Positions 1 to 64,000 are shown, counted from the first letter of the stretch. The stretch is 64,000 bases of DNA from Candidatus Poribacteria bacterium (GCA_965218095.1 OZ244587.1:2560001-2624000), one strand, 5' to 3'. Translations and numbers: made by a program. The notes: generated from the letters alone by a model not told the origin.

Positions 1-1183
1 TGAGTACGAGGTTGGCGAAACCTTGGCCTGGATCGGAGAGGAGGGGGAGGAAGTGCCGGAGGCACCCGCAGAACAGCCCAAGGCTCCGGTTACGGAGCGG
101 CCTGTCGGATCACGGGCGACCCCCGTGGCACAGCGGCTTGCCCAACGGCACGGCATAGACGCCGATGCATTGCCAGGAACCGGTCCGGGGGGACGGGTCA
201 CCAAGGAAGACGTGCAGCGCGCCATTGACGCCGGCACAGCGAGTCCGGAAAAAGCCTCCGACGAGATTTCAACCCCTGGTGTCGCGGAACAGCCTAAGGC
301 ACCGGCTGCGGGTTGTCCTGCGGGGTCACGGGCGACCCCCGTGGCGCAGCGACTTGCCCAACGGCACGGCATAGACGCCGATGCATTGCCAGGCACCGGT
401 CCGGGCGGACGGGTCACTAAGGAAGACGTGCAGCGCGCCATCGACGCCGGCACAGCGAGTCCGGAAAAAGCCTCCGACGAGATTCCAGCCTCTGGTGTCG
501 AGGTCATTCCGCTTGCCGGCATCCGTCGTACCACCGCCGAGCGCCTCGGTACAATCTGGTCCCAGGCACCGCATGTCACCGAGGGTATTGAGGTCAATTT
601 CAGCGCGCTCCAGGCCGCCCGGAGGTCAAATACGGAGGCGTGGCGCGATGTTCACGGCGTCGCACCGACGCTCAACGACTTTGTGCTGAAAGCCACCGCC
701 GAGGCGTTGAAATCCCACATCCGGCTCAACGCAGCACTGATTGATGGGGCAATACATCAGTATAGCGACATCAATTTAGGGGTCGCCATCAACATCGAGG
801 CTGGCCTGGTTGTACCGGTCATTCGAGGTGCCGACACCCTCGGCGTGGTGGCACTCGCGGCCAAAGTCAAAGAACTAGCAGACCGTGCTCGTGTGGGAAC
901 ACTCGCGCTCGACGATTTTGCGGATGGCACGTTCACAGTCACCAATCTTGGTGGCCTTGGCGTGGATTGGTTCACGCCGGTCCTCAATCCACCTCAGTGC
1001 GCCATTCTGGGCGTGGGTCGGGTACGTCAGGCTGCGGTGGTGGAGGGTCAATCGATCCAGCTCCGAGACGTGGCGACGCTGGTTCTCACCTTCGACCACC
1101 GAGCGGTCGACGGCGCCCCTTGTGCCCGCTTCCTCGGAGACTTGCGCGCACTCATCGAAAACCCGGAGCCCCTGCTGCCTTAA
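1..1183 (+). CDS. Dihydrolipoamide acyltransferase (E2) of a 2-oxoacid dehydrogenase complex; 5'-truncated by the window edge; two E3-binding domains
   Basis: Two copies of ATPVAQRLA...GTGPGGRVTKEDV; catalytic-domain motifs GTFTVTNLG and TFDHRAVDG. Confidence 0.9.
   Translation, partial: EYEVGETLAWIGEEGEEVPEAPAEQPKAPVTERPVGSRATPVAQRLAQRHGIDADALPGTGPGGRVTKEDVQRAIDAGTASPEKASDEISTPGVAEQPKAPAAGCPAGSRATPVAQRLAQRHGIDADALPGTGPGGRVTKEDVQRAIDAGTASPEKASDEIPASGVEVIPLAGIRRTTAERLGTIWSQAPHVTEGIEVNFSALQAARRSNTEAWRDVHGVAPTLNDFVLKATAEALKSHIRLNAALIDGAIHQYSDINLGVAINIEAGLVVPVIRGADTLGVVALAAKVKELADRARVGTLALDDFADGTFTVTNLGGLGVDWFTPVLNPPQCAILGVGRVRQAAVVEGQSIQLRDVATLVLTFDHRAVDGAPCARFLGDLRALIENPEPLLP
71..486 (+). repeat. 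Intragenic tandem duplication, period 216 bp (72 aa)
   Basis: Near-identical copies start with gaacagcc at 71 and 287. Confidence 0.9.
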
Positions 1184-1362
1184 CGGAACGTGTGCTTACG
1201 GCACCGCTGAACCATGTACCACAACAGGCAGGACTTTGGCGGGACCAAGGCAGAGGTCCGCGGACTGCAAAGAAGATGCGATGGTGGGATACAAGCGGGC
1301 TGATCGAGGGCAGTTGTCATAAGATTGAAATTCTACCATATTGTCAAGTGCGGGGTCCATGA

Positions 1363-2180
1363 CTATTCAACCGCTCTGGTTCTTGCTCCTTGGGGGGCAT
1401 GCCTTGGAAGCTCACGGTCTCTCAAACGACGTTCGGGGATATAACCGGAGTAGTCTGAGATCGCGCCGTGTGTCAGGGCGTAGATTGCGACGTTCGTCAT
1501 GAAACGGTAAACGCCGGGGAGTAATGGACGGGATACCCAGGCACGCCGACGGTTCTCATCGCGCACAAATAGTCCCGACAGCTGATCAGAACAGACAGTT
1601 TGTCACCAACGAAAATGCCTTCGAGGAAATTCCGTTTCACTGGACACGCCCCCCACCAATAGATATCGAAGCCGATCGGTGGACCGCCCATCGCGTAAAA
1701 GTTGTGGTAAACCTCGTGGTCGTTCGGGATGCGCTCAATCTGGTTTTCCGGTATCGCACGTCGCATCTGAGCAAGGAACAGTCGGGCCATCGCTTGTGCG
1801 GGTGCATTGACGCCACAATCGTCGAAGATGAGAAAGCCGCCCTTCGCAACGAGGTATTTTTGCAAGGCAATTATCTCTGTTTCTGAAAGTTTGCCATCCA
1901 ATTTCCCACCGCCGTATTGACTGCCCATGAGATTATAGCGACGGACCATCGACGGATCATGCCCCGTCATAAAAAGCAGTGGAACTTTCATCAGGTTTGC
2001 GTCCGTCAACTTCGGCGTACCGCCTGCAACGTTCAAGTCCGTCTTAATTTTTGTGTGCTCGTTGAGCCATTGGGCAAAATCATTGAGCGAAGACGGATTC
2101 GCCCACCAATCCGAGAGGCTGTGCTGCACGCGAGTAAATCGGAAAACGCCGCGAATGTCTTTGCCTCTACCGACGACTCG
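1363..2180 (-). pseudogene. DUF4159-family protein, N-terminally truncated and frameshifted
   Basis: PLLFMTGH and GGFLIFDDCG motifs; frame change near 1520 (HYSP|GVYRFMTNVAIYALTH); 5' part fused to a BNR gene. Confidence 0.75.
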
Positions 2181-2956
2181 TCCGAATGGGCGACGAACAC
2201 ATGCTTATACGGGAATGTGTGACCGGCTGCGAGGGCACCGGTCCGCTCCAACAGATCCGGGGGATCATCGGGCAAACTCGGACGCTGACAGCGAATTGCC
2301 GCCAACAGTCTACCCGTAGGCAGTTGTGCGACATTGACTTCACAGCACCACTCACCAAGCACCGAATACTCGGACCATGTGCGTCCACCATCCTGAGAAC
2401 GGTAGATGCGACAGACAGCGGGCGTTATTTCAGCCGCTTCGCGATTGCCAATCCTGTCCGCCCCCACTAACACCGGCACCAGCAGCGTGCCGTCATCCAG
2501 ACGGGTCATGCTGAAGCCCAGCGACAACACATCCGGCGTACCGACATCAATCTGTCCAATTTGCCGCCACGTCGCGCCTTCATCGTGCGACTCCCACACG
2601 GTCGGCGGCGTGCCGTTGACCGCGGGTTTGACGTTTAACATGACACCCTCATCGTTGAACGCCACTCGCCAACCGATGCATACATCGGGATCGCGCTGGA
2701 GGTGCTCCCACGTTTTACCGCCATCGGTTGACCTGTGCAGCAGCGTGTGTTGAGCAGCATAGATTATACCATTCGGTGCCTGTACCAAGCACAGTCGCTG
2801 CGTGTGTCCCTCCGGATCGCGTGGGAGCCGGATCTTCTCCACAGAAACCTTCTCTAATTTTTTGTCGCGGGCGTGGAGGATATAATCGTTCGCCTGCATC
2901 ACTTGCAGTTCATCAGGCTGAATGGATATTCCGCCCATGTTGTGTGTTGAGAGCAT
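2180..2956 (-). pseudogene. BNR/Asp-box sialidase-like beta-propeller, C-terminally truncated
   Basis: Asp boxes STDGGKTW, SHDEGATW and SQDGGRTW; the fourth (AHSD) breaks off and reads into the DUF4159 remnant. Confidence 0.7.
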
Positions 2957-3064
2957 AGCGTTTCCTTTCTCTATCTATTATTTAGGTTCAGGTTCGTGGA
3001 TACCCCCGATGCTGCATCAGTTTTCCAAACTTGACAACGCTTTTTACCGTTGGTAGCGGACATT

Positions 3065-3280
3065 TTATTGGTTGAGCTGCTGGGCAACAAACACCGAATC
3101 AAGAATGCTGACCACCCCATTGCCATTTGGGTCTGGTGTGGATTTGCCGAACCCATTGGCGACCTGCACCAGATCCAAGATATTGACTTTCCTATCGCGG
3201 TTGACGTCAACGACACTTCCAGATATCAAGTGCTTCAAGGTTGAGGAGTCCGGCCAGGGGTGTGAGGTCTCGAATCTCAT
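3065..3280 (-). pseudogene. Dockerin-like repeat remnant
   Basis: DVNRDRKVNILDLVQVA and DPNGNGVVSILD; isolated C-terminal fragment. Confidence 0.6.
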
Positions 3281-3408
3281 TTTCAGAGAGTACCAGGAAT
3301 GTCAAATTGATGGCATGTTCTAAACCGGTGAGCAACGTGCTAAGGTCGTCATTTACCCTCCAAATCGATTTATTGTATCATATTTGCTATCTATTCACCG
3401 CAATAGTT

Positions 3409-6400
3409 CTATTTGAGGATAACCATCCTACGGGTTCCGGTGTAATCGTCAGTGGTCAATGTGTAGAAATATATACCACTGCTCACCGGTTCCCCGATTT
3501 CGTTGCGACCATCCCAATACACTGCCTTCCTCCGATCGGTGTAGTATCCCGCCTTTTGATGCCCTAGATTGAATTGGCGCACCAACACACCTCGGAGGTC
3601 GTAGATGCTAATCCGCACCTCTGTCTCGCTAGCAAGATGATACGGGATCCATGTCTCTGGATTAAATGGATTCGGGTAGTTTGCGCGGAGCACGGTCTTG
3701 TCTGGAATCATTAACGCAAGCAGCCTTTCAAGCATCGCTATGCCTTGGGCAAAGATAACTGACCCGTCGTTTTGAGCGTACGCCATATCTATCCACTTCT
3801 GAACAGTTTCCGGACTGAGAGAAACGTGAAACGCAGCAGGTGCAGCAGGGGTGCTTGTTTCACCGAGATGTTGCGCAACTAGGATTAAATCTAAGATGCT
3901 AGTAATCCCATCTCCATTAATGTCGCCCTTAGTCGTGCCGAAGTGTTGGGCGACCAAAATCAGGTCAAGAACGTTCACAATACCATCCCCATTTAGATCT
4001 GTAGGGGCAGGTCTTGTGCCTGCCCTGAGATAGATTTCACCGTCCAAATCTGCTAGCTGATGCGTTCTGCCTGTCTGACCACTTGCCACACCAGTAACAT
4101 TCTCTGCAAGGGAAATCTCCTGTACGTTGCCACTCCGGTTGTAAACCGCCCACCCGTTATCAAACTCGCGAATATATAAACCCTCAATATCTTGATAGCG
4201 TTGTGCCGTTTGTCCGATAGGTTGTCCGAGGTCCGCATCCCAGAAGGGATGCCAGATGTGTTTCTGGTATTGCTTTTGCCCTCCAATAGTTCCAAGAGTG
4301 TAGAGAGCATATCCGTCGGATAAAGTGAGGCTCATTGTCGTGAATAAACGCATCCACTGTTTATTTCTTGGGCTATCCGGCGGTTCAGCACCAACGCCAA
4401 AACCTCTGAGAACATTGATTTTTGGTTCTCGCATATTTGCCTCATACCAGATGAGGTTGGTTTCAATCTCAATAATGTCCTTCCGTGTGTAGCCGTGCAG
4501 CCGTCCTTTCTCAAGCGGGAAGGTTTCCATGAAACCGCCGTTGATGTAAGGTGCAGAGAGCGGGAGTTTCGTTTCATTGCGGTTACACAGAATCAGAAAA
4601 TCGTCCGGCACCCCCTGACGAATTCGCCTAAGAATTGAGATGAGCACCGGTTGTTCTTCTTGTAGATGTAGAGTTTGGAAGGACGGCGTGAGTTTCAGCC
4701 CACGCATCAAACATGATACCATCATACAAGCCACATTTTGCGACCGCAATCGCCCGTTGAACAACGACGGCTTGAACTTCTGGCAGTCTAAAATCAATCA
4801 GATATTCCGTGCTGCCGGGCTTTTGCGGGATAAGGTTTCCATTTTCGTCTCTTAGCCAGCCGAACCAATCATCGGGATAACGACTGCGGGATGCATAACT
4901 TTGTCGGAGATCGACGAGAAAAAGCATATCGGGGTTTTTGGAAAGTAGTTCCTCCCGTTGGTCGATTGCACTTTGCAGATCGCCCATTAACTGATACCCT
5001 TGTGGGGTCAGCGAAAAACGGAGTCCAAAAGGGGTATAATGCCACCAAAGATCGTGATATGCGACACGATCCAGATAAGGTATTGAATCATCCCACCAGT
5101 TGCCTCCCCTGTTCAATATGCCGTCGTCCCATGGTAGGATAACAGATGGAAGGTTTCGATTGTCGATTCGGTCTTGAATCGGGGAGCGGGGTAGCACACA
5201 AACCTCATCGTATTTGAGGTCACTCAGCGATAGCCCTTGAATCGGACTGAAGTCTACAATCTGATTGTGGTGAATCCATAACGTTTGCAAGGCAGTTAAA
5301 TTGGCAAGTGGAGTCACATTTACAATATGATTGCGGTTCAGTCGCAGTTCTTCCAACTGTGTTAAATTGGCAAGGGGACTGATGTCAACAATCCGATTGG
5401 AAGTCAATCCCAACCTTTTAAGTTGGGTTAAATTCGATAGCGGACTGATGTCTTCAATCGAAACGTTCCCAAGAGCTAGCGACTCCAATTTCACAAGGTT
5501 TGCAAGTGGAGTCACATCTGAAATTTTGGAATCCGTGATGTCAAGTATTCTGAGTTCGGTGAGGTTCGATAGCGGTGATAGATCCAGAACTGAATTGACT
5601 CTATTTGCCCAGAGTGCTAAAACTTGCAGTTGACTCAACCCCGATAGCGGATTAAGGTCACTAATTTGATTTCCACCGAGGTTAAGATGGATTACATTGG
5701 TGGCATACTCTAAGCCGGTAAGGTCAGTTATCTGCTTCTCCCTTGCGTTTAGCGATGTTAATTGGCTCATCACTAACTGTGTGAGGGGTACTTCAGACGG
5801 CAGCCCCATTTCCTCACGGATAGCGCGCTCCAAGTTTGGATCGGTTATCTCTATTTCGCTAGAAGCGAGTTCCTGTAACTTGTGGATGTCGATATCCACA
5901 CTCTGAAGGTTCAACCCAAAGAGCGGACGAAAGTCTGTTATCGTATTGTTAGCAATTGTCAAATCGGTAAGCTGTGTTAAACTGGCAAGTGGGCTAACAT
6001 CAACAATCTGATTGTGTTGCAGCCAGAGTGTTTCCAACGTGGTTAAATTGGCTAGCGGGCTGATATCAACAATCTGATTTGCTGCGAGATTTAAAAAGAC
6101 CAATTTTGTCAGATTTTGTACCGAGGTAATGTCTATTATCCCACAATGACCCAGATGCAGCTCCCTTAATTCTGTGAGGTTTTGAATAGGGCTGAGGTCT
6201 TTAATGAGGACACCAGGGAGATGGAGAAGTTCAAGTTGCGTTAAATTCGCAAGAGGGGTGAGGTCTGTGATGGGATTGTCCCGAAGGTACAGGCGTTTGA
6301 GATTTTGGGCATATTTTAAGCCGGTGATGTTTTCGACTTGTGCAACTTCTGCGGCGAAGCCTGTTAATCGTAACATCTCCAGTTGGGTGATTGGGATTTC

Positions 6401-6559
6401 ATCGGGGAGGTTGAGAGTTTCTCGGAGGGCTTTCTCAAGGTTCGGGTCGGGTATTTCTACAACTTGGGCGGATGCCGGTTGGGCAACCACAAGGGTTACC
6501 TCTACAATGAGAAATAAACAGATTAATAGGCGGGAAGCAGTGCGAAAATGGAATGTCAT
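3409..6559 (-). pseudogene. Secreted internalin-type LRR protein with a putative glycoside-hydrolase-like domain, dockerin-like repeats and a FlgD/T9SS-like C-terminal domain; split by a frameshift near 4650-4690
   Basis: Signal peptide; two IxDPNLE-capped LRR blocks; GLYDGIMFD; DLNGDGIVNVLDL; NYPNPFNPETWIPY; ORFs 4628-6559 and 3409-4797 overlap in different frames. Confidence 0.8.
4001..4026 (+). repeat. REP-like GTAG hairpin inside a coding sequence
   Basis: gtag-gggcagg-tcttgtg-cctgccc. Confidence 0.65.
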
Positions 6560-6706
6560 AAAAGTTTCCTTTCATTACCAAGGTCAACGCTTTGTCCGCG
6601 CTGGTTCAAGGAAGGCGATATCAAAATTCGTGACATACTGCTTTCTCCTGTTGCCATAAGAAAAACAATGAAAACTGTAGCCAAAAGTGATTTACCTCAA
6701 GCGATA

Positions 6707-6733
6707 GTAGAGGCAGGGTGACCCCACCCCTAC
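6707..6733. repeat. REP-like imperfect palindrome
   Basis: gtagaggcagggtgaccccacccctac, with GTAG...CTAC ends. Confidence 0.6.
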
Positions 6734-6815
6734 GGGTGTTTTTTTCGCGATGCCAACGGAATGCCAACGCAAAAAAAATACACACAGGCGAGAGATGGAG
6801 GACAGCTTGTTTTTC

Positions 6816-8126
6816 TCAAGCATCGTCTGACTCTCTCCCGTGGTTAAGCGGTTCTGGACATAGCTGGTAAAGAGAAGAAGAAGGATTCTTTTTGAGCCAC
6901 TCCTTGATGCGTTTGACTTCGGTTTTCACTTCGGGATGGTCTCTTGGAATCTGTTGGCGTAGTTCAGCCTCGAGTTGCTTAGCGATTGCTATCCCCTGCG
7001 TGAGTTCTTCTATGGTGTGTTGATTGAGGGAGAGCAGGATGTACGCTCGCTCGTACCATTGCTCGGCATATTCAGCGCGTTGCTCAGAAGATAGAGAAGA
7101 GTCATCCCGAAAATCGTCGGAGCGCGATGGGAGGTCGGCTAATGTCAGCCCGGCTGCAATCTTTTTTTCTATTTTTATGTCTCTTTCTTTCTGGTCTTTG
7201 ATTTCCTCTGACACAGGGTTTTCGCGTATGTAGGGTTCAGGGAGGGTCCGGGTTGCCTGCTGCAGTGCTAAATCCCAGATCCACGCTTTTCGCAGGTGCT
7301 TGTGGGCTTCGTGCTCCGATGGAGGTGGGGGTATTTCGCCCATAAGAGCTTTTGAAGTTTCCTTTTCTCTTTCTCGTGCCGTAAAACCGGTTTTGATGTC
7401 CACAAGTGTATCTATTGCTGATTGCAGAACAGCAGTGCAAGACTTCCGATGTAGAAATTCGATGAGCTTCGTGTCGGATTCGTCGTTGTTGGTGGACGGG
7501 CTTTCACTGCTTGGGGTGGATGGTAAGGGTGACGTGGTGGCACCTTGTCTAGCCGTGCTAAAACGTTCTTTAGACTTGGTTTGTTTGGGACGTGCGGGAT
7601 AACGCACATCTCCAAAATCAACTCGTTTTGGTCGTTTCATTGTTTTTCTCCTGTAGTATGCCGATAGTATGCCGATCAGCTCCATCATCCAAAGCCGTGT
7701 TTCTTTGTAGGCTAAGGCAAGCTGACGCAATTCTTGGATGTTGGGTTTCTTGAAACAATCAGATGAATCACTAAGGGATTCCTTTATCTGTCTTTCCATT
7801 TCTGCCAAGCGTTCAGCAATCAACGTCTGAAAAGCAGACGCAATCTCTAGGTCTTTTGATATAAAAGCCTCGATTTCTGCTTGTTGGCGGGCGGCTACCT
7901 GTTGTGCCGCGCGCCGTGTGTTTTCTGCATCAAACGCTTGGGCTCGTTTTTGCCACTGAAATTGACTTGACCACCGACCGATAGTCTTGAGATCCCGCTT
8001 TTTACCGTTGATTTCCACTTTGGTTAATTTTCGCAGTGAGCGGTCGGACGCACTACTATCGCGATAGACTTCAAAGTATTGAAAAGCTAACGCCGTTTCC
8101 CCGGGCATCCTTTCATCAAATTTCAT
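6816..8126 (-). CDS. Phage-like hypothetical protein; apparent fusion of a terminase-small-subunit-like HTH gene with a second gene starting at 7640
   Basis: N-terminal GETxxAFxxFxxYRD...RSLRK...RWSSQFQWQKRAQAFD resembles phage TerS-like proteins; RBS (gaggt) before 8126; internal AGGAG-N7-ATG at 7640. Confidence 0.55.
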   Translation of the reverse strand: MKFDERMPGETALAFQYFEVYRDSSASDRSLRKLTKVEINGKKRDLKTIGRWSSQFQWQKRAQAFDAENTRRAAQQVAARQQAEIEAFISKDLEIASAFQTLIAERLAEMERQIKESLSDSSDCFKKPNIQELRQLALAYKETRLWMMELIGILSAYYRRKTMKRPKRVDFGDVRYPARPKQTKSKERFSTARQGATTSPLPSTPSSESPSTNNDESDTKLIEFLHRKSCTAVLQSAIDTLVDIKTGFTAREREKETSKALMGEIPPPPSEHEAHKHLRKAWIWDLALQQATRTLPEPYIRENPVSEEIKDQKERDIKIEKKIAAGLTLADLPSRSDDFRDDSSLSSEQRAEYAEQWYERAYILLSLNQHTIEELTQGIAIAKQLEAELRQQIPRDHPEVKTEVKRIKEWLKKNPSSSLYQLCPEPLNHGRESDDA

Positions 8127-8606
8127 TGTATTACCTCCTGCGAAAGTATACTATTTTTGTGGTTGTTAATGCCACCGGGCCACTGAGGCAAAAAAGTTCG
8201 CAGGTCTGTTTCTCATTGACGGTGTAGAATTTTCTCGCAGAAATGTGAGGATTTGAGCCAATTTTTGCGTTTTGATTTCATAGGAAATCACCCGGCAGGT
8301 TATTGCCTGTTGCGATGTGCAATGAGAGGTTCGCCCCGATCAGATCGGGATTCAGAGCAACTTGGTAAATAGGATTTACAGTCGTTCACACCAAATTGCG
8401 CTACTACAAACTTTTTTTGCAAGAAAAAGTGTAATAACTGTGACAAAAGGTAGTTCATCTCACACGATAGTGGGGAATGGGGATCTCCGTTGCCTACAGA
8501 CGGGGGAACCTCTCCTCTACGGCTGTTTTTTTTCGATTACTACGCAACCATCATTTTCCTCTGCCCATTTTTCCCTGAAGGGTTACTACCCTTAATGTCT
8601 ATAGTT

Positions 8607-9209
8607 TCAGTCCTTTCTGAAGCCCCTAATAATCCAATAGACCACCAAGAACACACCATGCCCAAAGCCAAAGGTAACAATGAAAGCTCCAAGTAGATCT
8701 CTCACAGCGCGCCCCCGTGCCATCCACTTCCTTAGGGGAAATGCCTTTAATGCTGCTTGATATCCTTTCTCGTATTCGATTGCATTTTTGACCACTGCAT
8801 TAAGCTCTTTATCCGTGAAAGACTTCGCTTCTGCCATTGACCGAACATCATTCAAAATCCTTATCCTTGTCTCCATTATCCTTGTCTCCATTTGATGGGG
8901 ATCTTCACCTGTTAGCTCTGCTAGGAACTTATCCGCGGCGCTACTCGTCTCAGGCAATTGTGTCCTGCTTTTGTCATTTACAAACCATTCACGCCACCGC
9001 TTCTGGACCCGTTGTTTTATTTTGTACTCGTTGGAATTGTAGAAGTAGTCGTAAGATTTGACATGCCGATAAGAATTATTATCTAAGTATACCCTATACC
9101 CTCCGAGCAACCAATTAAAGCCGACAACGGCAAAAGTCAGTAAGCATGAAAACACCAGCCACAAGCGATTAAAGCCTCTGTGATAGTTGTTTAGCCATCG
9201 AATTGCCAT
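8607..9209 (-). CDS. Hypothetical membrane protein with two TM segments
   Basis: RGFNRLWLVFS N-terminal TM and YWIIRGF C-terminal TM; RBS gggggag; AT-rich; 15-bp tandem encoding METRIMETRI. Confidence 0.65.
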   Translation of the reverse strand: MAIRWLNNYHRGFNRLWLVFSCLLTFAVVGFNWLLGGYRVYLDNNSYRHVKSYDYFYNSNEYKIKQRVQKRWREWFVNDKSRTQLPETSSAADKFLAELTGEDPHQMETRIMETRIRILNDVRSMAEAKSFTDKELNAVVKNAIEYEKGYQAALKAFPLRKWMARGRAVRDLLGAFIVTFGFGHGVFLVVYWIIRGFRKD

Positions 9210-9306
9210 CGTTATTACTCCCCCTTTCCATACGGACAATCGTCCTCTGTTCTGCTAACTCTGTTTTGATGTAAAACACACCCTCTCAATTTGAATTCCT
9301 ATCAAC

Positions 9307-10080
9307 TCATCGTTTCTGGGCAGCCAACCACTCCTCGTACTCTTTCCTACCTTCGTCGTTGAACGGATAATATTTCCGCAGATCCCCGCCTTCCCGTAGT
9401 TTTATGCGGACAAAGACCTCATGCTCCTCACGCTCGCCGGCGATGTCGAGAATACGAGGTATCAGCCGAGGCGGCACAACGATAGCCCCACCATCGTCTG
9501 CCATGATAATATCGCCGGGGTTGACTAAGACCTTGCCACAACCGATGGGGAGGTTGAAGTCCGCAGGAAAGAGGTTCAGGTGCCCCGCCCCGCCGGTGGT
9601 CACAGCGGTCGACCAGACCGGCACCTTCAGTTCTTGGAAGATTGGCACAGAATCCCGAATGCCGGCGTCTATGACAACACCAGCCCCACCCTGCGCTTGG
9701 AAATAGGTCATCAACATCTCTCCGAAGCAGCCGGTGGCAAGATCGCCCCTGCCATCAACCACGATCACATCGCCAGCCTGCACTTCAAACATCACTTCCC
9801 ACAAAGCAGAGGTTTTCTCCCCGGCTTCCTCGCCTTCAGGTTCCGATTCTTCGGCGGACGCCCCCGGTATCTGGTAGCCTCTCATCTGGTCTTCACGCTG
9901 TGGTGTGAAGCGGAGCGTCAGGGCGGGACCGACAATTTTACTCCCGGGCACACGAGCGATGGGACCCTCCATAAAGGTTCGGCGCACACCCAACGCTTCC
10001 ATGGTGGAGGTTACGGCATCGGTTCCCAATTCATACAACGCCTCAATGATTTCAGGTGCGGGTCGTTTGATAGTGGACAT
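9307..10080 (-). CDS. RraA/HMG-CHA aldolase family protein
   Basis: GDVIVVDGRG, GVVIDAGIRD, VNPGDIIMADDGG. Confidence 0.85.
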   Translation of the reverse strand: MSTIKRPAPEIIEALYELGTDAVTSTMEALGVRRTFMEGPIARVPGSKIVGPALTLRFTPQREDQMRGYQIPGASAEESEPEGEEAGEKTSALWEVMFEVQAGDVIVVDGRGDLATGCFGEMLMTYFQAQGGAGVVIDAGIRDSVPIFQELKVPVWSTAVTTGGAGHLNLFPADFNLPIGCGKVLVNPGDIIMADDGGAIVVPPRLIPRILDIAGEREEHEVFVRIKLREGGDLRKYYPFNDEGRKEYEEWLAAQKR

Positions 10081-10404
10081 ATTTGCACTCCTATAAATCT
10101 GGATTTACGGGATTGATTTTAGGAATTTTCTTGAGTCTTTATCCTGATAACCCTTGAATCCTAATTGGATTTTCCCCGCGTACTTTGGAAATATGCAACA
10201 GCTATTTTACCCCTTTGTTATGCTTGGGTCAACAGCAAAAATCGTTGCGGAGCGAACGATCGTTTTTGGACGAATGGTGACAGTAGTTCTTCTTTTTGAT
10301 CTCTTTTTTGATTCATTCCTGTTACAATGTCCGCTGGGCCAACGGCACATCGGGGCATCAACCGAATGGCTTACGGAATCATCGAAAATCAGTAAGGAGG
10401 GTAT

Positions 10405-11877
10405 TTGCCAATGATATGTGTTGCTTCTGCAATGCTTACGCTATCAAGAGATGCAATTACACAAGCGGTTTCACCCATTGACATCGGCAATCGGCTGGAA
10501 CTGTTCGTTGACGATTATCTGATTGATGAAATAGCCGGTTCAACGCGAAGGCTACACCATCCCCAACCGCAAGAGGTCGCCTGTGTTCATGATAACCCGT
10601 GGGAGGGGAGCACCTGTGGCTATAAAACTGTGTTTCAAGATGGCGATCTTTACCGGATGTATTACCGGGGGAGTCACGTCATTTATACAACTGAGGGCTT
10701 TGACGATCCCCACCCGCAGGTGGTCTGCTACGCTGAAAGCCGCGATGGGATACGCTGGACCAAACCGGAACTTGGCTTGATTGCGTTCGATAGTGGGAGG
10801 CAGAACAACATCATTTGGGAAGGGGTTGGATCACACAACTTCACACCTTTTAAGGACGAGAATCCCGATTGCAAACCGGACGAAAAGTACAAGGCACTTG
10901 GTTCAGGCGAGGGTGGCCTGTATGCGTTCAAGTCCGCCGATGGCATCCACTGGGCACTCATGAAGGATGAACCTGTAATTATCAAAGGTGCGTTTGACTC
11001 ACAGAACCTCGCCTTTTGGGATACGATACGCGGCGAATACCGTGAATACCATCGCGATTTTCGTGAGGGACGCGACATCCGCACAGGGACATCGAAAGAT
11101 TTCCTCAATTGGTCTGAGCCTGACTGGCTGGAATACTCGCCCGGCCGGGTCAGCGAACTGTACACGAATCAGATTATCCCATACTACCGCGCCCCGCATA
11201 TCTTCCTCGGCTTTCCAACCCGATATACCGATCGGGGGTGGGCAGAATCGACGAAAGCCTTGCCGCAGCTTGAGTATCGCCGCCTCCGAGGTAGTAAATC
11301 TCAGCGCGAGGGGACAGCCGTGACGGATGGAATGTTCATGAGCAGTCGTGATGGGCACCATTTCAACATCTGGCCAGAGTCGTTTATCCGTCCCGGCTTG
11401 CAGTTGAGAGATAACTGGTTCTACGGCGACAATTATCAGAATTGGGGATTGGTCGAGACAAAATCGCACATTGATGGCGCGCCCGATGAGATTTCCGTCT
11501 ATGTCGGCGAAGCCTCGCATCAGGGGGATGATTGTCGCTGGCGGCGTTTCACGCTGCGAATTGATGGATTTGTCTCAATGCAGGCGCCGTTGAGCGGTGG
11601 GGAATTTGTAACGAAGCCTCTGGTCTTCAAAGGAGACCATCTCGTCATTAACTTCTCAACCTCTGGGGTGGGCAGTATTCAAATCGAAGTTCAGGATGCA
11701 TCCGGCGACGCCATCCCCGGCTTTAGACTGGGCGATTGTCCAGAGGTCTTCGGCGATGACCTCGAACGGATAGTAACGTGGAAGAATGGTGCAGATGTGG
11801 GGCGACTTTCAGGGCAACCCGTCCGTTTGCGATTTCTGTTAAAGGATGCAGACCTTTATTCAATTCGATTCAGTTAA
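10405..11877 (+). CDS. Five-bladed beta-propeller glycoside-hydrolase-like protein; start uncertain
   Basis: ELFVDDYLI, YAESRDGIRWTKP, FDSQN, LRIDGFVS, ADLYSIRF. Confidence 0.75.
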   Translation: MPMICVASAMLTLSRDAITQAVSPIDIGNRLELFVDDYLIDEIAGSTRRLHHPQPQEVACVHDNPWEGSTCGYKTVFQDGDLYRMYYRGSHVIYTTEGFDDPHPQVVCYAESRDGIRWTKPELGLIAFDSGRQNNIIWEGVGSHNFTPFKDENPDCKPDEKYKALGSGEGGLYAFKSADGIHWALMKDEPVIIKGAFDSQNLAFWDTIRGEYREYHRDFREGRDIRTGTSKDFLNWSEPDWLEYSPGRVSELYTNQIIPYYRAPHIFLGFPTRYTDRGWAESTKALPQLEYRRLRGSKSQREGTAVTDGMFMSSRDGHHFNIWPESFIRPGLQLRDNWFYGDNYQNWGLVETKSHIDGAPDEISVYVGEASHQGDDCRWRRFTLRIDGFVSMQAPLSGGEFVTKPLVFKGDHLVINFSTSGVGSIQIEVQDASGDAIPGFRLGDCPEVFGDDLERIVTWKNGADVGRLSGQPVRLRFLLKDADLYSIRFS

Positions 11878-11908
11878 TATATCGAATTTCACAGTAGATA
11901 TAAAATAG

Positions 11909-11941
11909 AGAAACCGAGTTTTTGACAAAAACTCGGTTTCT
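11909..11941. terminator. Palindrome / bidirectional terminator between convergent genes
   Basis: agaaaccgagttttt-gac-aaaaactcggtttct. Confidence 0.6.
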
Positions 11942-11987
11942 GCGCCTGTGCTTATCGAAGTAGCAACTCGAATTAATTTACATTGGA

Positions 11988-13010
11988 TTAAGGGGTGGGT
12001 GCGTCTTCACGCAGCAGTCCTTCTGCCTTTAGATCGCTCCAAAGATCCGCAGGGATAGGGTGTTCGAATATTTCGACATTCGATTGAATGTGCTCTGGCG
12101 TGAGGGCACCCGGAATGGCTGCGGCGACGATAGGATGCGCCAGCGGGAACTGTAATGCGGCTGCCCGTAGCGGCACACCATGTCGATCGCAGATGGCTTC
12201 AATGCGCCGCGTTTTTTCCAATACCTCGGCAGGTGCCGGGGCATAGGCGTAAAACGCATTCTCCGTTGGGCCTGTCGCCAGAATGCCGGAGGCAAATACC
12301 GCGCCAATCACCACACCGATGCCTCGCTCAACGCATTGTGGAAATTCAGCGTCCAAGACATCCTGATCTAACAGCGTATACGGCATCGCAACGATAAAGA
12401 AATCAAGGTCCACCATCTCCAAAAAGCGCGGGATGGTGCCCAATTGGTTCACGCCAGCCCCTACTCCTTTTATTTGCCCGCTGGAACGAAGCTCGTCAAG
12501 CGCGCGCCAACCACTGGTGCAGAGTTGCGTCATGTGAGCGGTGATCCGCGCATCGTTCACGTGAAATAAGTGGTCGAGATCGTGGATGAGAAGGAGATCG
12601 ACAGAATTCAAACCGAGCCGCTGAAGGCTGTCTTCATAGGAGCGCATGATTCCGTCGTAACTATAGTCAAACACAACATCGAAAGGCAGCCCCCCTGCCC
12701 ACATCCCTTTGTCGAAATTATCAAGGTCGCGCGTCGCCCGCAGCACACGCCCGACTTTGGTAGAAAGCACAAATTCCTGGCGTGGCTGTTCGCGGAAAAA
12801 CTGTCCGAAACGATGTTCACTTTTCCCATACCCGTAGAACGGTGCCGTATCGAAGTAGCGCACGCCGGCATCCCATGCCGCTTGAAGTGTCATCTGCGCT
12901 TGCGTTTCGCTAATGATTTCGAAGAGATCTCCTAGCGGCGCCCCGCCGAAACTCAATTTGGTTAAGGCAACCTCCGTACGCCCTAAGTTGCTTGTCGCTA
13001 TGTTACCCAT
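11988..13010 (-). CDS. Aldo/keto reductase (D-threo-aldose/L-fucose dehydrogenase-like)
   Basis: YFDTAPFYGYGKSE, LSTKVGR, FDYSYDG, IHD. Confidence 0.9.
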   Translation of the reverse strand: MGNIATSNLGRTEVALTKLSFGGAPLGDLFEIISETQAQMTLQAAWDAGVRYFDTAPFYGYGKSEHRFGQFFREQPRQEFVLSTKVGRVLRATRDLDNFDKGMWAGGLPFDVVFDYSYDGIMRSYEDSLQRLGLNSVDLLLIHDLDHLFHVNDARITAHMTQLCTSGWRALDELRSSGQIKGVGAGVNQLGTIPRFLEMVDLDFFIVAMPYTLLDQDVLDAEFPQCVERGIGVVIGAVFASGILATGPTENAFYAYAPAPAEVLEKTRRIEAICDRHGVPLRAAALQFPLAHPIVAAAIPGALTPEHIQSNVEIFEHPIPADLWSDLKAEGLLREDAPTP

Positions 13011-13369
13011 TGATTCCCTCCAAGCTAAACTATTATCCGTTATTGGTGAAAAACTCGTCTTAGTGCGATAATCCGCTCGGCGATGAAATCACCGAGCTAT
13101 AGGGCAACGTCCAATCAATTGGACTTTTGGTCTGGCCTATCAGTCCGATTCATCATTAAGAATAACACCTGACTTTAACGTTGTCAAGCGTTACGTGTTC
13201 GCTGGCGAGCCTGGCTTCTCCTTTGAGTGAACTTGTGATTAGACGGAATCTGATCCAAATCAATTGTCTATGAAACAAAACAGAATATAGATTGCTATCC
13301 TGTTCCGTTTTTTCTCTCTTTGTTCTCTTTGATTCAAAATGAATTCTCGGATCAACGATAACCAATAGG

Positions 13370-13896
13370 GTAACCGTTCAGGTGGTGGAGCGGGGAAAAT
13401 TTATCTTGACAGCAGATTCATTTTGGTGTATCAATAAGACGACGATAAAGGAGGTAATTTCCGCTGATGTCCCTACCGGATTCGATGCCAATTACTCAAG
13501 AAGATTTGAAGCGCAACAGGTGTTCCATTTGTGGCGCCGGGTGCGAGATGGCACATTGGACCGGACATCTTTTTCCGCTGTCATTCGACCGATAAAGCAG
13601 CGAGTTGGAGAGCTGCTGCACAAGGGGAGGATCAGTGATCACCCCAAAACGGCGAAGACGTGTGCTAATCTCTTGAAGATCGAGTTGTCGCTATGGACGT
13701 TTGTTTCTGTTGAGGGTGTCGAATGGATAATGATAGTAGTTGCTACCCTCAAGCAGCAGAAGCGGAATGTGCTAGAATATCTTCAATCGGTCTGCTTGGC
13801 TCAGATTCGTGGCGAAAAAGCGCCTTCCTTACTTCCCAATCCAACACCCGAAAGCCAACCCACGGTGTAGTCCCATAGACCACCTGAACGGGTTAC
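13370..13896 (+). mobile_element. Internally deleted IS66-family element with both terminal inverted repeats
   Basis: gtaaccgttcaggtggt ... accacctgaacgggttac; residual transposase C-terminus LWTFVSVEGVE...VVATLKQQKRNVLEYL...PSLLP. Confidence 0.75.
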
Positions 13897-14033
13897 GTCT
13901 AGGAATTCTCTAAAGAGGCAGCAACAACAGATGCCCAGACAGCTTTGCAAGAACTCTGCACAGGCATATTTGAAAGCGAAGAAAATTTAGCCAAGAATCA
14001 CGATTTCTTTTTGTATGAAACAGGATAATACCA

Positions 14034-15959
14034 ATGCGACACGTCATTATCGGCACCGCCGGACACGTTGACCACGGAAAATCTGCACTGATACACGCCC
14101 TCACCGGAATCGAAACCGATCGGCTCAAGGAGGAGAAAGAGCGTGGGTTGTCGATCGAGTTGGGGTTTGCCTACTTCGATCTGCCCGACGGTTCACGCGC
14201 TGGAATCGTTGATGTCCCCGGACATGAAAGGTTTATCCGAAACATGCTCTCCGGGGCGTACGGGATGGACATTGTGCTGCTTGTCGTAGATGCGAAGGAG
14301 GGCGTGCAGGAGCAGACGCTGGAACACTTGGAGATTCTTGATCTGCTCGGTATCTCGACAGGCATCCTCGTGATGACGAAGGTGGATCTGGTGACGCCGG
14401 ATCAATTGGCAGAATCGGCGGAGATGTCGCAGGAAATGTTGATGGGGACAACCCTCGACGGTTCACCCACGGTCCATGTCTCAGCAGTGACGGGCGAAGG
14501 TTTGGATGAACTCAAGCGGCTGATCGTGGCTTGCGTGGACACCGCCGCGAAAACAGAAAGGCGCGATGACATCCCACGTATATATGTGGATCGGGTTTTC
14601 ACGATGACGGGGTTTGGCGCAGTGGCGACTGGGACGCTGATAGGCGGCTCAATCCACCGCGAACAACGGTTAATCAGCCTGCCGCAGGGCCGCGAAGTAC
14701 GTGTTCGCGGCGTACAAGTTCATAACGAAACTGCGGAACAAGCCCAGCCAGGGCAGCGAACAGCCTTGAACCTGTCGGGCATCACCAAAGATGAGATCGA
14801 GCGTGGAAACGTTCTCTGTCCGAGCGGGTTTTCCAAGGTCACAGACAATATCGACGTGTCTATCAATCTTCTGTCGTCTTTCCCAAGAATGCTCGAACAT
14901 TGGTCACGACTACGATTTTATCTGGGTACGAGCGAGACGTTTTGCCGGGCAATCCCGCTTGTGGACGAAGCGATCCTGCCGGGGGATTCAGCACAAATAC
15001 AACTACGCCTTGAAAGACCGATTTTGACCTTCAAGGGAGATCGATTCATTGTGCGTGATTTCTCAGCGCAATTCACCGTTGGGGGCGGACAAGTAATCAA
15101 TCCATTTGCACCTCGCCACGAGCGCTTCACGGAAGAGACTCTTGAGGTGCTGGATCAATGGGAAAATGCTGACGATGCAGAAGTTGTGAGGCTTGTATTG
15201 GCACAAAGCCGTGAGCTCTGTGTCCCGGAAGACTTACTCCGCTACTACCTGCCCTACTCTGATGCAGACTTTCGAGCATTCCTAAAAGACCTCGAAGGTC
15301 GTCAAGAAATTGTACGCTGGCAGGGGGGAACGCCGCTCATTTCTGCGGTGGACCGGACGAAACGAGCGCAAGCAGATCTGATTGACGCTTTAGGGCGTTT
15401 CCATGAACAGCAGCCACTCACGTCCGGTCAAAATGCCTCTCAACTCCGTATCCAACTCCGTTTGGATGAAATCGGCTTTGATAAGATCGTTGATTTGCTG
15501 AGTCGGCAGGAGCAGGTTGTCAAAGACGGGAATCTTCTGCGGTTGTCATCGCATCAAATCCAATTTTCCGGGGCAGAGGAAGAAATCAAGGAGAAGGTTG
15601 AGGAGCTCTTCTTGAATGCCGAAATCAATACCCTGAACCTAGGTGGATTGACCGCGCAGTTGTCAGAATATCCGTCACAGTCGGTTCAGCAGACGTTTTA
15701 CGCGCTGATGAATCTTGGGCGATTCATCAAGATTGCAGACGACTTTTTTGTTCATGTCCAGACGTTTGAGAAAATCGTCAATTCCCTTACCGATTACCTT
15801 CAGAAACATGGTATAATAACCGTTGCGGAATTCCGCGAACTTGCACAAACCAGCAGGAAATACGCCGTGCCTTTCCTTGAATATTGCGATGGTCAGGGAA
15901 TCACGATTCGTGAGGGGAATCACCGCCGTCTACGAAAATCCACGAAGCGTGAAACGTGA
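14034..15959 (+). CDS. selB: Selenocysteine-specific translation elongation factor
   Basis: [38 protein letters not shown]-terminal [14 protein letters not shown] winged helix; adjacent tRNA-Sec. Confidence 0.97.
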
Positions 15960-16028
15960 TGACCAAATGATCTCCTGGATCAATCGCTTGACTTTAGGCA
16001 CTTTAGCTCACTCCACGCACTTTCTTCC

Positions 16029-16122
16029 GGGAGGGGATAGGGTCCGGTGGCTCTACTGGTCTTCAAAACCAGCTTGCCCATGCAAGTGGGTAGGTGGGTT
16101 CGACTCCCACCCTCTCCCGCCA
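16029..16122 (+). tRNA. selC: tRNA-Sec (anticodon UCA)
   Basis: 8-bp acceptor gggagggg/cctctccc; anticodon arm ctggt-cttcaaa-accag; long variable arm; T arm gtggg-ttcgact-cccac; encoded GCCA end. Confidence 0.95.
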
Positions 16123-16140
16123 CTTAGAGCCCACAAACAA

Positions 16141-16183
16141 AAAAAGAGGAGATGAAATTCTCACGAATCTATCTCCTCTTTTT
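16141..16183. terminator. Bidirectional intrinsic terminator between selC and degP
   Basis: aaaaagaggagat...atctcctcttttt. Confidence 0.65.
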
Positions 16184-16211
16184 CCGCTTCGCTTTACACT
16201 CCAGATTTCCT

Positions 16212-17777
16212 TTACTTACCCCTCGGCTTGTTTCTCAGCGGAACGAATTGAGGTGTGCCAGTTTCACGCCGCCTGACGACTAACAGAATCAGAGATTCAT
16301 CTTTAACCTCTTTGATTCGTTTTTGATATTCACGCACGTTCGCAATCTCCATATCCTCAATTTCTTGAATGAGATCGCCCTTTCTGATACCGGCTTCGGC
16401 GGCAGAGCTTCTTCGCTCAACGCTGACGACAAGCACGCCTGTTTCGCCCTCAAATCCATAACGTGCCGCCCACTCGCTGGTCAGATCCCGCACATGGAGT
16501 CCCGCAAACGCTTGTCCATTTTCTTCATTAGAGACAAAGCGGGGCGGTCTCTCTGTTAAAGCATCAACGACCGCTTGAGTCCGCTTTTCAAGCTCGATCT
16601 TTAACACTTTCTCTTTGCCCCTGCGGATGACCTTGACCTCGACTGTTCTTCCGACATCCGTGGCAGCGACAACGTCACGAAGATGCTTCACATTACGGAT
16701 ACGCACGTTATCAAATTCGACAATCACATCACCATGGCGGACGCCACCTTTGGCTGCTGGCATGCCTTTACCAACCATTCTAACCAGGGCGCCTTGGGGC
16801 TCCCCAAGTTTTAATTTTTCTGCCAAGTCGTAGTTGATCGGCTGGAGTGAAACCCCCAACCATCCGCGTTCAACTTCCCCTTTCTCAATCAACTGGGTCA
16901 TGATCCGTTTTGCGAGATTAATCGGGATGGCGAATCCAACCCCGGCATTGCCTTGTGAGAATCCGCCGGTGGCAATTGCCGTATTAATGCCGATTAACTC
17001 ACCACGGATGTTAATGAGTGCGCCGCCGCTGTTACCGCGATTGATTGCGGCGTCGATCTGGATGAAGTCCGCATACTCGACAATGCCAATATCTGAGCGT
17101 CCTTTCGCACTGACCATCCCGCGTGTCACCGTTTGGGCGAATCCGAATGGGCTCCCGATGGCAATCACCCACTCTCCAACCTGAAGCGCTTCCGAGTCTC
17201 CAACAGGCAAGACGGGTAGATTTTCTCCATCAATCTTCAGGATAGCGAGATCTGTTCCTTGATCACCCGCGTCTCTTCCAATGACTTTCGCATGATATTC
17301 TCCCCCATCCGGCAAGATAACCTGAATGTCTTCCGCGCCTTCAATGACATGGTTGTTCGTTAAGATGTAACCGTCTTCGCTGACAATGACACCGGATCCG
17401 AGCCCCCCCACCTCTCGCTTGTCTTCTTCACGTTCATCTGAATCACGCCGTTCACGACGATCCCGGGGACCGAACCAAAAATCGAACAAATCATCATCAC
17501 CGAAAAAATCGAAAGGACGCTGTGAACGGCGCGTTGAGACCAACCGCGTTGTCGTAATTTGCACAACGGCGGGTTTTGCACGATTTACCACTTCAATGAA
17601 TGCACGGTTTGCCCGTTCCAAATATTCAAAATCCTGACTAAAGTTTTCACTGGTTTGACCAATTGCGGTCTGAGAGGTAAAAGTGTGATTATCTATGCGC
17701 ACCGTCACACCGACAACGATTATTAACGCCACAACAACGAGTGAAACTATCCATTTGGTTGAATTTGACTTAAGCAT
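16212..17777 (-). CDS. degP: Do/DegP-HtrA serine protease with two PDZ domains
   Basis: GSGVIV, ILTNNHV, DAAINRGNSGG, RGWLGV; N-terminal anchor; RBS ggaggg. Confidence 0.9.
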   Translation of the reverse strand: MLKSNSTKWIVSLVVVALIIVVGVTVRIDNHTFTSQTAIGQTSENFSQDFEYLERANRAFIEVVNRAKPAVVQITTTRLVSTRRSQRPFDFFGDDDLFDFWFGPRDRRERRDSDEREEDKREVGGLGSGVIVSEDGYILTNNHVIEGAEDIQVILPDGGEYHAKVIGRDAGDQGTDLAILKIDGENLPVLPVGDSEALQVGEWVIAIGSPFGFAQTVTRGMVSAKGRSDIGIVEYADFIQIDAAINRGNSGGALINIRGELIGINTAIATGGFSQGNAGVGFAIPINLAKRIMTQLIEKGEVERGWLGVSLQPINYDLAEKLKLGEPQGALVRMVGKGMPAAKGGVRHGDVIVEFDNVRIRNVKHLRDVVAATDVGRTVEVKVIRRGKEKVLKIELEKRTQAVVDALTERPPRFVSNEENGQAFAGLHVRDLTSEWAARYGFEGETGVLVVSVERRSSAAEAGIRKGDLIQEIEDMEIANVREYQKRIKEVKDESLILLVVRRRETGTPQFVPLRNKPRGK

Positions 17778-17856
17778 TTGTAGACCCTCCTTTTCTAGTT
17801 CGGAACACACCGCTATCTAAGTGAAAGTTTCAAAAAAAACATGGCACTTTTGACAT

Positions 17857-17894
17857 AAAAAAAGCGTCCTGCGTTTGCATGCAGGACGCTTTTT
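17857..17894 (-). terminator. Intrinsic terminator after hsp20
   Basis: aaaaaaagcgtcctgc-gtttgcat-gcaggacgcttttt. Confidence 0.7.
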
Positions 17895-17907
17895 GCAAAT
17901 CAAGTGG

Positions 17908-18345
17908 CTATTCAACGCGGACTTGAATCTCTTTGGGTTTGACTTTTTCTACTTTTGGAATGGATACGGTCAACACGCCATTCGTGAATTTTGCTTTGAT
18001 GTCTTCAGGATTCAAGTTCGACGGCAATGTGAAAGATCGTTGGAAGCGACCGTAACTCCGTTCAACACGATGATACTTTGGGGCTTTCTCCTCGCTTTCA
18101 TGCTTTTTTTCACCTTTGAGCGTGAGGACATCATCTGTCACGGAAACATGGACATCCGTCTCGGAAAGTCCCGGAATTTCGGCACGGATTTCAACGTGAT
18201 CATCCGCTTCTAAAATGTCAACTGCTGGCAGCCAATCCAAACTACCATGCTCAGCACGATAGCGTGCTGGCCTGTGCCAATCGTCAAAAAATCGATCCAT
18301 CTCATTGAGATCCTGTATCGGTCTCCATGTAGCTAGGCTTGTCAT
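17908..18345 (-). CDS. Hsp20/alpha-crystallin small heat-shock protein
   Basis: PAVDI, AEIPG, ERSYGRFQRSFTLP, NGVLTVSIPK; RBS aggagg. Confidence 0.95.
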   Translation of the reverse strand: MTSLATWRPIQDLNEMDRFFDDWHRPARYRAEHGSLDWLPAVDILEADDHVEIRAEIPGLSETDVHVSVTDDVLTLKGEKKHESEEKAPKYHRVERSYGRFQRSFTLPSNLNPEDIKAKFTNGVLTVSIPKVEKVKPKEIQVRVE

Positions 18346-18421
18346 TTTTTGTTCCTCCTATTTCGCAATTTTTTGCTTTGGTTATTGAATGCTTTTACAT
18401 CATTTAGACGATCCAATGTAG

Positions 18422-18437
18422 AGCAAGTCGCGTGCCA
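18422..18437 (-). promoter_or_regulatory. Sigma54 (-24/-12) promoter of hsp20
   Basis: Minus strand TGGCACG-cgac-TTGCT, an exact consensus match about 77 bp upstream of the ATG. Confidence 0.75.
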
Positions 18438-18711
18438 AATCTTGTTCCTGATAAAAACCGGAAAGGAGAAAAAAGGCCAAATACTCTGGTTCAACGGGGA
18501 TTTCACAGCATATGTTGTGTGATTTGGCTTGCCATAAATTCGGAGAAATTACTGCCAGTTTTGCCACTTGACAGCGTCTGAGAGCGGTTCATTGGGTGCC
18601 AAGATGACAATCTACGATTGGTGCGTAACAACCGTATGTCATTATGGCATATTTTGCCATCAGGCTATCACGCAACAACGGTATGTCATTTTGACCTATT
18701 TCCCTTCACTG

Positions 18712-19563
18712 CTATGAACCTTGTCCCTCGGTCAATAACCGATGGAGGCTGCTGCCAAGGATCTGCGCTTTGTCGGCGTCTGGGATGAACGCGCAGTGTG
18801 TGCGGAATGCTTCGAGGGCATGTTGGTAGGTCATGTAGGAACGAACCACGGGGTAGTCCGAACCCCAACAGAGGCGACCGGGACCGAAATGCTCGTAGAT
18901 TGCGCGGACGATCCAGCTAGTATCGGAGTAAGGATAGTCCCATGAAAGCTGGGAGGCATAGGCAAATCCAGACATCTTGATGTAGATATTCGGCGCCTTT
19001 GCGGATGCAAGAATTTCCTTCAACCTCGGATATGGCGGTTCTTCGCTAGCTCTTGCGCCGCCCATGTGATGGCACAGAAAGGGAACCGAGGGGAACTGTG
19101 CGGCGAGTTTTCGCAAAGGTGCCTGTTGGTGTGGCCCCATTGCGATGCTGGCAATCAACCCACGGTCTGTGGTTGTCTGAAAGAACCGCTGTCCCTCGTC
19201 TGAAAAGAACCAGTTTCCGTCGTCATCTCCCGTCAGATAGTGCGTGTAGCCCTTCAACGCATATTTATCCGCAGCCTCCGCGAGACGGTCTGCGGCACCA
19301 GGGGTATGGTAGGTCTCCGTCCATGAGCAATCAACGTCCGCAAACTGGATGATGCGATCCGGATAACGTTTGGCGCACTCAAAGATATAGTCGTTGTTGT
19401 CAGGGTTATGATCGATTCGCGCACAAACCAGAACAGCTTGATCGACACCGTGTTGATCCATTTCGTGAAGAAGTTGCTCAATTCTTCCACGGCTTTCATC
19501 ATCAGGAACAGGGGGCTGATAGGGCCAGCGTGGCCATGCGTGGGTGTGTGAATCGATGATCAT
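18712..19563 (-). CDS. Amidohydrolase_2 family protein
   Basis: IIDSHTH, CHHMG, YIKMSG, WGSDYP; RBS aaggag. Confidence 0.9.
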   Translation of the reverse strand: MIIDSHTHAWPRWPYQPPVPDDESRGRIEQLLHEMDQHGVDQAVLVCARIDHNPDNNDYIFECAKRYPDRIIQFADVDCSWTETYHTPGAADRLAEAADKYALKGYTHYLTGDDDGNWFFSDEGQRFFQTTTDRGLIASIAMGPHQQAPLRKLAAQFPSVPFLCHHMGGARASEEPPYPRLKEILASAKAPNIYIKMSGFAYASQLSWDYPYSDTSWIVRAIYEHFGPGRLCWGSDYPVVRSYMTYQHALEAFRTHCAFIPDADKAQILGSSLHRLLTEGQGS

Positions 19564-19787
19564 AGAATTCTCCTTATATTTGTATTTATTGACGCAACGT
19601 GATGGGTGTGAAATACCCTGATTTCCGGTTTTAATCAATCTGCTTTTCACATACCATGAAAACGAAATCTAAAATACCAAAGACTTTGTTCAGATCGCTA
19701 ATTGAATACGAAATTGGATGCTTCTGCGGTATCACAAAATTCGTGAGAATCTATTCCTGAAACGTGAACCATCTCACGCATCACATT

Positions 19788-20849
19788 TCACGCCTTACCT
19801 CCAAACCGAACTCCCGTTGGAATCACACCCGTATCCTCGCCGCGCCCCATTGCCTCTGCGGTATCGAGGATACTTTGGAGGTCGTGTTTTGGCTGATACC
19901 CCAGCAGGTTTTTGATTTTACTGAGATCAAACTCAAAATAGTTCGACGCTGGCAATCTCGCTTCAATGTAATCCAGATTATATCGATTGGAGAGATAGGG
20001 AACAACCTCGTCCCAGGCGAACAATGCCGCGCCGCCAAGCGTAAATTCCTCGCCGATAGCCGCATCCTTTTCGAGCCCCAAAACCAACCCTTGAACGATG
20101 TCGCGGACATCGGTAAACTCTTATTTGTATGGACACCCGTTGGGATTTCGACTAAGCAGAAATTTCTCCTCGCCTGTCCAAAGCAATTTAATGGTTTGGA
20201 TCATCTCCTGTTCCGCCGGATCCTCGCCTGTTTGATCCTTATAGCACTCATACACTGGACTAAAGAGAAAGAGTTTCGGCAATCCATCTTCATTGAGAAA
20301 TTCGCCGGGTTCGATTACTGTTGCAAAACGAAAGACCGTCGTGGGGACGCCATACTGATAGTGATAGGTCATGCACAGTTCTTCGCCAATCCACTTCGTC
20401 AGGAAGTACGGCATTTGATGATAACGGCTCACCATCTCCTCGGTGATTGATTCCTCGAAGAAGCATCCTTTCTCCGTCAAACGCTAATAGATCGCCTCTG
20501 TGCAGGCATAAACCAGACGATGGAGATTCGGGAGGTCGGTGCGGATGCACTCCAGAATATTGAGCGTTCCCATCCCATTGATATTCAGGTATTGCAGGTT
20601 ATCGAACGGTACGCTAAACGCGGCGGCGAGGTGATAGATCGCGTCCATGCCTTCGACTGCCCGCTTCACATCGGCGAAGTTCCGCAGATCTCCGACAACG
20701 GTTTCGACCCGATCGTAACCATTAAGCTTGTTCGCACGACTCGCGTCACCGGGGTAAACGAAACTGCGGATGTCGTGGCCCCTAGCAAGCAGGACTTTCA
20801 CAAGATTTGCCCCGATTCTGCCTGTTCCGCCTGTGACTAAAATCCTCAT
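19788..20849 (-). pseudogene. NAD-dependent epimerase/dehydratase with two in-frame stops
   Basis: ILVTGGTGRIG, YHLAA, YFLTK; same frame interrupted by TAG (20484-20486) and TAA (20121-20123). Confidence 0.85.
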
Positions 20850-20906
20850 CCATCGCCTCCTTAATTTTATATCCACCCATATCTTCGTTGCGGAAACATG
20901 ATGCAT

Positions 20907-21413
20907 TCAGATTTCTTCCTCGTCATACGAATCTCCGCTTGCCGTATCAGATTCGAGCGGCGGAGGTGAAGGGCCTTCTGCTTCCCGCTTGACAAGAACT
21001 GCCCGACCGGCGACAACCAGTGAAGTCCAGCCGAGCAGTCCAACGATTGCGCCGGCGGCAGCGGCAATTCCTGCGGCTTTTCCTGTCGAGATTTTCTCCA
21101 GCGTTTTCTCATCAAACTCACAGGAGATATTTTTCGGATTTCGCAATGCAAAACCGCGTTTGTTGCCCTGATGCCAATACTCAATCGTTGGTGCGGTGTC
21201 ACCTTCCGTTTTTATGTTTCCCTTCAAGGATGGCGCGTCTACTTCTAAGGTGCTTTCGCCGCGTTCACCAACCCATACCGCTTTGGCGCCCGTAACCCCT
21301 TCCTCACCTTCAATGGATTCAAAATTGACACGCGCAAGCAGCGTATCTGTAATTTTGAGAACGATCTTTTTGAATTTCGATGCAGATAAGACCCAGTTTT
21401 CTAAACTCATCAT
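20907..21413 (-). CDS. Hypothetical protein with a C-terminal hydrophobic segment
   Basis: 168-aa ORF with RBS gagga. Confidence 0.55.
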   Translation of the reverse strand: MMSLENWVLSASKFKKIVLKITDTLLARVNFESIEGEEGVTGAKAVWVGERGESTLEVDAPSLKGNIKTEGDTAPTIEYWHQGNKRGFALRNPKNISCEFDEKTLEKISTGKAAGIAAAAGAIVGLLGWTSLVVAGRAVLVKREAEGPSPPPLESDTASGDSYDEEEI

Positions 21414-21772
21414 ACATTCTCCTCATTTGAAAGGTTTCTGATCCTCGGAAATTGTGTCCATTATCCCACATTTTCCGACAAAACGCAAGGACAGAAAATT
21501 GTTGAAAACAGAATCAACGTTTTTTGACACAGTGATTGAAACTATACTTCCGCATTTTTCAGGGCGACATTTTAACACCTGTGAAGTGCATTAAGTGAGC
21601 TAAAGTTGAGGGTTCGGCGCATCAAATGACAACATGACTTTCTTCAATCCCGCATGACAAGCGGACTTTCAGAAAGGGGCTGCCCCAAAAGTTGCCGCCA
21701 GACCCATTCCCAGAACTGGTGTGGATTCTAACGGTTGTTAAGAAACTAGACCAAATTCTGCGGAAGTATAGA

Positions 21773-21801
21773 TTGAAATCTGTTCCCTACAATGCTACAA
21801 T
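21773..21801 (+). promoter_or_regulatory. Putative sigma70 promoter
   Basis: TTGAAA-N17-TACAAT with extended -10 TG. Confidence 0.45.
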
Positions 21802-21860
21802 ACTACCATACACATATGCTTCTATCCTTGTTCCTTAACCAAAAAAGTGGAGGAATGATT

Positions 21861-22421
21861 ATGAATCGAGACGACGCTTTAAAACTACTCTGTGAATATA
21901 CGCAAAAAGACGGGTTACGCAAACACGCCTTCGCCGTCGAAGTTGCAATGCGTACCTACGCCAAGAAGTTCGGCGAAGATGAGGATAAGTGGGGAATCGT
22001 GGGGCTCCTGCACGATTTCGACTACGAAAAATATCCGACTCCAGATCAACACCCTGAAGTAGGGGCGAAAATCCTCAAGGAGAAAGGCTATTCCAACGAC
22101 GTGATCTACGCGATCCGGTCGCATGCGGATTACTTGGAGCTTGAGCGCAAGAGCTTGATGGACAAAACGCTCTACGCTGTCGATGAATTGGTTGGCTTTA
22201 TCACGGCCGTCGCGCTTGTTCGACCGAACAAAAATATCGCCGAAGTCAAGGTTTCTTCTGTGAAGAAAAAGCTCAAAGACAAAGCCTTCGCCCGTTCTGT
22301 CAATCGTGAAGGCATTCGAGAAGGGGCGGAAGGTCTCAGCGTCCCCCTTGATGAGCACATCGCGTTCGTGATCGACGCCATGAAAGGCATCGCCAATCAG
22401 CTTGGCTTGGCGGGTTCTTAA
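21861..22421 (+). CDS. HD/HDIG-domain metal-dependent phosphohydrolase
   Basis: KHAFAVE, GLLHDFDYE, AIRSHA, AVDEL, KDKAFARSVNRE. Confidence 0.9.
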   Translation: MNRDDALKLLCEYTQKDGLRKHAFAVEVAMRTYAKKFGEDEDKWGIVGLLHDFDYEKYPTPDQHPEVGAKILKEKGYSNDVIYAIRSHADYLELERKSLMDKTLYAVDELVGFITAVALVRPNKNIAEVKVSSVKKKLKDKAFARSVNREGIREGAEGLSVPLDEHIAFVIDAMKGIANQLGLAGS

Positions 22422-22440
22422 CTACCTTCGCTATTTAATC

Positions 22441-22650
22441 ATGTCAGTCGGGTGGAATGATGTGCGACGGATTCACGGTTGTCTGATTCATATTGACATC
22501 ATTAACGGGAAAGTATGGATGCAGCACGACAGAACAGAGGCTGACATTGCCCTTGAATTGGAACGGGCTGGCATCCCGGCGGAGATTCATGTAATAATCT
22601 GTTGCCGCGCCTTTCCAACGAAAAAAGATGACAGGTTTGGCAGTTCTTAG
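22441..22650 (+). pseudogene. XisI-family fragment
   Basis: GW...RIHGCLIHIDIINGKVWMQHDRTE.DIA.EL..AGIP; N-terminus missing and C-terminus degraded. Confidence 0.7.
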
Positions 22651-22741
22651 CTTGTGAGATTATTGACAATCGTGATATAATAACCCGAGTCGATTAGCAA
22701 CCACGAACGAACTCGTCAGATCCAAACAATCAGTGCAAAAC

Positions 22742-23311
22742 ATGTCTAACCACCAATCCAGTCCTATTTACACTATCGGTTACGGCAGCCGTTCCATCGA
22801 ACGGTTTGTCGAGGTTCTGCGACAATATGAGGTCGCCTACCTGATCGACGTGCGTTCCGCGCCCTATTCGCGCTACAAGCCGGAATTTTCCCAAGCGGAG
22901 CTGGCTGACGAACTGCAACACCATGGGTTTCGCTATGTATTCATGGGCGACACACTAGGCGGCCGGCCCGACGACGAGAATTGTTACGTGAACGGGGTGG
23001 TGGACTACGAAAAGGTGAAGGCCACTGCGCTCTACGAGAACGGGATTAAACGTCTCCAAACCGCTTTCTCTCAAGGACAATGCGTCGTCCTCATGTGCAG
23101 CGAGGGAAAACCGGAGAACTGTCACCGGAGCAAGCTCATCGGAACCACACTGGTGGGTCTGGACATACCGGTGATTCACATCGATGAAAATGACGAACTG
23201 CGGATGCAGGATGAAGTCATCGATCGGCTAACCAGCGGTCAACTTTCTCTGTTTGGTGAACACACATTCCACTCGTGCAAAAAGTACGAGCGAAAAGAAG
23301 ATGAAACTTAA
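22742..23311 (+). CDS. DUF488 family protein (1)
   Basis: IYTIGYG, LIDVRSAPYS, LGGRP, LMCSE...CHRS. Confidence 0.9.
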   Translation: MSNHQSSPIYTIGYGSRSIERFVEVLRQYEVAYLIDVRSAPYSRYKPEFSQAELADELQHHGFRYVFMGDTLGGRPDDENCYVNGVVDYEKVKATALYENGIKRLQTAFSQGQCVVLMCSEGKPENCHRSKLIGTTLVGLDIPVIHIDENDELRMQDEVIDRLTSGQLSLFGEHTFHSCKKYERKEDET

Positions 23312-23795
23312 AATTGTCACCATTGGTGTGTACGGATTTGATGAAGCCGGTTTCTTCCGGGCGCTGCAGGATGCAAAGGTGGACACCTTCTGTGACATCC
23401 GGCAGCGACGCGGCGTGCGCGGGGCGGCATACGCCTTCGTCAATAGCCAGCGTTTACAGGGACGATTGGCTGAATTGGGCATCCATTACCTGCATCGCAA
23501 GGACCTGGCGCCAACGAAATCGGTACGTGAGGTGCAAGCCGAGGCGGATAAGGTTAAGAAAACTGCTAAACGCCAGCGCACGAAGTTGGGTGAGGCGTTC
23601 ATTGAGGCGTACCAAACCGAGTGCCTGACGCACTTCAAGCCACAAAGCCTGCTGGACGACCTGGAGCCGGACGCACGGGTCGTGGCACTCTTTTGTGTTG
23701 AACGGGAACCGGGGGCTTGCCACCGGTCGCTGGTGGCGGAGGTGATAGAGAAAAAACTGAATCTGGACGTGGAGCATATCGTGCCAGCGTCATGA
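23301..23795 (+). CDS. DUF488 family protein (2), overlapping the upstream gene
   Basis: IVTIGVYG, FCDIRQRRGVRG, LAPT, LFCVE...CHRS. Confidence 0.85.
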   Translation: MKLKIVTIGVYGFDEAGFFRALQDAKVDTFCDIRQRRGVRGAAYAFVNSQRLQGRLAELGIHYLHRKDLAPTKSVREVQAEADKVKKTAKRQRTKLGEAFIEAYQTECLTHFKPQSLLDDLEPDARVVALFCVEREPGACHRSLVAEVIEKKLNLDVEHIVPAS

Positions 23796-23888
23796 GTTGC
23801 TGTATTTTACTCGATTCTGTTTTGTGTCAAAGGCAAAAACGGCAAGAATGCCGTATTTTTCAGTTATTACGGGAATCCACCTTAAAGC

Positions 23889-24410
23889 ATGGTCATTGTC
23901 GAAACGGAGCGACTGGTCCTCAGGCAGTTTCGCCTCTCCGAATACGCGATAAATTGCGTATTCGGAGATCCGGAAGTGATGCGTTTTGGAGACGGTGTCC
24001 AGACTCCCGAATGGGTTCACGACTAGCTCTGCCGTTATCTTGAGAACTATCGGCAGAAGTCGGGAATCGGGCCGTGGGCAGTAGTCGAGAAGATCAATAC
24101 GGAAGCGATTGGCTATTGTGGCCTGTTTTATTTTCCTGACGTGTGCGGCCAACCGGAAACGGAGATCGGCTACCGGTTGGCGCGGCCCTATTGGGGGCGT
24201 GGTTACGCGACAGAATCGGCACGGGCTGTCCGCGACTATGCACTTAACACCCTGCGTTTGCCGCGATTGATTGCGATGATTGATCCATAGAATGCCGCCT
24301 CGATTCACGTAGCGGAGAAACTTGGCATGCATTACGAAAAGGACGTGATGTTTGAAGGCTATACCCATCCAGACCGCGTGTACGTGATTGAGCGCGCAGA
24401 AAGTGGATAA
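23889..24410 (+). pseudogene. GNAT (RimJ/RimL-like) acetyltransferase with two in-frame TAG stops; absent from the ORF track
   Basis: Manual translation: MVIVETERLVLR...HD*LC...EIGYRLARPYWGRGYATESA...IDP*NAASIHVAEKLGM. Confidence 0.85.
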
Positions 24411-24835
24411 CAAAGCGGTACATAAGGAGTAATCATGTTACTACAAGAGCTCCATATGTTGGAACCACCTTGTCAGCTCTTGCTGCTGCCGCAGCATTTG
24501 TAGTTTCAGTAATTCTGCGCAGACGAGACGAGCGACGATAGGAGATCCGCGATTGGCAACGGTAGAATGTTCTGTCATTGTCCGCCGTTTGGGACGCATT
24601 GGGCCGCAGCTATAAGCAGAGGTCGATCGGCTTCTTCGGGTGGTTTTGGCATTGTAGCAAAGAGGAAATCGGCGTGTCACGACAAAAACTTGCCTATAAC
24701 CAGGCGTTGCAGTTGACGGTCCGATTCTCGGGCGAGCGCGGCAGTTTGTTGGTTTTTCGTTCGTTAGTACACGGGGTATGCGGTCGCGTGAAACGTTCAC
24801 ACGAGACAAGCGAAATTTTCACCATGAGGTCCGCT

Positions 24836-27715
24836 ATGAGGGTCCTGATTGTCGCCAAGACGCGCATGAGCAAGGGGGCGTGTATCGGCGGAATCACGCA
24901 GGATGGTCAAAGTGTTCGGCTGATTTCGGCGGATACTGACGCTCACGACAGCGCGGGCCGGGAGTATGAAGTCGGCGAGGTCTGGGAAGTTGAAGCTAAA
25001 CTGGCGGCTGATGTGATTCCACCGCACATAGAAAATATCGTCGTTTACAAAAAGCACAAGCTTCACACCCTCGAAGGCCCAGTCGCCATCATCGAACGAT
25101 TCATGTCCTCCAAAGTAGGCGGACCCGAGGTGCTCTACGAAGGTCTGACCCAATTCACGCCTACCGGTGCACTATACACCGCCGAAAGGACTGGCATCCC
25201 GCCTTACAGTACCATGTTCTGGCGACCCGATAAATCGCTAACACTCGACACGGCTGGCAAGCGCATCCGCTATCGCTATCCGACTGAAGATGGGGGCCGC
25301 ACCCTCACTTTCGTTGGCTTCCAGGAGCCGCTCAAGACGCTACCGGCAGGGACGTTGCTGCGCGTTTCGCTGGCTCACTGGTGGCGACCCGACGAAGGTA
25401 CTGACAGTGAGTATCGCTGCTTTGTACAGCTTTCGGGCTGGTTTCTGGAGGAAATCGGCAATCAAGTTGAGCAAAGCAAAATCCCGCCAAGCGGGGCAAT
25501 TAAGCAAATCCCCAATCCGCAATCAGTTGAACTGCCCACCACAGATTCCACGTCACCCCAACACCTGCTCAAAACCGTCTTCGGCTACGACGAATTTCGG
25601 CCGTTGCAGAAAGAGATCATTGACAACATCCTGGGTCAACGCGACACCTTGATTATCATGCCCACCGGCGGCGGCAAGTCATTGTGCTACCAACTGCCCG
25701 CACTACGCTTCGACGGTCTGACCGTCGTCGTGTCACCGCTCATTTCACTCATGCAGGACCAGGTGACGCAGTTGCAACAGTTGGGCACCCCTGCCGTTTA
25801 CCTCAACAGCACGCTCAATCACCGCGAATACCTTGCAACTGCCAACCGGATCAGAGGCGGCGCGGTGAAACTGCTCTACATCGCGCCGGAAACGCTCCTG
25901 CGCCCCGAAACATTGCTCATGCTCGACCGGTGTCGGCTGGACTGCTTGGCAATTGACGAAGCCCACTGTATTTCTCAGTGGGGGCACGATTTTCGCCCGG
26001 AATATCGCCAACTCGTGTCTGTGCGCGAGCGATTCCCTCACGCTGTGTGTGTTGCCCTCACTGCTACGGCAACGCCCCGCGTTCAAGCTGACATCAACGA
26101 TACGTTAGGTTTCCGCGACGAGAACAAGTTCATCGCCAGCTTTGATCGGGGAAACCTCTTTATCGCTGTTGAGCCGAAGACAGATTTACTCCGGCAGACC
26201 TTCGATTTCCTCGCCGCCCATCCCGACCAGTCGGGCATCATCTACTGTGCGACGCAACGGCAAGTAGATTCGCTGCACGCAGCACTGGTGGAGCATGGTA
26301 TCTCCGCGGCGCCCTACCATGCCGGACTGGAGGGCGAAACCCGCGAGCGCAACCAGACCGCTTTTATCCGCGACGACGTGCGGGTCATGGTTGCGACGAT
26401 TGCCTTTGGTATGGGCATCGACAAGCCGGATGTGCGCTTCGTGCTGCATGTGGATTTGCCCAAGGATATTGAATGCTACTACCAGGAAATCGGTCGCGCC
26501 GGGCGGGACGGTCTTCGGGCTGATTGTCTCCTGCTGTTCAGTTTTGGCGACGCAGGCACAATTCAACACTTCATCCAACAGGGTGCGGCGTCTGAGCGTA
26601 AGGGACGGGATGCACGTTTGCAGGCTCTGGTGGACTGGGCGACGTCGGGGGACTGCCGTCGCAGCGGACTGCTGACCTATTTCGGGGAGGTGTATGAAGC
26701 TGAAAACTGCCAGATGTGCGACAACTGTCTCAAGGGAGAAGGTGAACGGGTTGACCTCACCATTCCAGCTCAGAAATTTCTCTCATGCGTCGCGCGGACA
26801 GGCCAGATTTTCGGCATAAATCATATTATCAAGGTGCTGCGTGGTTCGCAGGCCAAAGAGGTGTTGGCGCATGAGCATAACAAGCTCTCAACTTATGGTA
26901 TCGGCAAAGCGTATTCCGCCGAACAGTGGAAACTCTTGGCGCAGCAGTTCATCCAGCAGAAACTCCTTGCGTGGGATATGAACTATGGGAGCGTTAAATT
27001 GATGAAGAAAGGGCGGGCTGTCCTCAAGGGAGAGACGGTGTGGGGTGAGCCGATAGAAACGTCAACGTATACCACATCCGGCGAGACCGCCGGATACAAC
27101 CTGGGACTCTTCGAGCAACTGCGCGCCAAGCGTAAAAAACTTGCCGACGCTGAAGGTGTCCCGCCGTACATGATTTTCTCCGACCGCGCCTTGCAGGAGA
27201 TGGCGACCTATTGCCCCCACTCGGTTGGGGCGTTTGAAAGGATGCACGGCGTTGGTGGTGTAAAAATTGAAAAATACGCTGAGGTCTTCTTACCAATCAT
27301 CCGTACCTACTGCCAGGAACATAGGCTGACGGAAAAAGCGAAATCAGCGCCTCGTTCAGTGAGTCCCTCAATACCCTCCAAATCTCGCAGCCGGGAAGTC
27401 GGAGAACGGTTTCAGGCCGGAGAATCGATTGCCGAACTGATGCAAGTCTATAGGGTGAAGCGTCAGAGGATTATATCGCACCTGAGCACGTATGCGCAGG
27501 GGGAAAATCCGTTACCGGTGGCGCGCCTACGTGCCGAGTCTCAATTGTCAGCGGAGATACAAAATCGCGTGCTGGCGACTTTTGACGAACTGAATACGCC
27601 CTTCCTACGTCCAGTTTTCGATGCTTTTGGCGAAACTGTCAGTTATGAAGAGTTGCACCTGATGCGGGTGATTTATTGGTCGCAAACTCTCGCTAGTTCT
27701 ACTGCGACATCTTAG
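24836..27715 (+). CDS. recQ: RecQ helicase with an extra ~210-aa N-terminal domain (dual-OB-like), RQC, HRDC and a C-terminal HTH
   Basis: [42 protein letters not shown]...[20 protein letters not shown]; N-terminus [19 protein letters not shown]; RBS gaggt. Confidence 0.93.
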
Positions 27716-27835
27716 CTTCGGAAGTCCGATTCAATGAGATTCGGGCATCGCCGACCAGTTTGGGTTGGCAGGGGCTTAACTGAGGGCTGGTCATAATTCG
27801 ATCCGAATTCTACCGGAGCGAGGAATGACGGTACT

Positions 27836-27859
27836 GTAGCCGAATTCGTGAGAATTCGG
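27836..27859 (+). repeat. REP-like GTAG hairpin
   Basis: gtag-ccgaattc-gtga-gaattcgg. Confidence 0.55.
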
Positions 27860-27879
27860 ACCTGCTGCAACAGAACACC

Positions 27880-28070
27880 CCGATGACATCACCATTGCCG
27901 CCGCCATTATCGCCTTGGCGCATAGCCTGCGACCAAGGTCATCGCCGAGGGCGTTGAGACGGAACATCAACTGGCTTTCCTGCGCGGCAAGGGCTGCCAT
28001 GAGATTCAGGGCTATCTCTTCGGTTCGCCCATGTCTGCTGGTTTTTCGTCGGGTTCGCGATGAGATTCAG
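27880..28070 (+). pseudogene. EAL (c-di-GMP phosphodiesterase) C-terminal fragment
   Basis: AIIALAHSL, then a frameshift, then [32 protein letters not shown]. Confidence 0.75.
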
Positions 28071-28153
28071 CAAAAGATTCAAACAGGGTTAGAGACGCTT
28101 GACCTGCCTGTGGATTCCCACTGTGAAACGCATCCAGAATAATAGAGGAAACA

Positions 28154-28987
28154 ATGCAACCTACCTTTTTAGCTATCGGTCATTTCTGCTACGATGTCGC
28201 TCCCAATGGATACGTCCTTGGTGGGGCTGCGGCTTATTCAACAATTACAGCTCGAAATCTCGGTTGCCGCGCTTGCGCAGTGACAGCCGTTGGCGCAGAT
28301 TTTGACAGACAAAATCCGATCTTAGATGGGATCGATGTCGCATACCATGATTCACCTGAAACCACTATCTTTGATAATCGGTATGACGTAGATGGTCGGC
28401 GTCAACAACTGATCTTAGGGGTTGGCGGTAAATTGCAATCGCATCACGTTCTAAGCCAGTGGAGAAATGCAGATATTGCCTACCTTTGCCCGCTTGTAGA
28501 TGAGGTGGATGCACTGATTGCCCAATGCTTCGATCATGCGTTGATTGGCGTCTCGCCACAAGGCTGGATGCGCCGATGGGATGAGAGCCATCAAGTGTTT
28601 CCCAAACGTTGGCATACTGCCGAAGCAATTCTACCGCATGCAGATGTTTTGGTCTTGAGTGAGGAGGACATCGCTGCATACCCTGAAGCGCTCGAAAAGT
28701 ATATTCAATGGACGCGAATTGTGGTGCTGACAAAAGGTAAGCATGGCGCGACGCTGTACGAAAGTGGTCAGAACTTGGAATCCAATGCCTACCCCGCAAA
28801 TGAAGTGGATGCGACGGGTGCCGGTGATGTATTTGCTGCCGCGTTCTTAATCAAATACCACGAAACGCAGTCATCACAAGCGGCGCTAAACTTTGCACAC
28901 TGTGTTGCGTCGTTTGCCGTCGAAGGGAAAGGCACAACGCGCATTCCGACCTTGGATCAGATAAATGTGCGGCTGAGAAAACTTTAG
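28154..28987 (+). CDS. PfkB-family carbohydrate kinase
   Basis: GGAAAYS; VDATGAGDVFAAAF. Confidence 0.9.
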   Translation: MQPTFLAIGHFCYDVAPNGYVLGGAAAYSTITARNLGCRACAVTAVGADFDRQNPILDGIDVAYHDSPETTIFDNRYDVDGRRQQLILGVGGKLQSHHVLSQWRNADIAYLCPLVDEVDALIAQCFDHALIGVSPQGWMRRWDESHQVFPKRWHTAEAILPHADVLVLSEEDIAAYPEALEKYIQWTRIVVLTKGKHGATLYESGQNLESNAYPANEVDATGAGDVFAAAFLIKYHETQSSQAALNFAHCVASFAVEGKGTTRIPTLDQINVRLRKL

Positions 28988-28989
28988 TG

Positions 28990-29880
28990 TTAGCGACTTA
29001 GAGCATACGCCACGACGTTCATCCCCTGCTCAAACGCCCACCAACGCTGTTCTTCTCCTCCCGGTGTACACACTCTGCCTTCCCACGCGCAGTTGAGATC
29101 ACTTGGACAGAAGTAGACGACAATGCGATCATCGACCATAATTGCTTCGTCAAAATCACACACAGATGGAATTAACTTATCGCCACCGAGATATTCATTG
29201 TGGTCATAGAGTGTGTGATAAATTGGATGACTCAAATCAAGTCGCTCAAGCTTTTTGTCCGGGAAAATGCGCTTCATCAGCCGACTTATCGCAGGACGCA
29301 TCCGTCCCCAACGTCGAACATCACAATCTTCAACGTGGAGAAAGCCGCCGCGCTCCAGATACTCTCGCAGTTTTCGCGCTTCAGCATCCGAAAACCGGAC
29401 GCCCATGTGTCCCGTCATAAAGATGAAAGGATAAGCGCAAAGGCGATCAATGTCGTCCTTGAGGATCGAAATGTATTGTGGATTATCATGCAGTTCAACA
29501 TCAATCGATGTATGTTCTGCTAATACCTCTGTAAATTTGCGATCTGAGGGCCAACGTTCGTAATTCACCACATTTGTGAACCAATCGCCTCCTGGATATT
29601 TGAGTCGGACAAAGACAAATTCTTCGCCCGTCGAATCCGGCGATGGGTGGTGGTGCTCAATCCACCCATACTGGTGACCCCTGTGTGCGTCTCGTGGGGC
29701 ATCATAGGGGATGTATTCTATCAAAGGGGTAGCGTTACTTGAAGAGGCAAAGCGATCGGCGATGAGAGCCGATGCAGCGAGCCCCGCGGACCCTTTGAAA
29801 AACGATCTGCGCGACAAGCGACGAGTCGTCACATCTGACGCAGTTTTTTTTGAAGTGCTAGATAGTTTTCCGTCGAACAT
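28990..29880 (-). CDS. DUF4159 protein with a twin-arginine signal
   Basis: SRRSFFK; YPFIFMTGH; YLERGGFLHVEDC; GMNVVAYAL. Confidence 0.85.
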   Translation of the reverse strand: MFDGKLSSTSKKTASDVTTRRLSRRSFFKGSAGLAASALIADRFASSSNATPLIEYIPYDAPRDAHRGHQYGWIEHHHPSPDSTGEEFVFVRLKYPGGDWFTNVVNYERWPSDRKFTEVLAEHTSIDVELHDNPQYISILKDDIDRLCAYPFIFMTGHMGVRFSDAEARKLREYLERGGFLHVEDCDVRRWGRMRPAISRLMKRIFPDKKLERLDLSHPIYHTLYDHNEYLGGDKLIPSVCDFDEAIMVDDRIVVYFCPSDLNCAWEGRVCTPGGEEQRWWAFEQGMNVVAYALSR

Positions 29881-30137
29881 AGCTGCATTCTCCTTTCAAG
29901 ATGAAAGGACAGTATACGATCAGGGGTTGAAACCTCTTATACTACGCTGAAAATACTCTTGGATCGATTTGAAGCCGTTCAAGGGGAACGCCTTGAGAAA
30001 AAGGATGAAACCTCAGATCGCCAAGATCTCCTGGCTGTGCAGGAATTTTATCCGCAGCAGTGAAGACACATCAACCAACGCCAGCCGAAATTTCAGAATC
30101 GGCGGATGACTGAACATAACGCATTACGCTTCACGTT

Positions 30138-31079
30138 TCAGCACCACCGATTCTTCTCCACGACACTCCGCAACGGTTTACCCGCAACAAATCGGCGAAG
30201 GTTTTCCTTGACGACCTCGATACGACGGTTTGCCGCATACGGACCGTCCCCTGCTGTATGTGGGGTGATGATGACATTCTCCATGCCCCAGAGCGGGTGA
30301 TCGGCAGGGAGAGGTTCTGTTTCAAACACATCAAGCCCAGCCCCGGCGATTTCGCCCTCCTGCAAGGCGGTTGTCAAAGCCGCAAGGTCCACGACAACAC
30401 CCCGTGATATATTGATGAGGTATGCTGTTTTTTTCATCTGTTTGAGCTGATCTGTGCGAATCAGTTTGACCGTCTCAGGGGTGTGCGGCACGCAACTGAC
30501 AACAAAATCAGATTCCGCCAGGAGATCACCCAATCGATCTGCGCCCCATAACGCATCAACGAAATCAGGCTTCTCTACCTCGGCCACATTCGTTGCGATG
30601 ACGCGCATCTCCGCTGCTGCGCCACGTTTTGCCACCGCCGTCCCAATCCCACCAAGCCCGATGACCCCAAGCGTCTGATCCGCGAGATGGATGATGGGGA
30701 CACTCTTTGCCCATTTTCGCTCAAGTTGCCGACGCAGGTAGATATGAAATCCACGGGCAAACATCAAAATATACCCCATTACATGGTCTGCAATATTATC
30801 GCTGTAGATGCCTTGCATGTTGGACAGGGTCACATTGCTTTGTGCCAACGCAGGGAACATGTAGTGTTCGAGTCCCGCCATCGGCGTTTGAATCCAACGC
30901 AGCTTCTGCGCCTGCGCTAACATCGCCGGGGTGATCCGACCGTATATGGCATCGACCTCGCCAACGACTTCAAGCGCCCGATCTTCTTCTTTGAGGTTCA
31001 GTACTTCGACTTCGCTTGAAACGGACTGGATTTCCTGTAATTCATTTTCATCGACTGCTGGATATATGAGAAATTTCAT
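30138..31079 (-). CDS. D-2-hydroxyacid dehydrogenase
   Basis: GLGGIG, INISRG, GLDVFETEPLP, ITPHTAG. Confidence 0.92.
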   Translation of the reverse strand: MKFLIYPAVDENELQEIQSVSSEVEVLNLKEEDRALEVVGEVDAIYGRITPAMLAQAQKLRWIQTPMAGLEHYMFPALAQSNVTLSNMQGIYSDNIADHVMGYILMFARGFHIYLRRQLERKWAKSVPIIHLADQTLGVIGLGGIGTAVAKRGAAAEMRVIATNVAEVEKPDFVDALWGADRLGDLLAESDFVVSCVPHTPETVKLIRTDQLKQMKKTAYLINISRGVVVDLAALTTALQEGEIAGAGLDVFETEPLPADHPLWGMENVIITPHTAGDGPYAANRRIEVVKENLRRFVAGKPLRSVVEKNRWC

Positions 31080-31357
31080 TGAATGCGCTTCACTTTGTTC
31101 AAGTTTTTTATACTGCAAATTTGTGGTAGTATAGCATCTAACTGCTGTGCTGTAAAGGGAAAGAAGAAAAATTCTTCATCACTCACAGTTGCAACCCATG
31201 CCAACCAGTTTTTACACATCCTGGTGATTGTGTTCCCCTTTGGATTTTTTTTGCTTGATCTTCGCTTTTTCATCGCTTATAATCTTTCTGAATGTGGGAC
31301 AGTGCGCTTTCAGACAGAATTTTTCGAGGGACGACTAAATTGATTACGAAAGGGGCT

Positions 31358-31549
31358 GTGTTCTATCACTAAACCTTTGAGAACCCACATCGGAACTGGA
31401 AAATTCACGTCGCAAAAGTGCAGATCCTGCCCCGATTTATCAGGGAGTTCATGAGTTGATGAGTTCATTGAACTCTTGAATCAAATCCCTGGTCATCTTC
31501 TCAATACGCCAACCAGAGCAGATTTTTCACGGATTTAGTGATAGCACAC
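31358..31549. mobile_element. Putative MITE, about 192 bp
   Basis: Inverted ends gtgttctatcactaaa / tttagtgatagcacac (15/16 match); no ORF. Confidence 0.5.
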
Positions 31550-31691
31550 CATGCCAATTCTGACTCTGAATTTTGGGCGTGATACGAACTATACTAGACG
31601 CCTTTTAAAACAACAAGGGATGTCGTCCTCGTTGATTGCAAACTGCAATTTCAAACTGCAAAAAATCTGAATCCTCCAACAGGTAACGCCT

Positions 31692-32927
31692 ATGGATTAT
31701 CCGAAACTCCGTCCTCTTGAGATTTTCCCCGTCACAGCCGACGAGCGTCAACTTCTGTGTCTTCGGGACCCCCTTCAGTATGTCACGGAGCCTGTTCTCG
31801 TTCCGCGTGAAATTCTGCCGATTTTGCAATATTTCGACGGGCGGCACACGATCCTCGATATACAGACAGAATATGCTCGCAAGACCGGCGAAATTTTATT
31901 CAGCGATGTTATCAAACAGATTATTGAGGAGTTGGATGCTCGCCTGATGATAGACAGTGAGAAATTCCAGGAGTACCAACGAGGATTGGAAAAGGCGTTC
32001 CGTGAACAGACGACTCGCTCCGCCGCCCATGTTGGTAGTGCTTATCCAAACAACTCTGAAGAACTCAAAGAAAAGTTGATGGGTTTCTTCCAACCGCCAG
32101 ATGGGCCCGGATCGCCTGATCCATCGGTGGAATCCGATTCGTCACTAGTAGGCGCTATTGTCCCGCATATCGATCTTCGACAGGGCGGACCGTGCTTCGC
32201 TCATGCCTACAAGGAGATTGTCGAAAAATCTAATGCGGATCTCTTTATCATTCTCGGTGTCAAACACACGGGGTATCGCGGGATGTACACAGCGACCTAT
32301 AAAGATTTTGAGACACCGTTAGGGACGGTAAAGACCGATGCTGACTTTATCGATCGCCTTCAACAAAATTACGATGGCGATTTGCTCGAAGATGAATTCT
32401 TCCATAAAAGTGAACATTCGGTCGAGTTTCAGGTTGTGTTCCTGCAAGCTCTGTTGGGAGAGGTGAAGCCGTTCCGAATCGTCCCGATTATCTGTAGTTC
32501 CTTTGATCAGCTCGTGATTGTCGGTGGCGACCCCCACGAGAAACCTTCAGTGGGTGGATTTATCAATAGCTTACAACAAGCGATTGAGGCGAGTGATTCT
32601 TCTGTTTGCATCCTCGCAAGCGTTGACCTGAGCCACGTTGGTGGGCGTTTCGGGGACCGCTTTCCACTGAACACAATCGTGCGAGATCGTATCCGCGATG
32701 AAGATCTGGAGATGCTGCGCGCGGCAGAAAATGTCAATACTCAGGCTTTTCTGGAGACGATCTGTCGCACGAAAAACCAGCGTCGTGTTGATGGCGTTTG
32801 TCCAATCTACACCCTGCTCGAAACCGTGCAGCCCACTTCAGGGCAGTTGCTGCAATATGATCAGGGTTTAGAGCCCGAAACAAATTCAGTCGTCACATTT
32901 GCAAGCATGGGGTTTTATCGGAATTAA
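31692..32927 (+). CDS. AmmeMemoRadiSam system protein B (MEMO1 family) with N-terminal extension
   Basis: VPHIDL, FETPLG, EHSVEFQ, SVDLSHVG, VTFASM. Confidence 0.9.
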   Translation: MDYPKLRPLEIFPVTADERQLLCLRDPLQYVTEPVLVPREILPILQYFDGRHTILDIQTEYARKTGEILFSDVIKQIIEELDARLMIDSEKFQEYQRGLEKAFREQTTRSAAHVGSAYPNNSEELKEKLMGFFQPPDGPGSPDPSVESDSSLVGAIVPHIDLRQGGPCFAHAYKEIVEKSNADLFIILGVKHTGYRGMYTATYKDFETPLGTVKTDADFIDRLQQNYDGDLLEDEFFHKSEHSVEFQVVFLQALLGEVKPFRIVPIICSSFDQLVIVGGDPHEKPSVGGFINSLQQAIEASDSSVCILASVDLSHVGGRFGDRFPLNTIVRDRIRDEDLEMLRAAENVNTQAFLETICRTKNQRRVDGVCPIYTLLETVQPTSGQLLQYDQGLEPETNSVVTFASMGFYRN

Positions 32928-32987
32928 GATCAGAACCTCTCGTTACTCATTACGTTTTACGCATACAATACAATTGGAGGGTTTAAC

Positions 32988-33782
32988 ATGCATATACTCG
33001 TAGATCTCAACGTACTAGAAAGCAAGGTTGCGGTTCATTGGTTTGAACAGAGCACCTTCGCGCTGAGAGATTCACACGGAACAATCGTGCAGATTGATCC
33101 ATACTTTCCGCATGATCGACCGGCGGAAAGGTATATCCACCCTGAACCGCCGCTGGATGAATCTCAACTCCCGACGGACTATGTGCTGTTGACGCACAAC
33201 CACGGTGATCACACCTGTCCCGAATCGATCGAACGCATCCTGAAGATTTCACCGAAGGCGAGGTTCGTTGGACCTGAAGAGAGTATCACGCAGATCTTGG
33301 CGGACACAGACGTTGACGCAGATCATGTGACGACCATCCGTGCTGGCGAATCAGCGGAACTTGGGACGCTTACCGCGCACGCAGTCTATGCGAAGCCCCC
33401 AAACGGCGATCCCGCCGCAAGTATCGCCCCACCCGATGTGACCCACCTCGGCTATGTGGTCAAAGCGGATGGCGTGACACTCTATTTCTCTGGCGATCTC
33501 ATCAACACCTTTGCCGACCACGATGAGTTGGTGAGCGCTGTTGCCGCACACAACCCAGACATTGGGTTCCTGACCAATCACCCAAGAGAGGGGGAATTCC
33601 CGTTCTTTGACGGTTGTGTAAAGACAGCGCAAGGAATTGGTCTCAAGCACGCCGTACCTTCGCACTACGCCTGCTTTGTCAAGAGGGATTATGACCCGCA
33701 TGAATGGGCGGCGCAATTCCCGGACGATGGTCCTGAACCGCTGATCATCCCCCGGAATTCACACATTATTTATCCAGGTTAG
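32988..33782 (+). CDS. MBL-fold metallo-hydrolase
   Basis: IDPY, LTHNHGDH, YFSGD, PSHY. Confidence 0.85.
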   Translation: MHILVDLNVLESKVAVHWFEQSTFALRDSHGTIVQIDPYFPHDRPAERYIHPEPPLDESQLPTDYVLLTHNHGDHTCPESIERILKISPKARFVGPEESITQILADTDVDADHVTTIRAGESAELGTLTAHAVYAKPPNGDPAASIAPPDVTHLGYVVKADGVTLYFSGDLINTFADHDELVSAVAAHNPDIGFLTNHPREGEFPFFDGCVKTAQGIGLKHAVPSHYACFVKRDYDPHEWAAQFPDDGPEPLIIPRNSHIIYPG

Positions 33783-33785
33783 AAG

Positions 33786-33806
33786 ATAGACCACCTGAAC
33801 GGTTAC
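33786..33806. mobile_element. Orphan IS66-type right end
   Basis: atagaccacctgaacggttac matches the end at 13875-13896 with one indel. Confidence 0.6.
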
Positions 33807-33885
33807 ACTGTTAGTTCCTCGTTGCGATGGTCTGAATTTGGAAAATCGCAATTTATGATCTGCGTGAATATGGATTTGGTACCAC

Positions 33886-34480
33886 CTATTGAGACAGTCT
33901 CTCTTGCGGCACAGGAATACAGAAACTTACAATCGTCTTTCCGCTAATGTGTTCCTCATCCTCCCGTGCTTGGGGTTTGCTACGGTGGTCAAAGACGACA
34001 TAGTATCCTTCCTCAACCTGTTCCAAATCCAGATACCGTGCCAGTTGATGCTTCCCTGCTTGATACCGTTTTTGACTGCCCCAAATTTTAATCTTGAGGA
34101 TTCGGCATCCCATACGCGCAATAAAATCACCGAAGTTAGCAAGCACGGCACGGAGATTGATTTTGTTCGCGGCCGTCACATAATCCGAAAAGTCCAAATC
34201 GCTGTCTTCAGGAAGGCACTTATCTTCCAAACCGTTCACAAGTGGCGTAAACGTTTGCACGATGACGTACTGATAGATTGGATTGGTCACCTCGCAAAAC
34301 CCATCATTACCTTTTTTTAATACCCCATACGTTGCCAATTCACGGATTAGCTCATTCCGAATATTAAATCGGATGCCACTTTCTTTTAGACAGATTCTCA
34401 TCAAAAGTGATTCAAATCGCGAATCTCTACGAATATTGGTCGTCAGGTGAGCCAGATGGGCGCTATCGTCATCAAGAATG
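33886..34480 (-). pseudogene. C-terminal remnant of an AAA-ATPase / PD-(D/E)xK-like protein
   Basis: NPIYQY; KIW...YQAGKHQLARYL...GYYVVFDHR; internally deleted, no N-terminus. Confidence 0.6.
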
Positions 34481-34495
34481 TGTTAATGTACCATT

Positions 34496-35034
34496 TCAAA
34501 ATGCGCAACCGTGGCAGGCGTCGATAATCCGCATCACCCGATAGGCGCCGTGGATGCTGACCGGTGTCTGGTTACCCTCACGAATCGCGCGGATAAATGC
34601 GGCGACGAAATCGTAGCCCCACTGGCTCGCATAGAACGGACGCTCTACGAGTTTCATGCTGATCTGCCGCATCGGCGCGGTTTGCCAGCCCGGTGCGGTG
34701 CTGGTAACGGTGAACTCGCCCTCGCTGGTCGGCTGCCATGTGGCTGCGCCAAGCGTTCCCCGGAGTCCAAAATAGGTATCATTCCTTGGACCCACGCCGG
34801 GCAGAAGATAGCCCATGTGCAGACAGGCGTGTACGCCGCTGCTGAACTCAAGGGCAACCGTCGCTACATCCTCCAACTGATGTGTATCCCATTCACAGTA
34901 CACCACAACCTCGACATCTTCCTGCGCCTTGAGAACGGTTTGAGTAAGCCGTGGTTCTTATCGGGGTACAGGCTGCCCGCGTAGATGCGTAGACCAACCA
35001 TGGCGGCTTTGAGGGGCGGTTCTTGTGTGGTCAT
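34496..35034 (-). pseudogene. Gfo/Idh/MocA oxidoreductase remnant
   Basis: N-terminal LKAAMVG joined to C-terminal LEDVATVALEF...GTLG...AFIRAIREG. Confidence 0.65.
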
Positions 35035-35189
35035 TTGTTGTCGTTCCTTTCAGCGGATTAGGTTGGTTAAGTGCATAAGTTCAAGAGTTCAAGAGTTCAT
35101 GGGCTCATTGAATTCTCGCACTTTTGCCCGTTAATTTTCAAGATCGATGTGGGGCGCCAGTGGTTTTGGCGGTAACATAAGAATTCTCT

Positions 35190-36629
35190 TTATCCCTGTT
35201 TTGCCAGTGTCTTTTTCGCCTCCTTATAAATCTGCGCGTAAATCTTATCACGGGGGACACAACCAGCGGCGAATTGACCGAGCGGATTCGCCTTCGCACG
35301 CATCAACGCTGTGCAGCAGCTCACGGCGACACAGACTTTTTTCTTGACCATTTGCCCTTGTTCTATCGTGTCCTGCGCATAGTTGGGATACGCCAATGCC
35401 CCGCGTCCGACGGCGACAATGCTCACACGCCCATCTCGGATATTCGCTTCGCCGGCGTTGACCAAGTATCGCTGCAACCAGCTATAGCCGGTACCGACAA
35501 TCGGCAGGTCTGGATAGGCGCGCTGGATTTCCTCTGCCAGCCGAATGTGCCGGTCAACGCCGACCAACGGGTGTTCCGGCGTCTCGTAGCCATCAATCGG
35601 TGGGCGTTCAAACGGACGACCGATGTGTGGGTTGAAATATGGACTTCCCGTGGTGACGTTAACCAGTTTGACGCCAAGTTCTTTGAGCATGCCGACCAGC
35701 TTGATTGGTTCGGTCATGTCCGGTTGCGGCGGATTGGTTTCATCAACGCCAAAGCCGTAAGGGTAAGGCGTTGGGATGTCCCGTGGGACGCCGACCGTTG
35801 TTTTCGGGTCTTCCATGTAAGCCACGCCGTCGTAAACGTTCAGTCGCGTGGCAAGGATTAGCTCATCCCCAATCTCCGCCCGGATCTTGCCGATGATGTT
35901 TTGGATAAACCGGATTCGGTTTTCAAAACTGCCGCCGTACTTCCCTTCCCGTGTCTTTGCGGCTAAAAGTTCGGAAAGCAGGTAGGTATGACATTGCTTG
36001 AGGTCAACAAAGTCAAATCCGATTTTCCACGCCAACTTTGCGGCTTCGACATAAGTATCCTCCAGACGCTCCAGATAGTCATCGCTCAAGACGGGATAAT
36101 CGTCGGGAATGGGGATTTTGTTTTTCTTATCGATCAGCGTCACTTTGTCAACGATCGGGTGGCGAAACGCGATTAACGGCTTCTTGTAGCTATATCGCCC
36201 TGAGTGGGTCAACTGCATTCCAACGATGACCTCTTCATTTGCGCCGAATTCCTCTCGGTGAACATCCCGCGTCAAATTGAGGGTCGACTCGATCGAGGTC
36301 GCCGTTTCATCGTTGATTATGAGTTGACGGCTGTTTGCCTTCGCCTCATCAAAGAGCGCCGTTGCCTCACCCCAGATCAACTTCGCACCGCCACGCCCGA
36401 AGCGCTCCCAACGGCGGATGGTAAGTTCGCCCGGTTTGCCGTTGAGCGTGCCGTCACACCCCTCCATCGGGTGGATACCGAATGCGTTGCCTGCGACTTT
36501 GTGTCCAATCTGCACCGGCTCCAAGAGTTTCTCGATTTTTTCTTCGAGCCGGATGCTTAAGCCGAGTTCAGCAATCTCAGCCCGGAGCGCATTGATGTCT
36601 CGATAACGGAAATGTTTCTTTTTTAGCAT
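35190..36629 (-). CDS. NADH:flavin oxidoreductase (Old Yellow Enzyme-like)
   Basis: HPMEGCDG, QLTHSGR, GFDFVDLKQCHTYL, YGGSFENR. Confidence 0.9.
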   Translation of the reverse strand: MLKKKHFRYRDINALRAEIAELGLSIRLEEKIEKLLEPVQIGHKVAGNAFGIHPMEGCDGTLNGKPGELTIRRWERFGRGGAKLIWGEATALFDEAKANSRQLIINDETATSIESTLNLTRDVHREEFGANEEVIVGMQLTHSGRYSYKKPLIAFRHPIVDKVTLIDKKNKIPIPDDYPVLSDDYLERLEDTYVEAAKLAWKIGFDFVDLKQCHTYLLSELLAAKTREGKYGGSFENRIRFIQNIIGKIRAEIGDELILATRLNVYDGVAYMEDPKTTVGVPRDIPTPYPYGFGVDETNPPQPDMTEPIKLVGMLKELGVKLVNVTTGSPYFNPHIGRPFERPPIDGYETPEHPLVGVDRHIRLAEEIQRAYPDLPIVGTGYSWLQRYLVNAGEANIRDGRVSIVAVGRGALAYPNYAQDTIEQGQMVKKKVCVAVSCCTALMRAKANPLGQFAAGCVPRDKIYAQIYKEAKKTLAKQG

Positions 36630-36951
36630 CAGTCTGATTTCCTTTTTGACATTCGTCACATCTTCTCAAATTGTTTCACGGCCTTCATCGCTTTCAGCGT
36701 GCCAATCTGTCTCAACGCCTGAACAGCCACACGAATTTCAATATCCTCTGTCTGTTGTACTCCTGACGCGATACTGCCGGCTCCGAAGGCCATTGTTGCG
36801 TTGGCATATCGGATTGCCATGGCATGATAGACTATTCTGTCAGCGTTTGCATTTGATTGAAATTTGGGCTTTGGGTGAGAGGCTGAGATTAGCAAGAGTT
36901 AATTTAGGTCCTCCTCCTCTTCAGCGGATTACGGAAGTCCGTCAGACTCCG

Positions 36952-37680
36952 CTATCGCTCAGTTTGAATAATTCGGATAACGTAACTGCCTTTCGGAAAT
37001 TCCTTCGTGTAGGCAAACTCCCCATCGTAGTTGCGAACGTCCATCGCTGTGAAATCTTCGTCCGCAACTTGCACTTCCATCCCCTGCGGCATGAGATTAC
37101 CAATCAGCCGCTTCACATTTGGCCCGCGCTCTCCGGGCGGAATGATGAATTCTTTGATTTCCCCTGAACGCCCTTCCTCAATCGCCGTTTGGTGGTAAAG
37201 ATAGAAATCCCTGAGCAATTCCGCTCGATGCACCGCGGTTGTCATGCCTGTCACCATGGCGGCGTGAAGTGGTGACGGATACCCTCTTGGATATGGAGTG
37301 TTGTTTCGTCACCTCGTTTAATCTGGATGCCTCTCGCCGATGCCTGCTCGAAGGTCATCCCGATTGCGCCTTGAAACGTGGGCCAGCTCTCGCCGTAACC
37401 AGGATAAAAGGAATCAAAAATCTCTGCCGTGAAGTAATCGAACCCGAGCTTGTCAAACGCTTCACCGATGGCTTTGCCGTAAATCTCCCACCACCTGATC
37501 GTCTGCTCTGGAAGGTTCTTATTGATTGGCTTTGCGAGCGGCGCGAAAAAGTATGTGCTGTCCGGTCCCATCTCGTAGTCGATCCCCAGGAACATAGCCT
37601 AACACGGATTCAATGGTTGGAACGCCTTCGCGATAAACCCCGCCCGGATAAAATTCAAATCCCAAGGTCACTCTCCTCAT
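36952..37680 (-). pseudogene. M14 zinc carboxypeptidase remnant with deletions and frameshifts
   Basis: PTIESVLGY fused to EMGPDSTYFFAP; FDSFYPGYGESWP; GMTFEQAS. Confidence 0.7.
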
Positions 37681-37720
37681 TTTAGGGTACGGAAATATCT
37701 GATGCCTGATATAAAATCTA

Positions 37721-37879
37721 GGTTCTGTTGACATTTGACGGATTGAACCAATCTCCGTTCCGAGAGTCTTCGACCTGATGCACCTTGAGGCGATTTCGGA
37801 CAACTGTCTTGGTTTTTGGCGGGTTGCATGATGATTACAGCGTTTGCCGAATTCGCGACAGCGAAATGTCAACAGAACC
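37721..37879. mobile_element. 159-bp MITE sharing TIRs with the IS5 element at 51103-51917; TA target duplication
   Basis: ta|ggttctgttgacattt ... aaatgtcaacagaacc|ta. Confidence 0.85.
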
Positions 37880-37893
37880 TAATATCTAATTAT

Positions 37894-39621
37894 TAGGACT
37901 TACGCAAAATAAATAGACACAAGCGGTGAAAAGCAGTAGAATGAGCAGCATGGAGGTGAATATGGCCAAACCCACTCGACTCGACTACTGTCAGTATTTG
38001 CTCAGCAGCCCAATCAACTATACCTTAACCCATTTCGCTGACCATAGCAGAAGTTTCAGTCATGATATGATAAACCGTTATCTCGCCGGTGAGCGTATCC
38101 CGCCTCGCTTGGTATGGGAAAACGTCAAACCGCACATTGTGCAAACCCAACAGGGAAATGTCATCTTTGATGACACCATTTTGGACAAGCGCTACGCCCG
38201 GAACATCGCGTTGGTGCGTCGTCAGTATAGTGGAAACGCGAAAGCAACGGTATCGGTGTGGTGACTTGTGTCTATGTCAATCCCGCCTTAGACCGTTTCT
38301 GTACGACCCACAGGGGGATGGCAAGAGCAAATTAGATTACGTTAAGGAGATGTTAGTGCGCTTTTAAGTAACTAAATGCAATGGTGGTGCGATTCCATCT
38401 ATGATAGCTTACAATCATAAGCCTCACCTTAACTGCGTTGCCAGAAATGGCAGGGTGGGAAGCAAAGGGACATGGCGAATTCCTGAGAGGGAAAGTAGAC
38501 CCTTGAGACTGGAACGTCAGGCTGAGGATGATAAGGTTAAAATGAAAATTGAACTGATGTTTGAAGCCTCGTAACCTTAGAGCAGGTTAATCTACAAGCT
38601 AAAGCCTGTAACTAATAAAGTACAAGCATAGGGTTATGCGCTTAACATTCGCATAACCAAAGGTGATATGCTTGAAATTCATATCACTGGTAAGCCATTG
38701 CTTCGGGGCAAAGTCAGAACCTAAGTCATCTATAAATTACATTTAGTGAGATTAAAAGAGTCCCTAAGTCATCTTAAAGATGATATGGGAGAGGAAGGCA
38801 GAAAAAGCATTTTATGCAAAGCCTGCCTAGTGTCAACGTACTGAAATGTATCATAAACAGATTAAGGGAAAATGAGAGCAAATCAAGTCCCTGCTACATA
38901 CTTGGCAACTCGTCCCCATGTTCTGAACGATACAAAGTAAGTATGGCTGAGATTATCTTTTAAGTGATGCAGTAAGTTAGACAGCCTAAGACTTCAAAGC
39001 ATTATTAAGCATTACCAGTATAAGATAATCGGTAATTGGCAGGGCGAGCCGTGTGCGGTGAAAGTCGCACGCACGGTTTTGATGGGGGGAAAATTCCGTA
39101 AGGAATCTACCTATCCATACTCCCTACTAGTCTATCACAAGCAACTCTCCTTATGGATTGCTGGTATGCCACCAAAGATTTGATGATACACATTGAGCGG
39201 CTCCGAAAACATTACTATTGCCCGCTGAAATCCAATCGTCAGGTTGCTTCGAATCCCGATAAGATCGGGGGTGAAACTTTTCTGGGTCGCGTCTTCTAAC
39301 AGACGCACGGATTATGTTGTGACCAACGACTTGGCTCAAAACGACACTTCGGTTGCACAACAGGCGTGTAATTAGCGCTGGAAGATTGAGCAATTTCACC
39401 GGCAAGCCAAACAGTTGACAGGAGTTGAAGGTTGTCAATGCCGAGTGGCACGGCTTGTTCGCAACCATATTGGTTGTGCATTATTCGTTTGGATTCGGCT
39501 CGAGCACGTGGCGTATCAGACCCAGCAAACCATTTATCAGGTCAAACACGGAGTGTTGGAGGAGTATTTACGACAACAACTCAAATCTCCTGCGATTCGC
39601 ATGGAGCTTGCGTAAGTCCTA
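37894..39621 (+). mobile_element. IS701-family element; degraded transposase interrupted by a group II intron
   Basis: TIR taggacttacgca / tgcgtaagtccta; 5-bp TSD attat; MAKPTRLDYCQYLLSS, FDDTILDK, RWKIEQFHR, QLLKSP-like C-terminal end. Confidence 0.85.
38356..39120 (+). ncRNA. ORF-less group II intron (IIB-like), 765 nt
   Basis: 5' GTGCG; domain V gAGCcgtgtgcggtgaaagtcgcacgcacggttt (39046-39079); domain VI ending ctacctatccatAC; removal restores EML|SLLVYHKQL; EBS1 taacat pairs with IBS1 atgtta. Confidence 0.92.
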
Positions 39622-39980
39622 ATTATATCAGATTTAACCAATCTTGTCATCAGAAAGTCAGAAATTTGCAAATGAACAAATGGACTTTAGACACTTGACA
39701 GTGGATTTCAAACTTCTTTGAATCTCCTCAATGGATACAAATAAGGTATTCATCGTGGTGGCATCTGCTGCCGATTCTCTACCCTCATTGAAAATTTCTG
39801 TCAGAAAGTATTCTATTGACAAATGGACAAATTTCTGCGAAACTATAGAGTAGAAATTGGGATTGAAGCCTGCATACTCAGTAATTTTCAAAAAGAAAGT
39901 AATGGTTTGTAGTCAGGTGCGCTACTACGAACAGAATGTAACAAAGTCAAGTTACTTAGATACGGAAAAGGAGAATTTCT

Positions 39981-40832
39981 ATGACATCTGACAAACTTGT
40001 ATACCAAGTCGTAGAGGGCTGGGGGCACCTGCCCGAAGGATGGGAATTCAAACAGGTGGCGGGGGTTGCTGTTGATTCCCAAGATAGAATTTACGTCTAC
40101 AACCGTGGGGAACACCCCATGATCGTCTTTGACAGTGACGGCAATCTGTTGAAGACCTGGGGAGAGGGATTTTTAAAGCATGCGCACGGCATTTTCATTG
40201 ACGCAGCAGATATGATCTACCTCGTTGACCGGTTTTTGCATGTGGTATTGAAGTATTCCCCAGAGGGCGAGATCCTGATGACGATAGGAACTTTAGATCA
40301 ACCTTCAACGAACGGCGAGCCGTTTAATCACCCCACGGATGTTGCGCTGTCGTCATCAGACGAAATTTATGTTTCCGATGGCTACGGTAATACACGGGTG
40401 CACAAATTCTCCGCTCAGGGGGAACATCTCCTCTCCTGGGGCATGCCCGGCGACGGCATCGGTGAGTTTAACCTGCCTCACAGCGTCTGGGTGGATGACG
40501 ACGATCGGGTTTATGTTGCCGATCGGGAAAACCATCGCATACAGATCTTCGACCCCGAAGGGACGTTTATCGATCAGTGGACGGGGTTCCGCCAACCAAC
40601 TGATTTCTTCCTTGACGCAGCGGAGCATTTTTATGTTTCCGAGTTGCAGCACCGGGTCAGCATCCTGAACCTCGACGGAGAAGTTCTGACCCGTATGGGA
40701 GGCGAATCAAGTCACGCCCCCGGACAGTTTGTCGCTCCCCACGCTGTCTGGACCGATTCTAAAGATGCCCTTTACGTCGGTGAAGTGCTAGAAGGACAGC
40801 GGATACAGAAGTTCGTATTGCGTGATGCATAG
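39981..40832 (+). CDS. NHL-repeat protein (peptidyl-alpha-hydroxyglycine lyase-like)
   Basis: FNHPTDVA, YVSDGYGN, FNLPH, YVADRENHRIQIF. Confidence 0.88.
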   Translation: MTSDKLVYQVVEGWGHLPEGWEFKQVAGVAVDSQDRIYVYNRGEHPMIVFDSDGNLLKTWGEGFLKHAHGIFIDAADMIYLVDRFLHVVLKYSPEGEILMTIGTLDQPSTNGEPFNHPTDVALSSSDEIYVSDGYGNTRVHKFSAQGEHLLSWGMPGDGIGEFNLPHSVWVDDDDRVYVADRENHRIQIFDPEGTFIDQWTGFRQPTDFFLDAAEHFYVSELQHRVSILNLDGEVLTRMGGESSHAPGQFVAPHAVWTDSKDALYVGEVLEGQRIQKFVLRDA

Positions 40833-41101
40833 TACGTTTCACGTTTTAGGATTTTCCAATTTTTGAATCATCCCAAATCTCATATTATTGGGTATGACGT
40901 ATTGCGTATTGATTCCCTACGCAATACGCAATACAACAACCTATCGACCTTATTATTTTCGAAATGCTATTGTTGTTGGGATGGTTTAAATTCTGGAAAC
41001 ACCTTACGCATTACGCATTGATGTGTTTCATGACGATATGATAAAATTTATAAGTCAGCATCAGATGGTGAGTCGTCAGATTTTACGGTTCAGGGGGAAA
41101 T

Positions 41102-42163
41102 GTGAACCTAACAACCGTTTTAGACCAGCTCGAAGGAAAACACATCATCATCGTCGGCGATGCGATTTTGGATGAATACGTTTGGGGAGATGTCAAGCGC
41201 ATTTCCCCGGAAGCACCGGTGCCCGTACTCGAAGTGACTGCTGAAACAATCCGTTTCGGGGGTGCGGCGAATGTTGCTCATAACGTCACGAGCCTGGGGG
41301 GACGGGTAGATCTCATTGGTGTGATTGGTGATGATAACAAGAGTGCAACCCTGATTCGCCTGCTTCGAGAGGCAGGGATTAATACGGAAGGCATCTGTAT
41401 CGATCCGAGCCGCCCCACGAGCACTAAAACTCGTGTGATTGCCCGAACTTCGTACACAAGTTTGTCAACTCACCAGCAGCTTGTACGAATCGATCGAGAA
41501 TCGAAGAGCTCCATCAATGCTTCCTTGCAGGAGCAGTTATCGACAGCCGCTATCGATCGTATTCCACAGGCAGATGCAGTGATTTTTGCGGACTACGATA
41601 AAGGCACCGTGAGTGATGACCTCATCCAGGTTGTCCTCCGCCAGGCACGCCAATATTACAAACCCGTAGTTGTCGATCCGAAAGTTGAGAATTTTTGGAA
41701 CTACAAAGGAGTGACATCGATTACGCCGAACCACAAAGAGGCGGGGGCAGTGCTGAACCGGGAAATCACTGACGAAGCCAGCTTAATTAAGGTCGGCGAA
41801 GAGATCTTGGACCGGCTAGGACTCGACAGCTTATTGATAACCCGTGGCGAACAAGGTATGTCTTTATTTCGCAGAGCCGGAGAACAAGGCCGGTTGCATG
41901 TTGACCACATCCCTACGCAGTCCCGCGAGGTTTTTGACGTGACCGGTGCTGGAGATACCGTCGTCGCTGTATTTACGCTTGCTCTTGCTGCACATGCAGA
42001 TATGCTTGATGCAGCGCGGCTTTCCAATTTAGCGGGAGGCATTGTTGTCGGAGAGGTCGGTTGCGTCGCTGTCACACGGGAGAAACTCTCTCAAGCCATC
42101 CGGCAAGTGGCTTTGAATCCCGATTCCATCGAAGAGATCCGTGATGACGACCGTCTTCCTTGA
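41102..42163 (+). CDS. rfaE1: D-glycero-beta-D-manno-heptose-7-phosphate kinase
   Basis: RISPEAPVPV, GGAANVA, DYDKG, VFDVTGAGDTV. Confidence 0.92.
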   Translation: MNLTTVLDQLEGKHIIIVGDAILDEYVWGDVKRISPEAPVPVLEVTAETIRFGGAANVAHNVTSLGGRVDLIGVIGDDNKSATLIRLLREAGINTEGICIDPSRPTSTKTRVIARTSYTSLSTHQQLVRIDRESKSSINASLQEQLSTAAIDRIPQADAVIFADYDKGTVSDDLIQVVLRQARQYYKPVVVDPKVENFWNYKGVTSITPNHKEAGAVLNREITDEASLIKVGEEILDRLGLDSLLITRGEQGMSLFRRAGEQGRLHVDHIPTQSREVFDVTGAGDTVVAVFTLALAAHADMLDAARLSNLAGGIVVGEVGCVAVTREKLSQAIRQVALNPDSIEEIRDDDRLP

Positions 42164-42722
42164 CCGCGATGGGGTGATCAATCGCAATCTCAAGAATGAC
42201 TACGTCAAGAGTTGGGAGGAGTTTGAATTTCTTCCCAATGCTCTGGAGGCAATCCAACACCTCACGGAGGCTGGCTATCAACTGATTGTCGTCACCAATC
42301 AAGCCTCTATCAATAAAGGCATCATTTCTTCAAAAACTCTTGAAGAGATTCACCAACGGATGGTCACGGAAATTGAGGCTGTCGGTGGGCGGATTCACGC
42401 CATTTACCACTGCCCCCATCGTGACGACGAAAGGTGTGACTGCCGTAAACCCAAGCCGGGCATGCTCATTCAGGCGGCTTATGAACACGGAATTGATTTA
42501 TCATGGGCTTACCTAATCGGAGATTCCATGAGGGACATTGCGGCGGGACAACAAGTAGGATGTCGGACACTCCTCGTGCTGACGGGGCCCGCTCCGCGAG
42601 GATTCCGCAAGGTAGAACATACATCCCAACAGATTAAAAATTCCACGCTTTGTGGCAGTGTCCAGCCAGACGAGGTGTTCGCTGATTTGTATACCGCTAG
42701 CTTATGGATTGAAAAGAATTGA
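42141..42722 (+). CDS. gmhB: D-glycero-D-manno-heptose 1,7-bisphosphate phosphatase
   Basis: FLDRDGVIN, VTNQ, CPH..CDCRKPKPGM, IGDS.RD. Confidence 0.92.
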   Translation: MMTTVFLDRDGVINRNLKNDYVKSWEEFEFLPNALEAIQHLTEAGYQLIVVTNQASINKGIISSKTLEEIHQRMVTEIEAVGGRIHAIYHCPHRDDERCDCRKPKPGMLIQAAYEHGIDLSWAYLIGDSMRDIAAGQQVGCRTLLVLTGPAPRGFRKVEHTSQQIKNSTLCGSVQPDEVFADLYTASLWIEKN

Positions 42723-42881
42723 CCAATGCTTGAACCTTTCGAGGGTTTTGAACCTTTGAAAGGTTGGTGTTCTAAATTATCAATAACCCCAAAATGTGTA
42801 TTGGTCAACGGCATAATATACACCGTTGCTCGGTTAATTGTATTATCTTCCTGACCAATCAAATAAACCCAAAATCGTAAA

Positions 42882-44204
42882 ATGATCAGAAAAAAGATCA
42901 CAAACCAAACTGCGCATGCAGGTGTTATTGGACTCGGCTATGTTGGGCTTCCACTCGCGGCAACTATTGCGAAAGCCGGTTTTTCTGTTACCGGCATTGA
43001 TATTAATTCCCGAAAAGTTGAACAGATTCAACAGGGGATTTCTGATGTCCCCGATGTGCCTTCAGAAGATCTCGGGACTTTCGTCCAGAAGGGGCAAATT
43101 CAAGCCACAACGGACTATCGAATCCTGAGTGAATTGGATACGGTCAATATTTGCGTCCCCACGCCACTGCGCAAGAGCAAAGATCCGGATATGAGTTTTA
43201 TCATCTCCGCAGTTGACGAAATTGCGCAATATTTACGCAAAGACCAGTTGATTATCCTGGAAAGTACAACCTACCCCGGTACAACAGAAGAGATCGTACT
43301 GCCAAAACTTGAAGGAAGTGGTTTAGGGGTCGGTAAAGATTTTTTCCTTGCTTTTTCCCCGGAACGGATTGACCCGGGGAATAAGACCTACTCGACCGTC
43401 AATACACCGAAAATTGTTGGAGGCATAACCCCAGCATGCACGGAGGTCGCTCAATGCTTTTATGAGCAGTTCATTCACGAAGTTCATACGGTCTCATCAA
43501 CAAGAGCAGCAGAAATGGTCAAACTGCTGGAGAACACCTTTCGGAGTGTCAATATCGGTCTCGTAAATGAAATGACACTGATGTGTGATCGGATGGGACT
43601 GGATGTGTGGGAAATTGTCGATGCAGCAGCCACGAAGCCGTTTGGATTCATGCCATTCTATCCTGGCCCAGGGCTAGGTGGACACTGCATCCCCGTAGAT
43701 CCACATTACCTGTCATGGAAGGCAAAGACCTATGAGTTCTATGCACGATTCATTGAGCTCGCAAGTGAGATCAATGGATCAATGCCAGAGTATGTATTAG
43801 GCAAGATTACCAATGCACTCAACCATCACCGCAAAGCTATCAACGGATCAAAGATCTTGATCATGGGAGTTGCCTATAAGAAAAATGTGGGCGATGTTCG
43901 TGAATCGGCGGCTATTGATGTCATCCGCATGATTGCCCAACGTGGTGGCGAGATCTTATACCACGACCCCTACGTGCCAGAATTGGAGGTTGAAGAGCTC
44001 GGTTTGATGAATCGAAATCCCGTACACTATATGCGCCAAGAATTGACAGCGGATCTGGTCCAAAACGTTGATTGCGTGGTGATTATGACAGATCATACCA
44101 ATATCGATTACAGTTGGCTTGTTAACCATGCGGTCGTGGTTGTGGACACACGAAACGCGACAAAATCTATCACGACAAACCGGAGCAAAATCATTAAAAT
44201 TTAA
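42882..44204 (+). CDS. Nucleotide-sugar (UDP-GlcNAc-type) 6-dehydrogenase
   Basis: GLGYVGLP, ESTTYPGTT, SPERIDPGN, GGHCIPVDP. Confidence 0.93.
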   Translation: MIRKKITNQTAHAGVIGLGYVGLPLAATIAKAGFSVTGIDINSRKVEQIQQGISDVPDVPSEDLGTFVQKGQIQATTDYRILSELDTVNICVPTPLRKSKDPDMSFIISAVDEIAQYLRKDQLIILESTTYPGTTEEIVLPKLEGSGLGVGKDFFLAFSPERIDPGNKTYSTVNTPKIVGGITPACTEVAQCFYEQFIHEVHTVSSTRAAEMVKLLENTFRSVNIGLVNEMTLMCDRMGLDVWEIVDAAATKPFGFMPFYPGPGLGGHCIPVDPHYLSWKAKTYEFYARFIELASEINGSMPEYVLGKITNALNHHRKAINGSKILIMGVAYKKNVGDVRESAAIDVIRMIAQRGGEILYHDPYVPELEVEELGLMNRNPVHYMRQELTADLVQNVDCVVIMTDHTNIDYSWLVNHAVVVVDTRNATKSITTNRSKIIKI

Positions 44205-44250
44205 CAGAAAACCCCCCATTTTTTGGGGCTGAAAGCTGGGGAGATTTGCA

Positions 44251-45864
44251 ATGCTTCAGATAAAAACACACATTGCTACACATCAGCTAGCTTGGATCAT
44301 CACCGAATGCGTCGGTGAAAAAGAAATCATCACATTAGCGAATCAGTGCGGTATCCTTCATGAGGGCCAACAGAGGTCAACTCTCTCAAAGGATTGGCTT
44401 GCCAATGATTTGGCGACATGTTTTTTTTATGGCGCTTTGACTGAGAAAACTGTAAGTCAGTGCCTGGGAAAAAAGGCGGAACAAGTCACTCGTCGAGTTC
44501 AGTATATGAGTGTAGAAGAAATCCGGGGCTTCTTGAGAAGCGTTGAGCAACTTCGAGAAGACGGGGAGTTTGGCGAGATCCTATGGGCGCTTTTGGCGGA
44601 TTCACGTGAGGAGGTACAACAGCACGGTTACAAATTGCTCGCCGACCATGAGCAATATCTTCCACCCCCGGTCCTGCTTCCTGATTCCAGGGACGACACT
44701 TCATCATTAGATGATGTTCAAGGGGCAGAACCGTTGGAAGTTGACACGGCAACCTCAACCGCCTCGCTACATCACGCCAGCGATCAAGAACCGCTGCCTG
44801 AATCTATGGCTCCACTTACCCGCGAACATGCGCTGATTCAGGTAACGCTCAACCCTGCAACTAGTTCAGATCCGGATCGCGAACCCCACTTGCGCGACGA
44901 ATTAAATCAACGCAAACAGGAGATCGATGAACTTCAGGCAACAATTTCGGCGTTTAGAAGTGAACATACCATTCTGCAAAACGAAAATGAGAAACTCAAA
45001 CAAAAAATAGAGGCGTTAACCGAAGAAAATCGGATTCTAAAAGGTACAGAGGTTTTAGATAAGGAAAGCGAGTTACATATCGATCAACTCAAAAGTGAGA
45101 ATAAAAACCTCAAACAGGATCTTGAAAAGTTTTCAGATCAACTCTGTAAATTTCATGAACTTCAACTACAAAAAGAAAAGATCTCGGCGGAGTTAAAATC
45201 CGTTGAGGAGGTTGCCTATCATTCACAGCAAGTGCTTGAGCGGATGAAATCAGATTTCCATTCTCAATTCTCCTATTTACAAGAGGTCAATGAGGAGTAC
45301 AAAACTGTACTAACACGGGCGCGTCAGAGAGTTACAAACCTCATTGGACAGCGAAATACTGGGAGTGGCGGTAAAAATCGCATCCTGTCAGGACAGGCAC
45401 GCGTTGGCGTCTTCGTTGATGTACAGAATATGTTCTATGCTGCAAAAGATCGCTACGCGAGACGTTTGGATTACATCAAACTGCTAGATCTCATTGTTGG
45501 CCCCAGGAACCTTGTCATCGCATACGCTTATGTCGTCCAAATCCCCGAAATTAACCAGGCTGGATTTTTGTCCCTCCTCGAACATAATGGATATACTATC
45601 AAAAGCAAGGACCTGCGGATGCGTGGCGATGGATCGGCGAAAGGAGATTGGGATGTGGGAATTGCAATCGATATCGTGTCGATGCTTGAGGCACTCGATG
45701 TCGTGATTCTGGCAAGTGGGGACGGAGACTTCTGTGCGCTTGCTGAGATGATTAAACAACACGGCAGGCGCATTGAGGTAGTTGCCTTTGAACATAATAC
45801 GTCAATGGATCTTCAGCGCGTCGCCGATCAGTTCTTTCCGATCGGGGATGAGATGTTGATCTAG
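44251..45864 (+). CDS. Coiled-coil protein with a C-terminal NYN (LabA/DUF88) PIN-like domain
   Basis: VFVDVQNMFY, KGDWDVGIAID, LASGDGDF; central heptad repeats. Confidence 0.85.
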   Translation: MLQIKTHIATHQLAWIITECVGEKEIITLANQCGILHEGQQRSTLSKDWLANDLATCFFYGALTEKTVSQCLGKKAEQVTRRVQYMSVEEIRGFLRSVEQLREDGEFGEILWALLADSREEVQQHGYKLLADHEQYLPPPVLLPDSRDDTSSLDDVQGAEPLEVDTATSTASLHHASDQEPLPESMAPLTREHALIQVTLNPATSSDPDREPHLRDELNQRKQEIDELQATISAFRSEHTILQNENEKLKQKIEALTEENRILKGTEVLDKESELHIDQLKSENKNLKQDLEKFSDQLCKFHELQLQKEKISAELKSVEEVAYHSQQVLERMKSDFHSQFSYLQEVNEEYKTVLTRARQRVTNLIGQRNTGSGGKNRILSGQARVGVFVDVQNMFYAAKDRYARRLDYIKLLDLIVGPRNLVIAYAYVVQIPEINQAGFLSLLEHNGYTIKSKDLRMRGDGSAKGDWDVGIAIDIVSMLEALDVVILASGDGDFCALAEMIKQHGRRIEVVAFEHNTSMDLQRVADQFFPIGDEMLI

Positions 45865-46235
45865 GAGTTGGAGGCGAGGATCCAGGAGCTAGGGCGTGTT
45901 GATAAATTATTGATGCTCTCGTTGAATTGCCAAATCTAACGGCGATCGGGATTTGGCAATTGCTCGCATCCCAATCCATCGGGACCCGATCGAGCAGAGT
46001 GAGACAATAAGCGAATTCCTTCGAATATGTCAACCTTGGTACACATCGGCAAATATGCGGTCAGTTTCAGTAGAGCGTGCCATGCTCCTCCGAGAATAGG
46101 ACCCGCTCTACGGGGAATCGTTACCTGGCTACAAACTTCTGCCGCTATGTACTAATGGGATACGGTCTCCGCAAAGTCAAATTTTCTTGAACACGAACTT
46201 CGCGCACTTCACCCCACTCCGGTGGAGAGATGAGG

Positions 46236-46733
46236 TCACGCCTCTCTACTCCTGAGTCCAATCTGCCAAAATCCAAAGAAGCAAGAGATCGGTATGCGCT
46301 CGGCAAGTTGTAACAGGATGCAGCAAGTCCCGCTCAAGGAAGTGGTCGAAAAACTGCCACCATCCAGCCAATTCTCCGACCAGCTTTGCCCGCCATCTGT
46401 AGAGGCCAATAGGACGCTTTCGAGCCCGGGTCCTGCGGTAGCGAATCCGGTGTAAAAGGCACCGTCATCTGCCATGCCAATGGGGGCGCTCCTGCCAAAC
46501 GGCACTGAAATGAACTCGGCCGGAACCGTGCGGACGGATTTTCCGTCCACGGTCACTTTTATCTGTCCTGTTTCCGGATTCACTTCTCTACTCCACTGCT
46601 CCACCACAGAGCAGCCGGTGTGCCCGCGTAAGCTCCAACCACCTTCTCCTTTCAGCAGGAACGGCTGGGGCGCGCTTAAGATCCACCCATCATCGGTGCA
46701 GATCACCGGAGAATTTTCGATTCTTGCTTTCAT
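46236..46733 (-). pseudogene. BNR-repeat protein N-terminal remnant
   Basis: A single ASTDGGQSW box followed by degenerate sequence. Confidence 0.45.
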
Positions 46734-46776
46734 GTTTTATTCCCACGAAAACATAATCTGTTTTGGCGGTTTGCAA

Positions 46777-47181
46777 CTACGTCCGATTCCTGCTGCCGAT
46801 TTCTGCCACCGCCTCGACTTCGACGAGCAGGTCAGGGTTGACCAGTGATGGCGTCGCAACCGTAGCACTGGCCGGGATATTGTTCGGGAACACTTCAGCA
46901 CGCGCCGCTGCATAGTCCGCGTACCGGCTCATGTCGGTGATGAACGCCGTAATCTTTACTACGTCGTCGAGGCTCGCGCCGGCCTCGCCGAGGACCGCTC
47001 GAACATTCTCGAACACCTAGCGCGTCTGCGCAGCCATGTCGTCCTGGCCGACTACGTTGTCTTGTGGGTCGAAAGCAACCTGTCCTGAGACATACACTGT
47101 GTTTCCCATCTGCACACCCTGGGCAATCCGGAATTTGCTCGCCCACGGCCATTGCGGGTTCAATTCGATTCGTTCTGGCAT
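46777..47181 (-). pseudogene. RidA/YjgF family with an in-frame TAG (47017-47019)
   Basis: VYVSGQV...AQTR*VFENV...LVEVEAVA. Confidence 0.85.
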
Positions 47182-47550
47182 CTTGCACCCCCTGGTGTCA
47201 ATTAATTTCGTCAAGTTCATTTCATCTGTCTCTTGGGATGTTATCACAAATTCCAGTGGGAAGCTATGAAAAACTTCAGGAGGTAGAAATTTTGCAATCG
47301 ATCCTGCTGGTTGAGTTTTGAGCAGTACAACCGCTTACTTCATCGTACCATGATTCCTATAATCCTCAACCGAAACGATTTATTGATTAAGCTGCTCCGA
47401 AATGGTATACTGGTAGATGAATTAAACACAATCGCAAAGGTTTGCAAACAAAACCGTGAATACCGTTGGTATGGCGGAGCTGGAACTTGCGCTAGATGAT
47501 ACGAAAAACGCCACATGGATTGAGATGTATCATTACTGGCTGGAGGCGTA

Positions 47551-48183
47551 TTGAAAGTAGGATTGCAACAATTTGGTTGGAATGGGGTGACCATTGGCTC
47601 AGGCGGCATTATCTTCTTCACGTTCTTCGGCGCATGGGCGCTGTGGCGGCAAAATCAGAAGATATGGGCGACTGCGTCCGGAGAATCGGTATCCATCCCT
47701 TGGATCATGTACACCACCGGTCTCTATCTCGCCATTGTCATCTATGGATTATCGATAAAGAGCATTGCGCTCATGATTAACGGCAGCCTCCGAATCCCAT
47801 TGTGCGTTATGATTCTGATAGGCTTATGGAAGTTTAAAGGTTTCAACAAAAAGGAATGCTCACTGTTAGCGGGCCTGTCGGTTGCGCTGGTCGGCATGAG
47901 TATGACTCCGATTAAGGATGTATTCTTCTTCGGTTTCACCCTTGGCAGTTTTGTTTTTATAGCCATGCAACCACTAGAGATGTGGCGCAACAAAAGCAAT
48001 GGGGTGTTTGAGATTCGCGTGCCTCTGGTCATGATTAGCTCGAACCTGTTCTGGATGACGTACGGTTTTGCCATACATAACTGGGTGATAAAGAGTACCA
48101 CCTTTATCTATTTCGGGATTCTTGGCACGACGATTGTGCTGTGGTATAAGTATAGGATGGGCAACAACATACACGCGAAATAA
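47551..48183 (+). CDS. Membrane protein with two PQ-loop/SemiSWEET-like repeats
   Basis: RQNQKIW..SGESVS...IYG and MQPLEMWRNKS.G...FWMTYG; about 7 hydrophobic segments. Confidence 0.55.
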   Translation: MKVGLQQFGWNGVTIGSGGIIFFTFFGAWALWRQNQKIWATASGESVSIPWIMYTTGLYLAIVIYGLSIKSIALMINGSLRIPLCVMILIGLWKFKGFNKKECSLLAGLSVALVGMSMTPIKDVFFFGFTLGSFVFIAMQPLEMWRNKSNGVFEIRVPLVMISSNLFWMTYGFAIHNWVIKSTTFIYFGILGTTIVLWYKYRMGNNIHAK

Positions 48184-48417
48184 TGTTTCATAGTGTATCC
48201 ATGAAACCAGAGATGGGTTCTCTTAATTCGCCAAGATGTATGTCGACATAAGCTTACATCAGCACCTTCGCTGAACGCAGGTCAGGCAGATGTCCAGCGT
48301 GCTCCACATTCCGATGAGATTTGACCGGTGATGGAACCTTTTTACTGTTGAGGTAATTTGACTTTGTCAGATTAGAATTGAGATGCAAGTAGAGCGTATA
48401 AATGTGACATAGTCAAA

Positions 48418-49116
48418 CTAATCGCGGGATAAGAAGAGACGCAAAACGTACCAGAGCATCAGGGCGACCAAAGCGAAAAGCTCAAGGGCCGCACCAACAT
48501 GACGGTCTGCTGGATAGTGGTGCAGGACATTAGAGGTATCGTAAAGGATTGCGCCGCCGGCGAGGGCAATCATCGCCACCGAAAAGAAGGTCCCAAGTCG
48601 AAAGCCGAAGACCACACCTGCAACAATCAAGATTAACGCAACGACGAATCCCCACTTCAACAGACCACCAAGGAAGGAGAAATCCTTGCGGGTGATTAGG
48701 ACAATGGCGGTGAGCCCCCCAAAACCGAGAAGCGTCACGAGCGCCGCGCTTTCGATGACACCATCGGCATAGGATTGAGCGACGAATAGCAGCGGCACAA
48801 AGATGATGGCTTCGGCAGCGACGAAGGCAGTTAATGCTGTGTATTGCGCCGCCAAGGACCTGGTGCTGCGGGCAACTCGGCTGGCGAACCAACTCACAAT
48901 GATAAACCCGCCCAATACTAGAAGCCAGGAGGTCCCCAACATTGTCTGTGCAATAGGCCGCGCAAGACCACTGCCGAAAAGGAGCATCTCAATGCAGGCG
49001 AAACCAACGAGCGCTCCCAAAAGGTGCAGGTAGGTTCGGGTGACAAAAGCAATCCGGACATCGTCACCGAGACTCGCCACGGGCATGTCCCGATGCGTAC
49101 CGTAGGTCGTATCCAT
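48418..49116 (-). CDS. Bax inhibitor-1/YccA family protein
   Basis: TRTYLHL, TRKDFSFL, ILYDTSNV, AALELF. Confidence 0.9.
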   Translation of the reverse strand: MDTTYGTHRDMPVASLGDDVRIAFVTRTYLHLLGALVGFACIEMLLFGSGLARPIAQTMLGTSWLLVLGGFIIVSWFASRVARSTRSLAAQYTALTAFVAAEAIIFVPLLFVAQSYADGVIESAALVTLLGFGGLTAIVLITRKDFSFLGGLLKWGFVVALILIVAGVVFGFRLGTFFSVAMIALAGGAILYDTSNVLHHYPADRHVGAALELFALVALMLWYVLRLFLSRD

Positions 49117-49297
49117 GGTGAAATCCCCCTATTACAAGTTTTAGAAAGTCGATTTCGGACATCGGTCGGTTGCATTGAAAGCACAACCGTATCGAATTAC
49201 GATGGTTCCGACTTTTTAGATAGGCTCTTAATACAATCGGAAGGGTAAGGCGAATTTGCACTCATTCTTAACATGAGCCCGGTGGCTTTTATCGGCA

Positions 49298-50935
49298 TTA
49301 TCTCCACTCATCAATACAGACGCTATTTTGATAATCGCATCCCATCATCCGCCAATACCCATTTGTCTCCCCGCCAACGACGACCACATGAATATCACCC
49401 ACGCGAAATATAGGTATCAACTCATCTTCCGCGGCTTTAAGCCGGGTGGCATAGGGTTCCTCCCCGTTTAACGCTCGTGGGAAGACGTAGTTCTCTATCA
49501 GTTGATAATCCCAATAAACGCCAGCAGACATTGTTGCGTTATCGTGCAGCCATCGGATCAGTTTTTCCTTGGTATCGAATCCGCCCCGATTAACAAATTG
49601 TCTCGCTGTGATTGGGTCCAATACGAGCGTGGGTGGATTGTGAGGATTCATCCCCCGCAGCATGTTGGTCACATGCTCGCGCCAGTGCTTCTCTCGCAGC
49701 CCCAGATTGAATGTGGTGGATCGACACCCCGTAAAGACACTTACCACGCTGTCTTCCGGTTTAAAGCCATGCTGCACATGAAATGGCTCCCACGGACTCC
49801 GTTCCTCATTCTCGGCAAAGGTGATGCTGTTATAAGCATAGCTGTTTCCCTGCGACCCCATATACGTCCGTCCCGGATCAGATCCGCCCTGCAGATTCTG
49901 AGACAGCAAACCGTATGCTCTCCCAATGGCAGCGTTGGCGTGATTGTACGGTCCCATCGCCCCGATTTCCCAGTTCATCCTAATTTCATGGCGAACCGGC
50001 CCATTCACCACCACCATGGCGGCCATTGAACTGGTCGTACTGCCTCGTGCGGTGACTCTAGTCGATGCCAGGGCGAGGATTACCGGAAAATACGCCGGGC
50101 TTGCGCCTGCCATCACCGCATTGATGGCAACCTTCTCCACCGTGTATTCCCAGGCTTCCCATGTCGACGTGGGCCGCATCTGGCCGACCACCTCATCCGG
50201 GCGATGACTCGTCCCCGCCAGCATCTGAGCCACCCGTTCTTCGGTTGGGAGGACAATTGGCAGCGTATCCGTCCACTGATTCTCCAAAAAGAGACGATGC
50301 AAGTTCTCCACCGTATCCGGTTTAACGAAGCGTGGCGTCGATCGATCAAAACTGACTTTTTGCGTGTCCGCTTCGTTCAGCGGCTGGGTCAGCGCGTCGA
50401 TCACCTCCGTCATAACCGGGCGACCGGTGACAGAGTCGTTTCCGTCTATGTACGCCCGTAGCTCGGCCGGGGACTTGCCCATGACCGGCTGGGGGACGAA
50501 GACGAACCGCTGGTGCGGCATACCTTTCGCGTATGCAACCTGCTGAACCACGTCCTTGAAGGATTCCGTCTGGATGGAGGCTGTGGGAACACTGTACTCA
50601 CTTTCCAGCGTGATGCAGTGCTCGGCGACCGCCGGCGCACACGTGCTTCAGTGGCCTACGGCGATGACCGCCGCATCTCCCTGCTGCTTGATTTCCTCGA
50701 ACAACGCTGCATCTCGTTCCGTATACACGCCAGACTTTCGCCGGAATTCTGCCCTCACGTGCGGCATGTGCTCGGTGAACCAGGCCTGCATCTGCTGCAT
50801 CAGAATGTCGCCATCGTCAAATCGGCAGTCGACTAGATACACCGTTTTGCCATCTAAGCGATTCAGCCGTGGTGTATCGTGGGCGGATAACCCATGGGGT
50901 TAAGGACCACGATTTTCTCGCTCCCGCTTGCAGTT
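49298..50935 (-). CDS. UGSC-like selenoprotein (in-frame TGA at 50648-50650, H-U-S-T-C) fused to a partner domain; extreme N-terminus frameshifted, so possibly a pseudogene
   Basis: ORFs 50648-50842 and 49298-50551 lie in one frame across a single TGA; UxxC motif; SECIS-like hairpin; WTDTLPIVLPTEERV, VEKVAINAVMAG, NAAIGRA. Confidence 0.78.
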
Positions 50936-51102
50936 AATCCAGCACTCCCTTGTTCCTGAATCTCTCCCGAAACCCGTCAATGTTCCCTGTCGCGTCAAAG
51001 TATAAAGGGGGAAGAAAGTATAATAACCTTTCTTCCTTGCCTTCCCTCTTTCTAAGTCTCGAAAGCATCTATAAGAAAGTGACATTTTCTTTTTTGGTTT
51101 TA

Positions 51103-51917
51103 GGTTCTGTTGACATTTCAAGGGAGCCATATAAGAGTGGAGACAAAGCTGAGAAATCCAAAATAACGGATAGCTAACTTCTCGAACCGAGAGAAGATGC
51201 GGCGATACCATTTTATCTTGTTAATGAAACATTCAACCCGATGTCCCTCTTTGTACAGATGTTTGTCGTAATCTCTTTGATCCACACGATGACTTTTGGG
51301 CGGTATCACCGCAATCGCTCCATTCGCCTCAATAACCGCGATAAAATTGTCGGAGTCATATCCCTTGTCTCCAATCACATACTCGCTTTTATATCCAAGT
51401 ATCAACCCTTCTGCTTCCGCTATGTCGTTTCTTTGACCGGGCGTCAGATGTATTCTTAGGGGATTACCCAGGCCGTCAACGGTGATGTGATTTTTTGTAC
51501 TGAATCCCCCGCGAGAGCAGCCTAACGCTTGGTTTTCAGTGCCACCCTTTTTTTTTCGGCACCTGCCGCACACGGGTGCGCTCGAATGATTGTACTGTCC
51601 ACAATAAGCGACTCGATATCGGGGTCAGAGGCGAAGTGGTGGTGCATCTGTGTGAAGCCCCCTTTGTCGCACCACCGAGCAAACCGCTTATAGAGGGTGT
51701 TTACCATAGGTGTCTGGCAGAAGTCTCCATTGAGCACCGCTACGGGTCGCCCAGAGAACAGCTTCGATAAAGCGGCGTGTTGTCGCTTCGTTGCCAACAT
51801 AGATGGTGGGACAAGTTAGAAGAAACGAGTATATCTTTTTCCATTGGTCATCGGGTAAGGTTATTGGCATCATTCTTCTATTATGCCACAACCTTATACT
51901 CAAATGTCAACAGAACC
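51103..51917 (-). mobile_element. IS5-family (IS427-like) element, 815 bp, with degraded two-frame transposase
   Basis: TIRs ggttctgttgacattt; TA duplication; VDSTIIRAH, GCSRGGFSTK, GDKGYDSD, VECFINKIK; A9-GGG slippery site near 51546-51557. Confidence 0.9.
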
Positions 51918-52882
51918 TAGTACCAGGCTGCCTTGTCCACTACGTTGCGCAGCGGCTCACCGGCGGCAAACCGACGCGCATTTTCGAGGATGACCTGAAA
52001 TCGGCGCTCCGGGATGTTCTCTGCGTCCCTCAGTGCAACGTGAGGCGTCAGCAGGACGTTTGGCAGCAGCCACAGCCGGTGATCCGCGGGCAGGGGCTCC
52101 ACCTCGAACACATCCAGCCCGCACCCGGCGATCTCACCGCGCTCGATCGCGTCCGCAAGATCATCGATTTTCATCGTCTTACCGCGACCGATGTTGATGA
52201 GGTAGGCCGTGTTCTTCATCAACCGAAAACGTTGAGCGTTCCACATCCCCTCGGTTTCCGGCGTGTGCGGCGTTGTCGCTATGACGAAGTCCGCGCTTGG
52301 GAGAAGGGCGTCCAGGTCTTCTGGCGTGTGCATCTCAACAAATGGGAGGCCATATTCCGGCCTTGGATCCACGCCGATCGCCGTCATGCCAAATTCTGTA
52401 CATAGCCGGGCGGTCTCATGGCCGATGCCGCCAACGCCAACGATCAATGCTGTCGCTTCAGCAAGGTTGATGTACGGGATTTTGGGAGCATGGGCATCCC
52501 ATCGCCGTTGTCGCTGCGCCTCGACGTAATAGGGCAGACCACGTGAGAGCGCCAGCAGAAACATCATGATATGGTGACTGATGTGGTCGGAGTAGATACC
52601 GCGCGGGTTGCAGACCACCACGGGGTGCTCGATCAGTTCCTTGTAGTAGTAGCCCGGAAAAGGGCCCGCATCCGGATTCTGAAGCCATCGCAGCTTTTTA
52701 GTGACCCGGAGCCCCTCGGGGGGCGCCCAGCCGTATGCCGCGTCGGCGTCGACGATCTCACGGCGTGCATCTTTGTCCGTCTCTGGCACGGCGACCCGAT
52801 ACTGGGAAAGGGTTTGCTGCAGGCGTGCGGCCCACTGCCGCTTGTAATCGTCCTGCGGCGGCATCATCACAAACTTGAGCAT
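51917..52882 (-). CDS. D-2-hydroxyacid dehydrogenase
   Basis: GVGGIG, INIGRG, GLDVFEVEPLP, LTPHVA. Confidence 0.92.
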   Translation of the reverse strand: MLKFVMMPPQDDYKRQWAARLQQTLSQYRVAVPETDKDARREIVDADAAYGWAPPEGLRVTKKLRWLQNPDAGPFPGYYYKELIEHPVVVCNPRGIYSDHISHHIMMFLLALSRGLPYYVEAQRQRRWDAHAPKIPYINLAEATALIVGVGGIGHETARLCTEFGMTAIGVDPRPEYGLPFVEMHTPEDLDALLPSADFVIATTPHTPETEGMWNAQRFRLMKNTAYLINIGRGKTMKIDDLADAIERGEIAGCGLDVFEVEPLPADHRLWLLPNVLLTPHVALRDAENIPERRFQVILENARRFAAGEPLRNVVDKAAWY

Positions 52883-53160
52883 GGTACACGTTCCTCCGCA
52901 ATCGTAAAGTTTTCGTACAAAACGTCTCATTTTCGGTAAAACACAATTTTTTTATTATACCACAATCTGTATCAGTCAGAACGATAGTATACAAATCGTC
53001 GAGGCGAACCCTTCGATTGGTGGGTGGTAGAGTAGTGAGTCGTAGCGGCGAAAAATCACCACTCACCTGCGTACCAATGTAAACCACCACCTTGACCAAT
53101 CATGAAAAAATGATTGAATGCCCCATCCTAGGTCTGGGACATCTTATCGAAGATAAACCG

Positions 53161-54033
53161 TTACCCTTTCAAAGTTTCTTTCAACGCCAAGAAGTGCACC
53201 ACTCCAAGCAACTTCTTTACCTCGTCAAAGCTCATCGCTTCTGTTGCCAGCCCATCCACACGTCCTGTCTGCTTCATCGTTTCACACAACTCCCGCATGG
53301 CGCGGGCGCAGACCATCAGTGACTCAATGGGACAAACGACAATCTTGTATCCAAGCTGCTCCAGTTCCTGCACGGACAGAATCGGTGTCGTGCCCCCGGT
53401 CAGCATATTGGCAAATAGCGGATAATGAACACGTTTTGGAATCTCTTCCAGTTCAGCGACGGACTGCGGGGCTTCGATAAATGCAATGTCAGCCCCGGCG
53501 TCGCAATAGCGGTTCACCCGTTCGATGGCGTCATTGAGTCCATTCATTTGGCGGGCGTCAGTACGAGCAAAGATGACAAAGTCCTTTTCCCGCTTTGCAC
53601 GAACGGCAGCTTTAATTTTGAGCGCCATTTCCTCGGTTGGAATCACCTGCTTGTCCTCGAAGTGACCGCACCGCTTGGGCATCACCTGGTCTTCAATAAT
53701 AATCCCAGCCGCGCCGGCATCCTTGAACGCCTCAATAGTGCGTTGGACATTGTGCAAGTCGCCGTGTCCCGTGTCACCATCGGCAATCACAGGGATGCCA
53801 ACACGCCTTGCCATCCGCCGGACCGCATCCGCCATCTCGGTCATGGTCAGAAAATTCAAGTCCGGCAGTCCGAGCAACGACGCACTCGTGCCAAAACCGC
53901 CGATAAAAACCGTTTCAAAACCCATCTGCTCAACAACGAGCGCACTCAACACGTCATGCGCCCCGAGGCTGCGAATGATTCCCGTCCGGGAGAGCAACTC
54001 GCGCAAGTGTTTGGCTCCATTTGTATGGGTCAT
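53161..54033 (-). CDS. Isocitrate lyase/PEP mutase family (methylisocitrate lyase-like)
   Basis: ADGDTGHG, IEDQ.MPKRCGH, ARTDA; RBS ggagg. Confidence 0.9.
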   Translation of the reverse strand: MTHTNGAKHLRELLSRTGIIRSLGAHDVLSALVVEQMGFETVFIGGFGTSASLLGLPDLNFLTMTEMADAVRRMARRVGIPVIADGDTGHGDLHNVQRTIEAFKDAGAAGIIIEDQVMPKRCGHFEDKQVIPTEEMALKIKAAVRAKREKDFVIFARTDARQMNGLNDAIERVNRYCDAGADIAFIEAPQSVAELEEIPKRVHYPLFANMLTGGTTPILSVQELEQLGYKIVVCPIESLMVCARAMRELCETMKQTGRVDGLATEAMSFDEVKKLLGVVHFLALKETLKG

Positions 54034-54190
54034 GGTTCCTCCTTGCCAAAATAGAGATGAGAAGAACAAGGGCAGATCTCTCCAGAGACGCCCGACCAGA
54101 TTGATTCGCTTCTCCACAAAGGATAACCGAACTGCCAATATTTTAGCATATTTCCATGGTTTACTCAATATCAGTTTCAAATAGTAAGGC

Positions 54191-54219
54191 TTGAATTTTT
54201 AGCCGATTCGTGCTATACT
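54191..54219 (+). promoter_or_regulatory. Putative sigma70 promoter
   Basis: TTGAAT-N17-TATACT with extended -10 TG. Confidence 0.5.
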
Positions 54220-54293
54220 GAGCGTAACGAATCGACGCCGATGAATCACGTTATCATGATGTACAACTAAATCATTTGAGGAGACCTGAATCA

Positions 54294-56321
54294 ATGAAAA
54301 AATTGATTGCTCTTCTGTTTATTGCCTTTGCTCTCTTTGTATGGAGAGCGAGCGAAACATTCGCCGTGGATTTTTTGAAGCTTGAGCAGGAATTCAGTGG
54401 AAAAGGCTCGACGGGTGGATTTTTTAGCACAAACATTCATGTCGGATTTGACGCCGAAGGAAACATCTACGTCAGCGATGCAGATAGCCGGCTGATACAA
54501 AAGCTATCATCGACCGGCGAGTTCATCATGCAGATCCCCAAAGAGAAGACCGTGGACAACATACTCAGGAAACCGGGTGACATTACCGCCGACGGGGATG
54601 GAAACATCTATGTCGCTGATATAACAGCACACCACATCGAGGAAACTGCGGAACCCAAGATTTATCTGTTTGCCCCGTGTGTTTACAAGTTCAGCCCGAG
54701 CGGGGAATTGATCCACACCTATTTTGTGGATGCGGTCAATGTACGTCCAAAGTACGTTTTACCCGCACGCCTGATTATCGACGAGGAAGGGAAGACAGCA
54801 TTTGGGATTCAGCCGAAAGGGCACGATCGAGAACTTCTCGTTGATGTCAATAGCCAAAACCAACTCTACGTGCTTGATCGGAAAAACGCAACGGTTCACA
54901 AGTTTGACGCAAACGGAGAGACATTGATAGAGTTTGGACGATACGGCGCCGGCAACGGCGAATTTGACAGCGATGCTTCGGACATTGAGATTGATATCGA
55001 AGGAAATGTGCTAATTGCAGATACAGGCAACCACCGTGTAGTCAAGTTTGACGCAGAAGGGCAGTTTATGTTGAGCTTTGGCGAGAAGGGGCGCGGTGAT
55101 GGGGAATTCATTAAACCCATTGTGATCTCTGCTTTAGGGACAGGCGAAATTCTGGTTAAAGATGCCAGCCAGTTCAAACGGTTTTTGGGAAGCCCACTGG
55201 CAAATTTCCTGGAGGTTATTTCTCCATCGGGACAAGGACTTGCCGATGTGTATCCAACGGGCACAGGACTCATCGATTCGGTCATTGATACCGTTCGCTC
55301 GCGGTCTCCCTTACTCAATCAAGATTCGCAACGGTCTGATCTGGACTACCTACATCGGCGCATTCGTTTGCTTGAGGAAGCAGAATATCGCCGCTACCTC
55401 AATGAATTTGCTGATGAAGAAGACGATGAAGATGAGAACAAAAAAGAGGAGGATGAAGATCTCAAAGCAAAGACGATTCGTGAGACAATCTATCACAACG
55501 TCATTGCGCGAGTCCAGCGATTTGATAGTGCGGGCAGGTACAGAGGCCATGTAATCTATGAAATAGACAGGCAGAGCGCAGAAGATCACGATCTCGTTTT
55601 CCTCGCCCTGGATGTATTAGGTCACATCTACCTTCGCGATGAAAGTGATTTGACCATTCGCCAATATTCCATCGAAGGGTTTACGATCAAGCCGTCACAC
55701 ATGAATGCGATTTATAACACCAGGGCAATCAACGTTGACAATGATTTCACGGAAGATTATGAAGATATCGATGCCGAAGCTGACGTTGATGATAAATTGA
55801 ATCAGTTGCGGTTGAGCAACTCCTTCCTCTGGACGTATAACCTTTCGGAACGCTGGAACTTGACGTTTGTTGATGTTTTCATCTATGGAGAGCAGGATGA
55901 ACGCTATATCACGCCACCGAAGCAAGAAGATAGCTACAAGTTCGATACAGAAACGCTGACGAATACCTTCGCAGCGAATCTGAAATTTATTACAAACCCC
56001 AATCCCTACCGCTACAAGGAGCTTAATCTGTACGCTGAACGGATTGACGGCACAACAGAGCTCCATCAAAACGCTATCTTTCAAGATCTGAACAGACAAG
56101 GTCAGGAGGGTGAGGGTGATGCAAGTTCCCTGGCTGTGGGACTAAATTGGGATGTACTTACGAACGTCAATCTATGGCTGGAATACTCAGATCTCAATCC
56201 AGCGCAAACCAGCCGTAACTTTGTTCGCCGTTTCTTCGATGTTTCAGGCAATCTCTACGAAGTCTTTAGCAGCCGCAATCAGGCAAAACAGTATTTAGGT
56301 GAATTGACGATTAAGTTTTGA
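54294..56321 (+). CDS. Exported NHL-repeat protein with a possible C-terminal beta-barrel
   Basis: Signal peptide; NHL repeats (GNIYVAD, IADTGNHRV); acidic linker; amphipathic C-terminus ending ELTIKF. Confidence 0.75.
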   Translation: MKKLIALLFIAFALFVWRASETFAVDFLKLEQEFSGKGSTGGFFSTNIHVGFDAEGNIYVSDADSRLIQKLSSTGEFIMQIPKEKTVDNILRKPGDITADGDGNIYVADITAHHIEETAEPKIYLFAPCVYKFSPSGELIHTYFVDAVNVRPKYVLPARLIIDEEGKTAFGIQPKGHDRELLVDVNSQNQLYVLDRKNATVHKFDANGETLIEFGRYGAGNGEFDSDASDIEIDIEGNVLIADTGNHRVVKFDAEGQFMLSFGEKGRGDGEFIKPIVISALGTGEILVKDASQFKRFLGSPLANFLEVISPSGQGLADVYPTGTGLIDSVIDTVRSRSPLLNQDSQRSDLDYLHRRIRLLEEAEYRRYLNEFADEEDDEDENKKEEDEDLKAKTIRETIYHNVIARVQRFDSAGRYRGHVIYEIDRQSAEDHDLVFLALDVLGHIYLRDESDLTIRQYSIEGFTIKPSHMNAIYNTRAINVDNDFTEDYEDIDAEADVDDKLNQLRLSNSFLWTYNLSERWNLTFVDVFIYGEQDERYITPPKQEDSYKFDTETLTNTFAANLKFITNPNPYRYKELNLYAERIDGTTELHQNAIFQDLNRQGQEGEGDASSLAVGLNWDVLTNVNLWLEYSDLNPAQTSRNFVRRFFDVSGNLYEVFSSRNQAKQYLGELTIKF

Positions 56322-56354
56322 AGCCTTCATCAGCCAGATTCAGAGGAGAAAATC

Positions 56355-57134
56355 ATGGATACCGTAAACGACTTTGACTTCAAACGAAGAAAGTACATGC
56401 CAATTTTTCCAAGAGCAAGCGGAAAGCCCACCATTTACATCGAAGGCTATCCTTCGGAGGACAATGAACCCATGTCCGCAACAGGATTTCATGACGAGCA
56501 GATTACCACGCTCAGCGACCAACTCAAGCGGTACTTTGGGGAGGCGAACTTCGTTTATGTTGGCGTTGATAATTTTGTCTACTATCGGGAGGGAGCCCTT
56601 AGAAAATTCGTGGCGCCCGATATTTACGTCGTCTTTGGTGTCGAGAAGTTTCCCCGACAGCGAAGTTTTTACACCTGGGCGGAAGGGATTGCCCCTGCGG
56701 TTGTGTTTGAGTTTCTTTCCGACTCAACAGCGGCTCACAATCGCGGCGACAAGATGAGACAATACCTAGTTGACATCGGGGTTGGTGAGTATTTTATCCA
56801 TCAACCGGAAGGCGACAAGCACCCAGAGTTTCGCGGCTGGCGTCGAAGTCCGTCCGGTGAAATTGAGGAAATTGCCCCCGATGCCCAAGGCGGATTGTTT
56901 AGCCGTGTCCTGAATCTCTGGCTCCGCTGGGAAGATTAACCGGACGGACTTCGGCTGCTACGCCCGTATTTGCCCGATGGAACGCCAATCACAACCTCCC
57001 ACGAAGAAGCCCAACGCCGACAACAGGCGGAAGCGATTGCCGAAGAAGAAGCCCAACACCGACGACAGCTTGAATCCGAATTAGAACAACTCCGTGCCGA
57101 ACTCGCTGTCCTACAGGGCGAAGAATCCCAATAA
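56355..57134 (+). pseudogene. Uma2-family endonuclease with an in-frame TAA at 56937-56939
   Basis: EPMS, APDIYVVFGV, VFEFLSDST; the same frame continues with EEAQRRQQAE...LRAEL. Confidence 0.85.
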
Positions 57135-57153
57135 GATCCAAACAAAGACGCAG

Positions 57154-57410
57154 ATGCAAACGACACAATTTCCATTCATACGGGTTTCAGGTACACCCTA
57201 CGAGATGGGCACCCAACATGGCGAACAGGCAAAGCCTTAAATCGATTGTTTCCTCGATCTGCCCATCGGTAATCGAGATCGGGAGGACATTCTGAGTCGC
57301 ACAGATGCTTTTGCCCCGCTCTTTGAAAAATATGTCCCCGATCTTGTTGAGGAAATACGCGGGCTCGCTGAAGGGGCACAGATCTCGTTTAAGGAAGCCC
57401 TACTCCTTTG
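57154..57410 (+). pseudogene. C45 peptidase N-terminal remnant
   Basis: SGTPYEMGTQHGEQAKP*...PDLVEEIRGLAEGA. Confidence 0.7.
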
Positions 57411-57523
57411 GAAAATTCTATGTCGGCTGCGGTAATCCGTGCCAGAGACAATTTCATACTTACGGCATCAATGATGCGTGATGCGTAGAACCTAAACAAT
57501 TTTTCAAATGAAAGGAAAAAACA

Positions 57524-58489
57524 ATGTCCAAAAAACAGAAACGATTCATCAAACTTTTCGTCCTCACCTGTTCGGCAATGGTGCTGATCACGCTGACGGC
57601 AACGTGGACGATCACGCAAGAATCCGACTGGTATCCCTCCAAATGGGGGAAAGACGATCAACGCGGCGCGGCAAACCTCTTGACACCTGTGAAGGTCTTA
57701 GAGGCTGCCAGCCTGATTAAGGAAGGAAAGGTTTACCAGTTAGGTCGAGTCTACGAAGCTGGCATACCGTTGTTCGGTACACGCCACTTCAGTTTGCAGA
57801 TTCCCCAAACTTCGGGCCCGCTCGGTGAGAATAAAATCACATGGCACGAGGAAATTGTCAGTGGTGAAATAGGCCAGGTTGGGACCCAATTTGATGGATT
57901 AGGTCACGTCGGCATCGGCGATCTCTACTACAACGGGTTTAATCGACACGAGTTTGCCAAAGCTGGGGGGCTGACGAAACTCGGTGTAGAGCATGCCGGC
58001 GTCTTCGTCACCCGTGGGGTGTTAATTGACGTTGCCGGCTACAAAGGCGTCGAGTACCTGGAGGGTCGCTACGAAATCACCGCCGCCGATCTGAAGGGTG
58101 CACTCAAAAATCAAGGCGTTGAGATTACGCCAGGCGATGTTGTCGTGATTCATACCGGATGGGGAAAGAAATTTTGGATGACGGATAACGATCGATACAA
58201 CGGGTCGGAGCCCGGCATCGGTCTGGAAGCCGGTCAGTATTTAGTTGACCAACAGGTTGTGATGACCTGCGCGGATACATGGGGAATCGAAGTGGTCCCG
58301 AATCCCGATAAATCGCTGGCGTTTCCTGTTCATCAACTGCTTTTGGTGGAAAATGGTATGTACAACCTTGAGAACATCATCACCGAGCAGCTCGCCACGG
58401 ATAAGGTCTACGAATTCGCCTTTATCTATGCGCCACTGAGACTCAAAGGTGCAACCGGCTCGCCGGGCAATCCAATTGCCATTCGGTAG
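57524..58489 (+). CDS. Cyclase (kynurenine formamidase-like) family protein with signal peptide
   Basis: WGKDDQRGAAN, GTQFDGLGH, TRGVLID, IHTGW, GATGSPGNP. Confidence 0.9.
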   Translation: MSKKQKRFIKLFVLTCSAMVLITLTATWTITQESDWYPSKWGKDDQRGAANLLTPVKVLEAASLIKEGKVYQLGRVYEAGIPLFGTRHFSLQIPQTSGPLGENKITWHEEIVSGEIGQVGTQFDGLGHVGIGDLYYNGFNRHEFAKAGGLTKLGVEHAGVFVTRGVLIDVAGYKGVEYLEGRYEITAADLKGALKNQGVEITPGDVVVIHTGWGKKFWMTDNDRYNGSEPGIGLEAGQYLVDQQVVMTCADTWGIEVVPNPDKSLAFPVHQLLLVENGMYNLENIITEQLATDKVYEFAFIYAPLRLKGATGSPGNPIAIR

Positions 58490-58697
58490 AATGAGGAAAG
58501 GAAGAATTGGAAGGAGGGACGGCAATCCTTCCATCCTTCCAATCACTTCACGTTTTGCGGGTTGCGGTGAATGTATAATACTCATACAACAATTTTACAG
58601 GTTGACAGGTGGGTAGTATAGGATAATAATTCGGCATGTTGGGTAGTATTTGTGCATGTAGCGACCAGGTGCAGCTTAACACCTGTCCCAACTTCTG

Positions 58698-59840
58698 TCA
58701 AGTCACAAGTTCGTAAACCATGATATTCTCCCACTTGTTCTTCGATCGGTGGGTGCCAACACGCTCCTTGAAGCGATTCACAACGGCCAATCCCGCATCT
58801 CCGATCATCGCTTCCAGATTGGAGATTGCTTTTGTGCCGGAGGCATCCGCGTATCCGATTAGAAGATGCCCCCCTGCTTTGAGATAGCCAGGAACCTCGC
58901 GGAAGAACGTCCGGAGTGTGCGCTGTTTCTCATCGTGGATGGCGATTTCCGCCCGACTCCGTACTCGTGAGACCACCCACGGGGCGTTGAAAATGATGAG
59001 GTCAAAACAGAGTCCGGATACCGGCTGGAAGAGATCCCCCGCTGGCATGACATTGATTTGTGAAGGAAAACTGTGAATATCGCTGAAACGCTGGACGTTC
59101 AACCGACTTGTTGCAACCGCCTCGGGCAGCAGATCTGAGGCGTAGATTCTCGCAGCTTGATTGCCCAATTCCTGCGCGGCGAGTAGGGTGAGAGACCCGC
59201 AGCCACAGCCCATATCGAGCACTGTCGCTTTGGGCGGCAGGTACACGTTGACGCTTCGCAGCCCATGCTGAAAGAGTCCGATCGTTTCTTGAGAATGGGG
59301 TGGAAGTACATTTTCTGACGCAAGCAGTGACATACCGAGGGCGTGAACCGGATAGGTTTCTGCGAGGGCGTTTTGGATTTTCTGGAGCGTGACAATGGGG
59401 ATTAAGAATGGACACGCCTCGTTTGCCCTCGGATTTTCCCCGACCAACTCCAAGAGATATGGCAGGTCTGGTGGCGGGTCTACCTGCAAGATGCCGGTTT
59501 CATCTGCCCAGCACATCAAGCGTGACGTTGGGTCTGCCTGTTCTTGCACCGATGTGCGTCTGGAATTCGATTTGGTGTTCCGTTTCCCTTTTGATCGCTG
59601 CGATGGACGAGTCAACTCTTTCTGTTTCCGCTCGATATATGTCATCACTGCTGTCACTTGTTCCCATTCACCCGACAGAATCGGCACACCACCACGCCGA
59701 AGGTGGGTGAAGATCCGATTCAGGCGCCCGAGCTCGTGGCTTGTGAATAGCTTCAGCGGGGCGTCGTCGGGGGCAATCTCTCGAAATTGCGTCGGTACGT
59801 AAATATCACCGATGCCGTTGACTCGGTAGAATGGCGACAT
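58698..59840 (-). CDS. Class I SAM-dependent methyltransferase
   Basis: VLDMGCGCG, GDLF, FDLIIFNAPW. Confidence 0.85.
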   Translation of the reverse strand: MSPFYRVNGIGDIYVPTQFREIAPDDAPLKLFTSHELGRLNRIFTHLRRGGVPILSGEWEQVTAVMTYIERKQKELTRPSQRSKGKRNTKSNSRRTSVQEQADPTSRLMCWADETGILQVDPPPDLPYLLELVGENPRANEACPFLIPIVTLQKIQNALAETYPVHALGMSLLASENVLPPHSQETIGLFQHGLRSVNVYLPPKATVLDMGCGCGSLTLLAAQELGNQAARIYASDLLPEAVATSRLNVQRFSDIHSFPSQINVMPAGDLFQPVSGLCFDLIIFNAPWVVSRVRSRAEIAIHDEKQRTLRTFFREVPGYLKAGGHLLIGYADASGTKAISNLEAMIGDAGLAVVNRFKERVGTHRSKNKWENIMVYELVT

Positions 59841-59889
59841 AGTATTTCGTAAAACGTGATGCGTAAAACGTAAAGACCCTGCGCACTAA

Positions 59890-61215
59890 CTAACCAGCCA
59901 GAATATACCGAACTACAAAAAGCAGGGCGAAGAGATAGATCAGCCAATGCACCTGTTTTCCTTGACCGCTTACCAGTTTCAGAAGCGTGTAGGAGATAAA
60001 CCCAAACGCGATTCCCTCTGTGATGCTGAAGGTGAGGGGCATCATCAAGAGCGTCAAGAATGCAGGGATGGCCTCTGTCACGTTGTCCCAATCGATGTGG
60101 ACAACGTTTTTGAGCATCAGGCTCCCAACGATAATCAGCGCGGGAGCGATGATAGGATAGAGGAACGCATTTTCGCCAATTTGGCACCCCGCCCCGACCA
60201 TCTTGATGAGTGGGTTGAAGAACAACGCGAGCAGCATCAGTGCCGCCGTCACCATGTTGGTTAAGCCGGTGCGACCGCCCACAGAAATCCCCGACGCACT
60301 TTCGATGTAACTAGTGACGGTTGATGTGCCGAGCAGCGCACCGGCGCTTGTGGCAACCGCATCGGACAGCAGCGCCTGTCGCGCTTTCGGTAATTTGCCA
60401 TTGACCATCAAGCCCGCTTATTGACTGACACCGACTAGTGTTCCGACAGTATCGAACAGATCCAGGAAGATGAAGATAAAAATTACCGAATTCATTTTCT
60501 GGTCTACGAGAATGTTCGGGATTTGGAGTTTAAGGAAGGTGGGACCGATGGACGGCGGAGTGTCAACAAAGCCTTGAAATTTAACCATGCCGGTGATGAG
60601 CCCAACAACCGTTGAAGCGAGGATGCCGATCAGGATTGCACCGCGCACTTTTAGGGCGAACAGGATAGCGATCACGACTACTCCGAATAACGAGAGCAAT
60701 GCCGGAGGCGATTTCAGATCGCCGAGGGTGACATAGGTCGCCGGATGGCCAACGATAAGCCCTGCCCATTCTAAGCCCACAAGTGCGATGAGCAACCCAA
60801 TTCCAGCAGGGATAGCGTTCCTCAACGAAACAGGCAGAATAGTCATCACCTTTTCACGCAGACCGACAAAGAAGAGCAGAATAAACAGCACACCTGCAAT
60901 AAAAACGGCACCGAGCGCGTTTTGCCACGATACACCGAGGGTGAGACAGACCGTGAAGGTGAAGTAGAAGTTATGTCCCATCCCCGGTGCAAGGGCAATG
61001 GGATAGTCGGCGAGGAGTGCCATCAGCACCATTGCCAATGCACTTGTGATGCAGGTTGCCGCCATTACTGCACCCGGATCCATCCCCGCTGCTGACAGCA
61101 CCGCCGGCTGGACGAAGATGATATACGAAAGTGTCATGAACGTTGTGCAGCCTGCAACGATTTCACGTTTGACAGTTGTTCCTGACTCTTGTAAGTGGAA
61201 CAATTTTTCGAGCAT
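59890..61215 (-). pseudogene. NCS2/AzgA-type purine permease with an in-frame TAA at 60418-60420
   Basis: APGMG, FDTVGTLVGVSQ*AGL, TSYIESASG..GGRTGLT. Confidence 0.88.
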
Positions 61216-61233
61216 CAGTTACTTCCTTGATGA

Positions 61234-61875
61234 TTATTCAAGAATCACTTTTCTAAATGTTAGCGATACCCTACGCTGCCTCTCATACGTTTGACCAGTC
61301 CATGTATCGGATTTTCTGGGGGCGATACCGTGCAACCATCCATACCTAGCTTCATCTTTCAACACAATAATACTTCTTGGTGCAAGCCAGACAGGAATCT
61401 TTTTTGCCTTGTCCCGTTTGTTTGTAAAATCCATAATACAACCTGAACCCAAACTCAAAGAGACAATCATATTCGCAAAACAAGGTTCGCAATCAATGTG
61501 ACTGGAAATCCCTTGCCCTGGCTCGTACTCATTGACAATAACCTGATCTGGTTCTGCTGCCATGTAATCATCTTCGTACAGTTTTCGACCAAGTTTTTGC
61601 AGCCACTCTGGTAACTGACCAATACGCATATCATGATTGACCTTCCGCGCTTTATAGTCGTACTTGAAACCATAATGCTGAACACGCCGCTTTAGATCTT
61701 CGAGCCATTGGTGTTTGTCAATCTGATCTAACAACCAATTATGCTCGCTTTTATCAATGTAGTCTTCTATGTATTTGAATCCTCTGATTGCATCAATAAC
61801 TTCCTTATTGTTTGGAGAAGGTTGTGGCAGAGGAGATTGTTGGTCAGTAAGGGTAAAGAGGTCTAGTTGTGCCAT
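61234..61875 (-). CDS. AlkB-family 2OG-Fe(II) dioxygenase
   Basis: RRVQHYG, VNEYEPGQGISSHID, WLHGI, RRVSLTFR. Confidence 0.9.
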   Translation of the reverse strand: MAQLDLFTLTDQQSPLPQPSPNNKEVIDAIRGFKYIEDYIDKSEHNWLLDQIDKHQWLEDLKRRVQHYGFKYDYKARKVNHDMRIGQLPEWLQKLGRKLYEDDYMAAEPDQVIVNEYEPGQGISSHIDCEPCFANMIVSLSLGSGCIMDFTNKRDKAKKIPVWLAPRSIIVLKDEARYGWLHGIAPRKSDTWTGQTYERQRRVSLTFRKVILE

Positions 61876-61899
61876 TGGTCTGCCCTCCTTAAGTCGATT

Positions 61900-62778
61900 T
61901 TATCCGTTGAAAAGTATATCATAGTAAACATTGGCATTTCGAGGTAAACTAGTTGTTAGACTATCATAACGAAACCGCTGGATATTTGATTGGGTTACTA
62001 CACTTCTGAATCCCGAAAGGTTAGCTTTGAGGGTTTCCCAATTTGCGCGCAGTGATGAGGAATTGGGATTCTGATACACTATGCACATATTATGTTTACT
62101 ATATTTTTCCATAACCTGAACTATTACATCAGATAAGTCATTGATGTTTAACGTCCGGCTTGCAAGGAAGTAGCAGAAGTTAAAGATAATCGGTATCTTA
62201 TCATCCCATGTTAGAGAAGTATCCAATAGCTCAGTCAATTGGCTGTAGTCGCTAATTGTTTCAAATCTGCTAAAGAAGGAACTTCCATATTGATTAGGAC
62301 CATATTGGTCGATTTCCTGTGCCTTATTACGCATTGCTCGTGAATACTCAACTCCTAAATAAATGCTGTTGAGCATCCTTGCAAAAGTCCAAAACGCAAT
62401 ACCTGAAGTTAATGGCCCACACCCAAAGTCAATAAAAACAATTTTATTGATTACCGATATGAAGTGAGTTCTAAAGAACCATGCATGAAGACGAAATATA
62501 TGATAAGAGCTGACAAGGTGCATAGGCATATAATGAGCGCAATAAATTAACACCTTATCTTCTGGAGTAAGTCCATTAAAGGGCTCATCAATATTGGTTC
62601 TCCCTCGGTCCAGGATGATTTCTCTATGGTAGGTTTCACTTCTATTTTTCACCTCGTTTTGCCATGCTTGCGTCGGCGGATGATTGTTAATTGGCTGTTT
62701 GACCAGATTTTCAAACAATCCGCTTAGACTTCCACTGAACGCATATCTATTGCCTGAATAGTTTTGTATGTAGCGCAT
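61900..62778 (-). CDS. Hypothetical SAM-methyltransferase-fold protein (AT-rich)
   Basis: FIDFGCGPLTSGIAF motif I; YCAHYMPMH; YLGVE. Confidence 0.55.
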   Translation of the reverse strand: MRYIQNYSGNRYAFSGSLSGLFENLVKQPINNHPPTQAWQNEVKNRSETYHREIILDRGRTNIDEPFNGLTPEDKVLIYCAHYMPMHLVSSYHIFRLHAWFFRTHFISVINKIVFIDFGCGPLTSGIAFWTFARMLNSIYLGVEYSRAMRNKAQEIDQYGPNQYGSSFFSRFETISDYSQLTELLDTSLTWDDKIPIIFNFCYFLASRTLNINDLSDVIVQVMEKYSKHNMCIVYQNPNSSSLRANWETLKANLSGFRSVVTQSNIQRFRYDSLTTSLPRNANVYYDILFNG

Positions 62779-62803
62779 GTTTTGGACTTATCCTCTACCT
62801 TAC

Positions 62804-64000
62804 TTAAGGTTGCCTGTTTTGCGTCAACTGCTCCAATAAATTCTCCAATCCCGGACTCAAAACAACAGGATATTTTTCCGCTTCTGTCAACCTTTTATAG
62901 GGTTCAGGCAATTTCGCTAGCTCAGCCTTCGCTTTTACCTGCATTTCCGCTGAGTCAGGGAATGAATAGACTAACTCTCCCTTACGAACCACCGGCACTA
63001 GCAGCGGCTCGCTTCCCTGCAAATCTTCATCCCAGAGGCTGATCACATCTTTAATGTAGTTTCCGTCAGCATCGCATAAGCGATGGAGCTGCTTCCTACC
63101 CGGAAGGGTTGATTTGCTTGTGTCTTCGCTTAATTTCATCGTGCTGGTCGCTTCCTTGCCCTCGATCCGCTCGACATGCTTGTAGACGCCAGGCAGCGCA
63201 GATGGACCGCCTTCACCCGTCAGCGAATTAAAATTCGCCCCCGTCGCCAAACGGGTACCGACGCCAAAGCCGTCAATCGGGGCGCCTGCTTGTAGTAATC
63301 GATCAATCTGAAATTCGTCGAGATCGTTGCTGGCAAAAATTTCGACGTCGTTGAATCCCGCCTCATCAAAGATCTCTCTCGCTGCCTTGCTGAGTGTGAG
63401 CAGATCGCCGCTGTCAAGCCGAACCCCTCTCAGCTGTTCGCCCCTTGCCTGCATCTCTACCCCAACGATGCAGGCGTTTTTTGCTCCCTGAATCGTGTCA
63501 TAGGTGTCAATTAGCAAGAGGGTGTTATAGGGAAAAGATTGGGCATAATCGCGAAACGCCTCTAACTCGGACGGGCGGTCCAGAATGAATTTGTGCGCGA
63601 TTGTCCCGACGTAAGGGATATTGAAGTATTGCCCGGCGATCACCAGGGACGTCCCAGCGGCGCCACCGACGAATGACGCCCGTGCTGCCAAGATGCCGGC
63701 ATCTCGCCCATGCGCCCTTCGCGCCCCGAAATCGAAGCAGGTTCGTCCGCGCGCCGCATGAACGATTCGCGCCATCTTCGTGGCAATCAATGTCTGGAAA
63801 TTCATCACACTAAGAAGATAGGTCTCGAAGAACTGCACGTCGATCGATCGACCCTTAACGTTGATCAGCGGCTCGTTGGCGAATACGGGTGTCCCTTCAG
63901 GTACTGCGGAGACATCACCATCAAATTTGAACTCGCTCAGGTAATCGAGGAAATCATCGCTCATATCCGGCGTTGCCTTGCTTTCCTTCAACCACCTCAA
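62804..64000 (-). CDS. pncB: Nicotinate phosphoribosyltransferase, 5'-truncated by the window edge
   Basis: FANEP, FGARRAH, GTIAH, LIDTYD, GVRLDSGDL, GFGVGT. Confidence 0.93.
   Translation of the reverse strand: MRWLKESKATPDMSDDFLDYLSEFKFDGDVSAVPEGTPVFANEPLINVKGRSIDVQFFETYLLSVMNFQTLIATKMARIVHAARGRTCFDFGARRAHGRDAGILAARASFVGGAAGTSLVIAGQYFNIPYVGTIAHKFILDRPSELEAFRDYAQSFPYNTLLLIDTYDTIQGAKNACIVGVEMQARGEQLRGVRLDSGDLLTLSKAAREIFDEAGFNDVEIFASNDLDEFQIDRLLQAGAPIDGFGVGTRLATGANFNSLTGEGGPSALPGVYKHVERIEGKEATSTMKLSEDTSKSTLPGRKQLHRLCDADGNYIKDVISLWDEDLQGSEPLLVPVVRKGELVYSFPDSAEMQVKAKAELAKLPEPYKRLTEAEKYPVVLSPGLENLLEQLTQNRQP

Follow-up and report, generated by a model that had tools for sequence, protein, structure and literature searches.

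An IS701-family transposase gene of a sponge-symbiont bacterium (Candidatus Poribacteria) is interrupted by a block of 765 nt, and the question raised by this locus is whether the block is a complete group II intron without an open reading frame (ORF), how it came to lie there and whether it can still splice or move. The window that was analyzed is a stretch of 64,000 nt and corresponds to positions 2560001-2624000 of a 6.35-Mb single-contig genome (93.9% complete). The intron copy in the window is termed W, its host genome G000, and the related genomes carry codes from G014 to G023. The host element and the intron occupy the following positions:

37892-38355, plus strand: left arm of the IS701-family element (5' exon), recognized by NF049921 positions 2-93, homology to other copies and the inverted repeat
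37892-37907: terminal inverted repeat ATTAGGACTTACGCAA, left end of the IS701-family element
38356-39120, plus strand: ORF-less group II intron W, 765 nt, recognized by RF00029 and RF02012, empty sites, covariation and an exon-exon contig
39121-39623, plus strand: right arm of the IS701-family element (3' exon), recognized by NF049921 positions 150-182 and 246-317
39608-39623: right inverted repeat of the IS701-family element

W is a genuine and complete 765-nt ORF-less group II intron of the IIB type, and its core looks intact. When the whole window was scanned with Rfam at the gathering threshold, three matches were obtained, two of which lie inside W. RF00029 (group II domains V-VI) matched 39044-39120 with 67 bits (gathering score 40), the match stopping exactly at the proposed 3' end, 39120, and RF02012 (group-II-D1D4-7) matched 38400-38490 in domain I with 35.6 bits (gathering score 34). 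Both ends conform to the group II consensus (5' GUGYG, 3' AY), as W begins with GTGCG at 38356, a start common to all 18 aligned copies, and its last bases are CCTATCCATAC (...CATAC at 39120). W is richer in AT than its surroundings, with a GC content of 0.413 where the IS arms have 0.471 and the genome as a whole 0.50. The longest ORFs inside it encode 57 and 49 aa; neither gave an NCBIfam match, and no similarity to the IEP of the family was found within W by tblastn. A preceding sequence-only reading had described a complete, AT-rich and ORF-free intron starting with GTGCG at precisely these coordinates, and all its essentials were borne out, the boundary of domain IV being the part that had to be corrected (see below). 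The window also harbors a tRNA-Sec gene at 16029-16118 (RF01852, 76.6 bits).

The interrupted gene belongs to an element that has the two features of the IS701 family, an IS701-type DDE transposase and terminal inverted repeats, here of 16 nt. The IS701 transposase model NF049921 matched it in three pieces (E 5e-33, 6e-10 and 3e-25), each of which stays below the whole-protein cut-off owing to the fragmentation of the gene. The host transposase is dead, as had been recognized from the sequence alone: frameshifts and a deletion of about 143 nt break the gene, and consequently there is no selection that would maintain splicing of W at this site. Four further copies or part-copies of the element are present in the genome. 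Of the five IS701 copies, two contain this intron, in the same position, and three are unoccupied, the target being intact in two of the latter. These two read ...GAGATGTTA/TCCCTACTAG... without interruption (the slash denotes the junction), carrying neither an insert nor a target duplication. Because the two empty sites are contiguous, the insert comprises exactly 38356-39120 and was not accompanied by a target-site duplication. Furthermore, an intact transposase homologue in G014 reads ...KSKLDHVKEVLSHSVYHK... across the site, in frame, demonstrating that the codon frame GAG ATG TTA / TCC CTA is real; the earlier proposal that excision rejoins the codons GAG ATG TTA / TCC CTA CTA GTC thus describes the true transposase frame. 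The IS arms of the two occupied copies are 97.3% identical over 488 nt (2.7% difference), but no difference separates the two introns over 515 nt (100% identity), indicating that the IS copies had already diverged when the intron homed into the second of them.

Other mobile elements were found close to these sites. The two IS701 copies with an unbroken junction hold an IS5-like element 10 nt further downstream, which encodes DUF4096 and DDE_Tnp_1. The inverted repeats at its ends (GGTTCTGTTGACATTT...) are shared by a 164-nt MITE-like repeat at window positions 37718-37881, which abuts the left end of the IS701 element and has about 20 copies in the genome, many of them 93-100% identical.

Secondary structure was derived from aligned copies of the family. 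A first fold, obtained from five short copies of G000, gave a six-domain consensus in which 89 of 206 pairs show compensatory changes. The main alignment consisted of 18 non-redundant ORF-less copies from seven genomes, for which RNAalifold returned a structure of 208 pairs. In W, the domains map as follows:

38361-38758, plus strand: domain I, from the consensus structure and the column map
38762-38789, plus strand: domain II, from the consensus structure
38796-38828, plus strand: domain III, from the consensus structure
38832-39040, plus strand: domain IV, 209 nt, structured, without ORF or IEP remnant, helices 25-36 co-varying
39046-39079, plus strand: domain V, RF00029 67 bits, helix 37 100% paired
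39047-39049 and 39060-39063, plus strand, within domain V: AGC triad and GAAA loop, respectively
39082-39118, plus strand: domain VI with a bulged A at 39113, from the consensus structure and RF00029

Standard pairs were found in 95.0% of the cells of the 18-copy alignment, compared with 34.7-42.3% when the partners were slid by one to three columns. Pairs that change on both sides numbered 115 of 208 (24-39 when slid), and none of 500 shuffles reached any of the five measures. W therefore adopts a six-domain fold that is backed by covariation. It deviates from canonical pairing at 11 of the 208 pairs (2-42 in the other copies), in line with the intact-looking core that had been noted before. 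A 34-nt domain V with AGC triad and GNRA loop is followed by domain VI, as previously read from the sequence, and the bulged A39113, the eighth base from the 3' end, is the predicted branch point.

Domain IV is where the sequence-only reading did not hold. It had been given as about 157 nt closed by ccctgcta/tggcaggg, the 5' strand of which is gapped in 11 of the 18 aligned copies; the closing helix backed by covariation lies at alignment columns 522-526/787-791 and delimits the 209 nt listed above. This domain has been kept, together with co-varying internal helices, in ORF-less copies whose overall identity is only 66-74%. Using blastn and tblastn, no similarity was detected between domain IV of W and the ORF-bearing domain IV of copy A (see below) or of G014, and likewise no ORF remnants flanking a deletion, as are characteristic of TeI3-type introns, were found in domain IVb of W. 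A simple deletion derivative of the ORF of copy A was considered as the origin of this domain and rejected, since the two show no similarity.

Recognition of the exons was analyzed in 13 full-length family copies of G000 for which both ends are available and which lie behind 13 different 5' exons. The elements in W are:

38342-38347, plus strand: IBS2, TTAAGG, pairing with EBS2 CCTTAG
38350-38355, plus strand: IBS1, ATGTTA, the last six exon bases, pairing with the EBS1 loop
38575-38580, plus strand: EBS2, CCTTAG, from own-exon specificity and covariation in relatives
38632-38658, plus strand: EBS1 hairpin, the loop of which holds EBS1 TAACAT(T) at 38643-38649
38711, plus strand: candidate EBS3 (A), pairing with IBS3 T39121
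Target site of W across the junction: TTAAGGAGATGTTA/T

W fits its own site at IBS2 (38342-38347), IBS1 (38350-38355) and IBS3 (T39121). Its EBS1 TAACAT(T) forms 7 bp with the exon sequence (G)ATGTTA, including one G-U. Over the 13 copies, contiguous EBS1 pairing anchored on the last exon base had a mean length of 4.15 bp when each copy was matched to its own exon and of 2.55 bp when it was matched to the exons of the others, and the own-exon mean was reached by none of 20,000 permutations. Pairing of at least 5 bp was obtained in 7 of the 13 copies, whereas six (B, C, D, E, J and K) pair poorly with their own exon. For EBS2, the corresponding means were 4.92 and 3.46, again reached by none of 20,000 permutations, with at least 5 bp in 10 of the 13; in relatives EBS2 covaries with its exon, UUGGG with CCCAA and UUAGG with CCUAA. 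The assignments made beforehand, EBS1 TAACAT in the loop of the 38632-38658 hairpin as complement of ATGTTA and a candidate EBS2 at 38575-38580 opposite ttaagg, are thereby supported. The column containing A38711 pairs best of all domain I columns with the first base of the 3' exon, with nine Watson-Crick and two G-U pairs in the 13 copies, one of the nine, J, being unreliably aligned. An EBS3 within domain I that is not adjacent to EBS1 is a hallmark of subgroup IIB, and all three exon pairings of that subgroup (EBS1-IBS1, EBS2-IBS2, EBS3-IBS3) were found, the third in 11 of the 13 copies. Judged by the IEP of its relatives, W would belong to the chloroplast-like (CL) class, the assignment to IIB/CL being based on IEP similarity and EBS3 placement rather than on a phylogeny.

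Two details of other copies in G000 were also recorded. Copies M (3601485-3602927) and N (4514987-4516393) share the EBS1 loop TATTCTGCTATTA, and their exons use different registers of it (AGAATA/TATTCT and TAGCAG/CTGCTA). The 5' exon of copy E (4703361-4704109, minus strand) ends in a 14-base sequence, CTATCCAAAACGTT, that recurs at the 3' end of the intron plus the first exon bases, which leaves the 3' boundary of that copy ambiguous by a few bases.

W belongs to a large family of ORF-less introns, a kind already known from cyanobacteria. The family far outnumbers its only maturase gene, as 23 RF00029 domain V matches were obtained in the genome and one match to GIIM (maturase). The latter lies in copy A (598220-600671), the IEP gene of which (genome positions 598748-600486; domains RVT_N, RVT_1, GIIM and HNH) is broken by an in-frame TGA and a frameshift. 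Searching with the IEP of the family by tblastn revealed IEP remnants only in copies A and C, and no intact related IEP that could act in trans was found elsewhere in this single-contig genome with its one GIIM match. The broken state of the only maturase gene had been missed by the sequence-only reading; it makes the present-day mobility of W doubtful, and W is probably no longer mobile in this genome. A second reverse transcriptase (RT), a 526-aa open frame at 1094679-1096256 with RVT_1 only, a YIDD motif and no maturase domain, is probably a defense-type or other non-intron enzyme.

The W lineage in G000 comprises one complete copy and two that separate IS elements have truncated, namely fragment P, which retains nt 1-515, and fragment R, which retains nt 389-765. 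Fragment R is a 99% identical 3' fragment and adjoins a different, non-IS701 3' exon, TCCTGAAATCC. The possibility that P and R are the halves of one split intron was rejected, since they overlap by 127 nt and were cut by different elements. Longer relatives carrying ORFs were likewise considered and rejected: the extra 1.3 kb of copy B is an IS with more than 10 copies in the genome, so that its large domain IV reflects an IS insertion. The best matches of W in domain I are B (87.9%) and copy A (86.8%), which bears the ORF, and in domain IV they are B (94.0%), D (85.6%) and E (84.1%); its closest relatives, B (88-96% by domain) and A, reside in unrelated sites. This mosaic, with a domain I like that of A and B and a domain IV unlike that of A, suggests that relatives with and without an ORF have recombined.

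Full-length ORF-less homologues of 711-753 nt were detected in six further genomes (G014, G017, G018, G021, G022 and G023), three of which (G014, G017 and G022) are Candidatus Poribacteria MAGs, and the ORF-less lineage spans at least two genera of this group. G014 encodes an intact 583-aa IEP inside a homologous intron, whose nearest solved relative is T.el4h (6ME0, E 1e-91, full-length alignment), and IEP matches were also obtained in G017 and G022. Identical or near-identical ORF-less copies at distinct loci are present in G017 and G023. The latter genome (a single contig, 97% complete) contains six such copies, 98.3-100% identical, at the distinct loci L060-L065, behind a common motif of about 16 nt, ...AACCYAAGTTGCTAG. 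No RVT_1 or GIIM match was obtained in G023, which holds only a 76-aa IEP remnant with a stop, and no RT, GIIM or IEP match in G021 (98% complete); ORF-less copies thus occur without a detected IEP or RT in G021, G018 and essentially G023. In four genomes belonging to two genera, one sub-lineage is found at a homologous site, ...ACAAnCTnAAGTGCG/TAAnTCCTAA...; its members are copy F (G000, 4426125-4426839), G022 L054, G014 L067 and G018 L033. Either the insertion is old and was inherited vertically, or the homing site has been conserved.

The copy of G021 (745 nt, L036:1501-2245, minus strand) directly follows the ATG of a gene for an M3 oligoendopeptidase (TIGR02290, E 3e-147) and directly precedes its codon 2; the gene is interrupted yet open over 606 aa. 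Of 29 family genomes, 28 gave a single match to this gene, and all eight orthologues examined are intron-free. An ORF-less copy in a conserved single-copy gene that stays open implies that the lineage can splice.

Transcripts were sought in four sponge metatranscriptome runs of one study, the contigs of which were aligned to 37900-39700. The RNA libraries contain the W sequence and one exact exon-exon junction. Run X1 yielded a contig of 161 nt (depth 2.73) that aligned without mismatch to 38272-38355 and 39121-39197 and thus joins 38355 to 39121, skipping exactly 765 nt (GT..AC); a contig of this kind was present in one of the four runs. Intron contigs of 659 nt (38417-39075), identical to W, were obtained in three of the four. 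Differences in depth between intron and exon contigs were not taken as evidence, since these are word depths summed over paralogues. The joined form is absent from the assembled DNA of this genome, and its 3' half corresponds perfectly to the W allele, from which the other three IS701 copies each differ at one of 71 bases. An origin from the IS701 element of another species was rejected for the 40 related genomes searched, in which no near-identical IS701 arm was found (best match 88%). The single contig of run X1 is direct, though slender, evidence that splicing occurs where predicted, as a conspecific intron-free allele or library DNA would give the same contig.

Taken together, we consider it highly probable that W is a retrohomed, structurally intact ORF-less IIB-type intron of an old lineage and a ribozyme of the splicing type. 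W would have entered the IS701-family transposase gene by RNA-guided retrohoming, in which the target bases TTAAGG, ATGTTA and T pair with EBS2, EBS1 and EBS3, respectively, and the RT/maturase of a related intron copies W into DNA without a target duplication; for this step W presumably depends on a protein supplied in trans. Transcribed within the transposase message, W would fold into the six-domain ribozyme, the bulged A39113 would attack the 5' splice site, and the exons would be ligated and the lariat released. In this manner, an old ORF-less lineage with a conserved structured domain IV would have come to occupy many sites, both here and in related genomes.

How splicing would proceed now is a separate matter. 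As a tentative idea, for which we would not claim a better than one-in-three prospect, the ORF-less introns splice in vivo alone or with a host factor and persist, or even multiply, in RT-free genomes. This reading is drawn from the G021 copy between the start codon and codon 2 of the oligoendopeptidase gene, from the six copies of G023, 98-100% identical at distinct loci, and from the exact W exon junction in RNA although the only IEP gene of the genome is broken. Equally tentative is its second part, that some of the lineage carries an EBS2 resembling an anti-Shine-Dalgarno sequence and lands at ribosome-binding-site or start-codon contexts. In 5 of 35 copies, a Shine-Dalgarno-like AAGGA/GAGGA and an ATG lie no more than a few bases from the junction, compared with 0.87% of random genome positions, and these make up 5 of the 15 copies outside the two conserved-motif lineages. 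The five are A, C, D and K of G000 and the G021 copy, and their EBS2 resembles an anti-Shine-Dalgarno sequence. Insertion at real gene starts in G000 was not supported, as virtual splicing gave only short ORFs at the junctions, of 25 (A), 17 (C), 44 (D) and 73 aa (K); the context is enriched nonetheless, and in G021 the gene start is a true one. A literature search for group II introns targeting ribosome-binding sites or start codons returned no description.

Could W instead be an inert fossil, a true group II intron that no longer splices or moves, with the exon-exon contig stemming from an intron-free IS701 allele in the population? The broken IEP gene, the dead host transposase, the IS insertions that destroyed the sister copies B, P and R, and the single junction contig of depth 2.73 in one of four runs would all fit this. 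We nevertheless regard it as unlikely: the fold of W is as intact as that of other copies, W-identical intron contigs occur in three of the four RNA libraries, the joined form bears the W-specific 3'-exon allele and is missing from the assembled genome, and the G021 homologue splits a conserved single-copy gene that is still open. Somewhat less probable still is that W remains an active non-autonomous retroelement, served by an intact IEP that is present in the natural population or encoded by a replicon missing from the assembly. Such activity would account for the identical intron in two diverged IS copies, and it accords with the intact 583-aa IEP of G014, the IEP matches in G017 and G022 and the identical or near-identical copies at distinct loci of G017 and G023; against it, the single-contig genome, 93.9% complete, has no intact IEP, and the W lineage is represented here by one complete copy and two truncated ones. 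The view taken from the sequence alone, that W is a non-autonomous retroelement specialized on the IS701 family, stands as to the missing ORF and the dependence on a protein in trans, but the specialization is very improbable, since two of five IS701 copies occupied at the same site and the fit of EBS1, EBS2 and EBS3 are outweighed by the 99% identical fragment beside TCCTGAAATCC, the unrelated sites of B and A, the three unoccupied IS701 copies (two with an intact target), the 13 different 5' exons of the 13 full-length copies and exon-binding sequences that diversify from copy to copy.

The preferred reading, a retrohomed ORF-less intron of an old lineage, can be set beside known systems. 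A literature search for group II introns in Poribacteria found no paper treating both in substance. ORF-less group II introns of the archaeon Methanosarcina reportedly home into other mobile introns. W resembles them in being nested in another mobile element, but it occurs in a bacterium, and the reading frame that it interrupts is that of an IS701 transposase, not of an intron.

Of the known systems, the TeI3 ORF-less introns of Thermosynechococcus elongatus come closest; according to Mohr, Ghanem & Lambowitz (2010; PMC2882425), this TeI3/TeI4 family has 17 ORF-less introns that arose from one deletion and are mobilized in trans by driver IEPs. Set against that account, the systems share many ORF-less copies of one IIB-type family with a single early loss of the ORF, copies located mostly outside functional genes or within other mobile elements, exon-binding sequences that have diverged yet fit their own flanks, and ORF-bearing relatives in the same genome (PMC2882425). 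In addition, the IEP of the Poribacteria family is, among solved structures, closest to T.el4h. The systems differ in that the TeI3 introns, as described there, keep N- and C-terminal ORF remnants around the common deletion whereas domain IV of W has no similarity to the ORF-bearing domain IV, and in that T. elongatus has six potentially active IEPs (PMC2882425) and the genome of W one, which is broken. Moreover, the W lineage is spread over at least two genera of Candidatus Poribacteria.

W itself is therefore ordinary, a TeI3-like, stripped-down intron in a mobile element. The noteworthy part is the context of its family, in which many ORF-less copies face a single broken IEP gene and further ORF-less copies occur in related sponge-symbiont genomes with no RT detected, one of them in a conserved gene. 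If true splicing takes place there, these genomes would offer a natural bacterial system for the loss of the intron's own protein, a long-discussed step of intron evolution, which leaves the ribozyme alone or with host factors. As summarized by Zimmerly & Semper (2015; PMC4424553), bacterial ORF-less introns are rare and nearly always found beside related IEPs, the exception being C.te.I1 of Clostridium tetani, cited there as the sole bacterial ORF-less intron in an IEP-free genome. The copies without a detected IEP or RT in G021, G018 and essentially G023, one of them in a protein-coding gene, resemble C.te.I1. The genome of W differs in that it does have an IEP gene, albeit a broken one, and the Poribacteria copies form a proliferated multi-copy family whereas C.te.I1, as presented there, is single and isolated.
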